Below, in pieces: positions 1 through 64,000 of a stretch of 64,000 nucleotides of DNA (positions are counted from its first letter, which is position 1; the number at the start of each line of letters is the position of its first letter). The notes under the pieces are model-generated. The model did not search any database and had not been told where the DNA came from. It saw only the letters and a list, made by a program, of their open reading frames with translations. The DNA comes from an uncultured Acidimicrobiia bacterium (GTDB lineage: Bacteria > Actinomycetota > Acidimicrobiia > Spongiisociales > UBA5794): positions 97,297 through 161,296 of the forward strand of contig CAWIBM010000004.1 in the NCBI GenBank assembly GCA_963834375.1, written 5' to 3'. The position numbers and the translations under genes are program-made.

Positions 1-553
1 GACCACCCTCGGCCTGTACGAGTGGGAGGGTGTGCTCGGCGACGCCTCCGACCGCTACCACGACCTGTGGACGGCGCGACGCAGCGACCTCTGCTACGCC
101 ACCACCAACCGGCAGGACGCCGTCCAGGCGCTGACGCAGCGCTGCGACCTGGTGTTGGTGGTCGGGTCCGAGAACTCCTCCAACACGCAGGCGCTGGTCC
201 GGGTCGCCCGCAACGCCGGGATCGCCGCTCATCGGGTCGACGGCCCGGGCATGGTCGACCCTGCGTGGCTCGACGGGGCCACCACGGTCGGGGTCACCGC
301 CGGGGCGTCGGCGCCGGACGCCCAGGTGCAAGCCGTGATCGACGCCGTCGCCCCGATCGACGGGGTGGACCTGCTCCGCATGACCGAGGAGGACGAGTAC
401 TTCCCGCTCCCCCCGTCCCTGCGCCGTCTCGCCGTCACCCTGCAGGCGTTGGTCGAGGGCTCGGTCGCCTGCCGCAGCCCGGGACGACCGGGGCCGATCG
501 AACAGGACCGGGAGTGGGGCGCCACGGAGGCACTGGAGCTGCTCGCCGGCTGA
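1..553 (+). CDS. ispH: 4-hydroxy-3-methylbut-2-enyl diphosphate reductase, C-terminal part (5' truncated by window)
   Basis: CYATTNRQDAV, LVLVVGSENSSNT and TTVGVTAGASAPD motifs typical of IspH/LytB. Confidence 0.95.
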   Translation, partial: TTLGLYEWEGVLGDASDRYHDLWTARRSDLCYATTNRQDAVQALTQRCDLVLVVGSENSSNTQALVRVARNAGIAAHRVDGPGMVDPAWLDGATTVGVTAGASAPDAQVQAVIDAVAPIDGVDLLRMTEEDEYFPLPPSLRRLAVTLQALVEGSVACRSPGRPGPIEQDREWGATEALELLAG

Positions 554-603
554 GCCGGGTGTCTCCGGACGGATCGCTGGAGCTACGGCGTGGGCGATCG
601 GCC

Positions 604-1221
604 TCAGTCCGGTGGGACGAGCGCAACGACTCGCGCCACCACCTCGTCGATCGACAGCTCGGTGGTGTCGATCACCACGGCGTCGTCCGCCGGGCGCAGC
701 GGCGACGCCTCCCGCGCCGTGTCGAACCGGTCGCGACGCTCCAGGGCGAGGGGGTCCTCGTCGTCCGCGCGACGCGCCGCCCGCACCTCGGGGTGAGCGG
801 TGAGGAACACCTTGGTGGCGGCATCGGGAAACACCACCGTCCCTATGTCGCGACCCTCCACCACGGCATCACCGCCGTGGTCGGCCACCCAGACACGCTG
901 CAGCTCGACGATGATCCGCCGGACCTCCGGGTGGGCGGAGACCGGGCTCACCGCCGCCGCCACTTCCGGGGACCGCGTCTCGGCGGTGATGTCGTCGCCG
1001 TCGAGCCAGACCTGACCCGCCTCGAACCGTATCGGCACTCCGGACACCGCCGCCAGCACCGCCGCCGCGTCGTGTGGGTCGGCTCCCCGACGTAGCGCGG
1101 CGACGGTGGCGGCCCGGTAGGTGGCACCGGTGTCGAGGTGGGGCAATCCCAGGACCTCGGCGGTCCTCGCCGCCACCGTGCTCTTTCCGGCCCCGCCGGG
1201 TCCGTCGATGGCTACGACCAC
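604..1221 (-). CDS. cmk: cytidylate kinase
   Basis: VVAIDGPGGAGKST P-loop, LDTGATYRA, VVEGRDIGTVVFPDA; GTG at 1221 follows GGAGGG and overlaps the aroA end. Confidence 0.95.
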   Translation of the reverse strand: MVVAIDGPGGAGKSTVAARTAEVLGLPHLDTGATYRAATVAALRRGADPHDAAAVLAAVSGVPIRFEAGQVWLDGDDITAETRSPEVAAAVSPVSAHPEVRRIIVELQRVWVADHGGDAVVEGRDIGTVVFPDAATKVFLTAHPEVRAARRADDEDPLALERRDRFDTAREASPLRPADDAVVIDTTELSIDEVVARVVALVPPD

Positions 1222-2489
1222 AGGCCCTCCATCACGTCGTAGAACCGCGGCCACGATACGCCTGCCGCCTCGGCGCCCTCGATGACCACCGTCCCGTCGA
1301 CAGCCACGGCGGCAACGGCACCCGCCATGGCCAGCCGGTGGTCCCCGCGGGCCTGCACCGTCCCGGCGTCGAGCCTGCCGACGCCGACTACGGCGAACCC
1401 GTCATCGGTGGGCTCGGCGCCCCCGCCGAGGGCGCGGACGAGGTCGACGGTGCCGGTGATGCGGTCGCTCTCCTTGGTCCGCAACTCGGCGGCGCCGCGG
1501 ACCACGGTGACGCCCTCGGCGACGGCGCCGAGCACGCCGACCAGGATCAGCTCGTCCATGGAGGCGGCGGCGAGCTCCGGGGCCACGTCGACGGCGAACA
1601 GCCCCCGCCCGGTGACGGTGACCGTCCCGACCGGGTCGCCGTGGACGGAAGCGGTCACCTCGGCGGCGACCTCGGCGCCGAACGACTCGAGGATCTGGAG
1701 GAAGCCGATCCGCCCGGGGTTGAGGGAAACCTGCGGCGTGGTCACCGTCGCCCCCGGTCGGAGCGCCGCCGCCGCCCAGAGGAAGGCGGCGCTCGACGGG
1801 TCTCCCGGGATGCGGTATTCGGCGGCCGGGACGGGACCGGGGTCGACGTGAAAGGTGCCGGGACCGGCGAACGCACCGCGGCCCAGGCCAGCCAGCCATC
1901 GCTCGGTGTGGTCGCGGTATCCCTGTGGGCTGCGGACCACGGTCGACCCGACCGCCTGCAGGGCGGCCAGCTCGACCGCCGACCGGAGCTGGGCGGAGGG
2001 GAGGTCGATGGCGACCGATGCTCCGTGGAGTCCGTCGACGGGGCGCACCGTCACCGGTGCCGTGCCCTGCGGTTCGGTGACGGCGACATCGGCTCCGAGG
2101 GCGGCGAGCGGGACGACCAGCCGCCGCATCGGCCGGCGCCGCAGCGAGGCGTCGCCGGTGAGCGTCGTTGCGAACGGCCGCCCTGACAGCGCCCCGGCGA
2201 CCAGCCGGGTCGTGGTACCGGAGTTGGCGCAGTCGAGCGGTCCCCCCGGATCCGTCCAGCCGTCGATCCCCGGGCTGTCGATCCAACCGGCGTCGATGGC
2301 GACGCCCAGCGCCCGCATCGCCCCGGCCGTGGCCACCACGTCTGCCCCGGGGCCGAGCCCGGTCACCCGGCTCCTTCCTTGGGCCATCGACCCGAGTATC
2401 AACGCCCGGTGGGACAGCGACTTGTCGCCGGGCACCGCCACCGTCGCCGCCATCGGCTCGGGCGGGTAGGAGACGGCGCGGTCGGTCAT
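1212..2489 (-). CDS. aroA: 3-phosphoshikimate 1-carboxyvinyltransferase
   Basis: PGDKSLSHRA, DCANSGTTTRL, LRRRPMRR, ELRTKESDRI, GDHRLAM; ATG at 2489 overlaps the rluB stop. Confidence 0.95.
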   Translation of the reverse strand: MTDRAVSYPPEPMAATVAVPGDKSLSHRALILGSMAQGRSRVTGLGPGADVVATAGAMRALGVAIDAGWIDSPGIDGWTDPGGPLDCANSGTTTRLVAGALSGRPFATTLTGDASLRRRPMRRLVVPLAALGADVAVTEPQGTAPVTVRPVDGLHGASVAIDLPSAQLRSAVELAALQAVGSTVVRSPQGYRDHTERWLAGLGRGAFAGPGTFHVDPGPVPAAEYRIPGDPSSAAFLWAAAALRPGATVTTPQVSLNPGRIGFLQILESFGAEVAAEVTASVHGDPVGTVTVTGRGLFAVDVAPELAAASMDELILVGVLGAVAEGVTVVRGAAELRTKESDRITGTVDLVRALGGGAEPTDDGFAVVGVGRLDAGTVQARGDHRLAMAGAVAAVAVDGTVVIEGAEAAGVSWPRFYDVMEGLWS

Positions 2490-3259
2490 GGCGACTGCCC
2501 GGGTGGGACAGCCGACGGAGCGCCGTTCGGCGCGTCGCCGTCGGGACGTCCGGTGGCGGCGTAGAGATCGCGCACCTCGGCCAGGGTCAGCGGACGCACC
2601 GTGCCCGGGGCGAGGTCCTGGTCGCGCAACGGCCCGATGGCGGTCCGCACCAGGCGTGTCACCGGGAACCCGAGGGCGGCGCACATCCGACGTATCTCCC
2701 GCTTGCGGCCGTGGGTCATCACGATCTCGACCAGGCTGCGGTCGGGTCGGGCGTCGATCACCCGCGCCGAGGCGGCGACCGCCGCCCCGTCGTCCAGCTC
2801 GACGCCCTCGGTCAACCGTCGGGCGAGACGCGGCCCCGCCTCACCCTCGACCAGCACCGAGTAGGTCTTGGGGAGCTCGCTGGAGGGATGGGTGACGCGG
2901 AAGGTCAGGTCACCGTCGTTGGTGAGCAGGATCAGGCCCTCGGAGTCGGTGTCGAGTCGTCCGATCGGGAACACGCGGTCGTCGGTGGCGGCCAGGTCCA
3001 CCACCGTAGGTCGCCCCTCCGGGTCGTGAGCGGTCGACACCACCCCGACGGGCTTGTACGCCAGCAGGTAGACGAGGTCTGGCCTCACCGGGAGAGGTAT
3101 GCCGTCGACCTCGACGGCCGCGGTTTCCCGGTCGACCCGCTGCCCGACATGGGCGACCACGCCGTCGACGGTGACCCGCCCGGCTTCGATGAGCTGCTCG
3201 GCGCGCCGCCGGGAGGCCAGCCCGGCATTGGCGATCACCTTGTGAAGCCGCTCGGTCAC
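2486..3259 (-). CDS. rluB: S4-domain pseudouridine synthase (RluB/RsuA family)
   Basis: ERLHKVIANAGLASRRRAE S4 domain, YKPVGVVST, GRLDTDSEGL catalytic motif; GTG overlaps the scpB stop. Confidence 0.9.
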   Translation of the reverse strand: MTERLHKVIANAGLASRRRAEQLIEAGRVTVDGVVAHVGQRVDRETAAVEVDGIPLPVRPDLVYLLAYKPVGVVSTAHDPEGRPTVVDLAATDDRVFPIGRLDTDSEGLILLTNDGDLTFRVTHPSSELPKTYSVLVEGEAGPRLARRLTEGVELDDGAAVAASARVIDARPDRSLVEIVMTHGRKREIRRMCAALGFPVTRLVRTAIGPLRDQDLAPGTVRPLTLAEVRDLYAATGRPDGDAPNGAPSAVPPGQSP

Positions 3260-3834
3260 GCCCCGTTCGACGGGACGTCGGGCCGGAAGGGCCGCTCCAG
3301 CGTCTCCATCACCTCGGCGGGCGGCACGTGGTCGGCGATCGGCGGGAGGTCGCCGAGCCCGTCGATCCCCAGCTTCTCGAGGAACAGCGCCGTGGTTCCG
3401 TACAGCAACGCTGCCCCCGACCCGGCCGCCTTGCCCACCTCGGCAACCAGGCCGCGCCGCTCCAGGGTCCGCAACGCCTGCTCCGAGTCGACCCCGCGTA
3501 TCTCGGCGACCTGGCCGCGCGAGACGGGCTGCCGGTAGGCCACCACCGCCAGGGTCTCCAGGGCGGCGCTCGACAGGCGGGTCGCCTTCTCGGTGGCGGC
3601 GAACCGCTCCAGGTACGGGTGGGCATCGGGATGGGTGTAGAGGCGCCATCCGCCGGCGACCTGGCGGAGCACCACGCCGGCGCCCCGTTGCTGGAGCGAG
3701 GTCGCCAACTCAGCCAACTCGACCTCGACCTCGCTCTTCGCCACTTCGAGCACCTCGGCGATCTCGCCGACCGCCAGCGGCTCCTCCGCCACGAACAACA
3801 TCGCCTCGATGATCGCCCGGGTGTCCACGGTCAC
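3256..3834 (-). CDS. scpB: segregation and condensation protein B
   Basis: AIIEAMLFVAEEPL, LSSAALETLAVVAYRQPVSRGQV..IRGVDS, LYGTTALFLEKLG. Confidence 0.93.
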   Translation of the reverse strand: MTVDTRAIIEAMLFVAEEPLAVGEIAEVLEVAKSEVEVELAELATSLQQRGAGVVLRQVAGGWRLYTHPDAHPYLERFAATEKATRLSSAALETLAVVAYRQPVSRGQVAEIRGVDSEQALRTLERRGLVAEVGKAAGSGAALLYGTTALFLEKLGIDGLGDLPPIADHVPPAEVMETLERPFRPDVPSNGA

Positions 3835-4598
3835 CACTCGACCTGGTCGATGTCGATCCCCCGCGCATCTGCTTGCGGGTCGTGGCGGAGCCCGATGGTC
3901 CCGGCCGGCTGGCGCTGGTCGATCCGCACGATCCCCCAGCGGGCCAGTTCCAGGACCGCCAGGAAGTAGGCGATCACTTCGACGGGGCGGGAGCAGTGGG
4001 CCACCATCTCCTCGAACCCGGAGACCGTACCGGCGCGCATCCGCACCCTGACGTCGTGAATCGCCGCCTCCACCGACGGAAGATCGAACTCGAGGTGGTC
4101 GACATCCGGCTCGTCGCCGGCGTGGGCGAACACCCGCTCGGCGATGAGGGCGAGGCCCGCCGCGGTGATGTCCAGGGTGACGTCCGGTGGAGCGGGCCGG
4201 ATCCCGTCGTCGAGACCGGCGAGACGTGGCAGGGAGCGGCCGCTGCCCTCCATGCGGTGGGCGAGGACCGCGGCGACATCCTTGAAGGTCAGGCAGGCGA
4301 GCAGGCGGGCCAGCAGTCGATCCCGCTCCTCCTGCAGCGCCAGCTCCTCGTCGATGTCGACGGGCTCGGTCCCCGGGAGCAGATGCCTTGCCTTGAGCTG
4401 GATGAGGGTGGCGGCGATGACCAGGAACTCGGAGGTGACCTCGAGGTCGAGGGTGCGCATCAGCTCGAGGTGCTCGAGGTACTCGGTGACCAGCATGCCA
4501 AGGCTGAGCTCGGTGATGTCGACCTGGCGCGAGGTGATGAGCTGCAACAGAAGGTCGAGAGGGCCCTCGAAGACCCTGGTGTGAACCTCGTAGCCCAT
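3831..4598 (-). CDS. scpA: segregation and condensation protein A
   Basis: VFEGPLDLLLQLI, SEFLVIAATLIQLKARHLLP, C-terminal FLAVLELAR. Confidence 0.93.
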   Translation of the reverse strand: MGYEVHTRVFEGPLDLLLQLITSRQVDITELSLGMLVTEYLEHLELMRTLDLEVTSEFLVIAATLIQLKARHLLPGTEPVDIDEELALQEERDRLLARLLACLTFKDVAAVLAHRMEGSGRSLPRLAGLDDGIRPAPPDVTLDITAAGLALIAERVFAHAGDEPDVDHLEFDLPSVEAAIHDVRVRMRAGTVSGFEEMVAHCSRPVEVIAYFLAVLELARWGIVRIDQRQPAGTIGLRHDPQADARGIDIDQVEW

Positions 4599-4728
4599 CA
4601 GCCGCCATGGTATCGGCGCCCCCGCCAAGCCCGGTGGCTTTCACCCGTTCGAACTTCGAGCGAGTGGCGCCACCACGTGTGGTCAATCGCTCGAGGTCGG
4701 CCAGAGCCGCCGCGGTACCGGCCGGCGG

Positions 4729-5217
4729 TCAGGTGTGATCGGCGTCCAGAAGCAGCGCCCAGGCCGCCGGGTCGTGCCGGCCGGGGTCGGGGTCGGGGTG
4801 GCGGCGGGCGAATTCGACGGCCAGCGGCGACGCTCCTGCCGCCTGGAGACGCTCCGCCCCGATCGGCCCGTGGTTGCGATAGGCCCGCATGCCTGCGGTC
4901 AACGGCAGGCCGAGGGCAGCGCACACGGTGGCGATGCTCCTGCCGATCGGTCCCAGTCCGGTCCCCGCCTTGCCGACGTCGTGGAGCAGGGCGGCGGCTG
5001 TCACCTCGGGATCGACGGAGCGGCTCGCCACCCGCCGCATCACCGTGTAGGCATGCCGCTGGTCGGCCGGGTCCTGGGCGGTGAACAGGTCCAGCTGCGT
5101 AGGGAGGAGTGCGGCGGCGACCTCAGCGGCCTCGTCGACCTCGAGGGGCCGGGCGAAAGCGACCTGGAAGAACCGCCTGAAGAGGTGGAGGAACCGGCTC
5201 AGCGCTTCGACTTGCAC
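4729..5217 (-). CDS. HD-domain protein
   Basis: DQRHA...AALLHDVGK...HGPIGAERL HD-type motifs; start codon uncertain. Confidence 0.75.
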   Translation of the reverse strand: MQVEALSRFLHLFRRFFQVAFARPLEVDEAAEVAAALLPTQLDLFTAQDPADQRHAYTVMRRVASRSVDPEVTAAALLHDVGKAGTGLGPIGRSIATVCAALGLPLTAGMRAYRNHGPIGAERLQAAGASPLAVEFARRHPDPDPGRHDPAAWALLLDADHT

Positions 5218-5537
5218 TCGACGCAGTAGCGCGAGGTCGGTCGGAACTCCATGCGCTCCGCCCCGATCGGGTTGCCACAGGCGTCGCAGATCCCGTACGT
5301 GCCCTCGGCGACCCGCTGCAACGCCTGGTCGACGTCGGACAGCAGCCTGGTGATGTTGTCCACTAGCCCCAGCACCTCGGTGCGCTCGGCGGTGGCGGCG
5401 GCGGCGTCGGCGAAACCGTCACCGAACTCGAGGTCGCCGGTGAGATCACCCTGCTCATTGGCCCCCAACTCGCCGAGCTGGCGGATCAACTTCTCCCGCT
5501 CCACCTGGAGGACGGCGGCAGCCGCTTCAGTGTCCAC
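5199..5537 (-). CDS. DksA/TraR family C4 zinc-finger protein
   Basis: Coiled-coil followed by YGICDACGNPIGAERMEFRPTSRYCVEC (C4 finger). Confidence 0.9.
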   Translation of the reverse strand: MDTEAAAAVLQVEREKLIRQLGELGANEQGDLTGDLEFGDGFADAAAATAERTEVLGLVDNITRLLSDVDQALQRVAEGTYGICDACGNPIGAERMEFRPTSRYCVECKSKR

Positions 5538-5571
5538 GAAATCTCCCTCGAACCAGCCCGACGGCCCAGTC

Positions 5572-6471
5572 TCATCTACCCCTGGGGTGCGAGGTCACGA
5601 ACACCTCGAGCAGATACTGCGGCGACACCCGGGTGTAGACCTGTGTGGTCGAGATACTAGCGTGACCCAGGATCTCCTGGACGCTACGCAGGTCGGCGCC
5701 GCCCTCCACCATGTGGGTGGCCGCCGAGTGACGGAGCACGTGGGGCGACAGCCTGGCCGGGTCGATGCCGGCCTTGGTGCCGTGGCGGCGTACCACCAGG
5801 AAAACGCCCTGCCGGCTCAACCTGCCGCCCCGGGTGTTGAGGAACAGCCACCCCGGATCGTTCCTCGACGACTTGATGTCCATCCGGGCGGGCAGGTACG
5901 CCTCGATGGCGGCCACTGCGTGACTGCCCAACGGCACCACCCGCTGCTTCGACCCCTTGCCGGTGACGAGGGCGGTGCGCGCCTCGAGGTCGAGGTCCTC
6001 GACCGCCAAGGCCACCGCCTCGCTCACCCGAGCGCCGCTGGCGTACAAGAACTCGAGCAGGGCCCGGTCGCGCAGCCCGAGCCTGGTCGAGGGCTCCGGC
6101 GCCGCCAGCAGCGCCTCGACCTCGTCGACGGCGAGCGCCTTGGGAAGGGAGGCGGTTCGCCCGGGTGGGTCGATGCCCCCGGCGGCGTCCACGTCGGCGA
6201 GCTCCTCGGCCACCAGGAAGCGGTGGAGGCCGCGGACGGCGGCGATCTTGCGGGCCACGGTCGCCGCCGCCCACCCCTGGGTGCCGAGCCACCCCACGAA
6301 CCGGTCGACCATCACCGGCGTCACCGCGGTGACTTCGACGGGGCCGCCTTCCTCGACCACCCGGCGGTACTGGGCGAGATCGCGCCGGTACGCCGCCACC
6401 GTGTTGCCCGCCAACCCCCGCTCCGAGCGCAGCGCCGCCAGGTACTCCTCGACACCCCCGGCGAGGTCCAT
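5572..6471 (-). CDS. xerD: site-specific tyrosine recombinase XerD
   Basis: RGLAGNTVAAYRRDL, RDRALLEFLYASGARVSE, SPHVLRHSAATHMVEGGADLRSVQEILGHASISTTQVYT; canonical position after nudF. Confidence 0.92.
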   Translation of the reverse strand: MDLAGGVEEYLAALRSERGLAGNTVAAYRRDLAQYRRVVEEGGPVEVTAVTPVMVDRFVGWLGTQGWAAATVARKIAAVRGLHRFLVAEELADVDAAGGIDPPGRTASLPKALAVDEVEALLAAPEPSTRLGLRDRALLEFLYASGARVSEAVALAVEDLDLEARTALVTGKGSKQRVVPLGSHAVAAIEAYLPARMDIKSSRNDPGWLFLNTRGGRLSRQGVFLVVRRHGTKAGIDPARLSPHVLRHSAATHMVEGGADLRSVQEILGHASISTTQVYTRVSPQYLLEVFVTSHPRGR

Positions 6472-7013
6472 CACCGGTGCTTCCCCGTCACCAGGAGCAG
6501 CCCGGCGAGCGTCTTGGCGTCGCGGATCTCGCCGGCAGCGATGAGGGTTGCGACCTCGTCGAGGGGCACCAGGACCACCTCGGACACCTCCTCCTCGGCG
6601 CCGTGGGGCACCCGGTCGACCGGGACGCAACCGGTGGCGAGGAAGATCCGCATCCGCTCGTCGGTGAACCCGGGGGCGGTCCACACGTCGGCGATCAGCC
6701 GCAGCTCGCCGGCCTCCAGCCCGACCTCCTCGGCCAGCTCCCGCCGGGCCGCCTGCTCCGGCTCCTCCCCCGCCACGTCGAGCTTCCCGGCAGGGATCTC
6801 GAGCACGTCGTCGTCCACGGCAGCCCGGTACTGGCGGATCAGGACCACGGAGCCGTCGACCACGGCGACCACGGCGACCGCGCCCGGATGCCGGACGACG
6901 TCGCGACGCACCGGGGAACCGGTGGGACCGGAGAGGTGCATGCGCTCGAACCGCAGGAAAGAGGAGGCCGCCAGCGTGGCCGAACCGACCACGGTGAACC
7001 CGGGCTCGGTCAC
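6471..7013 (-). CDS. nudF: NUDIX hydrolase, ADP-ribose pyrophosphatase type
   Basis: RHPGAVAVVA, EIPAGKLD...AARRELAEEVG Nudix box, PGFTDE, IRDAKT. Confidence 0.85.
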   Translation of the reverse strand: MTEPGFTVVGSATLAASSFLRFERMHLSGPTGSPVRRDVVRHPGAVAVVAVVDGSVVLIRQYRAAVDDDVLEIPAGKLDVAGEEPEQAARRELAEEVGLEAGELRLIADVWTAPGFTDERMRIFLATGCVPVDRVPHGAEEEVSEVVLVPLDEVATLIAAGEIRDAKTLAGLLLVTGKHR

Positions 7014-7088
7014 CGGACGGCGACGGCGCCGGACGCTCGCACCCTTCGATCGTTGCGGCACGACGGCGCGCCCGGCTCGCCAGACCCC

Positions 7089-8777
<1,689 letters not shown>

Positions 8778-8847
8778 CTACCACCGACCCCACGTCGCCC
8801 CGGTTATTGCCCCGGCCTGGCGACGACCCTTCGGGGCGCTCGCCCAG

Positions 8848-10476
8848 TCACGAAGGGCGGGCGGTGGCGAGCAGCTCGGCGGCGTGGCCGCGGCCCCGCT
8901 CGCTGTCCGGCATCCCGGCCAGCATCCGGGCGAGCTCCTCGACCCGACCGGCCTGGTCGAGCAGGCGCACCTCGGTGACCGTGCCGGTGCGCTCCACCAC
9001 GTAGTGCTGGTCGGCGTGGGCGGCCACCTGCGGCAGGTGGGTGACGCAGAGCACCTGGCGTCCTGCGGCGAACCCGGCGAGCTTCCGCCCCAGCTGCAGC
9101 GCCACCTTCCCGCCCACCCCGGCGTCGATCTCGTCGAAGGCGGTGATCGGTGCCTCCTCCGACCCGGAAGCCAGCCGCAGCGCCAGGACGAGCCGGCTCA
9201 ACTCACCACCCGAGGCGACCCGGGCGACCGGGCCGGGATCGAGGCTCGAGTCGGAGGAGAAGAGCAGCTCGACCCGGTCGGCGCCCTCAGGGCCGGGGAC
9301 GGCCTCGGTGACGGCGATGACGACCACCGGGTCGACGAAGCCCAACTCGCCGAGGTGGCCGACGGCGGCGCCGGCGATCCGCTCGGCCCCGCGGCGCCGC
9401 GCCTCCCGGAGACGGTCGCCCGCCGAGGCGAGTGCTCCGGCGGCGGATGCGACGGCGCGGTCGAGGTCGTCGGCGGTGGCGAGAAGGCCCTCCAGCTCTT
9501 CGGCACGAGCGTGCGCCGCGGTGGCGAAGGCGAGCACCTCGTCCAGGGTGTCGCCGTAGCGACGGCGGAGCTCGCCGAGCCTCGCCACCCGCTGCTCCAC
9601 CTCGTCGAGGCGTGCCGGGTCCTCGTCGAGGCCGGAGGCCGCCCGGGCGACGTCGCTGCGCAACTCCGTCATGAGGTCAGCTACCTCGGAGACCTGCTCG
9701 CCGATGGCCGCCAGCCCCGGGTCGAGGGCCGCCGCCCTGGCCAGCGCACGCACCGCGGTGTCGAGGTACCGGTCGGCGCCCTCCTCTCCCAGGGCGGTCG
9801 CCGCCTCGTCGAGATCGTCGAGGATGGTCCTGGCGCTGCGCAGCCGGCCGGCCAGTCGCTCGAGCTCGACGTCGTCACCGGGAGCGAACCCGGCGCCGGT
9901 GATGTCGTCGACGTGGTGGCGGGCGGTGGCCAGCTCCCTCTCGACGCCCCGCCGATCGCCTCCGATCTCCTGCCGTCTCCTGTCGAGCTCACGGGACGAT
10001 GCCCACGCCTCGGCGTAGGCGGCGCGGGCACCCGCCCCCTCGTCCCCGGTGATGGCGTCGACGATGTCCCTGACGTGCTCGGGCCGTCCCAGGAGCACAT
10101 GGGTGTGCTGGGCGGTCAGCTCGACCGAACCGCCCAGCCGGAGACCGAGGGCACCGACCGGGGCCATGATCCCGTCGAGGTAGGCGCGGCTCTTGCCCGA
10201 GGAGGTGAGACGGCGCACCGCCACCACCTCGTCGCCGTCGAGCGAGAAGCGGCCCTGGACGACCGCCTGCTCGCCGTGCGGCCCCACCAGGTCTCTCCGC
10301 CCCTGGGCGCCGAGCAACAGCCGCAGCGCACCAAGCAACAGCGTCTTGCCGGCCCCGGTCTCACCGGTGAAAACGACCAGGCCCGACCCGGGCTCGAGCT
10401 GGGCCCGCTCGATGATCCCCAGGTTCTCCACGATCAGCTCGTCGAGTGTTCCCCTGGCCGGGACCGTCTCAGGCAT
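8848..10476 (-). CDS. recN: DNA repair protein RecN
   Basis: FTGETGAGKT Walker A, VASGGELSR signature, FDEIDAGVGG, CVTHLPQVAA. Confidence 0.95.
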   Translation of the reverse strand: MPETVPARGTLDELIVENLGIIERAQLEPGSGLVVFTGETGAGKTLLLGALRLLLGAQGRRDLVGPHGEQAVVQGRFSLDGDEVVAVRRLTSSGKSRAYLDGIMAPVGALGLRLGGSVELTAQHTHVLLGRPEHVRDIVDAITGDEGAGARAAYAEAWASSRELDRRRQEIGGDRRGVERELATARHHVDDITGAGFAPGDDVELERLAGRLRSARTILDDLDEAATALGEEGADRYLDTAVRALARAAALDPGLAAIGEQVSEVADLMTELRSDVARAASGLDEDPARLDEVEQRVARLGELRRRYGDTLDEVLAFATAAHARAEELEGLLATADDLDRAVASAAGALASAGDRLREARRRGAERIAGAAVGHLGELGFVDPVVVIAVTEAVPGPEGADRVELLFSSDSSLDPGPVARVASGGELSRLVLALRLASGSEEAPITAFDEIDAGVGGKVALQLGRKLAGFAAGRQVLCVTHLPQVAAHADQHYVVERTGTVTEVRLLDQAGRVEELARMLAGMPDSERGRGHAAELLATARPS

Positions 10477-11266
10477 GGTCGAGCCCGAACTGGCGGCGCA
10501 GGCCCTGCGGGAAGGGCCGGCCACCCATCGAGACGAACCGGACCGGGCGCTCGCCCCGAGCGATGGTGAGGACGTCCGCCGCCTCGAGCGTGGTCGCCTC
10601 CCGTCCGTCGAGGTTGACCCGCACCGGCCGGTCCCCGTGCACGGTGCAGGTGACGACGGTGGCCGGCGTCAGCACCAGCGAGCGGGACAGCAGGCTGTGG
10701 GGCGCCACCGGGGTGAGCAGCAGGGCTTGCACGGCGGGGTCCACGACCGGGCCTCCTGCCGACAGCGAGTACGCCGTCGACCCGAGCGGGGTGGCGACGA
10801 TCAACCCGTCGGCGCGGTAGGTGGTGAAATGCTCACCGTCGATCTCCACGGTGATCTGGACGATTCGCTGGCTGAGCACCTTCTCCAGCACCACGTCGTT
10901 GATGCCATGCCAGCTCCCGTCATCGGAGGTGGCACGCAGGGTCATCCGCCCGATGGTGGGGAGCGGGTCGAGGGCAAGCGTGTCGAGCAGGGCGGTGTCG
11001 TCGGCAGGGTCGAAGTCGGCGAGGTAGCCGACCGTGCCCAGGTTGACACCCGCCACCGGTATGTCGGCGCGGTGGGCGAGGTGGGCGGCCTCGAGCAGGG
11101 TGCCGTCGCCTCCGACGCCGACGAGGACGTCGAAGGGCTCGCCGTCCCAGGTCCCGATCCCGGTGGTCCCCACATCCCATCCGCGCGCCCGGGCGGCGGC
11201 GGCGAGCCGGTCGCCGACCGACCCGGCGGATTCCCGGCTGGGATGGACGACGATGCCGAGCCTCAT
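10469..11266 (-). CDS. nadK: NAD kinase
   Basis: GGDGTLL, GVNLGTVGYL, GINDVV, DGLIVATPLGSTAYSLSAGGP. Confidence 0.95.
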   Translation of the reverse strand: MRLGIVVHPSRESAGSVGDRLAAAARARGWDVGTTGIGTWDGEPFDVLVGVGGDGTLLEAAHLAHRADIPVAGVNLGTVGYLADFDPADDTALLDTLALDPLPTIGRMTLRATSDDGSWHGINDVVLEKVLSQRIVQITVEIDGEHFTTYRADGLIVATPLGSTAYSLSAGGPVVDPAVQALLLTPVAPHSLLSRSLVLTPATVVTCTVHGDRPVRVNLDGREATTLEAADVLTIARGERPVRFVSMGGRPFPQGLRRQFGLDHA

Positions 11267-11346
11267 CGCCGAGACCTCACGTCGATGGCACACCTCCTGT
11301 GGGGTCCGACCCGGACCTCGATCACCGACGCCCGGTTGGTCGTCCC

Positions 11347-11368
11347 ATCATGGGGGCGGGTTGTGACA
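11347..11368 (-). promoter_or_regulatory. putative PafBC/RecA-NDp-like promoter TGTCAC-N10-CATGAT upstream of nadK-recN
   Basis: Minus strand reads TGTCAC aacccgcccc CATGAT; spacing matches the mycobacterial TGTC(G/A)..-N10-TANNNT motif; the same core occurs at 41232. Confidence 0.5.
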
Positions 11369-11434
11369 CGATCCAGCCTTGCGGTATCGGGTTCCCGCCA
11401 ACCTGTTGGGGGCGACGGCCTCCCGCCGGAGCGG

Positions 11435-11599
11435 TCAACTGGTCGCATCGAGCCTGCGTTCCAGCTCCTCGGCCAGCCGGTCGGCGACCACCGGGGCGTC
11501 GGCGGGGTCGGCAGCGGCGAGCTCGTCGAGCATGGCTTCGGGTTCGGGGGCCGCAGGGGCCTCCTCGGGGCTGATCTGGTCGGGCGACGTAGTATCCAT
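11435..11599 (-). CDS. small acidic hypothetical protein (54 aa, absent from ORF track)
   Basis: Manual translation MDTTSPDQISPEEAPAAPEPEAMLDELAAADPADAPVVADRLAEELERRLDATS*; a GATGAT hexamer lies 6 nt upstream of the ATG (leaderless layout). Confidence 0.65.
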   Translation of the reverse strand: MDTTSPDQISPEEAPAAPEPEAMLDELAAADPADAPVVADRLAEELERRLDATS

Positions 11600-11637
11600 G
11601 GGCCCATCATCCCAGGCCAGACCCGGAGACCGGCGCC

Positions 11638-12372
11638 TTGTTCCCGATCCGTGACGTCAATCCGACGATGACGACGCCGCTCGCCACCATCGCCATCATC
11701 GCCGTCAACCTCGCCGTCTACTTCCTGTGGCAACCCCAGGGCACCGGTGGCGAGGCCACCGAGTTCCTCTACGAAAACGCCGCCATCGCCTGCGAGCTGA
11801 CCAGCGGTGAGCCGGTCACCATCGAGGAGATCGAGACCGACACCTGCGACGATCCCGGGCCCGGCTACTTCCCCGACAAGAACGTATGGCTGGCGGCACT
11901 GGTGTCGATGTTCCTCCACGGGGGGATCGGACACCTTCTCGGCAACATGTGGTTCCTGTGGATCTTCGGGAACAACGTGGAGGAGGCATACGGCCATCTG
12001 GGCTACGTGGCGTTGTACCTGGTGACCGGGTTCATCGCCACCGCCGCCTTCGTGATGTTCAACCCGGACACGACCATCCCGCTGGTGGGTGCCTCTGGGG
12101 CGATCGCCGGGGTGCTCGGCTCCTACCTCGTCCTGTACCCGGCCCACAAGGTCCTCACCCTCCTCGTCGTCGTGTTCGTCCCGGTCGCCGCCGTGGTGTT
12201 CCTCGGGCTGTGGCTGATCAGCCAGTTCCTGCTCCCCCTCGAAGGGGTGGCGTGGCAGGCCCACGTCGGGGGCTTCGTCGCCGGGATGCTGATCACCCTG
12301 CCACTGCGGCCGGTATTGCTCGGCCGGGTGGAGCGGGCCCACGCCCGCCACCACGCGCCGTTCTACGGCTGA
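11638..12372 (+). CDS. rhomboid family intramembrane serine protease
   Basis: MFLHGGIGHLLGNMWFLWIFG, GASGAIAG (catalytic Ser), AHVGGF (catalytic His). Confidence 0.93.
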   Translation: MFPIRDVNPTMTTPLATIAIIAVNLAVYFLWQPQGTGGEATEFLYENAAIACELTSGEPVTIEEIETDTCDDPGPGYFPDKNVWLAALVSMFLHGGIGHLLGNMWFLWIFGNNVEEAYGHLGYVALYLVTGFIATAAFVMFNPDTTIPLVGASGAIAGVLGSYLVLYPAHKVLTLLVVVFVPVAAVVFLGLWLISQFLLPLEGVAWQAHVGGFVAGMLITLPLRPVLLGRVERAHARHHAPFYG

Positions 12373-13139
12373 CCCAGGCCGACGACCCCGGGGAGGTCGG
12401 CGACCGACTCGAGGATGTGGTCGACCTCGACGGTGGCAGCTTCCTCCGGTGAGGTCACCCCGGTGAGCACGAGCGCCGTCGCCCAGCCCATGGCCAGCCC
12501 CATCGCGATGTCGGTGTCGACCCGGTCGCCGATCACCAACACCGACCCAGGACCGACCAGGGCCGACACCGCCCGCAGCATCGGCGGGTGCGGCTTCCCA
12601 CAGACCTCGGCCTCGACGCCGGTGGCCCGCTCCAGGGCGGCGACGATCGCCCCGGCGCCGGGGATGATGCCGTCGGAGCTCGGGAAGGTGGCGTCGTCGT
12701 TGGTGGCCACCAGCCAGGCCCCGTTCCCCACCGCCAGGGTCGCCTCCTTCAGCTTGTCATACGTGAGATCGGGGTCGAGCCCGACCACCACGGCGTCGGC
12801 GTCGCCGTGTTCCTCTGTCGTGCCGACCCCGGATCGTTCCAACTCGACCCGCAGCGATGGCGTCCCGATCACGTACGCCGCCGACACCCGTCCCGCCAGG
12901 TGGGCGCCGGCGGCCATCGCCGACGTCACCACGGCTGCCGGGTCGGCGGCGAAGCCGATCCGGTCGGCGATCGCCCCGGCAACCTCCTCTGGAAGCCGCG
13001 AGGCGTTGTTGGTGGCGTACACCAGGGAGACCCCGGCGGTGGCAAGCCGAACCAGGGTCGCCGCCGCCCCGGGGACCGGGCGGTCGGAGTGGTACAGGAC
13101 CCCGTCGAGGTCGAACACGATGGTGCTGAAGTTGCCCAA
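12363..13139 (-). CDS. HAD-IIA family hydrolase (NagD-like)
   Basis: FDLDGVLY, ATNNASR, ATNDDATFP, CGKP, IGDRVDTDI, LVLTGV. Confidence 0.9.
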   Translation of the reverse strand: MGNFSTIVFDLDGVLYHSDRPVPGAAATLVRLATAGVSLVYATNNASRLPEEVAGAIADRIGFAADPAAVVTSAMAAGAHLAGRVSAAYVIGTPSLRVELERSGVGTTEEHGDADAVVVGLDPDLTYDKLKEATLAVGNGAWLVATNDDATFPSSDGIIPGAGAIVAALERATGVEAEVCGKPHPPMLRAVSALVGPGSVLVIGDRVDTDIAMGLAMGWATALVLTGVTSPEEAATVEVDHILESVADLPGVVGLGQP

Positions 13140-13198
13140 GCGACCCCCACCCGGGAGACTGCCCGGGAACGTAGCAGTCGCTGTGCAGGGAACGGCCA

Positions 13199-14380
13199 AT
13201 GGAACAGACCATCCTGGTCCGGGTCACCGGGATCGACGGGCCGGGCATCACCGCCGGCATCCTCCGCATCCTGGCCGAGGCCGAGGCGGAGGTCCTCGAC
13301 ATGGAACAGGTGGTGGTGAGGGACCACCTCAATCTCGGCCTGCTGATCGGCGTCCGCGAGGCCCGGTCCCCCCTCAAGGACCTGCTGTTCTTCGGCTGGG
13401 AGCGGAAGCTCCACTTCGACTTCGAGGTCGTCGAACCACCCGACAACCTCCCGACCCCTTCCCGGTTCGCGGTGACCGTGATCGGCGCCAGGCTCGGTCC
13501 CGACGCCCTCGGCGGCGTAGCCGATGCCATCGCCGACGGCGGCGGCAACATCGAGCGAATCGGGCAGCTCTCCACCTACCCGGTGATCAGCTACGAGCTG
13601 ATCGTCGTCGGCGGCGACACCGACACGATGCGCAAGGGCCTGCTGGAGGCGTCCAGCTTCCACCGGGTGGACATCGCCCTGCAGCCCGAGGGCCTTGCCC
13701 GCCGCGCCAAGCGGCTGGTGGTGATCGACATGGACTCGACGCTCATCCGCGACGAGGTCATCGACATGCTCGCCGACGAGATCGGCACCGGCGACGCGGT
13801 GAGGGCGATCACCGAGGATGCCATGAGGGGCGTGCTCGACTTCGAGGCGTCACTGCGCCGTCGCGTCGCCCACCTGGAGGGGCTCGACGTTGCCCGGCTG
13901 CGGGCGGTGAGCGAGCGCATCCGCTACACCCCCGGGGCGCGCACCTTCGCCCGCACGCTGCGCCGGCTCGGCTACCGCACCGCCCTGGTGAGCGGCGGGT
14001 TCGACGTCTTCGCCGAGCAGGTCCGCCGACACCTGGACATCGACGTCGCCTTCGCCAACACGCTGGAGGTGGTCGACGACAGGTTGACCGGGCGACTCGT
14101 GGGCGAGATCATCGACGGCCCGGCGAAGGCGAGGCTGCTGGAGACGATCGCCGCCGACGAGGGGATACCTCTCGAGCAGACGGTGGCGGTTGGCGACGGC
14201 TCCAACGACCTGGAGATGCTGGCCAAGGCGGGTCTGGGGATCGCTTTCAACGCCAAGCCCGTCGTCGATGCCGCCGCCGACGCCACGCTCAAGGTCCCCT
14301 ACCTCGACGCCATCCTCTTCGTGCTCGGGATCAGGCGGAAGGACATCGAGGCAGCGGACGAGGCTGATCCTCTCGCGTGA
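13199..14380 (+). CDS. serB: phosphoserine phosphatase with two N-terminal ACT domains
   Basis: VTGIDGPGIT ACT domain, DMDSTLI, LVSGGF, VGDGSNDLEML. Confidence 0.93.
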   Translation: MEQTILVRVTGIDGPGITAGILRILAEAEAEVLDMEQVVVRDHLNLGLLIGVREARSPLKDLLFFGWERKLHFDFEVVEPPDNLPTPSRFAVTVIGARLGPDALGGVADAIADGGGNIERIGQLSTYPVISYELIVVGGDTDTMRKGLLEASSFHRVDIALQPEGLARRAKRLVVIDMDSTLIRDEVIDMLADEIGTGDAVRAITEDAMRGVLDFEASLRRRVAHLEGLDVARLRAVSERIRYTPGARTFARTLRRLGYRTALVSGGFDVFAEQVRRHLDIDVAFANTLEVVDDRLTGRLVGEIIDGPAKARLLETIAADEGIPLEQTVAVGDGSNDLEMLAKAGLGIAFNAKPVVDAAADATLKVPYLDAILFVLGIRRKDIEAADEADPLA

Positions 14381-14383
14381 CCT

Positions 14384-15508
14384 CTACCCGGGGAACACCG
14401 AGCGGATCTCCTCGGCGACCCGGGTGCGCTGGTCGTCGTTGAGGCTCGACCCCGACGGGATGCACAACCCGCGCTCGAACAGCCGCGAAGACACCGCCCC
14501 CCCGAACACCTCGGCGTCGGCGTACAAGGGCTGCAGGTGCATCGGCTTCCACACCGGCCGGGCCTCGATGTCCAACGACTCGAGGTGGAGCCGGATGGCC
14601 TCGCGGTCGGTGCCGGCGGTCTCCGGGTCGACGGTGAACGTGGTCAGCCAGAACATGGTCCGGTTGTCGGCGCTCTCCTCCATGAACCTCACCCCTGGCA
14701 GGTCGCCGAGCGCCTGCCGGTAGAAGGCGTTGTGGTCGCGCCGTCGCTCGACCCTGCGCTCGAGATCGGCCAGCTGCGCCCTCCCCAGGGCGGCGAGCAG
14801 GTTGCTCATCCGGTAGTTGTACCCCATCACCGTGTGCTCGTAGTGGGGGGCGGGGTCCCGCGCCTGCGTGGCCAGGAACCTCGCCCGGGATGCGGCGTCG
14901 GCATCGTCGGTGACCATCGCCCCGCCACCGCTGGTGGTGATGATCTTGTTGCCGTTGAAGGACAGGGCGGCGCTGTGCCCGAACGACCCGGCGGGCCGGC
15001 CGGCATGGGTGGACCCCAACGCCTCGGCGGCGTCCTCGATCAGGGTGACCCCGTGGCGCTCGCACAGCGGGACGATGGTCGAGTAGTCGGCGCACTCTCC
15101 GTAGAGGTCGACGGTCACCAGGGCGGTGTAGGGACGGCCCTCCCGCTCGGCGGCGTCGAACGCCTCCCCGACCAGGTCGGGGTCGATCGCCCACGTCGCC
15201 TCGTCGCTGTCCACCAGCACGACCTCGGCGCCGAGGTAGCGCACCGGGTTCACACTGGCCACGAAGGTCAGGCTCTGCACCAGGACCCTCGCCCCCGGGC
15301 CCACCCCGGCGTGCTGCAGTGCCAGGTGGATGGCGGCGGTGCCCGACGACAGGGCTACCCCGTTGGCGCGGCCGGTGACGGCGGCCAGCTCTGCCTCGAA
15401 GGCGTCCACCTCGGGGCCCAGCGGCGCCACCCAGCCGCCGGCGAGCGCCCTCTCCAGGGCGGCGTACTCGTCGCCGGTCAGGTCCGGCGGCGACAGGTAG
15501 ATCCTCAT
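14384..15508 (-). CDS. DegT/DnrJ/EryC1/StrS PLP aminotransferase (PglE/EpsN-like)
   Basis: LSSGTAAIHLAL, IEDAAEALG, LSFNGNKIITTSGGG, GYNYRMSNLLAALG, ARPVWKPMHLQP. Confidence 0.9.
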   Translation of the reverse strand: MRIYLSPPDLTGDEYAALERALAGGWVAPLGPEVDAFEAELAAVTGRANGVALSSGTAAIHLALQHAGVGPGARVLVQSLTFVASVNPVRYLGAEVVLVDSDEATWAIDPDLVGEAFDAAEREGRPYTALVTVDLYGECADYSTIVPLCERHGVTLIEDAAEALGSTHAGRPAGSFGHSAALSFNGNKIITTSGGGAMVTDDADAASRARFLATQARDPAPHYEHTVMGYNYRMSNLLAALGRAQLADLERRVERRRDHNAFYRQALGDLPGVRFMEESADNRTMFWLTTFTVDPETAGTDREAIRLHLESLDIEARPVWKPMHLQPLYADAEVFGGAVSSRLFERGLCIPSGSSLNDDQRTRVAEEIRSVFPG

Positions 15509-16836
15509 GCGAGCTCCTCGGCGATCCTGGCGCCGAAGCGCTCGACGGTGAGGGCGAGCAGGGCGGTGGTCGCCTCGATGCTGCCGATGCTGACCCGTTC
15601 GTCATGGCCGTGGAACAGGCGCAGCATCTCCCCGAACCCCATCCGGCCGTCGAAGAGCCCAACCCCGTAGGAAACCGCACCACGGGCGCGCATGAACCGG
15701 GCATCGGTGGTCACCGGTATCAGCATCGGCAGCAGCGACCGCGACCCGGTCAGGGCGCCGGCGGCATCGCCGATCGCCTCCCAGAGCGGGCCCGACGCCG
15801 GCGATCCGTTGGCCGGGAAGGAGATGTGGTCGATCACCTCGATCCGGTCGAGGCGATCGGGACCGAGCACCTTGCGCAGGTAATCATCGACCGTGGCCTC
15901 GTCCTGGCCGGGCACCACCCGCATGTCGAGGTACGCCTCGGCCGAGTCGGGGACCACATTGGACTTGGTGCCGGCGTTGAGGATGGTCGGGGCAACGGTG
16001 AGGTGGGTGCAGGCGTGGGCGAACCGGGCCAACGGCTCGTCCGTCTCGGCGAGCTCGTCGATGGCTTCGTCGAGCCGGTCGGGATCGGTCAGCCGCTCCG
16101 CCAAGCCGTCCGGCAGACCGGCCCCGGCGGCGAACCCCGCCCACTCCGCCGAGACGGCGGCGGGCTCGTCGGCGGCGTCGAGCAGGTCGACGGCGCTGGC
16201 CAGTCGCACCAGGGCGTTGTCGGTGCGGTATGGCTGGCTGGCGTGACCAGGCGTCCCCCGGGTGCGCAACAGCTTCCACGACGGGCCCTTCTCGGCGACG
16301 GTCACCGGCAGCCCGCCCCCAGCGGCTACCCGGGGGGTGGCGATCTCGGTGAGCACGTAGTCCGCGGGGAGGAGGTCCGGTCGGTGCTCGGCGAGCCAGC
16401 CCGCCCCGTGAACGCCTCCCGCCTCCTCGTCGGCGACGGCGGCGAGCACCAGGTCGCCGGGCAATGGAGCCAGCTCCCCCGACCGATACCGGGCGAAGAC
16501 CGCCGCCATCGCCGCGGTGAGGTTGAGCATGTCGACGGCTCCCCGCCCCCACACGTACCCGTCGTCGACCTCGGCGGCGAACGGGTCGACGCTCCAACCG
16601 GACGCCGTCACCGGCACCACGTCGAGGTGGGGCAGCAGCACCAGCGCCGGGGCTCCACCGGTCGACCCGGGCACCCGGAACACCACGCTCTGCCGGCCCG
16701 GGTGTGGCTCGACGACCTCGCCCTCGCCGCCGAGATACCCCTGCAGGGTCGCCACCGAGCGGTGCTCGTGCCCCGAGTCCGGGGTGCCGTCGTTGACGCA
16801 GGCGTTGCGAATCAGCTCCTGCAGGAGCTCAACCAC
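15505..16836 (-). CDS. M20/M25/M40 family metallopeptidase/amidohydrolase
   Basis: PHLDVVP, WGRGAVDM, VADEEAGG, TTDARF, FHGHDE. Confidence 0.88.
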   Translation of the reverse strand: MVELLQELIRNACVNDGTPDSGHEHRSVATLQGYLGGEGEVVEPHPGRQSVVFRVPGSTGGAPALVLLPHLDVVPVTASGWSVDPFAAEVDDGYVWGRGAVDMLNLTAAMAAVFARYRSGELAPLPGDLVLAAVADEEAGGVHGAGWLAEHRPDLLPADYVLTEIATPRVAAGGGLPVTVAEKGPSWKLLRTRGTPGHASQPYRTDNALVRLASAVDLLDAADEPAAVSAEWAGFAAGAGLPDGLAERLTDPDRLDEAIDELAETDEPLARFAHACTHLTVAPTILNAGTKSNVVPDSAEAYLDMRVVPGQDEATVDDYLRKVLGPDRLDRIEVIDHISFPANGSPASGPLWEAIGDAAGALTGSRSLLPMLIPVTTDARFMRARGAVSYGVGLFDGRMGFGEMLRLFHGHDERVSIGSIEATTALLALTVERFGARIAEELA

Positions 16837-16863
16837 TTCCGAAGTCGGGACGGCCCCCGGTCG

Positions 16864-17346
16864 TCATGTCGTCACCCCCGCATCGTGGTACATGACGATG
16901 AGCCGGGCGGAGAAGCCGTGCGCCTCGAAGAAGTTCTTGGCGTTGCGGTGGCCGGGGCTCACCCGGGCGTCGAAGTGGCGGTGGCCACGGCCGGCGAAGT
17001 CGTCCATCAGGAGGGTGAGCATGCGGTCCCCGACCCCCACTCCCCTTGCCTCGGGGGTGGTGTACACCAGTCGCACCACGCACACCGGCGCTCCATCTGC
17101 CTGGGGCAGGAGCGGCTCGCTCCGCGCCCAGGCGAACCCGACGACGACCCCTTCGATCTCGCCGACCACCAGCCGGGAAGTGCGGTCGCCCATGATCTCC
17201 GCGACCGCGTCTGCCGCCGGCTCGGCCAGCCCGTCGGCGAGCGGCCACATAGGGCGGAGGGCGGCCTGCTCCCCCACCGCCTCCCGGTAGAGATCGAGCA
17301 CCGCGGGCGCATCGTCACCGGTGGCGAATCTGCTCGACGGATCCAT
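16864..17346 (-). CDS. GNAT family N-acetyltransferase
   Basis: LVYTTPEARGVGVG acetyl-CoA motif A, NFFEAHGF. Confidence 0.85.
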   Translation of the reverse strand: MDPSSRFATGDDAPAVLDLYREAVGEQAALRPMWPLADGLAEPAADAVAEIMGDRTSRLVVGEIEGVVVGFAWARSEPLLPQADGAPVCVVRLVYTTPEARGVGVGDRMLTLLMDDFAGRGHRHFDARVSPGHRNAKNFFEAHGFSARLIVMYHDAGVTT

Positions 17347-17478
17347 GTGGGATGAGAGCGTAGGGACGTTCCGACGCCACGTTCTTGCCGACGACAGCGG
17401 TCCTGGAGCGCGGCGGTTGGGGTTGGGGCCTCAACCGCACCGATGAGGCGTCAGCCGAAGAGCCATGGGTATCCGCCA

Positions 17479-17511
17479 GAGGGTTGGGCGCTCGACGAGC
17501 GTCCAACCCTC
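17479..17511. terminator. intrinsic terminator-like hairpin after DUF4193
   Basis: GAGGGTTGGGCGCTC-GAC-GAGCGTCCAACCCTC, 15-bp stem (one G-T) overlapping the stop codon. Confidence 0.6.
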
Positions 17512-17986
17512 AGGGGGCGCAGTCTCGACAGAGCATCTGCCGGGCGTTGGCCAGCTGGCTGCGCTTCAGCACGAGGAAGCAGTTGCTGCAGACGAACTCG
17601 TCGGCGCCTCGCTCCGGCCCGGCCTCGCCTTCCATGGCCAGCTGCTCCCGTCGGATGGCTCGCAGCTCCGCCGCCTCGTCGACGATCAGCGTCTCGGACT
17701 CCTCGTCGTCGGTGAGCATCTCGAGCTCCTCGGCCTCGAGCTCGTCGAGCGCCTCATCCGACTCCTCGTCGCCCTCGCCTTCGACCTCGCCGTCGTCTTC
17801 CTCGTCGACCAGGACTACTTCGACAGCGACGTCGAGCTCCTCGTCGAGCTCTTCCAGGTCCTCCTCGACGTCGGGCTCGCCGTCGAAGTCCTCGTCGCCC
17901 CACTCGCTGTCGGCGGGCTCGGCGACGTTCTCGACATCGCCGTCGCCGGTCAGAACCTCGAGGTCGTCGTGGTCTCGGTCGGTCAT
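17510..17986 (-). CDS. DUF4193 family protein (long acidic N-terminus, C-terminal Cys4 ribbon)
   Basis: EFVCSNCFLVLKRSQL...CRDC C-terminus typical of actinobacterial DUF4193. Confidence 0.75.
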   Translation of the reverse strand: MTDRDHDDLEVLTGDGDVENVAEPADSEWGDEDFDGEPDVEEDLEELDEELDVAVEVVLVDEEDDGEVEGEGDEESDEALDELEAEELEMLTDDEESETLIVDEAAELRAIRREQLAMEGEAGPERGADEFVCSNCFLVLKRSQLANARQMLCRDCAP

Positions 17987-18095
17987 GCTGGCCTTCGTCT
18001 CCCCGATGCGGCGCCGGAGTATATCGGTCGATGTCCAGCGGGGAACAGGCCCCCGGTCCGGGTTGTTCCCGGCCGCCGGAGGGAGCCGCAGCCGG

Positions 18096-18978
18096 TCAGA
18101 TCACGAAGTCGATCGCCCCGGGGCGAACGGTGATTCGCACCGACCCGCTGCCCACCATCTCACCATCAGCCTCAACCGGCCAGTCCTCCGGCACGGTGAT
18201 GGTGAGCCCGGGACGCCCGTCCCCGCTTGACCGCCGGGTGGCGAAGGTGGTTGCCCCGGATCACCCGCGGCATCAGATCGAACGCCCGCCACTTCGAGCA
18301 GGTGAACGCCTCGATGTCGACGGCGCCGTCCTGCAGCGACGCCTGGGGGGCGACGTTGAGGCCACCTCCGAAGAACTGACCGTTGGCCACCACCACGGTG
18401 ATCGCCTCCTCCTCGATGCGGCGTCCACCGAGGTCGACGACCACCGGGGCCCGTCCGAAGGTGGCCAGGCTCAACCAGAAGGCCGCCGTGTACCGGACCG
18501 ACCCGAGCCGGGATGGCAGCCGGTTCGCCCGCTGCGCCGAGCGGGCCACCAACCCGACGTTGGCGGCGTTCAGGAACCACCGCGACCCGAACGATCCGTC
18601 GATCCGGGCGACGTCGACGCGGTAGGTGTGCCCGGACGCCAGCAACGGCACCGCACCCTCGATGGTGCGGGGAAGGGCGAACGTCCGGATGAAGTCGGAG
18701 CCGGAGCCGGCCGGGATGATCGCCATCGTCGGCGGCTCGTCCCACTCGGCGGCCATCAGGCCGTTGAGCAACCAGTGGGCGGTGCCGTCACCGCCCACCG
18801 AGGCGAACCGGCGGTACCCGCGTTCCCTGCCCTGGCCGACGAGGTCGGCGACGTGCTCCTGGGTATCGGAGACGACCACCTCCGCCTCCACCCCTGCTTG
18901 GTCGAGGGCGGCTCCGAGCCGCCTGCTCACGTCGATGCCCCTGCCCGCCGCCGGGTTCCGCACCACCCACCAGCTCAC
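18096..18978 (-). CDS. diacylglycerol/lipid kinase family protein (YegS/BmrU-like), one apparent frameshift near 18208
   Basis: NPAAGRG, GGDGTAHW, PAGSGSDF, NGQFFGGGL; removing one base at 18207-18209 restores ...SRLTITVPEDWPVEADGEMVG...IDFVI* with the conserved DGE motif. Confidence 0.85.
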
Positions 18979-19011
18979 CGCATCACCCAAGGACCCGTCC
19001 GGGCAGAACGG

Positions 19012-19040
19012 CCAATCCGCGGCGCCCCGCCGCTCCGAAC
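19012..19040 (+). promoter_or_regulatory. putative SigK/ECF19-type promoter
   Basis: CCAATCC-N16-CCGAAC, 39 nt upstream of the DUF4331 ATG; resembles the reported mycobacterial SigK consensus (about CCATCC-N15-CCGAA, recalled); the operon ends in sigK-rskA. Confidence 0.6.
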
Positions 19041-19079
19041 CGGGGGCAACCAGAGTCCCCGACGAAGGGAGACCTCCTC

Positions 19080-20204
19080 ATGACCCTGGCACGAAGGGCT
19101 GCGCCGATCGCAGCACTCATCGCGCTGGCGGCGCTGACCATGGCGCTGCTGTCACCCGTGGACGGCGTCGATGCCGCCGACCATCTGGACGCTCCGGGCA
19201 CCATGTCCCCGAGCGGCCGGACGGACCTCGACATCAACGACGTGTACGTGTTCGAGGCGAACTCGGGCAAGACCGTCATCGCGGCGACGGTACACCCTCT
19301 CGCCTCCACCGACTCGCGCTTCGCCGACGCCGCCGACGGCGTCTACGAGCTGCGAGTCGACACCAACGGCGACGCTCGGACCAACATCTCGTACGTCTTC
19401 ACGTTCGACGACGACGGCTCGACCGTGGCCGTGGCGCGGGCAACCGGACGGACCGGTGAGGGCCCGTGGCTCAACGGCAAGAAGCTGGGCGGTGGCGACG
19501 TCGGCGACGTGATCACGCTGTCCGACGGCACCAAGCTGTTCACCGGGTTGCGCTCCGACCCGTTCTTCTTCGACCTCTCAGGGTTCCTGGGAACGGTCGA
19601 AGGACGCGGCGACGACGCCCTCGGCAACGACCCGACCGACTTCTTCGCCGACCTCAACACCCTGGCCATCGTCATCGAGGTGCCCGACAGCCGTCTGGCC
19701 GGTGGCAACCCGATCGGGGTGTGGGCCCGGACCAGCCTGGCCAGCGGCAAGCAGGTCGATCGGATGGGCCGTCCCGCCATCAACACGGTGGTGAACAGCT
19801 CGGGCCCGATCGTCGGCACCCGCACCAACGCCAAGAACCAGTTCAATGCCACCCGACCGATCGGCGACGTGCTCAAGTGGACGGACGAGACGATCAACGC
19901 CCTCCAGGCGTTCTCGGCGCTCGACACCGAAGGCCCGTACAGCGACGACCAGGCGGCTGCCCTGGCGGCGGTGCTGATGCCGGACATGGTCACCTTCGAC
20001 AAGGCGTCGACCCTGCCGGCTCCGCTCAACGGGCGGGCGCTGGCGGACGACGTGATCGACGTCGAGTTGCGGGTGGTCACCGGGGGCGATCCCCTCGGCC
20101 TGTTCATGGACCGGGATGCCGACGGAGGCGTGAACTCCGACGGTGTGGGCCCGCATGACGACTACATGACCGTGTTCCCGTACCTCGGCGTGCCGCACTC
20201 CTGA
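19080..20204 (+). CDS. secreted DUF4331 family protein
   Basis: Signal peptide ending VDA, then ADHLDAP..DINDVYVF, RSDPFFFDL, QVDRMGRPAINT, NGRALADDVID, FPYLGVPH. Confidence 0.88.
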   Translation: MTLARRAAPIAALIALAALTMALLSPVDGVDAADHLDAPGTMSPSGRTDLDINDVYVFEANSGKTVIAATVHPLASTDSRFADAADGVYELRVDTNGDARTNISYVFTFDDDGSTVAVARATGRTGEGPWLNGKKLGGGDVGDVITLSDGTKLFTGLRSDPFFFDLSGFLGTVEGRGDDALGNDPTDFFADLNTLAIVIEVPDSRLAGGNPIGVWARTSLASGKQVDRMGRPAINTVVNSSGPIVGTRTNAKNQFNATRPIGDVLKWTDETINALQAFSALDTEGPYSDDQAAALAAVLMPDMVTFDKASTLPAPLNGRALADDVIDVELRVVTGGDPLGLFMDRDADGGVNSDGVGPHDDYMTVFPYLGVPHS

Positions 20205-20216
20205 CACGCCCGACCA

Positions 20217-20261
20217 GGTGCCGGGATGGGCGCGACTCGGGGGACCGCCCATCCCGGCACC
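20217..20261. terminator. perfect 16-bp stem-loop between DUF4331 and TPR genes
   Basis: GGTGCCGGGATGGGCG ... CGCCCATCCCGGCACC; no U-tract. Confidence 0.65.
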
Positions 20262-20278
20262 ACCTCACCGAGGAGGAA

Positions 20279-21622
20279 GTGATGCGACGGGGCCGACTGC
20301 TCGCCATTGCGATCGCCGTCGTCCTCGTCGCCGGCGTTCCCCGGCTGGTCCGGGCGATCGACGGCGGCGGGGGGACCGAGCCACGGGTGTTCGCCACCAA
20401 CCTTCCCTCGCCGACGAGCGAAGACACCACCCCGATGGCCGGGATCGGCGAGCTGGACCGGCTGATCACGGTGGTGTCGGCACGGCTCGAGGGGCACGAC
20501 AACTACCTCGACGTGCGCACCCTCGGTGAGCTCCATCTCGCCCGGGCGCACCGTGACGGGAGCCTCGCCGACTACGAGGAGGCGGTGCGCCTCCTCACCG
20601 GCACCCATCAGCGAGATCCAGACGACCCAGACGGTTCCACCGCCCTCGCCGCGACCCATCTCGCCCTCCACCGATTCGGCCAGGCGGCAGATCTGGCCGA
20701 GGGCGCCTTGGCCGCCGCCCCCGACCACGTCGGCGCCCACGCCGTCCTCGGCGACGCCTCGCTGGCGGCCGGCGACGTGGCCAGGGCTCGCGCCTCGTAC
20801 ACCGTGCTCGCCGCCGCGCTGCCCGTCGACCCGGCGGTGGCGGTTCGGCAGAGCGAGCTGGGCTGGCAGACCGGTGACGTGGCCGGCTCGCGGGAGCGTT
20901 CCCGGCAAGCGGTCGACCAGGCCCGCGCTCTCGGGCTGGACGGCGGTGAGCTCGCCTTCTACCTCGTCTACGACGCCCACCGCGCCCTCGACGCCGGCGA
21001 CCACGACACCGCCGAGAGGCGCCTTGGCGAGGCCCGCAGCCTTGCCCCCGAAGACCCGTCGATGCTGGCGGAGCTCGGCCGGTTGCGCGCCGCCCAGGGG
21101 GAACTCGCCTCCGCCGAGGATGCGTACCGGCGGTCGACTGACTTGCGTCCCGACCCGGACACGCTCATCGCCCTGGGCGACGTGCTCACCGCACGCGGCG
21201 ACTCCGCCGGCGCCGAGGACGCCTACGCCACGGTGGAAGCCGTGGTGGCGCTGGCATCGGGCGCCGAGGTGTACCGGGGCGCCCTGGCACGGTTCCACAC
21301 CGAGCACGGCGACCCGGTTACGGCAGTGGACCTGGCCGTCGCCGAGGCCGAGGCACGTCGCGACCCGGCGACGCTGGAGACCCTCGGCCGGGCACTCACC
21401 GCCGCCGGTCGCCATGCCGAGGCGCAGCAAGCGCTCGACCGGGCCCTGGCCACGGGGATCGTCGACGCCGGGCTCCTCTATGCGTCCGGGGTGGTCGCCG
21501 CTTCGCTCGGCGACGCCGAACGTGCGGTGCACGACCTCGAGGCGGCTCTGTCGATCGACCCGCGGTTCCATCCGATCGAGGCCGCCGACGCCGCCCGCCT
21601 GATCGAGGAGCTGGCACCGTGA
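20279..21622 (+). CDS. tetratricopeptide-repeat protein with N-terminal anchor/signal
   Basis: Hydrophobic N-terminus; repeated helical A/L/G-patterned units (LGDASLAAGDVARARASY; LGDVLTARGDSAGAEDAY). Confidence 0.82.
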   Translation: MMRRGRLLAIAIAVVLVAGVPRLVRAIDGGGGTEPRVFATNLPSPTSEDTTPMAGIGELDRLITVVSARLEGHDNYLDVRTLGELHLARAHRDGSLADYEEAVRLLTGTHQRDPDDPDGSTALAATHLALHRFGQAADLAEGALAAAPDHVGAHAVLGDASLAAGDVARARASYTVLAAALPVDPAVAVRQSELGWQTGDVAGSRERSRQAVDQARALGLDGGELAFYLVYDAHRALDAGDHDTAERRLGEARSLAPEDPSMLAELGRLRAAQGELASAEDAYRRSTDLRPDPDTLIALGDVLTARGDSAGAEDAYATVEAVVALASGAEVYRGALARFHTEHGDPVTAVDLAVAEAEARRDPATLETLGRALTAAGRHAEAQQALDRALATGIVDAGLLYASGVVAASLGDAERAVHDLEAALSIDPRFHPIEAADAARLIEELAP

Positions 21623-23157
21623 GGCGGATGGCCATCGTCGTCGGGACGCTCGTCGCCGTGCTCCTGACCGCGGCGCCGGCCGGGGCGCACCCTCTCGGCA
21701 ACGTCTCGGTGAGCCACCACCTCGGCGTCCTGGTCACCCCGGGTGCCGTCGAGGTCACCCATCTCGTCGACATGGCGGAGATCCCGGCCTTCCGAGCACT
21801 GCGCCAGATCGACGCCGACGGTGACGGCGCGGCGACGGCGGCCGAATTGGGCTCCTGGGCGACGGACGAGTGTGCCAGGCGACGCCAGGCCACGAAGGTG
21901 GATGTGGCGGGCACGCCGGTCGAGCTCGTCGGTGGCAGTTCGACGGCGGTGACGTCGCCGGGCGAGGCGGGCCTGCAGACCCTTCTCCTCACCTGTCGAT
22001 CGGGAGCCGCGATCTCGCTGGGAGGCGCCACCGAGGTCGAGGTGATGAACACGGACGACGCCGGCCTGGTCGGCTGGCGGGAGGTCGTCGTCGCCGGCGA
22101 CGGTGTGGCCATCGCGAGCGAAGCTCCCTCGACCAGCCCGAGCGACCTCCTGCGGGCCTATCCGGAGGGTCAGGTGAGCGACGTCCACCGTGCCGTTGCC
22201 ACGGTCACCCCGAGCAACTCCTCGGTTGGTAGTGCCGGGGCCAATTCGGAAGCGGCCGCCGAGGACTTGGCGGCGGCGGGAGACGGCGCCCCTCCGGTGG
22301 TTGGCGCTCTCGGCGAGCTCGTGTCAGGTAGCGCAACGGCAGGGGGGACCGGGCTCGCCATCGCCGCCGCCTTCGCCCTCGGGCTCGCCCATGCCCTGGC
22401 ACCGGGACACGGCAAGGCGCTGATGGCCGCCTACCTCGTCGGGCGGTCCGGCACCGTGCGCCACGCCGTCGGGATCGGCGCCTCGGTGGCCGTCTCCCAC
22501 ACCCTCGGCGTCGCCGTGCTCGGACTGCTGACGCTGGCGGCCTCGTCGACCTTCGAGCCGTCCGCCGTCTACCCGTGGCTCTCGGTGGGCGCCGGCGTGG
22601 TCGTCCTGGCCCTCGGCGGCTCGTTGCTGGCCCGCGCCGGTACCCGGGTGCTCGCCCACCGGCGCGGCCGGCAAGGCCACAGCCATGACGATGGCCATGG
22701 GCACGGCCACCGCCATGACCAGGGTCACGACCATGGCCACGGCCATGACGGCGCCCACGGGCACAGCCACGGCCATACGCACGGGCCTGGTCACGAACAC
22801 GGGCACGGCGCCGCCGGCGACGTGACCGGCTCCGGCTGGAAGTCGTTCGCCGCCCTCGGGCTGTCCGGCGGACTCGTCCCCTCGGCGTCGGCGGTGGTTC
22901 TTTTGCTCGGGGCGGTCCACCTGGGCAGGATCGGGCTCGGCCTCGTCCTCGTGGCCGCCTTCGGCGTGGGAATGGCCTTCGCCCTCACCGGCGTCGGGAT
23001 GCTGGTGGTGGTGGTGCGGTCCCGCGGTGCCCGGCTGCTGCCCGACCGGGTCAGCCCCCTCCTCGCAACGGCCCTGCCCGTCGTCATGGGGATCGTGGTG
23101 CTCGGTGCCGGGGTCTACATGACCTGGAGCGCGGTCGCCGATGTCGGCGCGCTGTGA
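21619..23157 (+). CDS. RcnA/NiCoT-type Ni/Co transporter fused to an extracytoplasmic N-terminal domain, with His-rich loop
   Basis: Signal peptide then HPLGN; HALAPGHGK motif; 18-His loop; GLVPSASA; several TM helices. Confidence 0.82.
   Translation: MRRMAIVVGTLVAVLLTAAPAGAHPLGNVSVSHHLGVLVTPGAVEVTHLVDMAEIPAFRALRQIDADGDGAATAAELGSWATDECARRRQATKVDVAGTPVELVGGSSTAVTSPGEAGLQTLLLTCRSGAAISLGGATEVEVMNTDDAGLVGWREVVVAGDGVAIASEAPSTSPSDLLRAYPEGQVSDVHRAVATVTPSNSSVGSAGANSEAAAEDLAAAGDGAPPVVGALGELVSGSATAGGTGLAIAAAFALGLAHALAPGHGKALMAAYLVGRSGTVRHAVGIGASVAVSHTLGVAVLGLLTLAASSTFEPSAVYPWLSVGAGVVVLALGGSLLARAGTRVLAHRRGRQGHSHDDGHGHGHRHDQGHDHGHGHDGAHGHSHGHTHGPGHEHGHGAAGDVTGSGWKSFAALGLSGGLVPSASAVVLLLGAVHLGRIGLGLVLVAAFGVGMAFALTGVGMLVVVVRSRGARLLPDRVSPLLATALPVVMGIVVLGAGVYMTWSAVADVGAL
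22675..22809 (+). repeat. (GH)n His-rich low-complexity coding repeat
   Basis: GHSHDDGHGHGHRHDQGHDHGHGHDGAHGHSHGHTHGPGHEHGHG, 18 His in 45 residues. Confidence 0.9.
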
Positions 23158-23246
23158 CCGCCGGCGGTGCCGCTCTCGTCGCCCCGGGGTGGCGGGCGGT
23201 GTGCCGGGCGGTCGTGGACGTCACGATTAGGCTCACCACCCCTGGC

Positions 23247-23810
23247 ATGCCCGACACTCCCCCGTCCCTCGAGGAGCTGATGGTGGCTGTCGCCGGTGGC
23301 GACGCCGCCGCCTTCGGCGATCTCTACGACCGGGTCGCCGGCCTGGTGTACGGGATCGTCCTCCGGGTGGTTCGTGACCCGGCGCAGAGCGAGGAGGTCG
23401 CCCAAGACGTGATGGCGGAGACGTGGCGGACCGCCGGGCGCTTCGACCCTGCCCTCGGCGGCGCCAAGGGGTGGATCGCCGTCATGGCGCACCGGAGGGC
23501 CATCGACCTGGTTCGCAGCGTGCAGAAGGGCCGGGACCGGGCTCGCACCTACGGGATCGTCGCCGCCGCCGGCGCCCACTACGACAGCGTCGAGGCGGAG
23601 GCCATCGTTAACGCCGAGCACGACCAGGTGCGCACCGCCCTCGGCGAGCTGAGCGCCAGCCAGCGGGAGGCGATCGAACTGGCCTACTACGACGGGCTCA
23701 CCTACCGGCAGGTAGCCGAGCACATCGGTGCCCCGGTGGGCACCGTGAAGACGAGGATGCGGGACGGGCTCAACCGCCTTCGCACGATCCTGGGGACTGC
23801 CGGTGGCTGA
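23247..23810 (+). CDS. sigK: ECF RNA polymerase sigma factor, SigK-like
   Basis: LYDRVAGLVYG..RVVRDPAQSEEVAQDV..WRTAGRFDP..MAHRRAIDLVRS; region 4 QREAIELAYYDGLTYRQVA..GTVKTRMRDGL. Confidence 0.88.
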   Translation: MPDTPPSLEELMVAVAGGDAAAFGDLYDRVAGLVYGIVLRVVRDPAQSEEVAQDVMAETWRTAGRFDPALGGAKGWIAVMAHRRAIDLVRSVQKGRDRARTYGIVAAAGAHYDSVEAEAIVNAEHDQVRTALGELSASQREAIELAYYDGLTYRQVAEHIGAPVGTVKTRMRDGLNRLRTILGTAGG

Positions 23811-24532
23811 CGCCGACCTCCACGACCTCGCCGCCGCCTACGCCCTCGATGCGCTCGACGCCGAGCAACGGGTGCTCTTCGAAGGGCACCTCGACACCTG
23901 CGACGACTGCCGGCGCCAGGTCGACGAGGCCTGGGCGGCCCTGGCCGAACTCGGCGACCTGGGGGCTGTCCCGCCGCCGCCGGCGATGCGCCCGGCGGTC
24001 ATGGAGCGCATCGCGGCCACTCCCCAGGAGAGCCCCAGGCACCGACCGGGCGGCACTTCACCCGATCCCCGACCTCCCACCCGACGCAGTCCCGGCGGAC
24101 CGACGCCCGGCACGCTGGGCGGCAGCCGTGGCCATCGCGGCCGCCGCCGTCGTCGGGGCGCTGCTCCTCGTCGACACCGGAACCGACGCCGAGGACGTGC
24201 TGGCCGCCCCCGACGCGGTCACCGTGCCGGTGGAGACCGAGACAGTGCCCGACGGCGTCCTGGTGTTCTCTCCCGAGCTCGGGCGTGGGGTGTTCACCGC
24301 CGGCTCCCTGCCCGCCGTTGACGAGGACGAGACCTACCAGCTCTGGTTGATCGAGGGCGAGACTCCGGCACCCGCCGGCGTGTTCGTGCCGGACGAAGAC
24401 GGGGACGTCGAGGTGCTCCTCGACGGGGACGTCGCCGCCGGCCAGGTCCTCGGTTTGACCGTCGAGCCGGCCGGCGGCAGCGACAGCCCTACCGGCGAGA
24501 TCCTCGTCGCCACACCGATCGGGGAGGCTTGA
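23803..24532 (+). CDS. rskA: anti-sigma-K factor RskA-like, one apparent frameshift near 24035
   Basis: N-terminal AYALDAL...FEGHLDTCDDC (ZAS HxxxCxxC) in frame 23803; TM helix and DETYQLWLI...LTVEPAGGSDSPTG (RskA C-terminus) in frame 23849. Confidence 0.82.
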
Positions 24533-24584
24533 CGGCGGGTCCCGCTCCCCGCGGCAACTCGGCCCCGGTCGACCCTGACCAGGC

Positions 24585-27098
24585 TCACAGCCCCCTGGCG
24601 GAGACCACGCCGCGATCGACGAGGCGGATGGCCTCGGCGGCGTCGTCGCCGAGATCGGGAAAGACGTCGCGGACCTGGCGGAGCAGGTCCAAGGTCTGGC
24701 GCGCCAGCCGGACGAAGTCGCCGGCCGACGACTCCTCGTCGAACAGGTCCTCGAGGTTGGCTCCGCTCGCCCAACGATGGATCCGCTCCACGTAGCCGTC
24801 GTCGGGTGGGCGCATCGACTCGATGCCCCTCCGCGTCTCGTCGGCCGACAGCTCCTCGCCCAACTCGAAGATGGCGTCCACCGAGTCGGCGCAGGCGGGT
24901 GTGGGCATTCCGCCGGGGACGTCGCCGCGACGGCTCTCGTACACGAAGACGGAGAGGACCGCCGCCAGCTCGGCCGGGGTCAGGTGGTCGAGGATCCGCT
25001 CGTGGGCGGTCTCCGCCACCAGCAGGTCCAGCTCGTTGTAGATGAACCGGAGCCGCTCGCCCCGCTCGGTCAACGCCCAGGCCTTCGTGTAGCCGCGGTG
25101 ATCGAGCACCGCCAAGCCGGTGCGGAACCGCTCGACCAGGTCGTCGCCGCCCCGCTCGAGGGCCCGCTCGATGCGGTCGATCTGGGCACGCACCCGGGCC
25201 GCCCGCTCCAGGCCGGCGAGGTGGTCGGCGAGATCGGGGCAGGTGGCGACCGGGTCGAGGCGATCGGCGGTCCTGTCGACCGGCGCCGCCGGCTCGAACT
25301 CGGCCAGCAGCCTCGCCACCTGGCGGGTGAACGCCTTCTCCTTGGGCCGCCATTGCTCGGGGAGCGCCAGTGTTCCCCGTTCGACGGTGGCCGGTGGCAG
25401 GTCCCCAGCAGGCAGCCGCCGGGTTCGCCCCGTGGCATCCACCAGCAGCAGCCGGGGATTCGGGCCGTACCCGCGTGCCAGCAGCACCATTCGCTGCCCG
25501 GCGCCGAGCTCGATCACCGAGCCCTCCACCAGGCCCTGGGCGAAGTCGGCCATCCGGCGACCGGCATCGGCGCGACTCTCCGCATAGGCGGCAACGTCCC
25601 CGAGCTCGCACCGGGCCTGTTCCTCCAGGTCGGCCAGCTGGGACCGGAGGTCATCGACCCGGGCCGTTTCCTGTTGGCGACGCCGCTGGTGGCGGTGTTG
25701 GGCGAACGACGCCCGCACCAGGTCCTCGGCGCGGTGGCGTGGGTACGTAGCCACCAGGTTCACCGCCATGTTGTAGGTGGGCGTGAAGCTCGAGACCAAC
25801 GGGTGGCTGCCCTGGGCGGCGATCGAAGCCACCCGGTCGAACGGGATCTCGGCCTGGTGCAGCACCACCGCGGTGCCGGTCCGATCGATGCCGCGCCTGC
25901 CCGCCCGCCCGGTCAGCTGGGTGTAGTCGCCGGGGCGGAGGACCTCGTGGGACTCGCCGTCGAACTTGGAAAGCCGCTCCAGCACGACGGCCTTCGCCGG
26001 CATGTTGATCCCCAATGCCAGCGTCTCGGTGGCGAACACCACCTTGATCAACCCGGCGGCGAACAGGCTCTCCACGGTCTCCTTGAACGCCGGGACCATG
26101 CCCGCATGGTGTGCCGCCACCCCCTCCTCCAGGTCGGCCACCCACCGGTCGAACCCGAGGACGGCGAGATCGGCCGGGTCGAGGTGGGCGGTGCCGGCGT
26201 GGGCGGTTCGGACGATCTCCGCCCGTTCGGCGGCGGTGGTCAATCCCGGCTTGGCCCCCGCCACATGGGTTGCCGCGTCGCCGCACCCCGCCCGGGAGAA
26301 GATGAAGTAGATGGCGGGGAGCATCCCCAGCCGGGACAGCTCCTCCACCACCCGGAGCCGGCGAGGAGCCACGAACCGCCGGAAGCGGCCCCGTCCCTTG
26401 CGGAGCATGGACACCACGGCCGGGTTGGGCCGCTTCCCCGAGCGGTCGAAGACGGGGAACATCTCGACCACCCGCTCGCGGTGGCGGTCCTCGACCATGT
26501 ACACGCTCTCCAGCGGGACCGGGCGGTGTCTCTCCTCGACGAGCACCGTCTCGCCGCGCCGCGCCTCGACCCACTCGGTGAGCTCGTCGGCGTTGGCGAC
26601 CGTCGCCGACAGGCTGACCAGCTGGATGTGGCGGGGAAGGTGGATGATCACCTCTTCCCAAACCGAGCCGCGGTAGCGGTCCTGCAGGAAGTGGACCTCG
26701 TCCAGCACGACGACCGCGAGCCCGTCGAGCCGTGACGAGTCGGCGTAGATCATGTTGCGCAGCACCTCGGTGGTCATCACGACGGTGGGCGCGTCGCCGT
26801 TGACGACGTTGTCGCCGGTGAGCAGGCCGACCCCGGCCTCACCGTATGTGGACACCAGATCGCCGTACTTCTGGTTGGAGAGCGCCTTGATGGGAGTGGT
26901 GTAGAAGGCCCGTGCCCGGCGACGGCGGGCCAGCTCCACCGCCGCCTCGGCGACCAGGGTCTTCCCGGCTCCCGTCGGGGCGGTGACCACCACCGACCTC
27001 CCCGCCTCGACGTGGCCGATCGCCTCCAGCTGGAAGGCGTCGGGCGTGAAAGGAAGGCTCGCCACCCAGTCGGCGAGGTCCCCCCTCCTCGTGTTCAC
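24585..27098 (-). CDS. helY: Ski2-like DEAD/DEAH RNA helicase (HelY)
   Basis: APTGAGKT, YTTPIKALSNQK, DEVHFL, HHAGMVP, ATETLALGINMPA, QLTGRAGRRGID, C-terminal AGDFVR; GTG overlaps the tatC stop. Confidence 0.9.
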   Translation of the reverse strand: MNTRRGDLADWVASLPFTPDAFQLEAIGHVEAGRSVVVTAPTGAGKTLVAEAAVELARRRRARAFYTTPIKALSNQKYGDLVSTYGEAGVGLLTGDNVVNGDAPTVVMTTEVLRNMIYADSSRLDGLAVVVLDEVHFLQDRYRGSVWEEVIIHLPRHIQLVSLSATVANADELTEWVEARRGETVLVEERHRPVPLESVYMVEDRHRERVVEMFPVFDRSGKRPNPAVVSMLRKGRGRFRRFVAPRRLRVVEELSRLGMLPAIYFIFSRAGCGDAATHVAGAKPGLTTAAERAEIVRTAHAGTAHLDPADLAVLGFDRWVADLEEGVAAHHAGMVPAFKETVESLFAAGLIKVVFATETLALGINMPAKAVVLERLSKFDGESHEVLRPGDYTQLTGRAGRRGIDRTGTAVVLHQAEIPFDRVASIAAQGSHPLVSSFTPTYNMAVNLVATYPRHRAEDLVRASFAQHRHQRRRQQETARVDDLRSQLADLEEQARCELGDVAAYAESRADAGRRMADFAQGLVEGSVIELGAGQRMVLLARGYGPNPRLLLVDATGRTRRLPAGDLPPATVERGTLALPEQWRPKEKAFTRQVARLLAEFEPAAPVDRTADRLDPVATCPDLADHLAGLERAARVRAQIDRIERALERGGDDLVERFRTGLAVLDHRGYTKAWALTERGERLRFIYNELDLLVAETAHERILDHLTPAELAAVLSVFVYESRRGDVPGGMPTPACADSVDAIFELGEELSADETRRGIESMRPPDDGYVERIHRWASGANLEDLFDEESSAGDFVRLARQTLDLLRQVRDVFPDLGDDAAEAIRLVDRGVVSARGL

Positions 27099-27808
27099 TT
27101 CTTGAGCCCGAAGCGGATGGCGAGGATCGTCGCCTCGTAGAGGACGTAGAGCGGACCGGCGAGCAGGACCAGGGTCAGCGGGTCCCCTCCGGGGGTGAGC
27201 AGAGCCGAGCCCACCAGGATGACCGTCACCGCCCAGCGCCGCCACGAGCGCAGGGTCCGTGAAGTGACGACGCCGGCGGCGCCGGCGGCGAACAGGAACA
27301 CCGGGAAGAGGAAGGCGAGCCCGAAGGCGAGCAGGAAGCGCATGGCGAACCGGAGGTAGTACTCGGCGCCGATGACGGGGTCGAGGATGTCGGAGCCGAT
27401 GCCGAGCAACAGCCGGAGCGTCATCGGGAGCGCCAGGTACCCGACCACCACCCCGACGGTGAACAGGACGGCGAGGACGATGGAGAGCGGCACAGCGAAC
27501 TTCCGCTCCCGCGGTGTCAGCGCCGGGCTGATGAACCCCCACGTCTGACCGATCAGCACCGGCGAGGCGATGACCACGCCCCCGAAGAGCGCCACCCTCA
27601 GCACGAGCGTGAAGGCCTCGGCGGGCTGGAAGAAGGCGAGGCGGTCCCCGTCGACCGCCTCCAGGTAGGGCTCGGCGAGGATGTCGAGGAGCTGCTCGTA
27701 GAAGATCGCCGCCACCACGGTGCCGATGGTGATGGCGACGACGGAGACGATCAGCCGCCGGCGCAACTCGACCAGGTGGTCCATGAACGTCATCGGGCCG
27801 TCGGTCAT
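27095..27808 (-). CDS. tatC: twin-arginine translocase subunit TatC
   Basis: MTFMDHLVELRRRL, WGFISPALTPRE, LTPGGDP, LYE. Confidence 0.95.
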   Translation of the reverse strand: MTDGPMTFMDHLVELRRRLIVSVVAITIGTVVAAIFYEQLLDILAEPYLEAVDGDRLAFFQPAEAFTLVLRVALFGGVVIASPVLIGQTWGFISPALTPRERKFAVPLSIVLAVLFTVGVVVGYLALPMTLRLLLGIGSDILDPVIGAEYYLRFAMRFLLAFGLAFLFPVFLFAAGAAGVVTSRTLRSWRRWAVTVILVGSALLTPGGDPLTLVLLAGPLYVLYEATILAIRFGLKK

Positions 27809-27862
27809 GTCGGAGGCGGCGTGCTCCCTGTCGCCGGCGGGTCGGGGGCGCCGAGCGGGTCG

Positions 27863-28207
27863 TCACCCGGCCGGTCGACTCCCGGCTCGTCTGATTCTCT
27901 CCTCGGGATCCGGCGGCGCCGGCGCACGTCTCGGGTTGCGGGTCGGGGCGATGTCGTCCAGGTTGGGGATGGCGGCTCTCAGGTCCGCCTTGGCGGCGCG
28001 CAGGTCGCGGTCGATGTCGGCGAGCGGCTTGGCCAGCTCCTCGGTGCTCGCCGTCAGCTCCTGGCGCACGTTCCCGGCGGCTTGGCGCAGCTTGGCGACC
28101 GCCATCCCCGCCTTGCGGGCCAGTTCGGGCAGCCGGTGGGGCCCGAAGACGATGAGGATGATCACCGAGATGGTGATGATCTCCGACAGCGTCAGGTTGG
28201 CGTTCAC
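27863..28207 (-). CDS. TatA/TatB family subunit
   Basis: EIITISVIILIVFGPHRLPELARKAG TM plus amphipathic helix; upstream of tatC. Confidence 0.85.
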   Translation of the reverse strand: MNANLTLSEIITISVIILIVFGPHRLPELARKAGMAVAKLRQAAGNVRQELTASTEELAKPLADIDRDLRAAKADLRAAIPNLDDIAPTRNPRRAPAPPDPEERIRRAGSRPAG

Positions 28208-28300
28208 CGTGCCGATGGTAGGACGGGAGTCGCCCCCGACCGGTCCCCCCGGTGTGCCCTTGGCGGTCCCCGTGGATCGGTCGGAGCGCGGCTCCGCCGG

Positions 28301-29236
28301 TCAAGCCCGGTAGCGAGCCAGGATCCTGGTCCGTAGGTCGGCGACGGCGTCTGCGACCTCGGTGCCCCGCAGCAGCTCGGCGTCGCTCCCGAGACGAAGC
28401 AGCAGCCGGGCGGCCACCGAGGCGTCGCCGGCGAAGAAGCGGATCGTGGCGGACCCGCCCTCGCCCTCGTCGGCGAGGAGGTCCACCGGGTAGTAGTCGA
28501 CGACCCACCGGGCGCGGGGGCCGAGACGGATCTCGCACACCACGTCGTCGTCCCCCCGGTTGTACGACACCAGCGGGGGCGGGGTCTCTGCAGGAGGCTC
28601 GAAGCGATCCCCGGTCGTGTGCAGGTCCCGGATGCGGTCGATGCGGAACACCCGCTCGTCCCGGGCGAGCCGGCAATGCCCGGTCACGTACCAGTTGCCC
28701 AGCGTGGAGAACACCAACCACGGCTCGACGTCCCGTTCGGTGGTGCGGTCCCCGGCAATGGCGGTGTACACCAGGTGAACCACCCGGTGGTCGGCCGCCG
28801 CCCGACGGAGCTCTCCGACCATGCCCGGCTCGGGCAGGTCGACGGTGAGCACCTCGCCGGCGTCGGGGAAGATCGCCGCCACCAGCTTGTCGACCGCACG
28901 CCGCAACGCCTCGGGAGCCTCGCCGGTGGACAGCATCGCCAACCCCGAGGCGATGAGGCTGAGCGCTTCGGGAGCGGTGAGCTGGACCGGGTCGGCGAAG
29001 TAGTCGGCCATCTCGATGACCACCTCGTCGTCGTCGATGTAGGCGACCATCAGGTCGTCGGGCCCGTAACCCGGGAGACCGCACACGAAGAGCAGGTTGA
29101 GGTCGGCGGCCAGTGCCCGGCGGTCATAGCCGAATCGCGTGCAGACCTCGTCGACGGTCGACCCGGGATGGGCAATCACCCAGGGCAGCATCCCGAGCAG
29201 CCGGTTGAGCCGGCCGGCGGTGCGGACACTGGTCAT
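28301..29236 (-). CDS. pafC: WYL-domain transcriptional regulator PafC
   Basis: RLNRLLGMLPW wHTH, LTAPEALSL, RDVEPW..WYVTGHCRLARDERVFRIDRI. Confidence 0.88.
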   Translation of the reverse strand: MTSVRTAGRLNRLLGMLPWVIAHPGSTVDEVCTRFGYDRRALAADLNLLFVCGLPGYGPDDLMVAYIDDDEVVIEMADYFADPVQLTAPEALSLIASGLAMLSTGEAPEALRRAVDKLVAAIFPDAGEVLTVDLPEPGMVGELRRAAADHRVVHLVYTAIAGDRTTERDVEPWLVFSTLGNWYVTGHCRLARDERVFRIDRIRDLHTTGDRFEPPAETPPPLVSYNRGDDDVVCEIRLGPRARWVVDYYPVDLLADEGEGGSATIRFFAGDASVAARLLLRLGSDAELLRGTEVADAVADLRTRILARYRA

Positions 29237-30153
29237 CCGGCGACCCTGGTGACCAGCCGCTGCCGGAGCTCGACCGGGGCGACGATCTCGGCGCGGTCCT
29301 CGAACGACAGGACCCAGCCGATCAACGCCTCCGGGTTGGCCACCCGCAGCCGCAACTCGATCCCGCCGTCGGGAAGCCGGGTCACCGTGGCCGGGTCGTG
29401 GACCTGGCGCTCCGCCCACCAGGCCAGGTCGGGGTCGATGCGCACCACCGCCGTGGTCTCCGCGTCTCCGCCCGCCTCCCAGGGGGCGTCGGGCACGAAG
29501 GCGGCGGCGGAGAAGTCCCCGGGTCGGTCGAAGGCGGCGGGGGGGCCGGTGGCGCGCACCGGCGCCGCCCGGTCGAGGCGGTAGAGCTTGACGACGCTGT
29601 CGTCGCGCTCCGGTCCGATGAGGTACCAGTGACCGCGCCGATGGGCCAGCCCGAACGGTGCCACCACCCGTTCCCGCCCCCGGTAGTCGAAGGCGAGGTG
29701 GCGGCGCTCGGAGACGGCCAGGAACACCACGGCCAGGTCGCCCTCGCTGGTCCCCAGGTCGGCGGCGAGCGGCTCCCCGGCCGGCGCCAGCGGCGTGCCG
29801 CCCAGCTTGAACATGGCGTCGGGCCCGGAGGACCGTCCCCCCATCCGCACCACCTGGGCAGCCAGCCACAGCGCCGCCCGCTCGTCGTCGGTCAGTCCCG
29901 GGTCGGGGAAGTCGGGTTCCTCTTTCACGGTGTACCCGTGCTCGACCTCCCAGGCGTCGGTGGGTCGCAGCTCCAACCGGAAGCCGAGGCTGCGCAGGAG
30001 GTCCTTGTCGCGCTCGAAGGTGCGACGGAACGCCTCGTCGCTTTCCCCGTTGTAGCCGGCCACCGTGTGCCTGATCTCGTCGGCGGTCACCGGCCGTCCC
30101 ACGGTCAACAGGAACGCCAGCAGGTTCAGGATCCGCTCGATGACCTTGTGCAT
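29233..30153 (-). CDS. pafB: WYL-domain transcriptional regulator PafB
   Basis: ERILNLLAFLL, RRTFERDKDLLR, RRGHWYLIG..YRLDR; directly after pafA. Confidence 0.88.
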   Translation of the reverse strand: MHKVIERILNLLAFLLTVGRPVTADEIRHTVAGYNGESDEAFRRTFERDKDLLRSLGFRLELRPTDAWEVEHGYTVKEEPDFPDPGLTDDERAALWLAAQVVRMGGRSSGPDAMFKLGGTPLAPAGEPLAADLGTSEGDLAVVFLAVSERRHLAFDYRGRERVVAPFGLAHRRGHWYLIGPERDDSVVKLYRLDRAAPVRATGPPAAFDRPGDFSAAAFVPDAPWEAGGDAETTAVVRIDPDLAWWAERQVHDPATVTRLPDGGIELRLRVANPEALIGWVLSFEDRAEIVAPVELRQRLVTRVAG

Positions 30154-30217
30154 CGCTCGCCAGCGTATCGACACCCCGACACCCGGGGAAGCACCCGGTG
30201 AGCGGCGTGCAGACGGG

Positions 30218-31573
30218 TCAGAGGCCGCCGATCAGCTTGTCGACCCGCTCGTCGACGGCACGGAACGGGTCCTTGCACAGCACGGTGCGCTGCGCCTGGT
30301 CGTTGAGCTTGAGGTGGACCCAGTCGACGGTGAAGTCCCGCTTGCGGGCCTTCGCCGCCTTGATGAACGCCCCGCGCAGGCGGGCCCTGGTGGTCGCCGG
30401 CGGCTCGGTCTCCGCCTTCTCCACCATCTCGTCGGTGACCACCCGCTCCACCAGGCCGCGCCGCTCCAGCAGGTAGTAGAGGCCACGCTCTCGTTTCACG
30501 TCGTGGTAGGCGAGGTCGATCAGTGCCAGACGGGGATCCGACATGGGCATCGACCGCTCCTCGACGAACCGCTCGATCAGACGGTGCTTGGCCACCCAGT
30601 CGCACTCGCGGTGGAGACTGAGCGGGTCCTTCTCCAGCCCGGTGAGCAGGTACTCCCACATCTCGATGGCGTTCTCCACCTGGGCAGGGAACCCGACGGT
30701 GCGGCCGTAGCGCATCGCCCGCTCCAGGTACTCCCACTGGATGTCGAGCGCCGAGAGCTCCCGCCCGTTGGCCAGCCGCACCCGACGCCGGCACGTGATG
30801 TCGTGGGAGATCTCCCGGATGGCCCGGATCGGGTTCTCCAGGCTGAGGTCGCGGAACACCACGTCGTCCTCGAGCATCTGGAGCAGCGCCGCCGCCGTTC
30901 CCACCTTGACCAGGGTGACGTACTCCGACATGTTGGAGTCGCCGGCGATGACGTGGAGTCGCCGGTACCGCTCGGCGTCGGCGTGGGGCTCGTCCCGGGT
31001 GTTGATGATGGGCCGGCTCCGGGTGGTCGCCGACGAGATGCCCTCCCAGATGTGCTCGGCGCGCTGCGACAGGCAGAACACCGTCCCCCGGGCGGTCTGC
31101 AGCAGCTTCCCGGCCCCGGCGTATATCTGGCGGGTGACGAAGAACGGGATCAGGGTGTCGATCACCCGCTGGAAGTCGCCGTGGCGGCCCACCAGGTAGT
31201 TCTCGTGGCACCCGTAGGAGTTGCCCGCCGAGTCGGTGTTGTTCTTGAACAGGTAGATCTGCCCCCGGATCCCCTCCTCCTCGAGCCGCTGCTCGGCAGA
31301 GGTGAGCAGGCTCTCCAGGATCCGCTCGCCCGCCTTGTCGTGGGCGACCAGGTCGAGCAGGCTGTCGCATTCGGGTGTGGCGTATTCGGGGTGGCTGCCC
31401 ACGTCGAGGTAGAGCCTGGCGCCGTTCTCCAGGAACACGTTGGAGGACCGTCCCCACGACACCACCCGCCGGAACAGGTAGCGGGCCACCTCGTCGGGTG
31501 ACAGGCGGCGCTGGCCGCGCAGCGTGCAGGTGACCCCGTACTCGGTCTCGATCCCGTAGATGCGACGCTGCAT
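30218..31573 (-). CDS. pafA: Pup--protein ligase
   Basis: [64 protein letters not shown]. Confidence 0.97.
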
Positions 31574-31590
31574 CGTCGCACAGTACCCAG

Positions 31591-32286
31591 CTAGGGGGCT
31601 TCGACGTTCCGCGCCGTTGCGACGTCGTCGGCGGTGAGCCGGCGGAACTTGCGACGTCCCCGGGTCCGGTCGAGCACCGCCGCCTCCCAGTCGACCGGCT
31701 CGACGGTGTGCTGCTCGGCCTCCTCGATGGCGGATGTCGCCAACCGCACCGCCCCGGCCAGGTCGACATCGGCCGCCCATCCCGCGGCGAGCACCTCGGT
31801 GACCTTGGCGTCGTTGCCGCCCATGGCGCCGAAGTCGGCCATGGCGGCGAGCGTCCCGTCGAACTGGATGCGGAACATGTTGGTGCCGTCGTGACTGTCG
31901 CTGCCGATCTCGGCCACCATCAGCTCGATCTCGTAGGGCTTCAGCTCGTGGATGAAGATCTGGCCGAGCGTCTGGCTGTAGGCGTTGGCCAGCCCGCGGG
32001 CGGTGACGTCCATCCGCCCGTATGAGTAGCCCTTGATGTCGGCGTAGCGGACCCCGGCGGTGCGGAGCATCTCGAACTCGTTGAACCGTCCAACCCCGGC
32101 GAAGGCGATGCGGTCGTAGATCTCGCCCAGCTTGTGGAGCGACCCGCTCGGGTTCTCGCCGATGAGCAACACCCCGTCGACGTAGCCGCACACGGCGATG
32201 GGACGCCCTCGGGCGATCCCCTTGCGGGCGAAGTCGGCCCGCTCCTTGGTGAGCTGCTCGGGCGGGACGTAGAACGGGCTGGTCAC
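31591..32286 (-). CDS. prcA: 20S proteasome alpha subunit
   Basis: [48 protein letters not shown]. Confidence 0.95.
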
Positions 32287-33092
32287 GGTCGAGCCTCGAG
32301 CACGTCGGCGGCGATACCGGCGAGCCGGTCGTCATCGACCTCGGTCAGCCCGTCGACCGTCACGGTGACCACGTTGGGGTAGATGCCTCGTTTCACGTCA
32401 GGCCCGCCGGTGGCGACATCCTCCTCGGAAGCGGCGACCAGCGCCTCCACCGCCATCCGAAGCGCGGAGTCCTCGTCGAGGTCGGTCCGGAACGACGCCT
32501 TGAGGAAGGCCCTTGCCTCGTTGCCTCCGGAGCCGGTGCTTGCGTAGTCCTGCTCCAGGTAGCGGCCGCCGACCACGTCGAACGAGTACAGGGCGCCGGT
32601 GGCGGTGGTCTCGTCGAAGCCGCAGAACAGCGGCACCACCGCCAGCCCCTGGAAGGCGAGGGGTAGGTGGCCGCGCACCATCCTGGCGAGATAGTTGGCC
32701 TTCCCTTCGAGAGACAGCCGGGTGCCCTCGATCTTCTCGTAGTGCTCCAGCTCCAGCTGGAACAGCCGGATCAACTCGATGGCGAGCCCGGCGGTCCCGG
32801 CGATGGCGACCGCCGAGTATTCGTCGGCGGGGAACACCTTCTGCACCCGCTTGTGGGCGATGTAGTTGCCGGAGGTGGCGCGACGGTCACCGGCCATCAC
32901 CACGCCGTCGGAGTACTTCAGGGCCAGCACCGTCGTTCCTTCGGGGACCTCGGGGAAGGTGCCGCTCTCGGGGATCCGCCAGTGGGGAGCCAGCCCCCGT
33001 TGGTCGAGCAGCGAAGCGAAGCTGGCGTCGAGGCTGGGGGGCTCGAGGGGGAGGACCGGGCCGGTGCCGAGCTCGTCCCTGCTGCGGCTCAC
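32283..33092 (-). CDS. prcB: 20S proteasome beta subunit
   Basis: Propeptide then [22 protein letters not shown] (catalytic Thr), GSG, GGPD. Confidence 0.95.
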
Positions 33093-33277
33093 TCGCCGCC
33101 CTTCTGGACGTAGTTCTTGACGAACTCCTCGGCGTTCTCCTCGAGCACCGAGTCGATCTCCTCGAGGAGATCGTCGATCTTCTCGGTCAACTCGTCGGCC
33201 TGCTCGGCAGGCGCGCTCTCGTCGATCTCCTCCTGGCGGCCCGGTACCGGCGTCTGCTTGCGTTCCTGCTCAGCCAT
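33089..33277 (-). CDS. pup: prokaryotic ubiquitin-like protein Pup (GGE C-terminus)
   Basis: [28 protein letters not shown]. Confidence 0.97.
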   Translation of the reverse strand: MAEQERKQTPVPGRQEEIDESAPAEQADELTEKIDDLLEEIDSVLEENAEEFVKNYVQKGGE

Positions 33278-34766
33278 CGTCGCCTCCCAACGCCTTGATC
33301 AGGGCCGCCGGCGTGTCGCACCGGTCGAGCAACTCGCCCACCATCTCTTTCGAGCCCTTCAGCGGTTCCATCATAGGTACCCGCCTCAACGCCTCCTCGC
33401 CGGTGTCGAAGACCAGGGAGTCCCAGTTGGCGGCCACCAGCGCCGGCCCGAACCGGCCGACGCATTCACCCCTGAAGTACGCCCGGGTCTCATCGGGGGG
33501 CCGGGTGACCGCCTCCTCGACCTCATCGTCGGTGAAGAGCCGCTGCATCCTGGCGCCGGCCACCAGTCGGTGGTAGAGGCCGCGTTCGGGATCGACGTCG
33601 TGGTATTGGAGGTCGAGGAGCCGCAGCTTGGGATGGTCCCACGACAGGTCGTCGCGGTCGACGTAGGCGGCGAGCAACCGGCGCTTGGCCACCCAGTCGA
33701 GCCGGTCGGCGAGCCGCATCGGGTCGACTTCGAGGTCGGTGAGCACCTCCTCCCAGCGCTCCAACAAGACCGGGTACCGGTCGCCGAGGTCGACGGTGTT
33801 GACGTGCTTGGTAGCCCACTCCAGGTACTGCCACTGCATCTCCAGCGCGGTCATCGTCCCGCCACCGTCGAGCGGTAGCGGCACGGTGAGGTCGAGGTCG
33901 TGGCTCACCTGCCACGCTGCCTTCACCGGGTCCTCGAGGGTGATGGGCTCGGGCAGCGCCCCGGCCTCCAGCGCCGCCAGCACAACGGTGGTGGAGCCGA
34001 GCTTGAGGAAGGTCTGGACCTCGGACAGGTTGGCATCGCCGAAGATGACGTGGAGCCGGCGATAGCGGGATGCGTCGGCGTGCGGCTCGTCGCGGGTGTT
34101 GATGATGGGCCGCTTCAGCGTTGTCTCCAGGCCCACCTCCTCCTCGAAGAAGTCGGCCCGCTGGGTCAGCTGGAAGTCCACCGGGGGGCGCCCGTTCTCG
34201 GACCCGACCTTTCCCGAGCCGGTGAAGACCTGCCGCGACACGAGGAAGGCGGTGAGGTGGCGGACGATCTCCCCGAAGGGAAGCGCCCGGGCCAGCAGGT
34301 AGTTCTCGTGGGCCCCGTACGAGTTGCCCTTGCCGTCGCTGTTGTTCTTGTGGATGAACATGCGCTCAGGCTCCGGCATGGCGGCCCGAGCCGCGGCAAC
34401 GGCGCGGGCCATGATCACCTCCCCGGCCTTGTCGTACCGTGCCGCTTGGAGCGGGTCTATGCACTCCGGCGTCGAGTATTCCGGATGGGCGTGGTCGACG
34501 TACAGCCGGGCACCGTTGGTCAACACCACGTTGACCAACCCCGTCTCCAGCTCGGGCGGGAACAGCCCTTCGTAGCCGAAGCCGCGGGCGTCACGCCCCG
34601 GTGACTCCTCGTCGATCGACCACTGGATACGGGCCCGGCCGCCGCGATAGGAGTTGATCACCGTGCTCGACGAGAGCACCGGATTGAAGTCGGCCTGGTG
34701 ACGGACCGTGATGCCGTACTCGGTCTCGGTGCCCAGGACCCTGGGCTGCGCCGAGGCCTCGGTCAC
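33270..34766 (-). CDS. dop: Pup deamidase/depupylase
   Basis: [56 protein letters not shown]. Confidence 0.96.
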
Positions 34767-36481
34767 AGGTACTGCCCGGGCGCCACCGCCTCGATGGCGC
34801 GCCCTTCCCCGTCGCTGGCGATGAGCCGGACGTAGACGATCCGCTCGCCCTTCTTGCCCGAGATCTTGGCCCAGTCGTCGGGGTTGGTGGTGTTGGGCAG
34901 GTCCTCGTGCTCCTTGAACTCCTGGGCGATGGCGGCGAGGAGGTCGCCCTCGGTCATCCCGAGGGGGTCGCCGGCGATCTCCCGCTTGATGGCGTCCTTC
35001 TTGGCCCGGCTGACGATGTTCTCGATCATCGCCCCGCTGGCGAAGTCCTTGAAGTAGAGGGTCTCCCGGTCGCCGTTGGCGTAGGTGACCTCGAGGAACC
35101 GGTTGTTCTCGGAGGTGTCGTACATCCGGGCGACCACCGCCTCGATCAGGGACGCCACCAGAGCCGACCGGTCGCCGTCGAACCGGTCCAGCTCGGTCTG
35201 AGCGTAGGGCAGCGTCTCACTGAGGTAGATGCGGAAGATCTGGCGGGCGGCGTCCACGTTGGGGCGCTCGATCTTCACCTTCACGTCCAGCCGGCCGGGC
35301 CGGAGGATGGCGGGGTCGATGAGGTCCTCGCGGTTGGAGGCGCCAATGACGATGACGTTCTTCAGGGTCTCCACGCCGTCGAGCTCGGACAGGAGCTGAG
35401 GCACGATGGTGGACTCCACGTCGGAGGACACCCCCGTTCCCCTGGTGCGGAACAGCGAGTCCATCTCGTCGAAGAAGACGATGACGGGCACACCCTCGTC
35501 CGACTTCTCCTTGGCCCGCTGGAAGATGAGCCGGATCTGGCGCTCGGTCTCGCCCACGTACTTGTTGAGCAGTTCGGGGCCCTTGATGTTGAGGAAGTAG
35601 GACCGGGTGTCCTCGTTGCCCTCTTTGGCAGCGACCGCCTGGGCCAGGCTGTTGGCCACCGCCTTGGCGATGAGCGTCTTACCGCATCCCGGTGGCCCGT
35701 ACAGGAGCACGCCCTTCGGGGGCGACAGGTCGTACTCGTCGAACCGCTCCTTGTGGACATACGGCAGCTCGACGGCGTCCTGGATGGCGATGATCTGCTC
35801 GCTGAGCCCGCCGATGTCCTCGTAGGTGATGTCGGGCACCTCTTCGAGCACCAGCTCCTCGACCTCGGGCCGGACCAGCTTCTCGAACACCATGCCGGTG
35901 CGGGTGTCCAGCCTGACGTGGTCGCCGGGGCGGAGGAACACCCCGCGCATCGGCGATGCGATCTCGGTCACCCGCTCCTCGTCGGCGCGTCCGATCACCA
36001 GCAGCCTGGTGTCGTCGAGGACCTCTTTGACCGTCACCACCTCGCCCTGGATCTCGAAGTAGCGGACGTCGACGATGTTGCTCGCCTCGTTGAGGAGGAC
36101 CTCCTGGCCGACCTCGAGCGCCTTGATCTCGATGGTCGGCTCCACGTTGACCCGCAGCTTGCGTCCGGCGGTGTGGACGTCGGCGGTCCCGTCCTCGTTG
36201 ACCCTGAGCACGGTGCCGAACGGGTTGGGCGGCGCCGTCAGCTTCTCGACTTCCTGGCGCAGCATGGCGAGCTGCTGGCGGGTCTCCTCGAGGGCGGCGG
36301 CGAGCTTCTGGTTCTGAGTGGCGGCCTGGTTGAGGCGGTTCTTGGTCTCGAGCAGCCGTTCCTCCAGCACCCGGACCCGACGGGGCGCGTCCTGGAGCCG
36401 GCGGCGCAGGACGGCGACCTCCTCCTCCAGCATCCGCACCGTTGCCCTCAGCTGGTGTGCCTCGTTCCCACCCTGGTCCAC
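34763..36481 (-). CDS. arc: proteasome ATPase ARC/Mpa
   Basis: N-terminal coiled coil, [26 protein letters not shown]-terminal GQYL. Confidence 0.97.
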
Positions 36482-36612
36482 GTCGCTTCCTTCCCTGGCC
36501 CTGCTTCGCACTATAGGCCCGGCCTACCACAATCTCGGTGGTCCTCGGAGGGCGATCGCAAGCGATGTCGACGCCGGTAGAATGCCGGTGCGGGTAACGA
36601 GAGGACCACCTC

Positions 36613-36858
36613 ATGAAGGTATGGATCGACCAGGATCTGTGCACCGGAGACGGGCTGTGCGAGGAGATCGCACCCGACGTCTTCGTCCTCCTCGACGACG
36701 GCCTGGCCTACGTCCGCGAGGGCGGGACCATCTACGCCGAGTCGAAGGGCAACCCGCAGGGCGCCGCCGGCATGGCCCCCATCCCGGACAACCAGCTCGA
36801 CGTCGTCGTCGAAGCGGCCGAGGAGTGCCCCGGCGAGTGCATCTTCATCGAGCCGTGA
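36613..36858 (+). CDS. single-cluster ferredoxin
   Basis: MKVWIDQDLCTGDGLCEEIAP...AAEECPGECI (C-x2-D-x2-C...CP); TAGAAT -10 and GAGGA RBS upstream. Confidence 0.92.
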   Translation: MKVWIDQDLCTGDGLCEEIAPDVFVLLDDGLAYVREGGTIYAESKGNPQGAAGMAPIPDNQLDVVVEAAEECPGECIFIEP

Positions 36859-36892
36859 GGTTCGACGCCCGGCCTCGGGCGGTTTCGCGGCG

Positions 36893-37408
36893 TCACCGCG
36901 TCTCGAGGATGCCGGCGACGTAGTCCGCCTGGCCGGTGTGCTGGGTGGCGTCGTCGACGACGCTCACCAACCGCACCGCCAGCGTAACCGGCGGGTCCCA
37001 CCTGCGGTCGACGATGCGGTCGAGGTCCTCCTCGGTGAGGGTGTCGACGACCCCGTGGACGTAGGCCTGAACCGCGTCGTGGTAGCCGAGCAGGAGGTCG
37101 GCGGCGACCCGGACGCTGGCGACGTCCTCAGCGGTGTGCCCGTAGCCGGTCGAGCGGTCGTCGAAGGGCAGGGCGAACGACGACGCCCAGCCGTCCCGGA
37201 TCCACACCTGCTCGTCGCCCTGGGCGCGGGCGACGTGGTCGTCCATGATTCGGGTCAGGTGCCAGACCAGCCACGCCACCGTGTTGGCGCCGGGAGCGAC
37301 ACGGGCCGCCAGCTGTTCGTCGGAGAGCCGCCCCACAACGCGCTGGACGTTCTCGCTGATCCGGTTGAACGAGTCGGTGAGGACGTCGCTGGCTGTGGCC
37401 ATGGTCAA
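36893..37408 (-). CDS. DinB/DUF664 (mycothiol transferase-like) protein
   Basis: NTVAWLVWHLTRIMDDH, RRWDPPVTLAVRLVSVVDDATQHTGQADY. Confidence 0.85.
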   Translation of the reverse strand: MTMATASDVLTDSFNRISENVQRVVGRLSDEQLAARVAPGANTVAWLVWHLTRIMDDHVARAQGDEQVWIRDGWASSFALPFDDRSTGYGHTAEDVASVRVAADLLLGYHDAVQAYVHGVVDTLTEEDLDRIVDRRWDPPVTLAVRLVSVVDDATQHTGQADYVAGILETR

Positions 37409-38334
37409 ATGCCCTCCTCGACCTGGTGGGTGGGTCCGGTGGGATCCTCGTCATCCGGCGCGTCCACAGCCCCCTCCTCGTCCGCGGTGCTGGCCTTCGG
37501 CCCCTGCTGCGGCCACTCCTCCCCCGAGGGGGGAGGAGAAATTCGTCTTGCAGTGGTGATGAAACCGGTGTGGCCCACCATACGGTGCGAGGGCCGCACC
37601 GAACGGCCGTCGACGACCCAGGAGCGGTGGAGCACCTCGAAGGTCTCCACGGCGAAGAAGCCACCTGAGGCGCGCAGCTCGTCGACCACGGTCTGCACTT
37701 GGGGGACGGTGGGCAGGTAGCAGAGGAAGACCCCGCCGGGCCGGAGGCGGGTGGCGGCGAGCCGGGCCAGATGCCATGGCTCGGGCAGGTCGAGCACCAC
37801 CCTGTCGGGGGAGACCTCGTCGAGCGCATCCTCCACGTCCCCCACCCGCAGGTCGACCTGTTCCGGGACCGTGCCCGAGAACCCGGCGATCAGCTTGCTC
37901 GCCACGGTGGCATGGTCGGTGCGCCGCTCGTAGCTCACCACCCGGCCCCTGGATCCGACGGCCCTGGCCAGCGCCATCGTCAGCGCACCCGAGCCCGTCC
38001 CGGCCTCCAGGACCGTCATCCCCGGTCCGATGTCGCCGGCGACCAGGATCGCCCCGATGTCCTTGGGATAGGACACGGTGGCCCGCCGCCCCATCTTCAG
38101 CACGTAGTCCCCCAAGGTGGGGAGCAGGGCCACGTACGGCTCCCCGAGGGTGGTCAGGTGAACGCTGCCGTCGCCGGCGCCGATGAGGTCGTCGTGCTCG
38201 ATCATCCCGCGGTGGGAGTGGAACTGCCGTCCGGGGACCAGCTCGATCAGGTAGCGGCGACCCTTGGCGTCGTGGAGCATGCACGGGCCGCCAGAGACGA
38301 ACTCAGGCTGCATTCCGGCTGCGGGGTTGGTCAC
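37405..38334 (-). CDS. trmI: tRNA (adenine-58-N1)-methyltransferase
   Basis: YPKDIG, VLEAGTGSGALT, SYERR, LDLPEPW, RPSHRMVGHTGF; usual neighbour of arc. Confidence 0.92.
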   Translation of the reverse strand: MTNPAAGMQPEFVSGGPCMLHDAKGRRYLIELVPGRQFHSHRGMIEHDDLIGAGDGSVHLTTLGEPYVALLPTLGDYVLKMGRRATVSYPKDIGAILVAGDIGPGMTVLEAGTGSGALTMALARAVGSRGRVVSYERRTDHATVASKLIAGFSGTVPEQVDLRVGDVEDALDEVSPDRVVLDLPEPWHLARLAATRLRPGGVFLCYLPTVPQVQTVVDELRASGGFFAVETFEVLHRSWVVDGRSVRPSHRMVGHTGFITTARRISPPPSGEEWPQQGPKASTADEEGAVDAPDDEDPTGPTHQVEEGI

Positions 38335-38341
38335 GGCCCGG

Positions 38342-38446
38342 TCAGTTGATGAGGACCGCGCTCAACGACGCGACGAAGGTGAGGACCAGGGCCGTCACCA
38401 GGACCCAGACGACGATCTTCACCGACCGGTCCTGCCGGTCGGGCAT
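38342..38446 (-). CDS. small membrane protein (34 aa)
   Basis: MPDRQDRSVKIVVWVLVTALVLTFVASLSAVLIN; ATG overlaps the upstream TGA. Confidence 0.55.
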   Translation of the reverse strand: MPDRQDRSVKIVVWVLVTALVLTFVASLSAVLIN

Positions 38447-38712
38447 CAGCCCGTCACCTCCGTCTCCTCGCCCTCGCCGTCGTCGTCGACCAGGCGGATC
38501 CTGATTGTCTCCCCTTTGCTCAGGTTGGCGACATACAGGAGCTCCCTTGCGGGCGGCCGGTGGTTGCGCATCCACGACAGGACGAGGAGCGCGGTCCCCA
38601 ATGCCGAGGCGGTCGAGTTCCCGGTCCGCAACCCGGAGAAGAGCTGCTGCGACCCGTAGGCCGACATCGAACTCGCCCCCAGGCCGAACTGCCTGGCGAG
38701 CCAGCGAATCAT
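38446..38712 (-). CDS. small hypothetical membrane-associated protein
   Basis: 88-aa ORF coupled on both sides (ATGA/TGATG overlaps), with a hydrophobic core. Confidence 0.65.
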   Translation of the reverse strand: MIRWLARQFGLGASSMSAYGSQQLFSGLRTGNSTASALGTALLVLSWMRNHRPPARELLYVANLSKGETIRIRLVDDDGEGEETEVTG

Positions 38713-38912
38713 CGGAGCCGGATCACCTCGACCCGAGCCCCGCCCGTGCCCTTGGACCCGCGCCTCCTACCGAAGATGAAGGCGAGGACGATGAACAACA
38801 CCACGCCGACGGCGATGGCGGCGCCTGTGGTCCGCGCCTGCTCCTTGGTGTCGGTGACGATGGTCTCGATCTGGCGCAGCTTGTTCTCCAGATCGGCCCG
38901 TTGCACGGTCAT
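38709..38912 (-). CDS. small coiled-coil plus C-terminal TM protein (DUF3618/ElaB-like architecture)
   Basis: RADLENKLRQIE...GVVLFIVLAFIFGRRRG; GGAG RBS. Confidence 0.6.
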   Translation of the reverse strand: MTVQRADLENKLRQIETIVTDTKEQARTTGAAIAVGVVLFIVLAFIFGRRRGSKGTGGARVEVIRLR

Positions 38913-38917
38913 GCTGG

Positions 38918-39223
38918 TCACTCCTTGGTCGAGGCGGCGGTGATCTTGATGAGGACGACGGCCACGGCGGCCATGACGAGCGCCCCGAGCACGTACCCGA
39001 GCGCCTCCCAGTTGGGGCCCTCGGGCAACGCCATGATCAGGTAGCGGGTGCCGGCGATCCCGAAGAACAGCGCGGAGAGCACGAAGCAGAACGCCGCCCC
39101 CAACGATATCCCGGCGAACCGGCCGAGTTGCTTGGCGGGAACCACCGTCTCCTGGCGGAGGTACTCGGTGGACATCGACACGAACTCTCGGACGTGGTCG
39201 GGCAGTTCTCGTACGTCAGCCAT
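38918..39223 (-). CDS. actinobacterial phage-holin-like two-TM protein
   Basis: Amphipathic N-terminus (YLRQET), then two TM helices. Confidence 0.55.
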   Translation of the reverse strand: MADVRELPDHVREFVSMSTEYLRQETVVPAKQLGRFAGISLGAAFCFVLSALFFGIAGTRYLIMALPEGPNWEALGYVLGALVMAAVAVVLIKITAASTKE

Positions 39224-39300
39224 GGTGCTCCTCGCTCGGCGTCAGGGTAACGCACCGGAATGGCGGCCCGCGGACCCGCAGGGGCCCCGGACGCTTCTGG

Positions 39301-39423
39301 TCAGAACCGCCGTCGGGCGGCGCTGTTCGACTTACGCCGTCCCCTGGCGAACCAACCGACGGCCAGGCCGAGCAGGAAAGCGAGGAGCATCCAGACGACG
39401 ATCTGGCTGGCGATGTAGCTCAC
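39301..39423 (-). CDS. small membrane protein, ArfB/ArfC-like (40 aa)
   Basis: GTG start after GGAGGAG; (M)SYIASQIVVWMLLAFLLGLAVGWFARGRRK... Confidence 0.65.
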   Translation of the reverse strand: MSYIASQIVVWMLLAFLLGLAVGWFARGRRKSNSAARRRF

Positions 39424-39427
39424 ACCC

Positions 39428-40615
39428 TCACTCCTCCAAGGCGATGAACTCGATCCGGCGGTTCCGTGCCCGGCCTTCCTCGGTGGCGTTCGAGGCGATG
39501 GGCCTGGTGTCACCGTAGGCGGTCACCACGAAACGGTCTGGATCCTGGCCGCGTTCGACCAGGAAATCGACCACCGCCTGGGCGCGCCGCCGCGACAGAT
39601 CCATGTTGGCCGCCGCTGAGCCGACCGCGTCGGCGTGACCGGCGATCTCGACCGGCACGTCGGGGAACTGGCGGAGCGACGGGACTATCTCCGCCAGCAG
39701 ACGGCGACCGTCGCGGGTGAGGACGTCGGAGTTGAACTCGAACTCGATCACCTTGCCGCTGATGAGATCGTCGAGGTTCTCCTGCAGCTCGACCACCTGC
39801 TGGCGGGGGGGCGGCGGAGGAGCGTCGACCAGCGAGAGCGCGCTGACGAAGGCGAGCGGGCTGTCCTGGAACAGGTCCTCTGCGGCACGGCGGACGTCGG
39901 CCCTGACCTGGCGTGAGTCGAAGACGGCGGACACGGTGGCCACCCCCGAATCGGGATTGACCACGATCTCGAACTCGTCGACCTCCTGGTTGAGGCGATC
40001 GGTGATCGCCAGCACCGCCGCCATCCACTCGTCCACCGCCGGGACGTGCTCCCGGATCTCCAGCCCCTCGGTGTCGAGTTGGTGGCCGGTGTCGGCCAGG
40101 GCCGTGGTGACCCGGTTGATGGCGGACTGGCTGGGCAGGGTCCCGGTGACGGTGAGGACGTCGTCGGCCAGGGTGAGCACCATCGGATCCGAGGGCGCCG
40201 GGACGCCTTCGGGAACGACGAGCTCCCGCACGTCCAGGCTGCTGAACACCCGCTGCACACCGGGACGGTTCGACACCGTCTCGGGGAGAGCGACGAGGTC
40301 CTCCTCGGTGGGGACGGTGCCGTCCAATTCGATGTCCTGTCCGCTGGCCTGGACCTCGACGTCGTCGAAGCCGGCGCGGCGCAGGTACTCGAGAGTGTCG
40401 CGCTGCAAGGCCGCCTCGACCTGGCTCGACCCGAAGAACACCGCCGCCGCCGTCAGCGCGATCAGCGCCAGCGCCGACAGCAACCAGAAGGCGAACCCGG
40501 AGAGGATCGGCCCTTCCTCGTCCTCCCCGGCGATGTAGCGGGGGGTGTGCTGGCGCGGGGTCTCGTCGAGGTCCCGGATCCTCACTCTGGCCGTCCTGGA
40601 GGGCTTCTTGGCCAC
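39428..40615 (-). CDS. TM-BON-OmpA-like peptidoglycan-binding protein (ArfA/Rv0899-like)
   Basis: N-terminal TM, BON-like VEVQASGQDIELDGTV, OmpA_C domain (IEFEFNSDVL, IAGHAD, NMDLSRRRAQAV, NRRIEF). Confidence 0.85.
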   Translation of the reverse strand: MAKKPSRTARVRIRDLDETPRQHTPRYIAGEDEEGPILSGFAFWLLSALALIALTAAAVFFGSSQVEAALQRDTLEYLRRAGFDDVEVQASGQDIELDGTVPTEEDLVALPETVSNRPGVQRVFSSLDVRELVVPEGVPAPSDPMVLTLADDVLTVTGTLPSQSAINRVTTALADTGHQLDTEGLEIREHVPAVDEWMAAVLAITDRLNQEVDEFEIVVNPDSGVATVSAVFDSRQVRADVRRAAEDLFQDSPLAFVSALSLVDAPPPPPRQQVVELQENLDDLISGKVIEFEFNSDVLTRDGRRLLAEIVPSLRQFPDVPVEIAGHADAVGSAAANMDLSRRRAQAVVDFLVERGQDPDRFVVTAYGDTRPIASNATEEGRARNRRIEFIALEE

Positions 40616-40661
40616 GCTGCTCCTGTTGTCGTCCCGGCACCGTGCCGGGGACCAGGGCAAT

Positions 40662-41144
40662 CTACCGGAGGTCCGAGTTCAGGTGATCGAGAAGGCGGTC
40701 GACCAAGGCGCCCTGCGCAGGGTTTAGGAGCCTCCTGGCGTCGTCCGGCCCCACCCAGGCGACCCTGTCGATCTCCGGGATCTCCAGCGTGCCGGTCGAG
40801 CCGGGTGGCCACCTGATGGTGACGACGTTGGAGACGATGGTTGCTGGGTCGACGTCGCCTTCGCCGGCGAAGGCGTGGACCGTCTTGCCCGCCTTCTGCA
40901 CCACCGTTCCCAGGTCATGCAGCACCTCGGGGGCAGGGAGCCCGAGCTCCTCGGCGAACTCGCGGCGAGCAGCCGTCTCCGGGTCCTCTTCGCCCTCGAC
41001 GAGCCCTTTGGGGATGGTCCACGCCCCCTCGTCACGCTTCGCCCAGAACGGGCCTCCCGGGTGGGCGATCAGCACCTCGATGGCGCCCCCGGCGAGGCGG
41101 TAGAGAAGCACGCCGCAGCTGACGGGTTGGTTGGCGGACGCCAC
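40662..41144 (-). CDS. NUDIX hydrolase
   Basis: HPGGPFWAKRDEGAWTIPKG...AARREFAEELG, EIPEIDR. Confidence 0.88.
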   Translation of the reverse strand: MASANQPVSCGVLLYRLAGGAIEVLIAHPGGPFWAKRDEGAWTIPKGLVEGEEDPETAARREFAEELGLPAPEVLHDLGTVVQKAGKTVHAFAGEGDVDPATIVSNVVTIRWPPGSTGTLEIPEIDRVAWVGPDDARRLLNPAQGALVDRLLDHLNSDLR

Positions 41145-41231
41145 CTTCCGAGGCTAGAACGGTTCGTAGCGCGCTGGAGCCGCGGCCGCAGTCGAAGCCG
41201 CGAGCGACGTGAATCGACGAACTCTGGTTTC

Positions 41232-41253
41232 TGTCACAGCGGTCTGGTATAAC
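41232..41253 (+). promoter_or_regulatory. putative PafBC/RecA-NDp-like promoter TGTCAC-N10-TATAAC
   Basis: cTGTCAcag-cggtctgg-TAtaac matches the spacing of tTGTC(G/A)gtg-N8-TAnnnT; ATG 6 nt after the -10 (leaderless). Confidence 0.6.
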
Positions 41254-41267
41254 GAACGTATGTTCGA
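41252..41267. promoter_or_regulatory. LexA (SOS) box overlapping the DUF222 start codon
   Basis: ACGAAC-GTAT-GTTCGA, one mismatch to the actinobacterial TCGAAC-N4-GTTCGA. Confidence 0.8.
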
Positions 41268-42458
41268 TACAACGTCAGACAGCACCGATATCCGCACCAC
41301 CGCGGCCCGGGTCGAAGCCTGGGAAGACGAGATCCTCGAGATCGAAACCAATGTCACCCGGCAGCGGGCCCGCCAAGTCCAACTGCTGCGCAAGCTGGAC
41401 CGACACCAGGTGGACGCCGGGGCGGGGATGCGCACCATGGGCGACTGGATATCCGCCCACCTCGACGTCTCCTCCCAGACCGCCAACCGGCTGTGGCAAC
41501 TGGCCCGCGCCGGCAACGAGCGAGATCGACAGCCTGATGGCCGACGGTCGCTGCGGCCTGGACCGTGCTGCAGTGCTCGGTAAAGCTCCGCGCCGCCGAC
41601 GTAAACGACGACCAGCTGGGTAACGCCACCGCTTCGGGGTTCTCACTGGGACGGCTCTACGGGCTGTCTGGACCGGGTCCGGTCCTTCACCGCCGGCGAT
41701 GAACGCAATGTGTTCGCCAACCGGTATCTGGTGATCCAACCCTCCCTCGACGACGCCGCCTACAAACTATGGGGGCTCTTGCCCGGCGTCGACGGGCAGG
41801 TCATCGCCGCCGCCCTCGACCAGCCGGGAGACCGAGTTGCCGGTGCTACCGGGTGAAGGCAACGGGCAGGGGCAGCGCCGCGCCGACGCCCTCACCGCCA
41901 TCTGCCTCGACACCCTCACCGGACACCCGACCACACCGGTGACAGGACCAGCCCGGGCGGTGACCGTCGCCGAAGTGTTCATCGACGCCGGCCTGGCCGC
42001 TGAAGACGGCGGCGAATCCGGTGCCACCTCTGGCCTCCGGGGTCAAGGTCGGGCCCAACACCCTCGCTGAGATCGTCTGCGGCGGCAGGGTGCGGGTGAT
42101 AGCCGTCGACGGGCTCCACCCCGTCGCCTACACCGACCGCACCGACGTGATACCCCCGGCGGTCCGACGCTTCGTGCAATGGCGGGACATGGGTCAATGC
42201 TCCATCGAAGGCTGCCACAGCCGATACCGGATCCAACCCCACCACATCCTCGAACGCCACCGCGGCGGGAGTCACGACCCGGAGAATCTGGTCAGCCTGT
42301 GCTGGTACCACCACCACGTCGCCATCCACCAACTCGGCTACACCATCGACCCGGGCTCACCCATCCATCGCCGCAAGCTGCTCTCCCCCCGCCAACCCAC
42401 CGGGCCACCCCTCCGCGACCGCTACCCGCACCTGGCGACCATCGCCACCGCCGCCTAG
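41260..42458 (+). pseudogene. DUF222-HNH (REP13E12-like) protein, about 4-5 frameshifts (pseudogene or indel errors)
   Basis: Pieced across frames: MFDTTS...GDWISAHLDVSSQTANRL; QRRADALTAIC; IPPAVRRFVQWRDMGQCSIEGC...PHHILERHRGGSHDPENLVSLCWYHH (HNH). Confidence 0.82.
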
Positions 42459-42585
42459 CCGAGTTGAGTCCGGTCGACCGATCCCGGAGCCCAGGCAGCT
42501 CGATCCGAAGGAAAATGGGTTGTTCACCCGATGCGAGGCCCCTGCGACCGGAGCACGGTGGCCGAGACGAGCGTGGGAGGACGCG

Positions 42586-43044
42586 ATGATCGAGATCGGG
42601 TTCCAACGACAGACTCTCGTTGCGCCGGATGTGGTCCTGGCGGCTGCGATCGACTTCTCGGAGCGACGGCCAGAGATCTGGACGATGCTCGACCCCGAGA
42701 CATACCAAGTCCATGAGGTTGGTGCTGCGTCGGCGGACGTCACCGAGGGCAGTGCGGTGCTGGGCGGCATCTGGGCGCGAGAAGCGTACGACTGGTCGCT
42801 CCCGGGCGCCGTGCGAGCAGTTGAACGGGAGTCCAAGGTCTTCGCCCCGGGCAGCAGCTGGGAGCTGACCGTCGAAGCCCTGCCCGGCGGCGGCTCCGGC
42901 GTCTCATGGCTGGCGCGGCGCCGGGGCGCCGGCTTCAAGGGCCGGCTGCTGACGACGATGCTGCGGTTCCGCGGCGAGAAGCTCCTGGCCGCCTACCTCG
43001 AGGAGACGCTGGTTCGTCTCGAGGAGCCGGCAGCGGTCGATTGA
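42586..43044 (+). CDS. SRPBCC/polyketide-cyclase-like protein
   Basis: VLAAAIDFSERRPEIW...YQVHEVG..ADVTEG...WARE.YDWS; GGAGG RBS. Confidence 0.7.
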   Translation: MIEIGFQRQTLVAPDVVLAAAIDFSERRPEIWTMLDPETYQVHEVGAASADVTEGSAVLGGIWAREAYDWSLPGAVRAVERESKVFAPGSSWELTVEALPGGGSGVSWLARRRGAGFKGRLLTTMLRFRGEKLLAAYLEETLVRLEEPAAVD

Positions 43045-43151
43045 ACGGAGGGCGGCCGGCGAGTCCGGCGGCCTTCTTCCTATCCAGCCTCATCAGGTGC
43101 GAACGATGCACCCGGTGGTCGTTGTGGTGGTGCGCGCTCCGGGCGGGACAG

Positions 43152-43723
43152 TCAGTCGACGTCTGGATGGGAGTCGAAGGTGAGGTCGGCGGTGTCTACT
43201 ACCGCCGCCGTCCGACCCGGCGCCGAGTGCCCCGACCAGTACATGTTGGTGTGCGAGATCACCATGTCGGGGCTGGGGGCACCCCACTCGGAGAGGTCCT
43301 CAGTGGTGTGCGCGTCGCCGACCAGGATGGTGTCGTAGCCGCGGGCGATCGCACCGTGCAAAGTCGAACGAACGCATTCGTCGGTCTGGGCGCCGGTGAC
43401 GACGAGTCGGCCGAACTCGTCGCGCAGCCAGCTCCGACTCGAGGTCGGTGTCCTCGAACGAGTCGCCGTACCGCTTGTGGACGATCGGTTCCGACCCGTT
43501 CTGCTGGAGCTCCTCGACGTACTGCCACTCCTCGCTACCTACCGGCAGGTTGTCGGAGGAGTGCTGGACCCAGATCACGGGGACGTTCGCCGCCCGTGCC
43601 TTGTCGACGACATCCCTGATGTTGCCGACCACCTCGTCGCGCTCGATGAGTTTCGGCGACTACGCCCTTCTGCACGTCGATGACGAGGAGGGCCGTGTTG
43701 GGGCGGTTCGAGAACGTGCTCAT
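43152..43723 (-). CDS. isochorismatase-family cysteine hydrolase, two apparent frameshifts
   Basis: TALLVIDVQKGV (43723 frame), VHKRYGDSFEDTDL (43300 frame), GAQTDECVRSTLHGAIARGYDTILVGDAHTT (43152 frame). Confidence 0.85.
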
Positions 43724-43785
43724 GCCGGGCTCCCGGGTCGGGCCCTCCACCCTAATGAGGGCGAGTACCACAGGAACCCCGGCGG

Positions 43786-44212
43786 TCAGGCGCGCTCGGC
43801 CGAACATCCAGCGGTGGCCTTCCAGATCCTCTGCCGTGTAGATCCGAAAGCCGACGCCAGCGTCCTCGAGAGGCCGGACGACGATCGCCCCCGCGGCGAC
43901 GGCGCGCGCGTGGTGGGCATCGAGGTCGTCGACTTCTACGAAGACGCCGTCGATCACCCAGGGGTTGTCCAGCCAGCGGCTCGCCCACTCGCATGTCTCG
44001 CGGTGATGTCTCGGGCTCTGGTACTCGCGGTTGGGGGTGGCGAGCATGATCGTTTCCTCGCCGTGAACCAGCTCGGCGTGACCGACGACTCCATCCGCGT
44101 CGGTGTACCGCTGGCCCTCTCGTTCCGTGAACCCGAAAGCCTGGGTCAGCCAGTCGATCGCTGCTGCCGCATTCTCATAAGAGATCATCGGGGTGATGCG
44201 CGACTCAGTCAT
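43786..44212 (-). CDS. VOC/glyoxalase family protein
   Basis: ITPMISYENAAAAIDWLTQAFGF, HAEL, AEDLEGHRWMF; true stop probably TGA at 43786 (one indel fuses it to the next gene in the track). Confidence 0.82.
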
Positions 44213-44446
44213 GAGCTCGTCCCGATCCTAACGATGACGGACCGAGGGTCGCAGTGGACCTCCACCCGGGTCCGGCCGACACTCTGGTACCTGGTCCGGC
44301 AAAGACCGCCCGTATCAGCGGGTCTGATCCGGTGGAGCTGGGCGACTCCGCCCACCACCTGACTGCGGCTCACGGCGCTGCGCTCCACCCCGGTTTCTGG
44401 CCTGACTGAGTTGGGAAGAGTGAAAGGGTCAGCCTGGGAGGTTTTG

Positions 44447-44578
44447 ATGATGCGAACGCTGATCGCCCTGCTGCTGGCTGCCGTCCTCATGCTCGGTGGG
44501 TGCAGCTACGGCGACGACGGTGGCAACACCGGCGGCGGTTACGGCGCCGCCGGTGCGACGAGCGCCGCCATCCTGTAA
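44447..44578 (+). CDS. 43-aa putative lipoprotein (absent from ORF track)
   Basis: GGGAGG RBS, MMRTLIALLLAAVLMLGG|CSYGDDGGNTGGGYGAAGATSAAIL*; lipobox LGGC. Confidence 0.6.
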   Translation: MMRTLIALLLAAVLMLGGCSYGDDGGNTGGGYGAAGATSAAIL

Positions 44579-44583
44579 CGAGG

Positions 44584-44664
44584 AGTCGAGGTCCGGGGGG
44601 CCTCGGCTGTGCCGTCGTCCCTGGGTGGTCATTGCACGCACGATGACGCCACCCAGGGCGACGG
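44584..44664. other. two adjacent hairpins (8-bp stem with G6 loop; about 20-bp imperfect stem)
   Basis: AGTCGAGG-tccgggggg-CCTCGGCT; CCGTCG(t)CCCTGGGTGG-TCAT..ATGA(cg)CCACCCAGGG-CGACGG. Confidence 0.7.
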
Positions 44665-44909
44665 TCGCCGGGCGGGCGCTCCGAGCCGCGGGGACAACGG
44701 GCACTGGTACGGGTTATCACCCAGGCGGCCAGACGGGTACCGCGTCTCTCACGTTGACCCTACGCGTCCTCGGCAGACCCGGCGCCTTGGGGTCCACTTC
44801 CGTGACCCCCCGAGCTCACCGGTGCCTGCAATCGCGGACGGTGATGGACGGCCAAGACATGAGCTGTTGCATACGCCGCTTCCCCGGGGTTGGTGCGTAG
44901 GCTCATCTC

Positions 44910-45516
44910 ATGGACGAGCCGGTGTCCTGGGCGCGACGGTTGGTGGGGCAGCTCGAGTACCACTGGGAGGCTCATGTCCTGCCCCGGCTCGCTGGCCTGA
45001 CCGACGAGGAGTACTTCTGGGAGCCGGTCGAGGGGTGTTGGAGCTTGCGCCCGACCGGTGATGGGCGGTGGCGCATGGACGGGGGCGGCGATCCCGTCCC
45101 CGGGCGACCACCGCTGACCACGATCGCCTGGCGGATGACGCACATCTCGGTGGACTGCTACGAGAGCCGCTGGCGGGCGTTCTTCGGTGGCGAGGGGCCG
45201 AACATGTGGTCGCCGGGGGAACGTCTTCTGGCTGCCGGTGACCTCCCCGGCACCGCGGCCGCTGGTGTCGCCTACCTGGCCGCTGCGTACGGGCGTTGGC
45301 GGGATGCCGTCTCCGCGCGTCAAAGACGACGAGCTGATGCGACCCCTGGGACCGAAGGGTGCCGACTTCGCCGCCGACCCCATGGCCGAGCTGGTGCTCC
45401 ACATCAGCCGGGAGGCGATCCATCACGGCGCCGAGATCTGCTTGCTGCGCGACCTCTTCGCGACGTCGACGGCCCACATACCGGCCGGGCCCGACGTTGA
45501 CGCGACGCCCATCTGA
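44910..45516 (+). CDS. DinB family protein, one apparent frameshift near 45318
   Basis: RLAGLTDEEYFWEPV, TTIAWRMTHI, then in the next frame ELVLHISREAIHHGAEICLLRDL; TAGGCT 6 nt before the ATG. Confidence 0.85.
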
Positions 45517-45635
45517 AGATCCACCGGCATCAGCCCATGGGCCGCCGCCCCGGGGTGACCACCTCCGGCAAGCCACCCAGGGAGTCACGGCGGGCGGACG
45601 GGTAACACCGTCCACCGGACCGGACCCTAACCGCG

Positions 45636-45748
45636 GTGTCCGCCACCACGGACCGCTACCAAGCACGTCCTCTCCGAGGAGGACCGGGAGGCGGCGATCG
45701 CGCCAGCGGAACGGATGGCCGGCGCCGCCTCCGACGGGAGCCGCTGAA
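45636..45748 (+). pseudogene. possible C-terminal remnant of a tyrosine integrase
   Basis: VSATTDRY then, after a 1-nt shift, KHVLSEEDREAAI, resembling the TT-x-R-Y-x-H box II end; about 80 bp from the tRNA 3' end. Confidence 0.25.
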
Positions 45749-45828
45749 ACCCTCCCGGAGACGGGTAGTCGTTGACCGAGAGGGTCGCCGGATCAGCGTC
45801 GGCGCCGGAAAACCCTTACGTTCCAAGG

Positions 45829-45913
45829 TGTCGGAGAGAGGACTCGAACCTCCACGAGCGATTAGCTCACCAGGCCCTCAACCTGGCGCGTCTACCAATT
45901 CCGCCACTCCGAC
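45829..45913 (-). tRNA. tRNA-Leu (anticodon GAG)
   Basis: GTCGGAG/CTCCGAC acceptor stem, TGGTAG D-loop, CCAGG-TTGAGGG-CCTGG anticodon arm, long variable arm, GGTTCGAGTCC; followed by CCT, so CCA is not fully encoded. Confidence 0.97.
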
Positions 45914-45939
45914 GTGGGGGACGAATCATACCGGCGCGG

Positions 45940-46374
45940 TCACAGGTAGAACCGGGCCAGGCAGGTGGCGACACACGCCGGGCGCTCGCTCCCTTCCAGC
46001 TCGATGGTGACCTCGGCGGTGGTCTGGATCCCTCCGGCGACCTCGGCGACCTCCTCGAGCACGGCATGCGCCCGGACCCGCGAGCCGGTGGGCACCGGGG
46101 TGATGAACCGCACCCGGTCGAGCCCGTAGTCGACCGCCATCCGCGCCGGGAGGTCTACCCGTGGGGCGATCGCCGGGATCAGCGAGAGCAGGAGGAACCC
46201 GTGGGCGATAGTGGAGCCGAACGGGCCCGACGCCGCCTTGTCGTCGTCGACGTGGATCCACTGGTGGTCGTCGGTGGCGTCGGCGAAGGCGTCGATCCGC
46301 TCCCGGGTGATCGTCGTCCACTCCCCGACCCCGATGGAGGACCCGACCATGGCCCGCAAGTCGTCGATGGACAC
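45940..46374 (-). CDS. MaoC family dehydratase
   Basis: IDAFADATDDHQWIHVD, STIAHGFLLLS, YGLDRVRFITPV; GGAGGG RBS before GTG. Confidence 0.9.
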   Translation of the reverse strand: MSIDDLRAMVGSSIGVGEWTTITRERIDAFADATDDHQWIHVDDDKAASGPFGSTIAHGFLLLSLIPAIAPRVDLPARMAVDYGLDRVRFITPVPTGSRVRAHAVLEEVAEVAGGIQTTAEVTIELEGSERPACVATCLARFYL

Positions 46375-46385
46375 GTTCCCTCCAG

Positions 46386-47955
<1,570 letters not shown>

Positions 47956-47959
<4 letters not shown>

Positions 47960-48983
47960 GCCGCTGAGCTCCCCGCCTCGGGCGTCCTCGACCTCGTCGA
48001 TGTGGTAACACCGCGAGCTCCGTGCTCGGGCTCGACCGTCGACCGAGCTCGGCTCCGGCTCCGCTTCCTGCGCAGATGTCGGTGGCGAACACGCACCGGG
48101 GCGACGGAACGGGCAACCGCCGGGGGCAAGCCGGAGGAGATCGGGCGGCGAGCCCGGGGATCGGGCGTCAGCTGGTCGCCGTCGCGAAGTCGAGGAGCGG
48201 GACCGAGCCGAGCAGGCCCAAGGTGTAGGGGTTGCGTCGGTGCTCGTAGAAGATGTCGTCGATGCCGCCGGACTCGAACGACGGCGCCGGCGTACATCAC
48301 GTTGACCCGGTCGGCGAGCCCGGCGACGACCCCGAGGTCATGGGTGATCGAGCACCATGGCGGCACCGGTGACCGCCTGCGCCTTCCGGATCACCTGGAG
48401 CACCTGGGCCTGGATGGTGACGTCGAGGGCGGTGGTCGGCTCGTCGGCGATGAGCAGCTTGGGCTCGTTGGCCATGGCCATGGCGATCATGGCCCGCTGG
48501 CGCATGCCGCCCGAGTACTCGTGGGGATACAGCTTGATCCGCCGCGTCGGGTCGGGGATCCCCACCAGGGCGAGCAGCTCGGTCGGCGCGGTCCACCGCC
48601 TCCTTCTTGGTGACGTCGTTGTGGAGCGTGATCGCCTCGACGATCTGGTCGCCGACGGTGAACACCGGGTTCATCGCCGTCATCGGGTCCTGGAAGATCA
48701 TGGCGATGTCCTTGCCGCGGATCTTGCGCAAGTCCTTCGGCTTCGGCGCCGATCAACTCCTTTCCGTCGAAGGTGACACTCCCGGTGACGACGGCGGACT
48801 TCGGGAAGCAGCCCCATGATGGCCAGCGAGGTCACCGACTTCCCCGAGCCCGACTCGCCCACGACGGCCAGCACCTCGCCGGGCGCACTGTCGAAGCTGG
48901 TGCCGCGGACGGCGGTGATCGTCGCCCTCGTCGCCGCGGAAGGTGACCGACAGGTCCCTGACCGCCAGGACCGGATCGGTCAA
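47956..48983 (-). CDS. oppD: oligopeptide ABC transporter ATPase OppD (many frameshifts)
   Basis: Fragments: [63 protein letters not shown]. Confidence 0.85.
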
Positions 48984-49924
48984 TGACCTCTCCGAGCCGT
49001 GGGATCGAGGGCGTCGCGCATGGCGTCACCGAGGAAGTTCGGTGCACAGCGTGATCGATCACCACGAAGAACCCGGGGATGAGGATCTTGGTCGGGTCGG
49101 AGTCGATGGCGCCCCGGTAGTCCTGGATGATGTTGCCGAGGCTGGGGATCGGGGGGCGCACCCCGAGCCCGAGGAACGACAGGGTCGACTCGATGACGAT
49201 GGCCGCTCCGACCGCCAGGGTGGCGTTCGACGACGATCGGGCCGAACGTGTTCGGGATGATGTGGCGGAACATGATCCGCCCCGGCTTGGCGCCGGCGGC
49301 CACCGCCGCCTGGACGAACTCCTGCTCCTTGAACTGGATGAACAGCGCCGCGGACGACACGGGCGATGACCGGCCACGAGAGGAGGGCGAGGAGGATCGC
49401 GGTGCTGTAGACGCCGCCGCCCCACTTCACCGCCACCACCAACAGCACCAGCAGCCCGGGGACGATGAGGAACAGGTTGGTGATCGAGGACAGCAGGTTG
49501 TCGATCCAGCCGCCGAAGAACCCGGCGATGGCTCCGATGATGGTGCCGATGATCGTGGTGAGCAGCGCAACGGTGATGGCGATGGTCATCGAGATCTGGC
49601 CCCCGGTGAACACCCGGACCATGAGGTCGCGCCCGATCTGGTCGGTGCCGAACGGATGGGTGAGCGACGGGCCCTGGTTCGGTAGGCCGGCGAGCACCTG
49701 GTCGTAGGTGAACGGCGACAGCCACGGGCCCGACCCAGAAGGCGAGGGTGAGCAGGACCAGGAGGATGAGCGACACCACCGCCACCGGGTGCTTCCTGAA
49801 CCGGTCCCAGGTCTGCTGGTCCTCGATGCTCGCGCGCCTCGACGTCCAATCCCTCGGCTTCGACGAGGATCGGGTCGAACCCGGCGACGATCTCCACCTG
49901 CTCGTGGGAACCGAGGTCAGTCAT
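48980..49924 (-). CDS. oppC: oligopeptide ABC permease OppC (several frameshifts)
   Basis: HPFGTDQIGRD, GAIAGFFGGWIDN, EFVQAAVAAGA..RIMFRHIIPN, ESTLSFLGLG. Confidence 0.85.
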
Positions 49925-50885
49925 AGCGCACCCTTGGGTCGAGGACTCCGTACATGACGTCGGCGACGAGGTTGAACAGGACGGTGATCGACCGCGGTGA
50001 ACACCATGATCGCCATCACCGGGTCGAGGTCGAATCCCTGCAGCGATTGGAGGAAGTAGCTGCCGATGCCCGGCCAGGCGAAGACGGTCTCGGTGATCAC
50101 CGACCCGGACAGCAGGATGGCGAAGTCGAGCGCCCAGATGGTGACCAGCGGGATGAGGGCGTTGCGCAGGGCGTGGTGGAGGATCACCCTGCGCTCGGGT
50201 ACCCCCTTGGCCCGGGCGGTGCGGGTGTACTCGGAGTTGATCACCTCGAGCATCGACGCCCGGCCGAACCGGCTCTCCCCGGCGACGCTGACCAGCATCA
50301 GGGTGACGACCGGGAGGGTCAGCGACCGTAACAGGTCGATGAAGTTGGCGTTGTGGTAGCCCGGTGCACATAGAACGGTGTGTTGCCGGTCCATTGCTGC
50401 CACCACACCCCCCAGAAGACCTGGAGCAGTAGGCCGAAGAAGAAGGTCGGCATCGAGATACCGACGAAGGAGAACGCGGTGAGGGCGTTGTCCCCGAGCG
50501 AGTACTGCCTCACCGACGAGTAGACCCCGAGGGCGACGGCGATCAACGCGGTGAGGATGAAGGCCGGTGTCGCCAGCATGATGGTCTTCGGTAACCGCTC
50601 GGAGAGGACCTCGGTGACCGGCCGGAACCCGTCGCGCACCGAGGTCCCCAGGTCGCCCTGGAGGGCGTCACCGAGCCAGCCGATGTAGCGCTGCGGGATG
50701 GTCTTGTCGAGCTCGTACATCTCGGTGATCCGCTGCTCGAACTCGGCGCCGCACCTGGTCGGCGGGCAGGTGGCGAGGAGCAGCTCGGGATCCGAAGAGA
50801 TCGAGGTCAGGTAGAAGACGACCATGGTGCCGACGAAGAGGAGGATGACCGACGAGAAGAGTCGGCGGACCGTGTAGGCGACCAT
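49921..50885 (-). CDS. oppB: oligopeptide ABC permease OppB (frameshifts near 50370 and 49980)
   Basis: MVAYTVRRL, GDLGTS, SMPTFFFG, EYTRTARAKG..HALRNAL, ETVFAWPGIG. Confidence 0.87.
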
Positions 50886-51170
50886 CAGCAGCCCCCTCGG
50901 TGATGTTGCGGCATCGTTTCACCGAATATACCAACCCGGGCCGACTTCTGCTGGTGCCGACGCACCGCGGACCCGACCGGAAAGGCTACGCCGTCAGGCG
51001 GAGACCGGCGATGGGGGCTGGGGGTCCCCCATCGCACCACGGTACAGGCCCGCCTGCAAGGCGGGCACCCAGAAGAGTGGCGTCGAGCCCGAGCAGGGCT
51101 CGAAAGCCGCTCGACCGTCCGGCGAAGCCGCAATTGGACGTGAGGCGCCAGCCGAAGAGCCGTGAACAGT

Positions 51171-51200
51171 GAGAGGGGGCCCGTTGCCGGGCCCCCTCTC
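51171..51200 (-). terminator. terminator/stabiliser hairpin after oppA
   Basis: GAGAGGGGGCCC-6 nt-GGGCCCCCTCTC, perfect 12-bp stem 24 nt after the oppA stop. Confidence 0.75.
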
Positions 51201-51224
51201 GGTCGTTTCGGTTCGCGCCCTGGA

Positions 51225-53114
51225 TCAGGGAGCGGGGCGAAGTCGACCACGTTGACGAGCGGGCCGGCGCTGTTGGCGTCCGGCGAGACCGCCCCGGCCG
51301 AGAGGGCCGTGTTGCTGTAGGCGTAGAACGACGGCTTCTGGGTCAGCGGAAGGACGATGAGGCCATCGCCGTCCGGACCGAGCGTCGTCACGTACTCGTC
51401 CAGCTCGTTGTAGCAGGTGGCTGCCTCGGCCTCGTCGACGATGAGGTCGCACTCGTCGGCCTTGGCGTCGAAGCCGGGGCTGGCGTAGCCGTACGGGTTG
51501 TTGCCGGAGTCGGTGCGGAACGAGAACGATCCGCTCCCCGGCCACGGGCCACCCACCCAGGCGAACTGGGTGAGTTCCCACACGGTCGGATCGCCACCGA
51601 ACGGGATGGAGAAGTACTCGCTACCCGGCAGGTTCTCGATCACGATCTCGATGCCGGCCTCCAGCATCTGCGCCTGGATGAGCTGCTGCTGCAGCTCGCG
51701 CAGCTGGTTGCCACCGGTCGTGCCGACCCGCAGCGACAGGCGCCCGTCGGTCGGGTGCTCGTAGATGCCGTCGGCTCCCTCGACGTAGCCGGCGCCCTCG
51801 AGCAGGGCCCGAGCGGCATCGACGTCGCCGGTGCCGTAGCCGGCCTCGCCCTGGTGGTCGACGTACGCAGGCTGGTTGGACATCCAGAAGGCGTTGCCCA
51901 GCCCGGCGGTCGGCAGCAGGTCGCCGAACAGCGGCGTGTACAGCGTCTCCACCACCTGCGCCTTGTTGAGGGCGTGGGCCAGGGCCTCGCGCACCTCCAC
52001 CTTGGCGAGGTGGACGTTGAGGATGTTCATGCCCCAGTGCTCCCACACCGGCCCCGCCAGCGGGTCCACCGTGAAGTTGGGGTCTTCCGCCAACTCGGTG
52101 AACTGCTGCTGCGGCTGGGTGAAGATGACGTGGGCCTGACCCGACTTCAGGGCGTTGACCTGGGCGTCGGTGTCGGCCACGTACTGGATGTCGACGCCGG
52201 CAACACAGGCGATGCCCTTGTTGACGGTATCCGGGCTGGTCGACCCGTTGTAGTTGTCGTTGCGCAGCATGTGGATGGCCACGCCACGCTCCCAGCTGTC
52301 GAACACCATCGGGCCCGAGGACGGGATCGGATCGCCGCTCGCCAGGGTCCACTCGCGCAGCGCCTCGTTGACCTCGGCCGCGGCAGTCGCCGGGTCGGCA
52401 TCGAAGACATGGCTCGGGTAGACCTCGGAGAACAGGGCCTTCCAACCGCCGAAGAACGCGCTCCACGTGATGGAGAACTCGGTCGGCGACGTCACCGCGA
52501 AATCGGTGATGGTGTCGTAGCCGGTCCGGTCGCCGATCAGGTAGATGAAGTCGTTCTCCGGGTCGGTGTCGGTGTCCTGGTCGTCGGGCGTGGTGTCCGG
52601 CCCGGTCGCCATGAAGGCGTCGAAGGTGAACTTGACGTCATCGGCGGTCAGGTCGTCGCCATCGGACCACACCAGGCCGTCACGCAGCACGAAGGTGCCG
52701 GTGAAGGTCCCGTCACCGTTGTCGGTCATCACGGCCTCCTCAGCCAGCAACTCCGGGAAGAAGGTGGTGGCTGCGGTGATGCCGTACAGACCGTCGAGCA
52801 GGCGCCTGGCGGACCCATGCGGTGGTGGTCAGGTTGTTGGCCGGGTCGTCCAGGTGCAGGTCAGGCGGCTCCTGCTCATGCGTCCAGACGAGGTTGCCCT
52901 CGCCCGCGTCGGCGCAATAGTCGTCGCCTGCTGCAGTGGTGGTACCCGGTGCCCCGGTCGTGTCGGACGGGGCGGCGGTTGTCGCCCCTGCGTCTGCTGC
53001 CGTGGTCGTGGCCTCGTCGCCCGTGTCGTCGTCGCCACCACAGGCAGCGACGATCAGCACGAAGGCGAGGAGAAGCACGGACCAGGCGAGCTTGCGGCTA
53101 TGCCACAAGTTCAA
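51225..53114 (-). CDS. oppA: family-5 ABC substrate-binding lipoprotein OppA (frameshifts near 52810 and at the C-terminus)
   Basis: Lipobox VAAC, Thr-rich linker, LRDGLVWSDG..LTADDVKFT, SSGP, VREALAHALNK, W-GG; AGGAGG RBS. Confidence 0.85.
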
Positions 53115-53163
53115 GGTGTTGCCTCCTTATGAATGGAAGCACTCCTCGACGGCTGTATCGCCG

Positions 53164-53394
53164 TCAACGCCACATCCACGTCAAGGTGAAGGTGGTGACG
53201 GCGAAGGCCACGGCGACGATCACGGTGAGGCGGTCGAGGTTTCGCTCGACCACCGTCGATCCCGAATAGCTGCCACTCATCCCCCCACCGAACATGTCGG
53301 AGACCCCGCCACCACGTCCGGCATGAAGCAGGATGAGGAAGATCAGAGCCAGAGAGACGACCGCATGCAACGCCGCAACGATTCCGGCCAGCAA
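53164..53394 (-). CDS. secG: preprotein translocase subunit SecG
   Basis: LIFLILLHAGRGGGVSDMFGGG..GSTVVERNLDRLT. Confidence 0.92.
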   Translation of the reverse strand: MLAGIVAALHAVVSLALIFLILLHAGRGGGVSDMFGGGMSGSYSGSTVVERNLDRLTVIVAVAFAVTTFTLTWMWR

Positions 53395-53514
53395 GGAGTG
53401 CCCTTTCTCCAAGGCCGCCCTCTTGCGAGCGCGGTCCTGTGGGCAAAGTATCGCCGCCCTTCCGCGCCTAAGCAAGTCCGCACCAGAACCTTCCAGACGT
53501 CCCCGGGGGCGGGC

Positions 53515-54279
53515 TCAAGGTACCGAGGAGGCCTGGCGGGCGACGGCGGCGGCGGCCGCTTCGACCGCCGCAGGGTCGCCCAGGTACCGTGACGACACCT
53601 TCCGCAGATCGGCGTCGAGCTCGTACACCAGGGGAACGCCGGTGGGGATGTTCAGGTCTACCACCTCGGCGTCGGTGAGCCCGTCGAGGTGCTTGACCAG
53701 GGCGCGCAGGCTGTTGCCGTGGGCCGCCACCAGCACCCGTCGGCCACGGCGTATGTCGGGCACGATGGCGTCGTACCAGTAAGGGAGCATCCGGTCGACC
53801 ACGTCGGCCAGGCATTCCGTGGCCGGCAGGAGCTCCGGGGGCATCCACGAGTACCGGGGGTCGTTGCCGGGATGGCGATCATCTCCCGGGTCGAGGGCCG
53901 GCGGGGGCACGTCGTACGAGCGTCGCCACAGCAAGACCTGTTCACCACCGTGCAGGTGGGACGTCTCGACCTTGTCCAACCCCTGGAGCGCTCCATAGTG
54001 CCGTTCGTTGAGGCGCCAGTGCTTCTTCTCCTCGATCCACCCCAGGTCCATGACGTCGAGGGCGATGTGGGCGGTGTCGATGGCCCGGCGGAGCAGCGAG
54101 GTGTGCACCACGTCGAACCCGAGCCCGGCCTCGATGAGCAGCCGGCCTGCGTACGCGGCCTCCTCCCGGCCCTGGTCGGTGAGCGGCACGTCGGTCCACC
54201 CGGTGAAGATGTTCTCCAGGTTCCAGGTGCTCTGCCCGTGCCGGAGCAGGACCAGCGTCGAAGTCGTCGCACCGGCCAC
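53515..54279 (-). CDS. gpmA: 2,3-BPG-dependent phosphoglycerate mutase
   Basis: [58 protein letters not shown]. Confidence 0.97.
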
Positions 54280-54345
54280 GGCGTCAGTGTGGGCCGCGCC
54301 GGCGCCGGAGGGCAAGTCGACGGGAAGAAGACGCGGCGGAGCCGT

Positions 54346-54747
54346 CTACCAGCCGGCGGCCTCGTCAGGGATCTCCACGGTGAACCGGGTGCGACGGAGC
54401 TGCCAGGTCGCGGTGCGGAGCCCGGACCACGACCCGAGCCGCGGCAGCATCTTGTACTCGGCCTCATTCGGGAAGAGACCGTCGTGGTAGGCCGCCGCAT
54501 CGCGGATCACGTCACCGAGCACCGATCTGGCCTCCGCCTCGGCTCCCGCCTTGCCCGACCCCGCCACCGTGAACCGGACGAACACCCGGCCGGTGTCGAC
54601 GTCGGTGGTGAAGTAGGGGTCGACCACCCGGCTCTGCTGGGAGAGTCGCGTCTGCACGGCCTCGACGTGCGCCAGCAGCGAGTCGATGTCATCCCCCCAA
54701 GGCATTCGGCGCGTGACGGCGAACTCGAAGAGCGCCTCGACCCGCAT
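54346..54747 (-). CDS. hypothetical protein (about 133 aa)
   Basis: Coding-like ORF between tpiA and gpmA; no recognisable motif. Confidence 0.55.
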   Translation of the reverse strand: MRVEALFEFAVTRRMPWGDDIDSLLAHVEAVQTRLSQQSRVVDPYFTTDVDTGRVFVRFTVAGSGKAGAEAEARSVLGDVIRDAAAYHDGLFPNEAEYKMLPRLGSWSGLRTATWQLRRTRFTVEIPDEAAGW

Positions 54748-54893
54748 TTCCCCCCACGTTTCTGTCCCCACCAACATGCTCACCACTTGAACCGCCTCCC
54801 CTTCAACCTCTGCGGATCATGGCACTTGTGATTATCCGGGCGGCACGAAGGGGCCGCAATGGGTCGGCAAACCCAAAGCAACGGGGGGTTCGG

Positions 54894-55673
54894 TCACACC
54901 CAGTAACGGACGATGGCGGCGAACTGGTCGGGGTCCAGCGAGGCCCCGCCCACCAGGCCGCCGTCGATGTCGTCCTTGGCCATCAGGCCGGCGATGTTGC
55001 CCGGGTTGACCGAGCCGCCGTAGAGGATCCTGGTCTGCTCGGCGGCGTCGCCCCAGCGGCCGGTGATCGTCCGCCGCACCAGCGAGGCCATCGCCCCGGC
55101 GTCGTCGGCGGAGGCGGTGCGACCGGTGCCGATGGCCCAGATCGGCTCGTAGGCGACGACCAGCCCGGCGACGGCGGTGGCGTCGAGCCCGGCCAGTGAC
55201 GCGGCCAGCTGCTCGGTGACGATCGCTTCCGCCTCGCCCGCCTCACGCTGCTCCAAGGTCTCCCCGACGCAGACGATCGGGGTCATCCCGGCGGCGATGA
55301 CCGCCTTCGCCTTGCGGTTGACGATGTCATCGGACTCACCGAACAACTGGCGGCGCTCGGAGTGCCCGGCGATGACGTACCGCACCGAGAGCTTGGCGAG
55401 CATTCCCGGGCTCACCTCGCCGGTGAACGCCCCCGACTCCTCGAAGTGGCAGTTCTGCGCTCCCAGCCGGACCAGCAGGTGGTCGGCCTCGATCACCGTC
55501 TGTGCAGAGCGCAATGCGGTGAACGGCGGACACACCACGACGTCGACCCTGTCGTAGTCCCCGGAGTCGAGCCGGTAGCTGAGCTTCTGCACCATCTGGA
55601 TCGCCTCGAGGTGTGAGGCGTTCATCTTCCAGTTGCCGGCGATCAGGTTCTTGCGGAGCGCCCGTTCGCTCAT
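54894..55673 (-). CDS. tpiA: triosephosphate isomerase
   Basis: AGNWKMN, GAFTGE, GHSERR, AYEPIWAIGTG, YGGSV, LVGGASL. Confidence 0.98.
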   Translation of the reverse strand: MSERALRKNLIAGNWKMNASHLEAIQMVQKLSYRLDSGDYDRVDVVVCPPFTALRSAQTVIEADHLLVRLGAQNCHFEESGAFTGEVSPGMLAKLSVRYVIAGHSERRQLFGESDDIVNRKAKAVIAAGMTPIVCVGETLEQREAGEAEAIVTEQLAASLAGLDATAVAGLVVAYEPIWAIGTGRTASADDAGAMASLVRRTITGRWGDAAEQTRILYGGSVNPGNIAGLMAKDDIDGGLVGGASLDPDQFAAIVRYWV

Positions 55674-56847
55674 GGCGTGGTGCGCTCGAGGGCGGCGATC
55701 CCAGGGAGCTGCTTGCCCTCGAGCATCTCCAGGCCGGCGCCACCCCCGGTGGATACGTGGCTGAAGCGGTCCTCCAGCCCGAGCCGGCGGACGGCGGCGA
55801 CGCTGTCACCGCCGCCGACCACGGTGAACCCACGGCAGGCGGCCACCACGGCCGCCAGGGCATCGGTCCCGATTCGGAACGACGCCCACTCGAACACCCC
55901 CATCGGGCCGTTCCAGAACACGGCGCCTGCACGAGCGACCTCGTCGGTGAAGAGCTCGACGGTCGCCGGGCCGATGTCGAGGCCGACCTGGCCGGCCTCG
56001 ATGGCGTGGGCGCGGACGGTGTCGGGGGTGGCGTCCTCGGCGAAGCGATCGGCGACCACGACGTCGAGGGGGAGCACGATCTTGTCGCCGTGCTCGGCGA
56101 GGAGCTCGCCCACTTCACCGATGCGATCGGCGTCCACCAGCGACGACCCGACCTCCAGCCCGCGGGCGGCGAGCAGCGTGAAGCACATCCCACCGCCGAT
56201 GAGCATCCGGTCGACCCTGGGCAGCAGGTGGCGCATCACTCCCAGCTTGTCCGCCACCTTGGCCCCGCCCAGCACCACGACGTACGGTCGGGGCGGGTCG
56301 GTGAGCAACCGCGAGAGCGCGTCGACCTCGGCGGCGAGCAGTGGCCCGGCCGCCGAGGGCATCAGCTCGGCGACGCCGACGGTCGAGGCGTGGGCGCGGT
56401 GCGCCGACCCGAAGGCGTCGAGGACGAAGCCGTCGGCCAGCTCGGCCAGGGCGGCGGCCAGCGCCGGGTCGTTCTCGGTCTCCCCCGGCTCGTACCGGGT
56501 GTTCTCGAGGACGGCGACGGTGTCACCGGGAACCGCGGAGACGGCTGCGGTGACATCCGGGCCGGCGACGCCGTCGATCTGGGTCACCGGGAACCCCGAC
56601 AGCTCCCCCAACCTCGCCGTCACCGGCGCCATGCTGAATGTCGGGGTCGCGCCCCCCCGGCCTGCCCAGATGGGAGCACACCACCGCCTTCCCGCCCGCC
56701 TCTCGCACCTGGCGGATGGCAGGGATCGACGAGACGATCCGGTAGTCGTCGCCCACCGCCCCCTCGTCGAGCGGCACGTTGAGGTCGGAGCGGATCGAGG
56801 ATCGTCCGTCCCGCGATCTCCAGGCTGTCGATGCCGGGGAGCGCCAC
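55670..56847 (-). CDS. pgk: phosphoglycerate kinase (2-3 apparent frameshifts at 56640-56810)
   Basis: N-terminal pieces MALPGI, RSDLNVPL, SHLGRP in different frames; the rest is intact (LENTRY, DAFGSAHRAHAS, WNGPMGVFE, GGGDS, STGGGA). Confidence 0.93.
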
Positions 56848-56848
56848 G

Positions 56849-58850
<2,002 letters not shown>

Positions 58851-58854
<4 letters not shown>

Positions 58855-59753
58855 CGTCCCCTCACGGCGTGACGCCGGCTTCCCCGAGGGTCGCGGTGCA
58901 GCACGCTGACCTCGACCCCCTCGCCGCTGAGCACGTCGGCCAGCCGGGCGGCGATGGCCACCGACCGGTGCTTGCCGCCGGTGCAGCCGATCCCGATGGT
59001 CAGGTACTTCTTCCCCTCGGCCTCGTAGCGGGGCACGAGGAACACCAGGAGGTCGATGATGCGATCGAAGAACACCTTGGCGTCCTCGGTGGAGAACACG
59101 TACTCGTCGACATCGGGGTCGAGCCCGGTCTGGGGGCGGAGCTCGGCCACCCAGTGCGGGTTGGGGAGGAAGCGGGCGTCGAAGAGGAGGTCGACGACGC
59201 GGGGAACGCCGTGCTTGAACCCGAACGAGATGAGGGCGATGTGCATGGCGGGGTCGGTGCGCTCGATGGCGAAGGCACTCTCCAGCGTTCGGCGCAGCTC
59301 GTGCACGTTGAGGTCGGTGGTGTCGACGATGATGTCCGACATCCCGCGGATCTCGACGAACGATCGGCGCTCGGCGGCGATGGACTCGGCCAGCGACTCC
59401 GCCTGGATGGGATGGCTGCGCCGGGTCTCCTCGAAGCGGCGGGCGAGGACGGCGTCGTCGGCGTCGAGGAACAGCACCGTGGTCTTCGCTCCCCTGCTCA
59501 GCAGACCCTTCACGGCTGCATCGAGATCCTCGGCGGTGACTCCTCCTCGGGTGTCGACCACCAGCCCCATCCGGGGATACCGCCCTTCGACGAGGCCCAC
59601 CCGGTCGACCACGTCGGTGATCAGCGTCGGCGGCAGGTTGTCGACAACGAAGTAGCCGAGATCTTCGAGCACGGCGGCCGCCTGGGAGCGTCCCGCTCCC
59701 GACATCCCGGTGATCACGATCACCTCTGGCACCACGCCGGGCGGTGGGGTCAT
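58851..59753 (-). CDS. rapZ: RNase adapter RapZ (YvcJ) P-loop protein
   Basis: ITGMSGAGRS, VDNLPP, SFGFKHGVP, DARFLPNPHW, IGCTGGKHRSV. Confidence 0.95.
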
Positions 59754-61591
59754 CTCGCTGCCGATCCGCTGTGGAGCACTCTAAAGACCTCCTCGGCGAC
59801 CGCCGCGGGCACCACCTCGGCCAGGTCCTCCTCCGACGCCGCCCTCATGCGCTTGATCGACCCGAAGCGGCGAAGCAGGTCCTTCTTCCGGGTCGGCCCG
59901 ACGCCGGGTATGCCGTCGAGGAGCGATCCGGTCATGCGCCGGCCACGCAGCGTCCGGTGGTAGGTGATGGCGAAGCGATGCGCCTCGTCGCGGACCCGCT
60001 GCAGGAGGTACAGCGCCTCCTCCCCGCGGGGGATCACCACCGGGTCGGCCATCCCGGGGAGGTAGACCTCCTCGAGCCGCTTGGCGAGCCCGACCACCGG
60101 GATGTCGAGCTCGAGCTCGGCGAGCACGCCGACGGCTCTGCCCAGCTGACCGACGCCGCCGTCGATCACCACCAACGAGGGCTCGTAGGCGAAGCGGCCC
60201 CGCTCACCGACGGGCTGGCGGCGCGCGGCGAGCAGCGCGGTGAAGCGTCGCCGCAGCACCTCCTCCATGGCGGCGAAATCGTCCTGCCCGTCCACCGTCC
60301 GCACCTTGAACCTGCGGTAGTCGGCGACCTTGGGGAGCCCGTCCTCGAAGACGACCATCGAGCCAACGGTGTCCCTGCCCTGGATGGTCGAGATGTCGTA
60401 GCACTCGATCCGGAGCGGAGGCCGGTCGATGTCGAGCAGTACCTGCAGGCTGCGCAACGCCCACGCTCTGGCGTTGTGGTCGGCGCTGCGGCGTAGCCGG
60501 TGGCGGGCGAACTCCTCGCGGGCGTTGGCGGTCGCCGTCTCCATGAGGCGACGCTTGGCACCCCGTTGCGGTCGCCGGATGCGCACCGTCGAGCCGCGGA
60601 AACGGCCGAGCACTTCCTCCCACAGCTCGAGGTCGTCGGGCTGTTCGGAGACCAGCACCGTCGACGGCGGCACGTCGATGTCGTAGAGCCTGCCGAGCAG
60701 GACGCCAACGAGCTCGCCCGAGGTGAGGTCCTCGACCTTGTCGAGCACCGTCGTCCGGTGCCCGGTGACCCTCCCCTTCGTCACCCGGAGAACCACCAGG
60801 ACCGCCTCGAGGTCGTCCTCCTCCACCGCCACCAGGTCGAAGGTCTCCGGGCGGTCGGAAACCAGCTCCTGGCGGGCCAGCGCCTTCTCCACCGCGGTGG
60901 CCTGGTCGCGCAATCGGGCGGCGACCTCGTACTCCTGGCGCGAGGCGGCGTCCTCCATCTCGGTGCGGAGCCGGCTGACCGCATCGTCGCGGTCGCCGTC
61001 GAGGAAGGCGGCGAGCCCGTCGACATATCCCTGGTACCGCTCGGGGGTCACCTCCCCCACGCACGGACCGGAACACCGCTCGATGTGGAACAACAGGCAG
61101 GGCCGGCCGATGCCCTGGTGGGTGCGGAACTTGCTGTCGGTGCACGTTCGGACCGGGAAGGTGCGGAGCAGCAGGTCGAGCGTCTGGCGGATGGCGTAGG
61201 CATGGGCGTAGGGCCCGAAGTACTCGACGCCCTTGCGTCGCCTTCCCCGCATGACGAGGGCCCGGGGCCACTCCTGGTCGCGGGTGATGGCGAGATAGGG
61301 GAAGCTCTTGTCGTCGCGGAGCCGGACGTTGAACCGGGAACGGTGCTCCTTGACCAGGGTGTGCTCGAGCATGAGCGCCGCCACCTCGCTCTCGGTGACG
61401 ATCCAGTCGACCGAGACGGCCGACTCGACCATCGCCCTGGTCCGGAGCGGCAGGTCGGCGGACCAGTACTGCGGCACCCGTTTCCGGAGCGATTTCGCCT
61501 TGCCGACGTACAGCACCCCGCCGTTGACGTCTCTGAAGAGATAGACGCCCGGCGTGTCGGGAACGGTGGAGGTGTCCGGCCGGTCGATCAC
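59750..61591 (-). CDS. uvrC: excinuclease ABC subunit C
   Basis: GIY-YIG (PGVYLF..YVGKAKSLRKR), RDDKSFPY, UVR domain, RIECYDIS, DGG.GQL, RDEAHRFAITYHR, HhH. Confidence 0.97.
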   Translation of the reverse strand: MIDRPDTSTVPDTPGVYLFRDVNGGVLYVGKAKSLRKRVPQYWSADLPLRTRAMVESAVSVDWIVTESEVAALMLEHTLVKEHRSRFNVRLRDDKSFPYLAITRDQEWPRALVMRGRRRKGVEYFGPYAHAYAIRQTLDLLLRTFPVRTCTDSKFRTHQGIGRPCLLFHIERCSGPCVGEVTPERYQGYVDGLAAFLDGDRDDAVSRLRTEMEDAASRQEYEVAARLRDQATAVEKALARQELVSDRPETFDLVAVEEDDLEAVLVVLRVTKGRVTGHRTTVLDKVEDLTSGELVGVLLGRLYDIDVPPSTVLVSEQPDDLELWEEVLGRFRGSTVRIRRPQRGAKRRLMETATANAREEFARHRLRRSADHNARAWALRSLQVLLDIDRPPLRIECYDISTIQGRDTVGSMVVFEDGLPKVADYRRFKVRTVDGQDDFAAMEEVLRRRFTALLAARRQPVGERGRFAYEPSLVVIDGGVGQLGRAVGVLAELELDIPVVGLAKRLEEVYLPGMADPVVIPRGEEALYLLQRVRDEAHRFAITYHRTLRGRRMTGSLLDGIPGVGPTRKKDLLRRFGSIKRMRAASEEDLAEVVPAAVAEEVFRVLHSGSAAR

Positions 61592-61594
61592 ACC

Positions 61595-61611
61595 GTGATT
61601 CTAAGAATCAC
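61595..61611. promoter_or_regulatory. perfect palindrome GTGATTCT-A-AGAATCAC overlapping the TAGAAT -10 of uvrC
   Basis: 8-1-8 AT-rich inverted repeat ending 3 nt before the GTG; the minus strand reads TAGAAT-cacggt-GTG. Confidence 0.6.
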
Positions 61612-61678
61612 CCGGGTTCTTCCCCGCCCGGCCGGTGTCTCCGGGGGCACGGGGGGCGAGGCCCCCGTGTGACGCGAA

Positions 61679-61710
61679 GAGTCCCTACCTAGCGGAGTAG
61701 GTAGGGACTC
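61679..61710. terminator. perfect 13-bp hairpin between methyltransferase and uvrC
   Basis: GAGTCCCTACCTA-gcggag-TAGGTAGGGACTC. Confidence 0.7.
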
Positions 61711-61799
61711 ACCGCATCGCCCCCCAGAGTGTGTGACACCACGCCCCCCGACGTGTTGCCGATCACTGCTCACAGATTGGACCCAACGGCGCCTATTGG

Positions 61800-62553
61800 C
61801 TATGGGTCGGGCGTCCCTATCTTTGCCAGTGGCTTCCGCCACAATTCCTCCAGTGGCTTCCGCCAACGGAACCCGGCGAGACGGGGGAACCCCTCCTGAC
61901 CCTCGTAGCCGGGCATCCCGGCGAGCGTCTCGCTGCCCAGGGGCCGCTCGACCAGCGTCTCCAGCACCCAACCGGCAGCGGCGGCGACGGTGAGCAGCTC
62001 CCCGAGCTGGCGATGGTGGAAGGTGACCGTCGGCCCGCCGATGTCGGTGGGGACGGGGCCTGAAGAGAAATAGGTTCCCCACCGCCACAGAACCTCACCG
62101 TCGGCGAAACCGGTGATCGGGGCGGCCCCTTCGGCGGTGAACACCGGGTGGTTGGCGACGACCACCATCACCCCACCGGGCCGCACCGTCGCGGTAGGCC
62201 GCGTCGAACAGTGCGGAGAGATCTTCGATGTGCTCGATCATCAGGACGGCGTAGACGCCGCCGAGGACATCCCCGGCCAGCCAGTCGAGCGCCGGGAGGC
62301 GCGCCCGCACGACGGGGGCGGTGGCCGATGCCCGTGCCGCCAGCTCTGCGCTGGCGTCGACGCCGACGAGCGGGACGGCGGAACCGGCCAGCCCCCTCAG
62401 GACCCGGCCCTCGCCACAGCCCAGGTCGAGGAGCGGGCCGGGGACGCCCTCGACCAACTCCACCGCCAGGGGCAGGACGTCGGAGGCGAAGGCGGGGTCG
62501 GCGACGGCCTCGCCGGCCCACCAGCCGGCGAGGTCGTCCCACTCGGCGGTCAC
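61800..62553 (-). CDS. class I SAM-dependent methyltransferase, one apparent frameshift near 62194
   Basis: LLDLGCGEG, VGVDAS, LMIEHIEDL, then in the next frame VRPGGVMVVVANHPVF...FHHRQLGELL. Confidence 0.82.
61826..61865. repeat. 16-bp direct repeat with 24-bp period
   Basis: CCAGTGGCTTCCGCCA at 61826-61841 and 61850-61865, 8-nt spacer; encodes WRKPL twice. Confidence 0.9.
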
Positions 62554-62584
62554 CGCCGGCCCGGCGGGGACCGGTGGTGGCGGC

Positions 62585-64000
62585 TCATCGGGGCGCCCCG
62601 ACCAGGTGGGAGAGGAACTTACCGGTGTACGACCCGGCGGTGGCGGCGACTTCCTCCGGGGTTCCTTCGGCGACGACGCGGCCACCCTCTCCCCCGCCCT
62701 CGGGCCCCAGGTCGATCACCCAGTCGGCCGACTTCACCACGTCCAGGTTGTGCTCGATCACCACCACCGTGTTCCCTTGGTCGACCAGCCGCTGCAGCAC
62801 CTCGAGCAGCTTGCGCACGTCCTCGAAGTGGAGGCCCGTCGTCGGCTCGTCGAGGATGTAGAAGGTCCGCCCAGTGGAGCGCTTCCCCAGCTCGGACGAC
62901 AGCTTCACCCGCTGCGCCTCACCACCCGACAGCGTCGGCGCCGGCTGCCCGAGGCGGATGTAGCCGAGCCCGACGTCGTACAGCGTCTGCAGGATGCGGG
63001 CGATCCCGGGCTGATGCTCGAAGAAATGCAGCCCCTCCTCGATCGACATGTCGAGCACGTCGGCGATGGAGTGGCCCTTGAACTGCACCTGGAGCGTCTC
63101 GCGGTTGTACCGCCGGCCCTTGCAGGTGTCACATGGGATGTACACGTCGGGGAGGAAGTGCATCTCGATGCGCAGCGTGCCGTCACCCTTGCAGGTCTCG
63201 CACCGGCCCCCGGCCACGTTGAAGGAGAACCGGCCCGGCTGGTACCCCCGCATCCGGGCGTCGGGTGTGGCGGCGTAGAGCTGTCGGATGCGGTCGAAGG
63301 CCTTGGTGTACGTCGCCGGGTTCGACCGGGGGGTTCGGCCGATCGGCGACTGGTCGATGTTGATCACCTTGTCGATCTGCTCGACGCCGGTGAGCCGTCG
63401 GTGCCTGCCCGGTTGCGCCCGGGAGCCGTGCAGGGCGTTGTGCAGCGCCTTGGACAGGATGTCCTCTACCAGGGTCGACTTCCCGGAGCCGGACACCCCG
63501 GTCACCGCGGTCAGCACGCCGAGCGGGAAGGCGACATCGATGCCGTCCAGGTTGTTCTCGACGGCGCCGATCACCTCGATCGCCTCGCCGGTCCCCTTGC
63601 GGCGGTGCTCCGGGACCGGGATCGACCGGCGCCCGGCCAGGTAGTCGCCGGTGATGGAGGTGGGCTCGGCCACGATGTCCGCCAGCGAGCCCTCGGCCAC
63701 GATCGCCCCGCCGTGCTCACCCGCACCGGGCCCGATGTCGACGACATGGTCGGCGATGCGGATGGTCTCCTCGTCGTGCTCGACCACGATCAGGGTGTTG
63801 CCCAGGTCCCGCAACCTGAGCAGGGTCTCGATGAGGCGGTGGTTGTCCCGCTGGTGGAGCCCGATCGACGGCTCGTCGAGGATGTAGAGCACCCCCACCA
63901 GGCCGGAGCCGATCTGGGTGGCCAGCCTGATCCGCTGCGCCTCCCCGCCGGCCAGCGTCGCCGCCGACCGCATCAGCGTCAGGTACTCCAGGCCGACGTC
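62585..64000 (-). CDS. uvrA: excinuclease ABC subunit A, C-terminal part (5' truncated by window)
   Basis: [69 protein letters not shown]. Confidence 0.98.

Follow-up and report, generated by a model that had tools for sequence, protein, structure and literature searches.

Gene content and layout of the locus

A 64,000-nt stretch of DNA (the window) from a soil Acidimicrobiia bacterium contains an operon of five plus-strand genes located amid minus-strand housekeeping genes, namely those for a lipid kinase, an M20 peptidase and a HelY-like helicase. The initial annotation described five co-oriented genes set against a minus-strand run; profile matches and the orientation of the flanking genes confirmed this, and all five gene calls were upheld. 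The locus includes the following features:

19012–19040, plus strand: SigK-type (ECF18/19-like) promoter, predicted from motif enrichment upstream of DUF4331 genes
19080–20204, plus strand: DUF4331 protein, 374 aa (PF14224)
20279–21622, plus strand: TPR protein, 447 aa, membrane-anchored and extracytoplasmic (multiple TPR Pfam families)
21619–23157, plus strand: RcnA/NicO permease fusion, 512 aa (PF03824, HALAPGHGK)
23247–23810 (long ORF from 23154), plus strand: sigK, SigK (ECF19)-type ECF sigma factor (NF007228)
23803–24532, plus strand: rskA, RskA-type membrane anti-sigma factor, frameshifted (PF22618, PF13490, PF10099)

The two overlaps noted earlier are genuine, one between the TPR and transporter genes (GTGA, 21619–21622) and the other between sigK and rskA (23803–23810). 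An overlap of the transporter gene with sigK exists for the long GTG start of sigK alone. The SigK protein matched NF007228 with 233.2 bits (cut-off 226), and its homologues align from approximately residue 32, which suggests that the probable start is the ATG at 23247 rather than the GTG at 23154.

The anti-sigma domains attributed to rskA were found, but not in a single open frame, which had been overlooked: PF22618 and PF13490 are in frame 1, while the transmembrane helix and PF10099 (RskA_C) are in frame 2. Alignment with the intact gene of L004, a relative with a 99% identical DUF4331 protein, revealed a +1 frameshift, namely one extra C in the C run at 24033–24036. The intact L004 protein matched NF052375 with 175 bits (cut-off 100). 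Since so close a relative has rskA intact, the frameshift is probably an assembly error. The extra base falls in a homopolymer, both halves of the gene are otherwise well kept (97% DNA identity to L004), and comparison with two mutually agreeing relatives revealed other single-base indels over ~17 kb of the window (11306, 16852 and 27892), a pattern typical of long-read consensus errors. These observations leave only a slim chance that the strain is genetically damaged, with a real frameshift, a truncated anti-sigma factor of ~170 residues without membrane and sensor parts, and SigK deregulated (constitutive or locked). In favor of such damage, the frameshift is present in the deposited sequence, the activity of SigK in mycobacteria and Yersinia changes when RskA is truncated, naturally or by engineering, and a truncated RskA of 81 aa occurs in Nocardia farcinica (PMC7509140). 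In addition, a clean 4.75-kb deletion has removed most of the operon from a relative ~95.6% identical in DNA; this may point to relaxed selection in the lineage and indicates that the operon is dispensable, which also counts against the proposed metal role.

Conservation, promoter motif and proposed SigK-type control

The operon was compared with ~100 related loci, and gene adjacency was counted over 80 loci. The DUF4331 and TPR genes are neighbors in ~90% of them; the NicO fusion adjoins this pair in 22 of 80 (~28%) and sigK in 13 of 80 (~16%), mostly together with rskA. The pair recurs beside the fusion in both DUF4331 subfamilies. About 70% of the DUF4331–TPR loci lack a permease next to the pair, and the fusion was also found alone; both count against a role in metal capture. 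Since each part occurs without the other, the system is not strictly "self-contained", as it had been called. Among 151 sampled Acidimicrobiia genomes, an RskA_C gene was present in all 20 DUF4331-positive genomes and in 57 of the 131 DUF4331-negative ones.

The putative promoter consists of a −35 element CCAATCC (19012–19018), a 17-nt spacer and a −10 element CGAAC (19036–19040), and lies ~40 nt before the DUF4331 start codon. The position at which the initial annotation began, 19012, is exactly the first base of this CCAATCC-N17-CGAAC motif. In 29 of 80 loci, the 300 nt before DUF4331 contain an ECF-type motif (C/A/G)ATCC-N16/17-CGAA(C/T), which makes it 23-fold enriched there (p ~5e-28), given 0.016 expected per 300 nt from the remainder of these loci. 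Its −35 element is similar to the ECF18 consensus published as GCATCC (PMC13492112, table 4). The same motif precedes separately transcribed sigK genes (L026, L027, L054, L057, L060, L088, L089, L091, L094, L096 and L097) and the NicO fusion of L101. Most Chloroflexota loci are without it, which counts against a SigK-driven metal operon. The adjacency counts, the shared motif and the RskA_C co-occurrence together support the proposal of a co-conserved extracytoplasmic module under SigK-type control.

Within the operon, the motif at 19012–19040 is the sole plus-strand instance; no second one was found upstream of sigK, and a search of 18800–24900 for sigma-70-like promoters found none. Because sigK has no promoter motif of its own, it would be read through from 19012–19040, and this single promoter implies positive feedback.

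In M. tuberculosis, the SigK redox switch is a disulfide-forming cysteine pair (PMC7826278). The operon SigK contains no cysteines in residues 32–218, like nearly all DUF4331-linked SigK homologues, so this switch cannot operate and the proposed control by envelope redox is unsupported via SigK. The N-terminal part of RskA is of the RskA_N/zf-HC2 type with HLDTCDDC, followed by one transmembrane helix and the extracytoplasmic RskA_C domain, which contains no His, Cys or Met residues to suggest direct metal sensing.

The closest regulatory counterpart is the SigK–RskA–Mpt83 cassette of mycobacteria and other bacteria, which belongs to the ECF18/ECF19 clade (Veyrier et al. 2008 and 2020, PMC7509140). 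In both cases a SigK-type ECF sigma factor adjoins a single-pass RskA-type anti-sigma factor, and control is autoregulated, with a small regulon of exported proteins read from a conserved binding site. The targets differ, being DUF4331, TPR and NicO proteins here and the fasciclin-domain proteins Mpt70 and Mpt83 in mycobacteria; besides, sigK and rskA are here the 3′-terminal genes of the target operon, behind a single promoter.

Exported proteins and the permease fusion

The DUF4331 protein (PF14224, 124 bits, cut-off 27, 1.2e-35) belongs to a divergent short subfamily, and no paper mentioning the family was found in the literature. A signal peptide was predicted for residues 1–32, with cleavage sites assigned by the −3/−1 rule alone, which gives a predicted mature N-terminus Ala33-Asp34-His35 (19176–19184). 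This end is a putative ATCUN-type X-X-His site for copper or nickel. D34 and H35 are invariant and directly follow an AxA-type cleavage site; the tip is ADH in 70 of 70 motif-bearing locus ORFs, and positions −3 and −1 are occupied by small residues. In homologues that lack a signal peptide, the sequence starts with M-ADH, M-SDH or M-SNH exactly at residue 33, and long-form DUF4331 proteins have an S-S-H tip. A free N-terminal X-X-His is the defining geometry of ATCUN sites. ATCUN proteins such as serum albumin (Asp-Ala-His) likewise have a free N-terminus with His as the third residue and a residue other than proline as the second, whereas the DUF4331 protein is bacterial, exported and ~340 residues long, with a dedicated TPR partner and a metal site that is predicted.

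Modeling of the DUF4331 protein using AlphaFold 2 led to a pLDDT of 68, poorest at the conserved termini, which include a C-terminal FPYLGxPH tail. A PDB fold search with this model gave no convincing match, with weak similarity to beta-sandwiches of the CBM9 and ethylbenzene-dehydrogenase-gamma types. Invariant Asp and Asn residues are abundant in DxNxD- and DxDxDG-like loops, which suggest structural Ca2+ sites. Together with the lack of a known fold and of an adjoining metal transporter at most loci, these loops would suit a pair that has nothing to do with transition metals, such as a surface or cell-wall protein dependent on Ca and assisted by a TPR chaperone; the permease close by would then be no more than a fellow member of the SigK regulon, and the N-terminal His would act in catalysis or processing instead of capturing metal. 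We regard this as improbable: the free X-X-His end is kept after signal peptides and after the initiator Met alike, and the fusion that repeatedly adjoins the pair has the same promoter motif.

The TPR protein matched TPR_CcmH_CycH weakly in addition to the TPR families, and among 66 homologues at least 52 have an N-terminal hydrophobic (membrane) helix. Its probable role is docking or chaperoning the DUF4331 protein, possibly through the FPYLGxPH tail.

The transporter had been described as an RcnA/NiCoT protein with a His loop, and it is indeed of the RcnA/NicO type, with the HALAPGHGK motif (PF03824, 41.8 bits, cut-off 27.7, 1.1e-10). A signal peptide was predicted for residues 1–23, so that His24 would be residue 1 of the mature ectodomain. 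This is a beta-sandwich (~residues 24–200), joined by a linker (to ~235) to a six-helix permease. The sequence AxA|HPLGN (cleavage at the bar, His1) is invariant in 14 sequences, and the invariant motifs peculiar to this ectodomain are HPLGNF, DxAEIP, GWxE and a Cys pair. At least 450 ectodomain homologues were found, and nearly all of the 120 matches listed carry PF03824. The model of residues 30–200 (pLDDT 84–93) has copper-bound Ang-1 (9GCE) as its top PDB fold match (probability 0.99, TM 0.45, E 0.017); next come PA4063 and ZrgA, both of which bind Zn. The likeness to Ang-1 is by fold only, with no detectable sequence similarity.

Direction of transport and proposed function

The permease is closer to the E. 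coli efflux pump RcnA than to NiCoT importers. Its best NCBIfam match is the nickel/cobalt efflux transporter RcnA (NF007454, 7.5e-34), and source annotations of its homologues read RcnA or "nickel/cobalt exporter". Given six helices and an outside N-terminus, the predicted location of the His-rich loop (residues 355–405; 22681–22833) is cytoplasmic, which matches efflux pumps. These features make export possible. In addition, a dedicated Ni/Co importer of the CbiM/NikM type, with a Fur-like regulator of its own, is already encoded in the same genome, which counts against import. E. coli RcnA, a nickel–cobalt efflux protein controlled by the RcnR repressor, works with the periplasmic partner RcnB. 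Both systems share the HxxPGHGK signature, a His-rich loop and an exported partner protein. However, the operon permease scores 117 bits with the RcnA model, under the cut-off of 195, has an extra N-terminal His1 ectodomain and a DUF4331/TPR partner, and is controlled by an ECF sigma factor rather than a repressor. Cytoplasmic His-rich loops occur in importers too, so the topology does not decide the direction.

If the permease exported Ni/Co (or Cu) from the cytoplasm, the His1 ectodomain would give metal to the DUF4331 protein, a metalloenzyme loaded outside the cell or a metal-sequestering envelope sponge, and SigK/RskA would respond to metal excess. Such loading or detoxification, which includes the initial annotation's reading, appears unlikely: neither a NiCo riboswitch nor any other element that senses excess is present, most DUF4331–TPR pairs have no adjoining permease, and the sole characterized fusions of a His1 ectodomain with a permease were proposed for uptake (PMC12537917). 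The metal-system proposal is strengthened by two predicted histidine tips and an anglerase-like fold, but export to load a secreted protein is not favored over import.

N-terminal His residues are also known from CopC/YcnI-type copper-uptake proteins, which are paired or fused with CopD-type permeases, for example Bacillus YcnJ. They resemble the operon in coupling an extracytoplasmic domain with an N-terminal-His metal site (predicted here) to a membrane permease, whereas their folds and permease families are unrelated, and a domain search detected no CopC, CopD or YcnI domains. The N-terminal His of CopC was noted in the study of anglerase–permease fusions, in which Ang-1 or Ang-2 is fused to HupE/UreJ-2 (Franco Cairo et al., Nat Commun 2025, PMC12537917; RbAng-1a structure 9GCE). 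Ang-1 and Ang-2 bind Cu and Ni via His1 and were proposed to feed the fused permeases, and ZrgA (8F1B) was the closest structural match to Ang-1 (PMC12537917). The operon fusion has the same architecture: a signal peptide and an invariant N-terminal His precede an extracytoplasmic beta-sandwich, which a flexible linker joins to a multi-helix metal permease. It differs in permease type (RcnA/NicO, PF03824, versus HupE/UreJ-2, PF13795) and in being located in an operon with DUF4331, TPR and SigK/RskA, and the terms DUF4331, TPR and NicO do not occur in the text of PMC12537917. Because this closest characterized architecture was proposed for uptake, import is at least as favored as export.

On balance, we lean towards an autoregulated SigK/RskA (ECF19-type) operon that handles a transition metal outside the cytoplasm via capture and import. 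Its most likely role is to capture and transport, under SigK, a metal of the Ni/Cu type. Sequence comparison establishes what the genes are, their co-conservation, the common promoter motif and the conservation of the two predicted tips (X-X-His and His1), whereas we infer metal binding, the metal, the direction of transport, the part played by the TPR protein and the signal. RskA would restrain SigK until an envelope signal, which may be metal status, is received; the released SigK would then drive all five genes from the promoter at 19012–19040, boosting its own synthesis along with its targets. The secreted DUF4331 protein would capture the metal by its processed Ala-Asp-His end, the membrane-anchored TPR protein would assist the hand-over at the membrane, and the metal would pass to the outward-facing His1 anglerase-like ectodomain and be imported through the permease. 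The operon, which appears to turn itself on via its own sigma factor, is probably an undescribed system handling trace metal outside the cell.

Gene content and genome setting of the operon

The window originates from an Acidimicrobiia metagenome-assembled genome (2.9 Mb, 6 contigs, 74% complete) with a high GC content (~72%). The operon is flanked on both sides by minus-strand housekeeping genes, those for an M20 peptidase, a YegS-type lipid kinase and a HelY-like helicase, and contains the following genes:

19080–20204, plus strand: DUF4331 protein (PF14224, 124.1 bits against a gathering score of 27, in three stretches)
20279–21622, plus strand: TPR protein with an N-terminal membrane helix
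21619–23157, plus strand: RcnA/NicO-type permease fusion, 512 aa (PF03824; HALAPGHGK motif; His-rich loop)
23247–23810 (long ORF from 23154), plus strand: SigK-type ECF sigma factor (NF007228, 233.2 bits against a cut-off of 226)
23803–24532, plus strand: RskA-type anti-sigma factor (RskA_N/zf-HC2 and RskA_C)

The gene overlaps that the initial annotation described at TPR/transporter and sigK/rskA are both real. The arrangement of five co-oriented genes against a minus-strand run was also confirmed, with the correction that rskA does not form one frame in the assembly. A search against Rfam detected no riboswitch or other RNA element within the operon, and the sole match in the window was a tRNA gene (45829–45913, minus strand). 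A repeat of ~1.2 kb without a clear long ORF was found at positions 41224–42461; contig C5 of this genome carries two more copies, which are 91% and 87% identical to it.

Alignment with the related locus L004 (OY970227.1), whose DUF4331 protein is 99% identical to that of the window, revealed an extra C in the run at 24033–24036, which splits rskA over two reading frames. All three parts of RskA (the N-terminal anti-sigma domain, one transmembrane helix and RskA_C) are present, spread over these frames. The L004 gene is unbroken, and the anti-sigma model NF052375 matches its product with 175 bits. Comparison over ~17 kb with L004 and a second relative, L013, showed isolated single-base indels in the window at positions 11306, 16852, 16875, 18207, 24033, 24836 and 27892; at 11306, 16852 and 27892, where both relatives were compared, the two share one sequence and the window differs from it. 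Such a pattern points to consensus errors in the assembly, which may break other ORFs as well, for example at ~16836–16864. Because the L004 gene is intact and other single-base indels occur in the window, the extra C is better explained by a consensus error than by a pseudogene, and true damage to rskA in the source strain is considered unlikely. The same genome contains two more RskA_C-type anti-sigma genes (C6:2763–3257 and C2:399462–399800), so it has three RskA paralogues in all.

The locus L013 (CAWEUW010000009.1, ~95.6% DNA identity) carries a clean 4.75-kb deletion corresponding to window positions 19747–24491, which extends from the middle of the DUF4331 gene to 40 nt short of the rskA stop codon and has a CGGC microhomology at its junction. 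In L013, the operon has been knocked out naturally. In view of this deletion, the operon is not essential and varies among members of the species group.

Co-conservation and predicted N-terminal tips

One genome per species was scanned, which gave 580 DUF4331 loci, and the best 80 of these 580 were searched by tblastn with the window proteins as queries. The TPR gene adjoins the DUF4331 gene in ~90% of the best 80 loci, and several of the gaps are at the ends of contigs; 22 of the 80 have the NicO fusion as a neighbour, and 13 have a SigK homologue, mostly with RskA. All-against-all clustering of the ORFs of the 80 loci revealed no conserved neighbour besides TPR, the NicO fusion and SigK/RskA. 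Clusters of ABC transporter, BioY and FtsX genes were rejected as conserved partners, as they reflect Chloroflexota synteny. The adjacency counts and the ORF clustering allow us to consider DUF4331 and TPR as the core, with the permease and the sigma/anti-sigma pair as frequent, separable additions. The permease fusion was also found without DUF4331–TPR (loci L085 and L086).

Within Acidimicrobiia, DUF4331 is sporadic (20 of 151 genomes). An RskA_C gene was found in all 20 DUF4331-positive genomes versus 57 of the 131 others (Fisher p = 5e-7, kinship ignored), and the two genes are separated by no more than a few kb in 5 of these 20; both the short and the long form of DUF4331 are represented among these. 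The window protein belongs to a divergent short subfamily, and the long form fits PF14224 end to end in other Acidimicrobiia. Two further unannotated ORFs were noted beside long-form genes, namely one for a small protein with the His-rich N-terminus THTHENGVTHSHGE downstream of DUF4331 (locus L096, 6382–6849) and one for a 321-aa single-pass membrane protein between a SigK-type promoter and DUF4331 (locus L101, 4652–5617).

A search with a single DUF4331 sequence against 1.8 billion representatives (clusters at 50% identity, E <= 0.001) defined a large family of 1,864 clusters. Conservation begins abruptly after the signal peptide at (A/S/T)-D-H-L-D-A-P, where D34 and H35 are invariant. The signal peptide has small residues at −3 and −1, and the predicted mature end is A33-D34-H35; the tip is ADH in 70/70 locus ORFs carrying the motif. 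Many clusters have no signal peptide, and their residue 2 aligns with residue 33 of the window protein; such homologues start with M-A-D-H, M-S-D-H or M-S-N-H (P0267, P0269, P0277, P0284, P0332, P0362, P0379, P0383). The long form has the tip S-S-H, after the initiator Met in L096 and after the signal peptide in L101. An ATCUN motif consists of a free alpha-amine, a His at position 3 and a non-Pro residue at position 2, and provides a geometry for Cu(II) or Ni(II); the predicted tip Ala-Asp-His agrees with this pattern. The retention of an X-X-His tip by two routes, after a signal peptide and after the initiator Met, speaks for a function of the tip.

The remainder of the DUF4331 protein is rich in invariant Asp and Asn loops and has a conserved FPYLGxPH tail at its end. 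Its sequence had no match in the PDB. The AlphaFold 2 model (pLDDT 68) gave only weak Foldseek matches in the PDB (TM <= 0.35), to beta-sandwiches like those of CBM9 and the ethylbenzene dehydrogenase gamma subunit; none was convincing, and none was assigned. No paper naming DUF4331 was found in the searched literature. The TPR protein weakly resembles the TPR part of the CcmH/CycH apocytochrome chaperones, and most of its homologues have an N-terminal hydrophobic helix, so it is predicted to be membrane-anchored and extracytoplasmic.

The permease was attributed to the NicO family (PF03824; 41.8 bits against a gathering score of 27.7) and falls below the cut-off of the RcnA efflux subfamily (NF007454; 117.2 bits against 195). 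The HALAPGHGK motif is nearly invariant among 14 homologues, with H258, A259, L260, P262, G263, H264, G265 and K266 invariant. The sequence AxA-HPLGN, with cleavage predicted between Ala and His, is invariant in 14/14 aligned sequences and occurs in other locus ORFs, so the mature ectodomain is predicted to start with a histidine (His24 of the precursor, His1 of the mature form). The ectodomain was modeled with confidence (pLDDT 84–93) as a beta-sandwich whose strand 2 is followed by inserted helices. Its best fold match in the PDB was the Cu-bound Ang-1 (9GCE; Foldseek probability 0.99, TM 0.45, E 0.017), followed by the Zn-binding proteins PA4063 and ZrgA; no sequence similarity to Ang-1 or other PDB entries was detectable. 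For Ang-1 itself, ZrgA (8F1B) is reported as the closest structural match (PMC12537917). An EF-hand in the isolated ectodomain was rejected, since Pfam gave only sub-threshold matches, on the loop DADGDG.

The ectodomain has at least 450 homologues; among the matches listed, they are annotated only as RcnA or NicO. Nearly all of the 120 listed have PF03824, in place of the HupE/UreJ-2 permease (PF13795) found in anglerases. Since its permease is of the NicO/RcnA type and not HupE/UreJ-2, the window fusion is not counted as a member of the anglerase family but is treated as an analogous variant that may be distantly related to it. DUF4331, TPR and NicO are all absent from the text of the paper on anglerases (PMC12537917).

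Predicted SigK-type promoter and proposed regulation

The sequence CCAATCC-N17-CGAAC was found at 19012–19040, upstream of the DUF4331 start. Of the 80 loci, 29 have the motif ATCC-N16/17-CGAA in the 300 nt upstream of DUF4331, in most cases with a spacer of 16 nt; this is a 23-fold enrichment over the remainder of the same loci (p about 5e-28). The motif precedes every separately transcribed sigK among the compared loci, namely those near DUF4331 (L026, L027, L054, L057, L060), those beside long-form DUF4331 (L096, L097) and the unlinked sigK–rskA pairs (L088, L089, L091, L094) of genomes that have the motif at DUF4331. In L101, the NicO fusion and the DUF4331 operon are each preceded by a copy of the motif, the two copies being divergent. 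No second motif was found in loci where sigK lies behind its target genes on one strand, as in the window operon, and no sigma-70-like promoter was detected for the operon. The simplest reading of these sequences is that a single SigK-dependent promoter serves all five genes, which would form a positive feedback loop restrained by RskA.

The −35 element of the motif presumably resembles the mycobacterial SigK site. The form (C/A/G)ATCC-N16/17-CGAA upstream of sigK or its operon corresponds to the CATCC-type −35 of SigK autoregulatory promoters. The element also resembles the published ECF18 −35 consensus, GCATCC (PMC13492112). The sigma factor contains sigma-70 regions 2 and 4 (PF04542 and PF08281), and its cognate anti-sigma gene is located directly downstream, with rskA overlapping the sigK stop codon; RskA retains the HxxxCxxC zinc-finger motif.

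SigK residues 32–218 contain no cysteine, and nearly all DUF4331-linked homologues are likewise cysteine-free. SigK proteins without cysteines are known in Nocardia (PMC7509140), so this absence is a subgroup trait and gives no ground for excluding the protein from SigK/ECF19. For M. tuberculosis SigK, a redox-sensitive disulfide switch formed by a cysteine pair has been described (cited in PMC7826278). Such a switch cannot apply to a SigK without cysteines; redox control via SigK cysteines was therefore rejected, and the envelope redox control claimed in the initial annotation is not supported.

A scan of the 2.9-Mb genome with [AG]ATCC-N16/17-CGAA[CT] gave 29 matches versus ~22 expected from our own composition estimate and was thus uninformative for the SigK regulon. 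A cbiM/nikM-type Ni/Co uptake gene (product starting with VHIPDGF) is located downstream of a Fur-family regulator gene on contig C1 of this genome, outside the window (~63,200–63,500, minus strand). It was rejected as a SigK target, because the motif ~55 nt upstream is not conserved before cbiM in 7 relatives. What these relatives have in common upstream of cbiM, next to the Fur-like gene, is a TTGCAA-N-TTGCAA palindrome, probably a Nur/Fur-type operator.

Putative metal-handling mechanism and its significance

Sequence comparison shows which genes are present, that they are conserved together, that they share a promoter motif and that the predicted tips are conserved. We propose, with moderate confidence, that the operon encodes a SigK-driven extracytoplasmic metal-handling module; that it binds metal, which metal this is, which way the metal is transported and what the signal is are inferences. 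The DUF4331 tip would capture an ion of the Ni/Cu type, the anchored TPR protein would dock DUF4331 at the membrane, and the ectodomain, through His1, would take over the ion and feed it to the permease. That DUF4331–TPR has a function unrelated to metals is considered quite unlikely.

Export, loading or detoxification is a less probable reading of the module. Three features fit it: the similarity of the permease to RcnA, the predicted cytoplasmic location of its His-rich loop, and the CbiM/NikM importer, under a Fur-like regulator of its own, that the genome already possesses. The export that was originally supposed to load DUF4331 with metal is, however, not favoured over import, and the characterised anglerase–permease fusions are proposed for uptake (PMC12537917). 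Of the extracytoplasmic metal system first suggested, a metal-related, SigK-controlled module is retained, without redox control and without loading by export.

The closest known systems are the anglerase–HupE/UreJ-2 fusions, the SigK–RskA–Mpt83 cassette, RcnA/RcnB and the ATCUN proteins. ECF-controlled envelope metal handling and metal capture by a His tip are known kinds, and at the centre here is an uncharacterised family, DUF4331. A broader reading is speculative and, on balance, unlikely: DUF4331–TPR, with or without the His1-NicO permease, would be the ancestral core of what SigK/RskA regulates in Acidimicrobiia and other Actinomycetota, the long-sought signal of this pair would be the Cu/Ni status of the envelope, and DUF4331 would represent a new class of secreted protein 'metallophores' that combine a new fold with an ATCUN tip. 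The Cu/Ni status would then be sensed directly or via the loading state of DUF4331 or TPR.

DUF4331 is now tied to a predicted Cu/Ni-binding N-terminus, to a permease with an anglerase-like catching domain and to a defined SigK promoter. If the proposed mechanism is true, it would be a further way of capturing trace metals with proteins, widespread among the Actinomycetota and Chloroflexota of soils, and the newly described anglerase principle would extend to a second permease family. The inducing signal of SigK/RskA in mycobacteria is still unknown (PMC7509140). The operon would give SigK/RskA a conserved target outside pathogens, where this signal would be approachable with a simple reporter.

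Follow-up and report, generated by a model that had tools for sequence, protein, structure and literature searches.

The locus examined here raises the question of how a gene encoding a DUF222-HNH protein is controlled when the DNA immediately ahead of it carries what appear to be sites for both actinobacterial DNA-damage responses, one acting through PafBC and the other through LexA. The gene lies in a stretch of 64,000 nucleotides (the window) from a 2.92-Mb assembly of 6 contigs with a GC content of 70.5%, scored as 74% complete. The host is a soil member of the Acidimicrobiia represented by a metagenome-assembled genome (MAG), rather than a mycobacterium, and homologous loci are found almost exclusively in Acidimicrobiia MAGs, with the closest in long-read soil MAGs. 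Few gene families of mycobacteria are induced by DNA damage as strongly as the 13E12 or DUF222-HNH genes, and to our knowledge this family has no known function. We propose, with a probability of roughly 0.7, that the composite promoter of this gene makes it a leaderless unit under dual control by PafBC and LexA. The presumed activator is encoded in the same window, as a first-pass annotation of the DNA had stated: prcB, prcA, pafA, pafB, pafC, and tatC occupy ~27.1–33.1 kb, with pafB and pafC beside pafA and prcAB and the genes for PafB, PafC, PafA, and PrcAB all on the minus strand (~28.3–33.1 kb). Upstream of the DUF222-HNH gene is a Nudix gene on the opposite strand.

The promoter region has the sequence ggtttcTGTCACAGcggtcTGGTATAACGAACGTATGTTCGAtaca, and the whole composite promoter occupies 36 bp (Table 1). 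The motif TGTCAC-N10-TATAAC that had been described upstream of the gene is present, with TGTCAC at 41232–41237 and TATAAC at 41248–41253, 10 nt apart; written as TGTCACAG-N8-TATAAC, the site has the spacing of RecA-NDp promoters. Its -26 element stands where a -35 box would be, and the final C of the hexamer departs from the canonical -10 pattern TAnnnT. Across 10 copies, drawn from three congeneric genomes, the -10 region TGGTATAAC does not vary. Between 41000 and 42800 we detected neither a canonical sigma-70 promoter nor a terminator, and there is no -35 at the site. The SOS box described earlier as near-perfect and lying over the ATG also proved to be there: it agrees with TCGAAC-N4-GTTCGA at 11 of the 12 specified positions, the mismatch being an A for a T, and its GAAC-N4-GTTC core (41254–41265) is the sole occurrence within the window. 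The box begins two bases before the end of the -10 and runs across the predicted transcript start into codons 1–3, reaching +8, so that the ATG (41260–41262), 6 nt past the -10, is enclosed within it.

Table 1 Features of the composite promoter, the DUF222-HNH gene, and the presumed activator genes, in window coordinates.
Feature	Position	Strand	Remarks
PafBC-type upstream (-26) element, GGTTTC-TGTCACAG	41226..41239	+	Matches the genome consensus gTTcgTGTCACAcc found before repair genes
-10 region, TGG-TATAAC	41245..41253	+	Extended -10 (TGn); hexamer ends in C, not T
LexA-type SOS box, ACGAACGTATGTTCGA	41252..41267	.	GAAC-N4-GTTC core and box class shared with SOS genes
DUF222-HNH (13E12-type) gene, predicted leaderless, M-F-D start	41260..42458	+	Stop codon TAG at 42456–42458
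HNH nuclease motif	42207..42308	+	Pfam HNH; CX4C, HH, N, and CWYHHH...H residues present
pafC (HTH_PafC-WYL-WCX) and pafB (WYL-WCX), presumed activator	28304..30174	-	Downstream of prcB-prcA-pafA

Within the window neither motif occurs above chance, with one GAAC-N4-GTTC core observed against 0.76 expected and two PafBC-type motifs observed against 2.5 expected, and their significance therefore rests on comparative data. A scan of the genome with the pattern TGTC(A/G)-N11-TAnnnT gave 28 strict sites, which have the extended consensus gTTcgTGTCACACC-N8-TACGGT. The ATG commonly falls 5–7 nt past the -10 of these sites, so that many of the genes behind them look leaderless. Repair genes, mostly with a leaderless-looking start, have TGTCACACC-N8-TAnnnT upstream, and the Pfam assignments of genes behind PafBC-type sites include RadA, a DEAD/Lhr-type helicase, UvrA, DnaB, SSB, and RecC, along with a ComM-type Mg-chelatase ATPase, a YgjP-type peptidase, and four Uma2 nucleases. 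The published mycobacterial PafBC/RecA-NDp regulon has the same gene set, and PafBC promoters consist of a -26 element and a -10 with no -35 (PMC8635444; PMC6789036). A putative PafBC-type regulon is directly readable from Acidimicrobiia genomes in this way. In a weight-matrix scan the window site comes 21st of 29; it has the gTTtc flank and keeps the register of the strict sites, with the TA of its -10 at motif positions 17–18 as in 28 of 28 of them. The dual PafBC and LexA reading put forward in the first-pass annotation is thus supported on the PafBC side by a TGTCAC/-10 motif whose spacing is shared with the repair regulon of the genome.

The LexA side of that reading is supported as well. 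About a dozen strong, core-perfect SOS boxes with TCGAAC/GTTCGA-like flanks are found in the genome, six of them before DUF222 genes, and the palindrome at the window gene is the same box that precedes non-DUF222 genes for a DnaE2-type polymerase, a UvrD-like helicase, an exonuclease-GIY-YIG-UVR (cho-like) protein, and an AlkB-like oxygenase. It also precedes lexA in congeners, with two such boxes upstream of the gene in two genomes of the same genus. These comparisons used core-perfect boxes together with gene context, because a block-shuffle control showed that allowing one mismatch or fewer collects many matches in coding sequence and is too permissive. Neither lexA nor recA was found in the 74%-complete assembly by Pfam and tblastn searches. 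Since LexA is encoded in 11 of 12 relatives and lexA is boxed in congeners, incompleteness is the simplest and likely cause of this absence. The missing lexA nevertheless speaks for a rival reading in which the gene is controlled through the PafBC-type element only, with the palindrome kept for the Met-Phe-Asp N terminus, for leaderless translation, or for another dimeric regulator, and the right half-site is indeed coding sequence (ATG-TTC-GA). We consider this explanation very improbable: the left half-site, (TC)GAAC, is non-coding and yet equally conserved, completing the palindrome; classic SOS genes here and lexA in the congeners have the same box; and where homologues have no left half-site, the Met-Phe start is missing too.

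The genome contains 13 DUF222 loci, including the window copy, which fall into three promoter classes with one locus left unclassified. Class A comprises three loci with the composite promoter, namely the window copy and two paralogues on contig C5. At six class B loci the upstream sequence is TTTGTCACACC-N8-CATGAT-N6-ATG and there is no box, and three class C loci have a consensus TTGACA-N17-TATAAT promoter with a LexA box filling the spacer. The same composite is present at both class A paralogues, although the intact one has GAAG in the left half-site. Homology among the class A loci runs from TCTGTCAC to the stop codon, with unrelated flanks, so that the repeated unit is promoter plus ORF and nothing else. 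Dual control, as read from these promoters, is not obligatory for the DUF222 family, because many homologues have only the PafBC-type element and three paralogues only the LexA box.

Of 80 homologous loci retrieved from other genomes of the Acidimicrobiia, 72 had their upstream sequences compared; nearly all of the 72 have the PafBC-type element, the box, or both, and many have the PafBC-type element only. At 31 loci the start codon lies inside GAACnnATGTTC, and in 30 of these (T/C)GTC is found 22–25 nt upstream with TAnnnT in between. Among the loci with a 23-nt offset (n=13), TGTC, the TA and last T of the -10, the C that follows, and GAAC..ATGTTC are conserved in 13 of 13 while the spacers vary. 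At these loci the 16-mer box begins with the final T of the -10; the subclade of the window has an offset of 22 nt, one base shorter, which accounts for both its missing -10 T and the A at box position 1. The first-pass annotation had made its reading depend on what alignment of the DUF222-HNH upstream regions in this and related genomes would reveal, and on the motifs recurring in paralogous copies. Both motifs are kept in register, with diverged spacers, in both paralogues, in orthologues, and in dozens of distant homologues. Among the closest copies, gene conversion rather than selection could be the carrier of this conservation.

The comparison also bears on whether LexA could be the sole regulator, with the extended -10 TGGTATAAC driving PafBC-independent transcription and TGTCAC being a remnant inherited within the subclade. 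In favor of this, the -10 has an invariant TGn extension, many composite loci show drift at position 5 of the element (TGTCCC, TGTCTC), and the three class C paralogues are plainly of the LexA-only type. Against this, 30 of 31 deeply diverged loci hold (T/C)GTC at 22–25 nt from the box even as the spacer varies, there is no -35 or canonical promoter at the site, and a -10 without its final T would be poor if unassisted. Control by LexA without PafBC is therefore unlikely in our judgement, and dual control remains the preferred reading.

The combination extends well beyond the relatives of the window gene. A search for the whole-composite pattern gave matches in 56 of 301 genomes sampled from the Acidimicrobiia, covering 39 of 136 genera, and in 32 of 401 sampled from the Actinomycetota, and a reversed-pattern control gave 0 matches in every genome searched in both the class and the phylum samples. 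The composite is nearly exclusive to DUF222(-HNH) genes: of the ORFs behind it, 25 of 29 are DUF222-like and all start with Met-Phe; the six that were tested all score above the Pfam cut-off, including members of subfamilies with no BLAST similarity to that of the window. As many as 30 composites are found in one genome. In a genus outside the class, with genomes of 5–6.5 Mb, TGTC(A/G)GTG-N8-TAnnnT-C-GAACACATGTTC precedes classic 13E12-type ORFs. The TGTC(A/G)GTG of this genus is the published mycobacterial RecA-NDp consensus, and we infer that the genus is mycobacterial. As a sequence pattern, the fused layout is not a product of chance and recurs across the phylum.

The frameshifted N-terminal piece of the protein encoded by the window copy matches DUF222 (PF02720) with 18.8 bits, below the Pfam cut-off of 24.4, and the ORF at 42021–42458 matches HNH with 25.5 bits, above the cut-off of 21.4. 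For the intact paralogue, which shares 87% DNA identity with the window copy, the scores are 39.5 bits for DUF222 (residues 24–306) and 24.7 bits for HNH. In an alignment of 23 homologues C310, C315, H324, H325, N339, C344, and H347–349 are invariant. The one NCBIfam match was to the IscB model, confined to the HNH stretch (residues 297–351) and scoring 26.8 bits against a cut-off of 175, and the sole hit in a sequence search of the PDB was an HNH belonging to a group II intron maturase (E = 0.06). An AlphaFold model has a mean pLDDT of 70, and comparing it with PDB structures gave no match at E <= 0.001, just faint local resemblance to a ParB/Noc-type HTH and the McrA HNH; the predicted fold adds little.

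The reading frame of the window copy is divided into six segments by five +1 changes near 41.52, 41.58, 41.67, 41.82, and 42.03 kb. These changes could mean that the locus is a dead pseudogene, with motifs that are inactive and kept only by descent and by gene conversion from functional paralogues. The density of frameshifts, five in 1.2 kb, is ~15 times the assembly average for candidates, the paralogue at 115.9 kb of contig C5 also has mixed insertions and deletions, and gene conversion among the copies is evident. However, a codon-bias scan found 809 candidate frameshifts assembly-wide, 81% of them +1, and all five changes in the window copy carry this signature of assembly error. They are also private to the assembly, being absent from the paralogues and from the orthologues in two congeners, where the loci have the same flanks, these being 91–93% identical. 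Other genes are affected by candidate frameshifts, including the opp ABC-transporter operon at 46.9–50.4 kb (several) and genes for Lhr-type, RecC, and UvrD-like proteins. Moreover, the share of substitutions at third codon positions between the window copy and its relatives is 0.48–0.53, as for the intact copy, and the HNH residues are intact. Because the changes are all +1 and private, in an assembly where 81% of the candidates are of that type, they are probably errors; weighing their density as well, we favor assembly errors over decay by a modest margin. That the locus is dead, with its promoter a relic, we regard as improbable, and the dual-control reading is retained.

In two congeners the gene is present at each of the three class A loci, so there is no recent transposition. 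A more distant congener has no DUF222-HNH gene beside the Nudix gene, but there the whole Nudix-tRNA interval differs; with the other two congeners occupied, no clean empty site was found in this comparison. Paralogues within a genome are 95.9% identical, compared with 85.6% for orthologues and 92% for the flanks, and this greater similarity of paralogues than of orthologues indicates gene conversion. A genome of 2.46 Mb contains 30 copies; the ten that were examined are all intact and 70–88% identical, with homology that starts from TGTC and unrelated flanks. No terminal repeats, target duplications, or transposase were seen around the cassette, and identity as a transposon or insertion sequence was rejected given the lack of terminal repeats, transposase, and flank homology. 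From these sequence comparisons the DUF222-HNH family behaves as a promoter-plus-ORF cassette that is homogenised by gene conversion within a genome and expanded in some lineages, which fits a putative cassette spreading or retained by recombination and selected to stay intact. A further step would be that these are self-contained cassettes of promoter and nuclease, found phylum-wide and locked by PafBC and RecA/LexA, in which the unlocked nuclease cuts DNA for its own spread, for gene conversion, or for rearrangement. This would explain the 30 intact diverged copies, the concerted evolution, and the inversions linked to 13E12 in M. tuberculosis, and we offer it as a speculation that is more doubtful than not.

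How might the composite promoter work? That the two regulators bind, where transcription begins, how the gate combines its inputs, and what the nuclease does are all deduced from the anatomy of the locus. PafBC and RecA/LexA are both sensors of single-stranded DNA (ssDNA). With the TGTCAC -26 element in place of a -35, RNA polymerase would be able to use the weak TGG-TATAAC only with help from the PafBC heterodimer in its ssDNA-activated form. The LexA operator (-8 to +8) begins within the -10 and runs across the transcript start through ATG-TTC-GA, so that bound LexA would be expected to block open-complex formation. The mRNA would be leaderless, with the A of the ATG, 6 nt past the -10, as its first base. 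Expression would then require both activation by PafBC and RecA-stimulated cleavage of LexA. Such an AND gate, in which PafBC-type activation is combined with release of LexA, is the best reading of the arrangement, and it would keep a potentially dangerous nuclease silent unless DNA damage is real. In mycobacteria LexA and PafBC respond differently to kinds of damage (PMC8682763), and the gate could for this reason select severe or combined damage. The gate may be leaky or weak in the subclade of the window, because the -10 ends in C, the box has one mismatch, and the intact paralogue has GAAG.

The promoter can be compared with PafBC systems and with LexA-gated genes described elsewhere. Placement of the LexA box over the -10 or the transcript start is found in integron integrases, colicins, and prophage anti-repressors, where it ties DNA cutting or rearranging to the SOS response. 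We know of no activator requirement for LexA-gated genes of mobile or selfish elements, and the cassette described here differs from such elements in having no transposase, terminal repeats, or target duplications. The likeness to PafBC systems is close, with pafBC beside pafA and proteasome genes and with TGTC(A/G) placed 8+8 nt upstream of a -10, no -35, and a repair regulon, as in RecA-NDp promoters (PMC8635444; PMC6789036). The consensus is different, TGTCACACC here versus TGTCRGTG, and the DUF222-HNH -10 ends in C. No study of PafBC in Acidimicrobiia was found in the literature searched. Input from LexA and PafBC to one gene has been described for mycobacterial recA (P1/P2), imuA'-imuB, and Rv2719c (PMC8682763). 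Mycobacterial recA has two promoters, one per regulator (PMC8682763), which is more OR-like, whereas the single promoter here predicts AND.

The closest counterparts are the REP13E12 or 13E12 genes of M. tuberculosis, which likewise combine DUF222 with HNH, are present in multiple copies, and are induced by DNA damage there. Six members are bound by LexA in ChIP-seq, three of which are only partly RecA-dependent, and four others carry RecA-NDp promoters (PMC3381160). The family is treated there mostly as being either LexA-bound or of the RecA-NDp type, and extra SOS boxes in RecA-NDp members were judged unlikely to be real (PMC3381160). This split resembles the promoter classes of the genome studied here. 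Recombination takes place between M. tuberculosis REP13E12 copies (PMC13157036), which may be compared with the gene conversion described above. The Acidimicrobiia subfamily differs in being only 21–30% identical to mycobacterial-type proteins, in partial alignments, and in having both sites in one 36-bp predicted leaderless promoter whose operator contains the start codon. That 13E12 genes of M. tuberculosis are LexA-bound, have RecA-NDp, or both is already known; the novelty lies in the class of the host, in an explicitly fused architecture that places the start codon within the operator, and in the phylum-wide tie of that architecture to one gene family.

Taken at the strength given above, the control region would be an ancient and compact unit, found from Acidimicrobiia to mycobacteria-like genomes, in which a PafBC-type element and a LexA operator are fused with a predicted leaderless Met-Phe start. 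The composite promoter would provide a clean natural test case for the joining of both actinobacterial damage responses at one promoter, and the fusion argues that tight, two-key control matters to whatever it is that DUF222-HNH nucleases do.

The composite promoter, in which a PafBC-type TGTC element and a -10 element precede a LexA box enclosing the start codon of a DUF222-HNH gene, is present in 30 copies in a 2.46 Mb Acidimicrobiia genome (G014:C1; loci L107 and L134-L143) and in 18 copies in another genome, G158. All ten of the G014 copies examined have intact DUF222-HNH ORFs of 391-418 aa with 70-88% identity, and in these ten the homology begins at the TGTC. The same fusion, as TGTC(A/G)GTG-N8-TAnnnT-C-GAACACATGTTC, lies upstream of classic 13E12-type DUF222-HNH ORFs with an N-terminal MFD or MFG at loci L130-L133, which come from four genomes of one Actinomycetota genus (G449, G374, G413, and G523; 5-6.5 Mb, 65-69% GC).

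We compared the window copy (41226-42462) with its paralogues at C5:115868-117100 and C5:212906-214130 and with homologous loci from other genomes (L045, L010, L043, L009, and L044). Copies within the same genome are 95.9% identical, versus 85.6% for orthologous copies between congeners, although their flanks are 91-97% identical, which indicates that the DUF222-HNH copies evolve in concert through gene conversion. In the predicted structure of the intact paralogue C5:212936-214126 (model m4593db22c531), helices make up most of the DUF222 part. In Foldseek, DNA-binding domains of the ParB/Noc type match it weakly and locally (E > 0.3, probability 0.82-0.96), and a DNA-binding role for this part can be considered only a lead.

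Around the window copy (41145-46000), ~4.7 kb separate a Nudix gene from a tRNA and opp operon, and this interval contains the DUF222-HNH gene, a 152-aa ORF, and a glyoxalase-family gene. By comparison, in a more distant congener (G001:C28) the tRNA and opp operon follow within ~2 kb of the Nudix gene, and the tRNA-adjacent interval is variable. In the window, the opp-type ABC transporter operon (46900-50400, minus strand) is interrupted by several apparent frameshifts. A genome-wide codon-bias scan identified 809 candidate frameshifts across the assembly, 81% of them +1, and their abundance calls for caution with the gene calls and completeness estimates of this MAG. When a 3.25 Mb genome of the same genus, assembled as a single contig, is taken as the reference, ~0.3 Mb seems to be absent from this assembly. 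A search of the whole assembly found neither lexA nor recA; lexA is present in congeners, with two SOS boxes upstream.

Other DUF222 paralogues and PafBC-type sites in the genome.
Feature	Location	Strand	Remark
DUF222 paralogue	C4:308389-309394	-	consensus TTGACA-N17-TATAAT promoter with LexA box
DUF222 paralogue	C2:726230-727259	+	as above
DUF222 paralogue	C1:424010-425030	-	as above
Second PafBC-type element in window, TGTCACAACCCGCCCCCATGAT	11347-11368	-	weight-matrix score 16.8, rank 27/29
Uma2-family (PF05685) putative nuclease	C1:201617	+	strong PafBC-type promoter
Uma2-family (PF05685) putative nuclease	C2:271978	+	as above
Uma2-family (PF05685) putative nuclease	C2:793103	+	as above
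Uma2-family (PF05685) putative nuclease	C1:112860	-	as above

Further promoter arrangements occur within the genome. In three DUF222 paralogues the LexA box exactly fills the N17 spacer, and six more have TTTGTCACACC-N8-CATGAT-N6-ATG without a LexA box. The four Uma2 genes are paralogues of one another, each with a PafBC-type promoter, and as judged from these promoters the putative nucleases that they encode would be a second multi-copy nuclease family under damage-response control in this genome.
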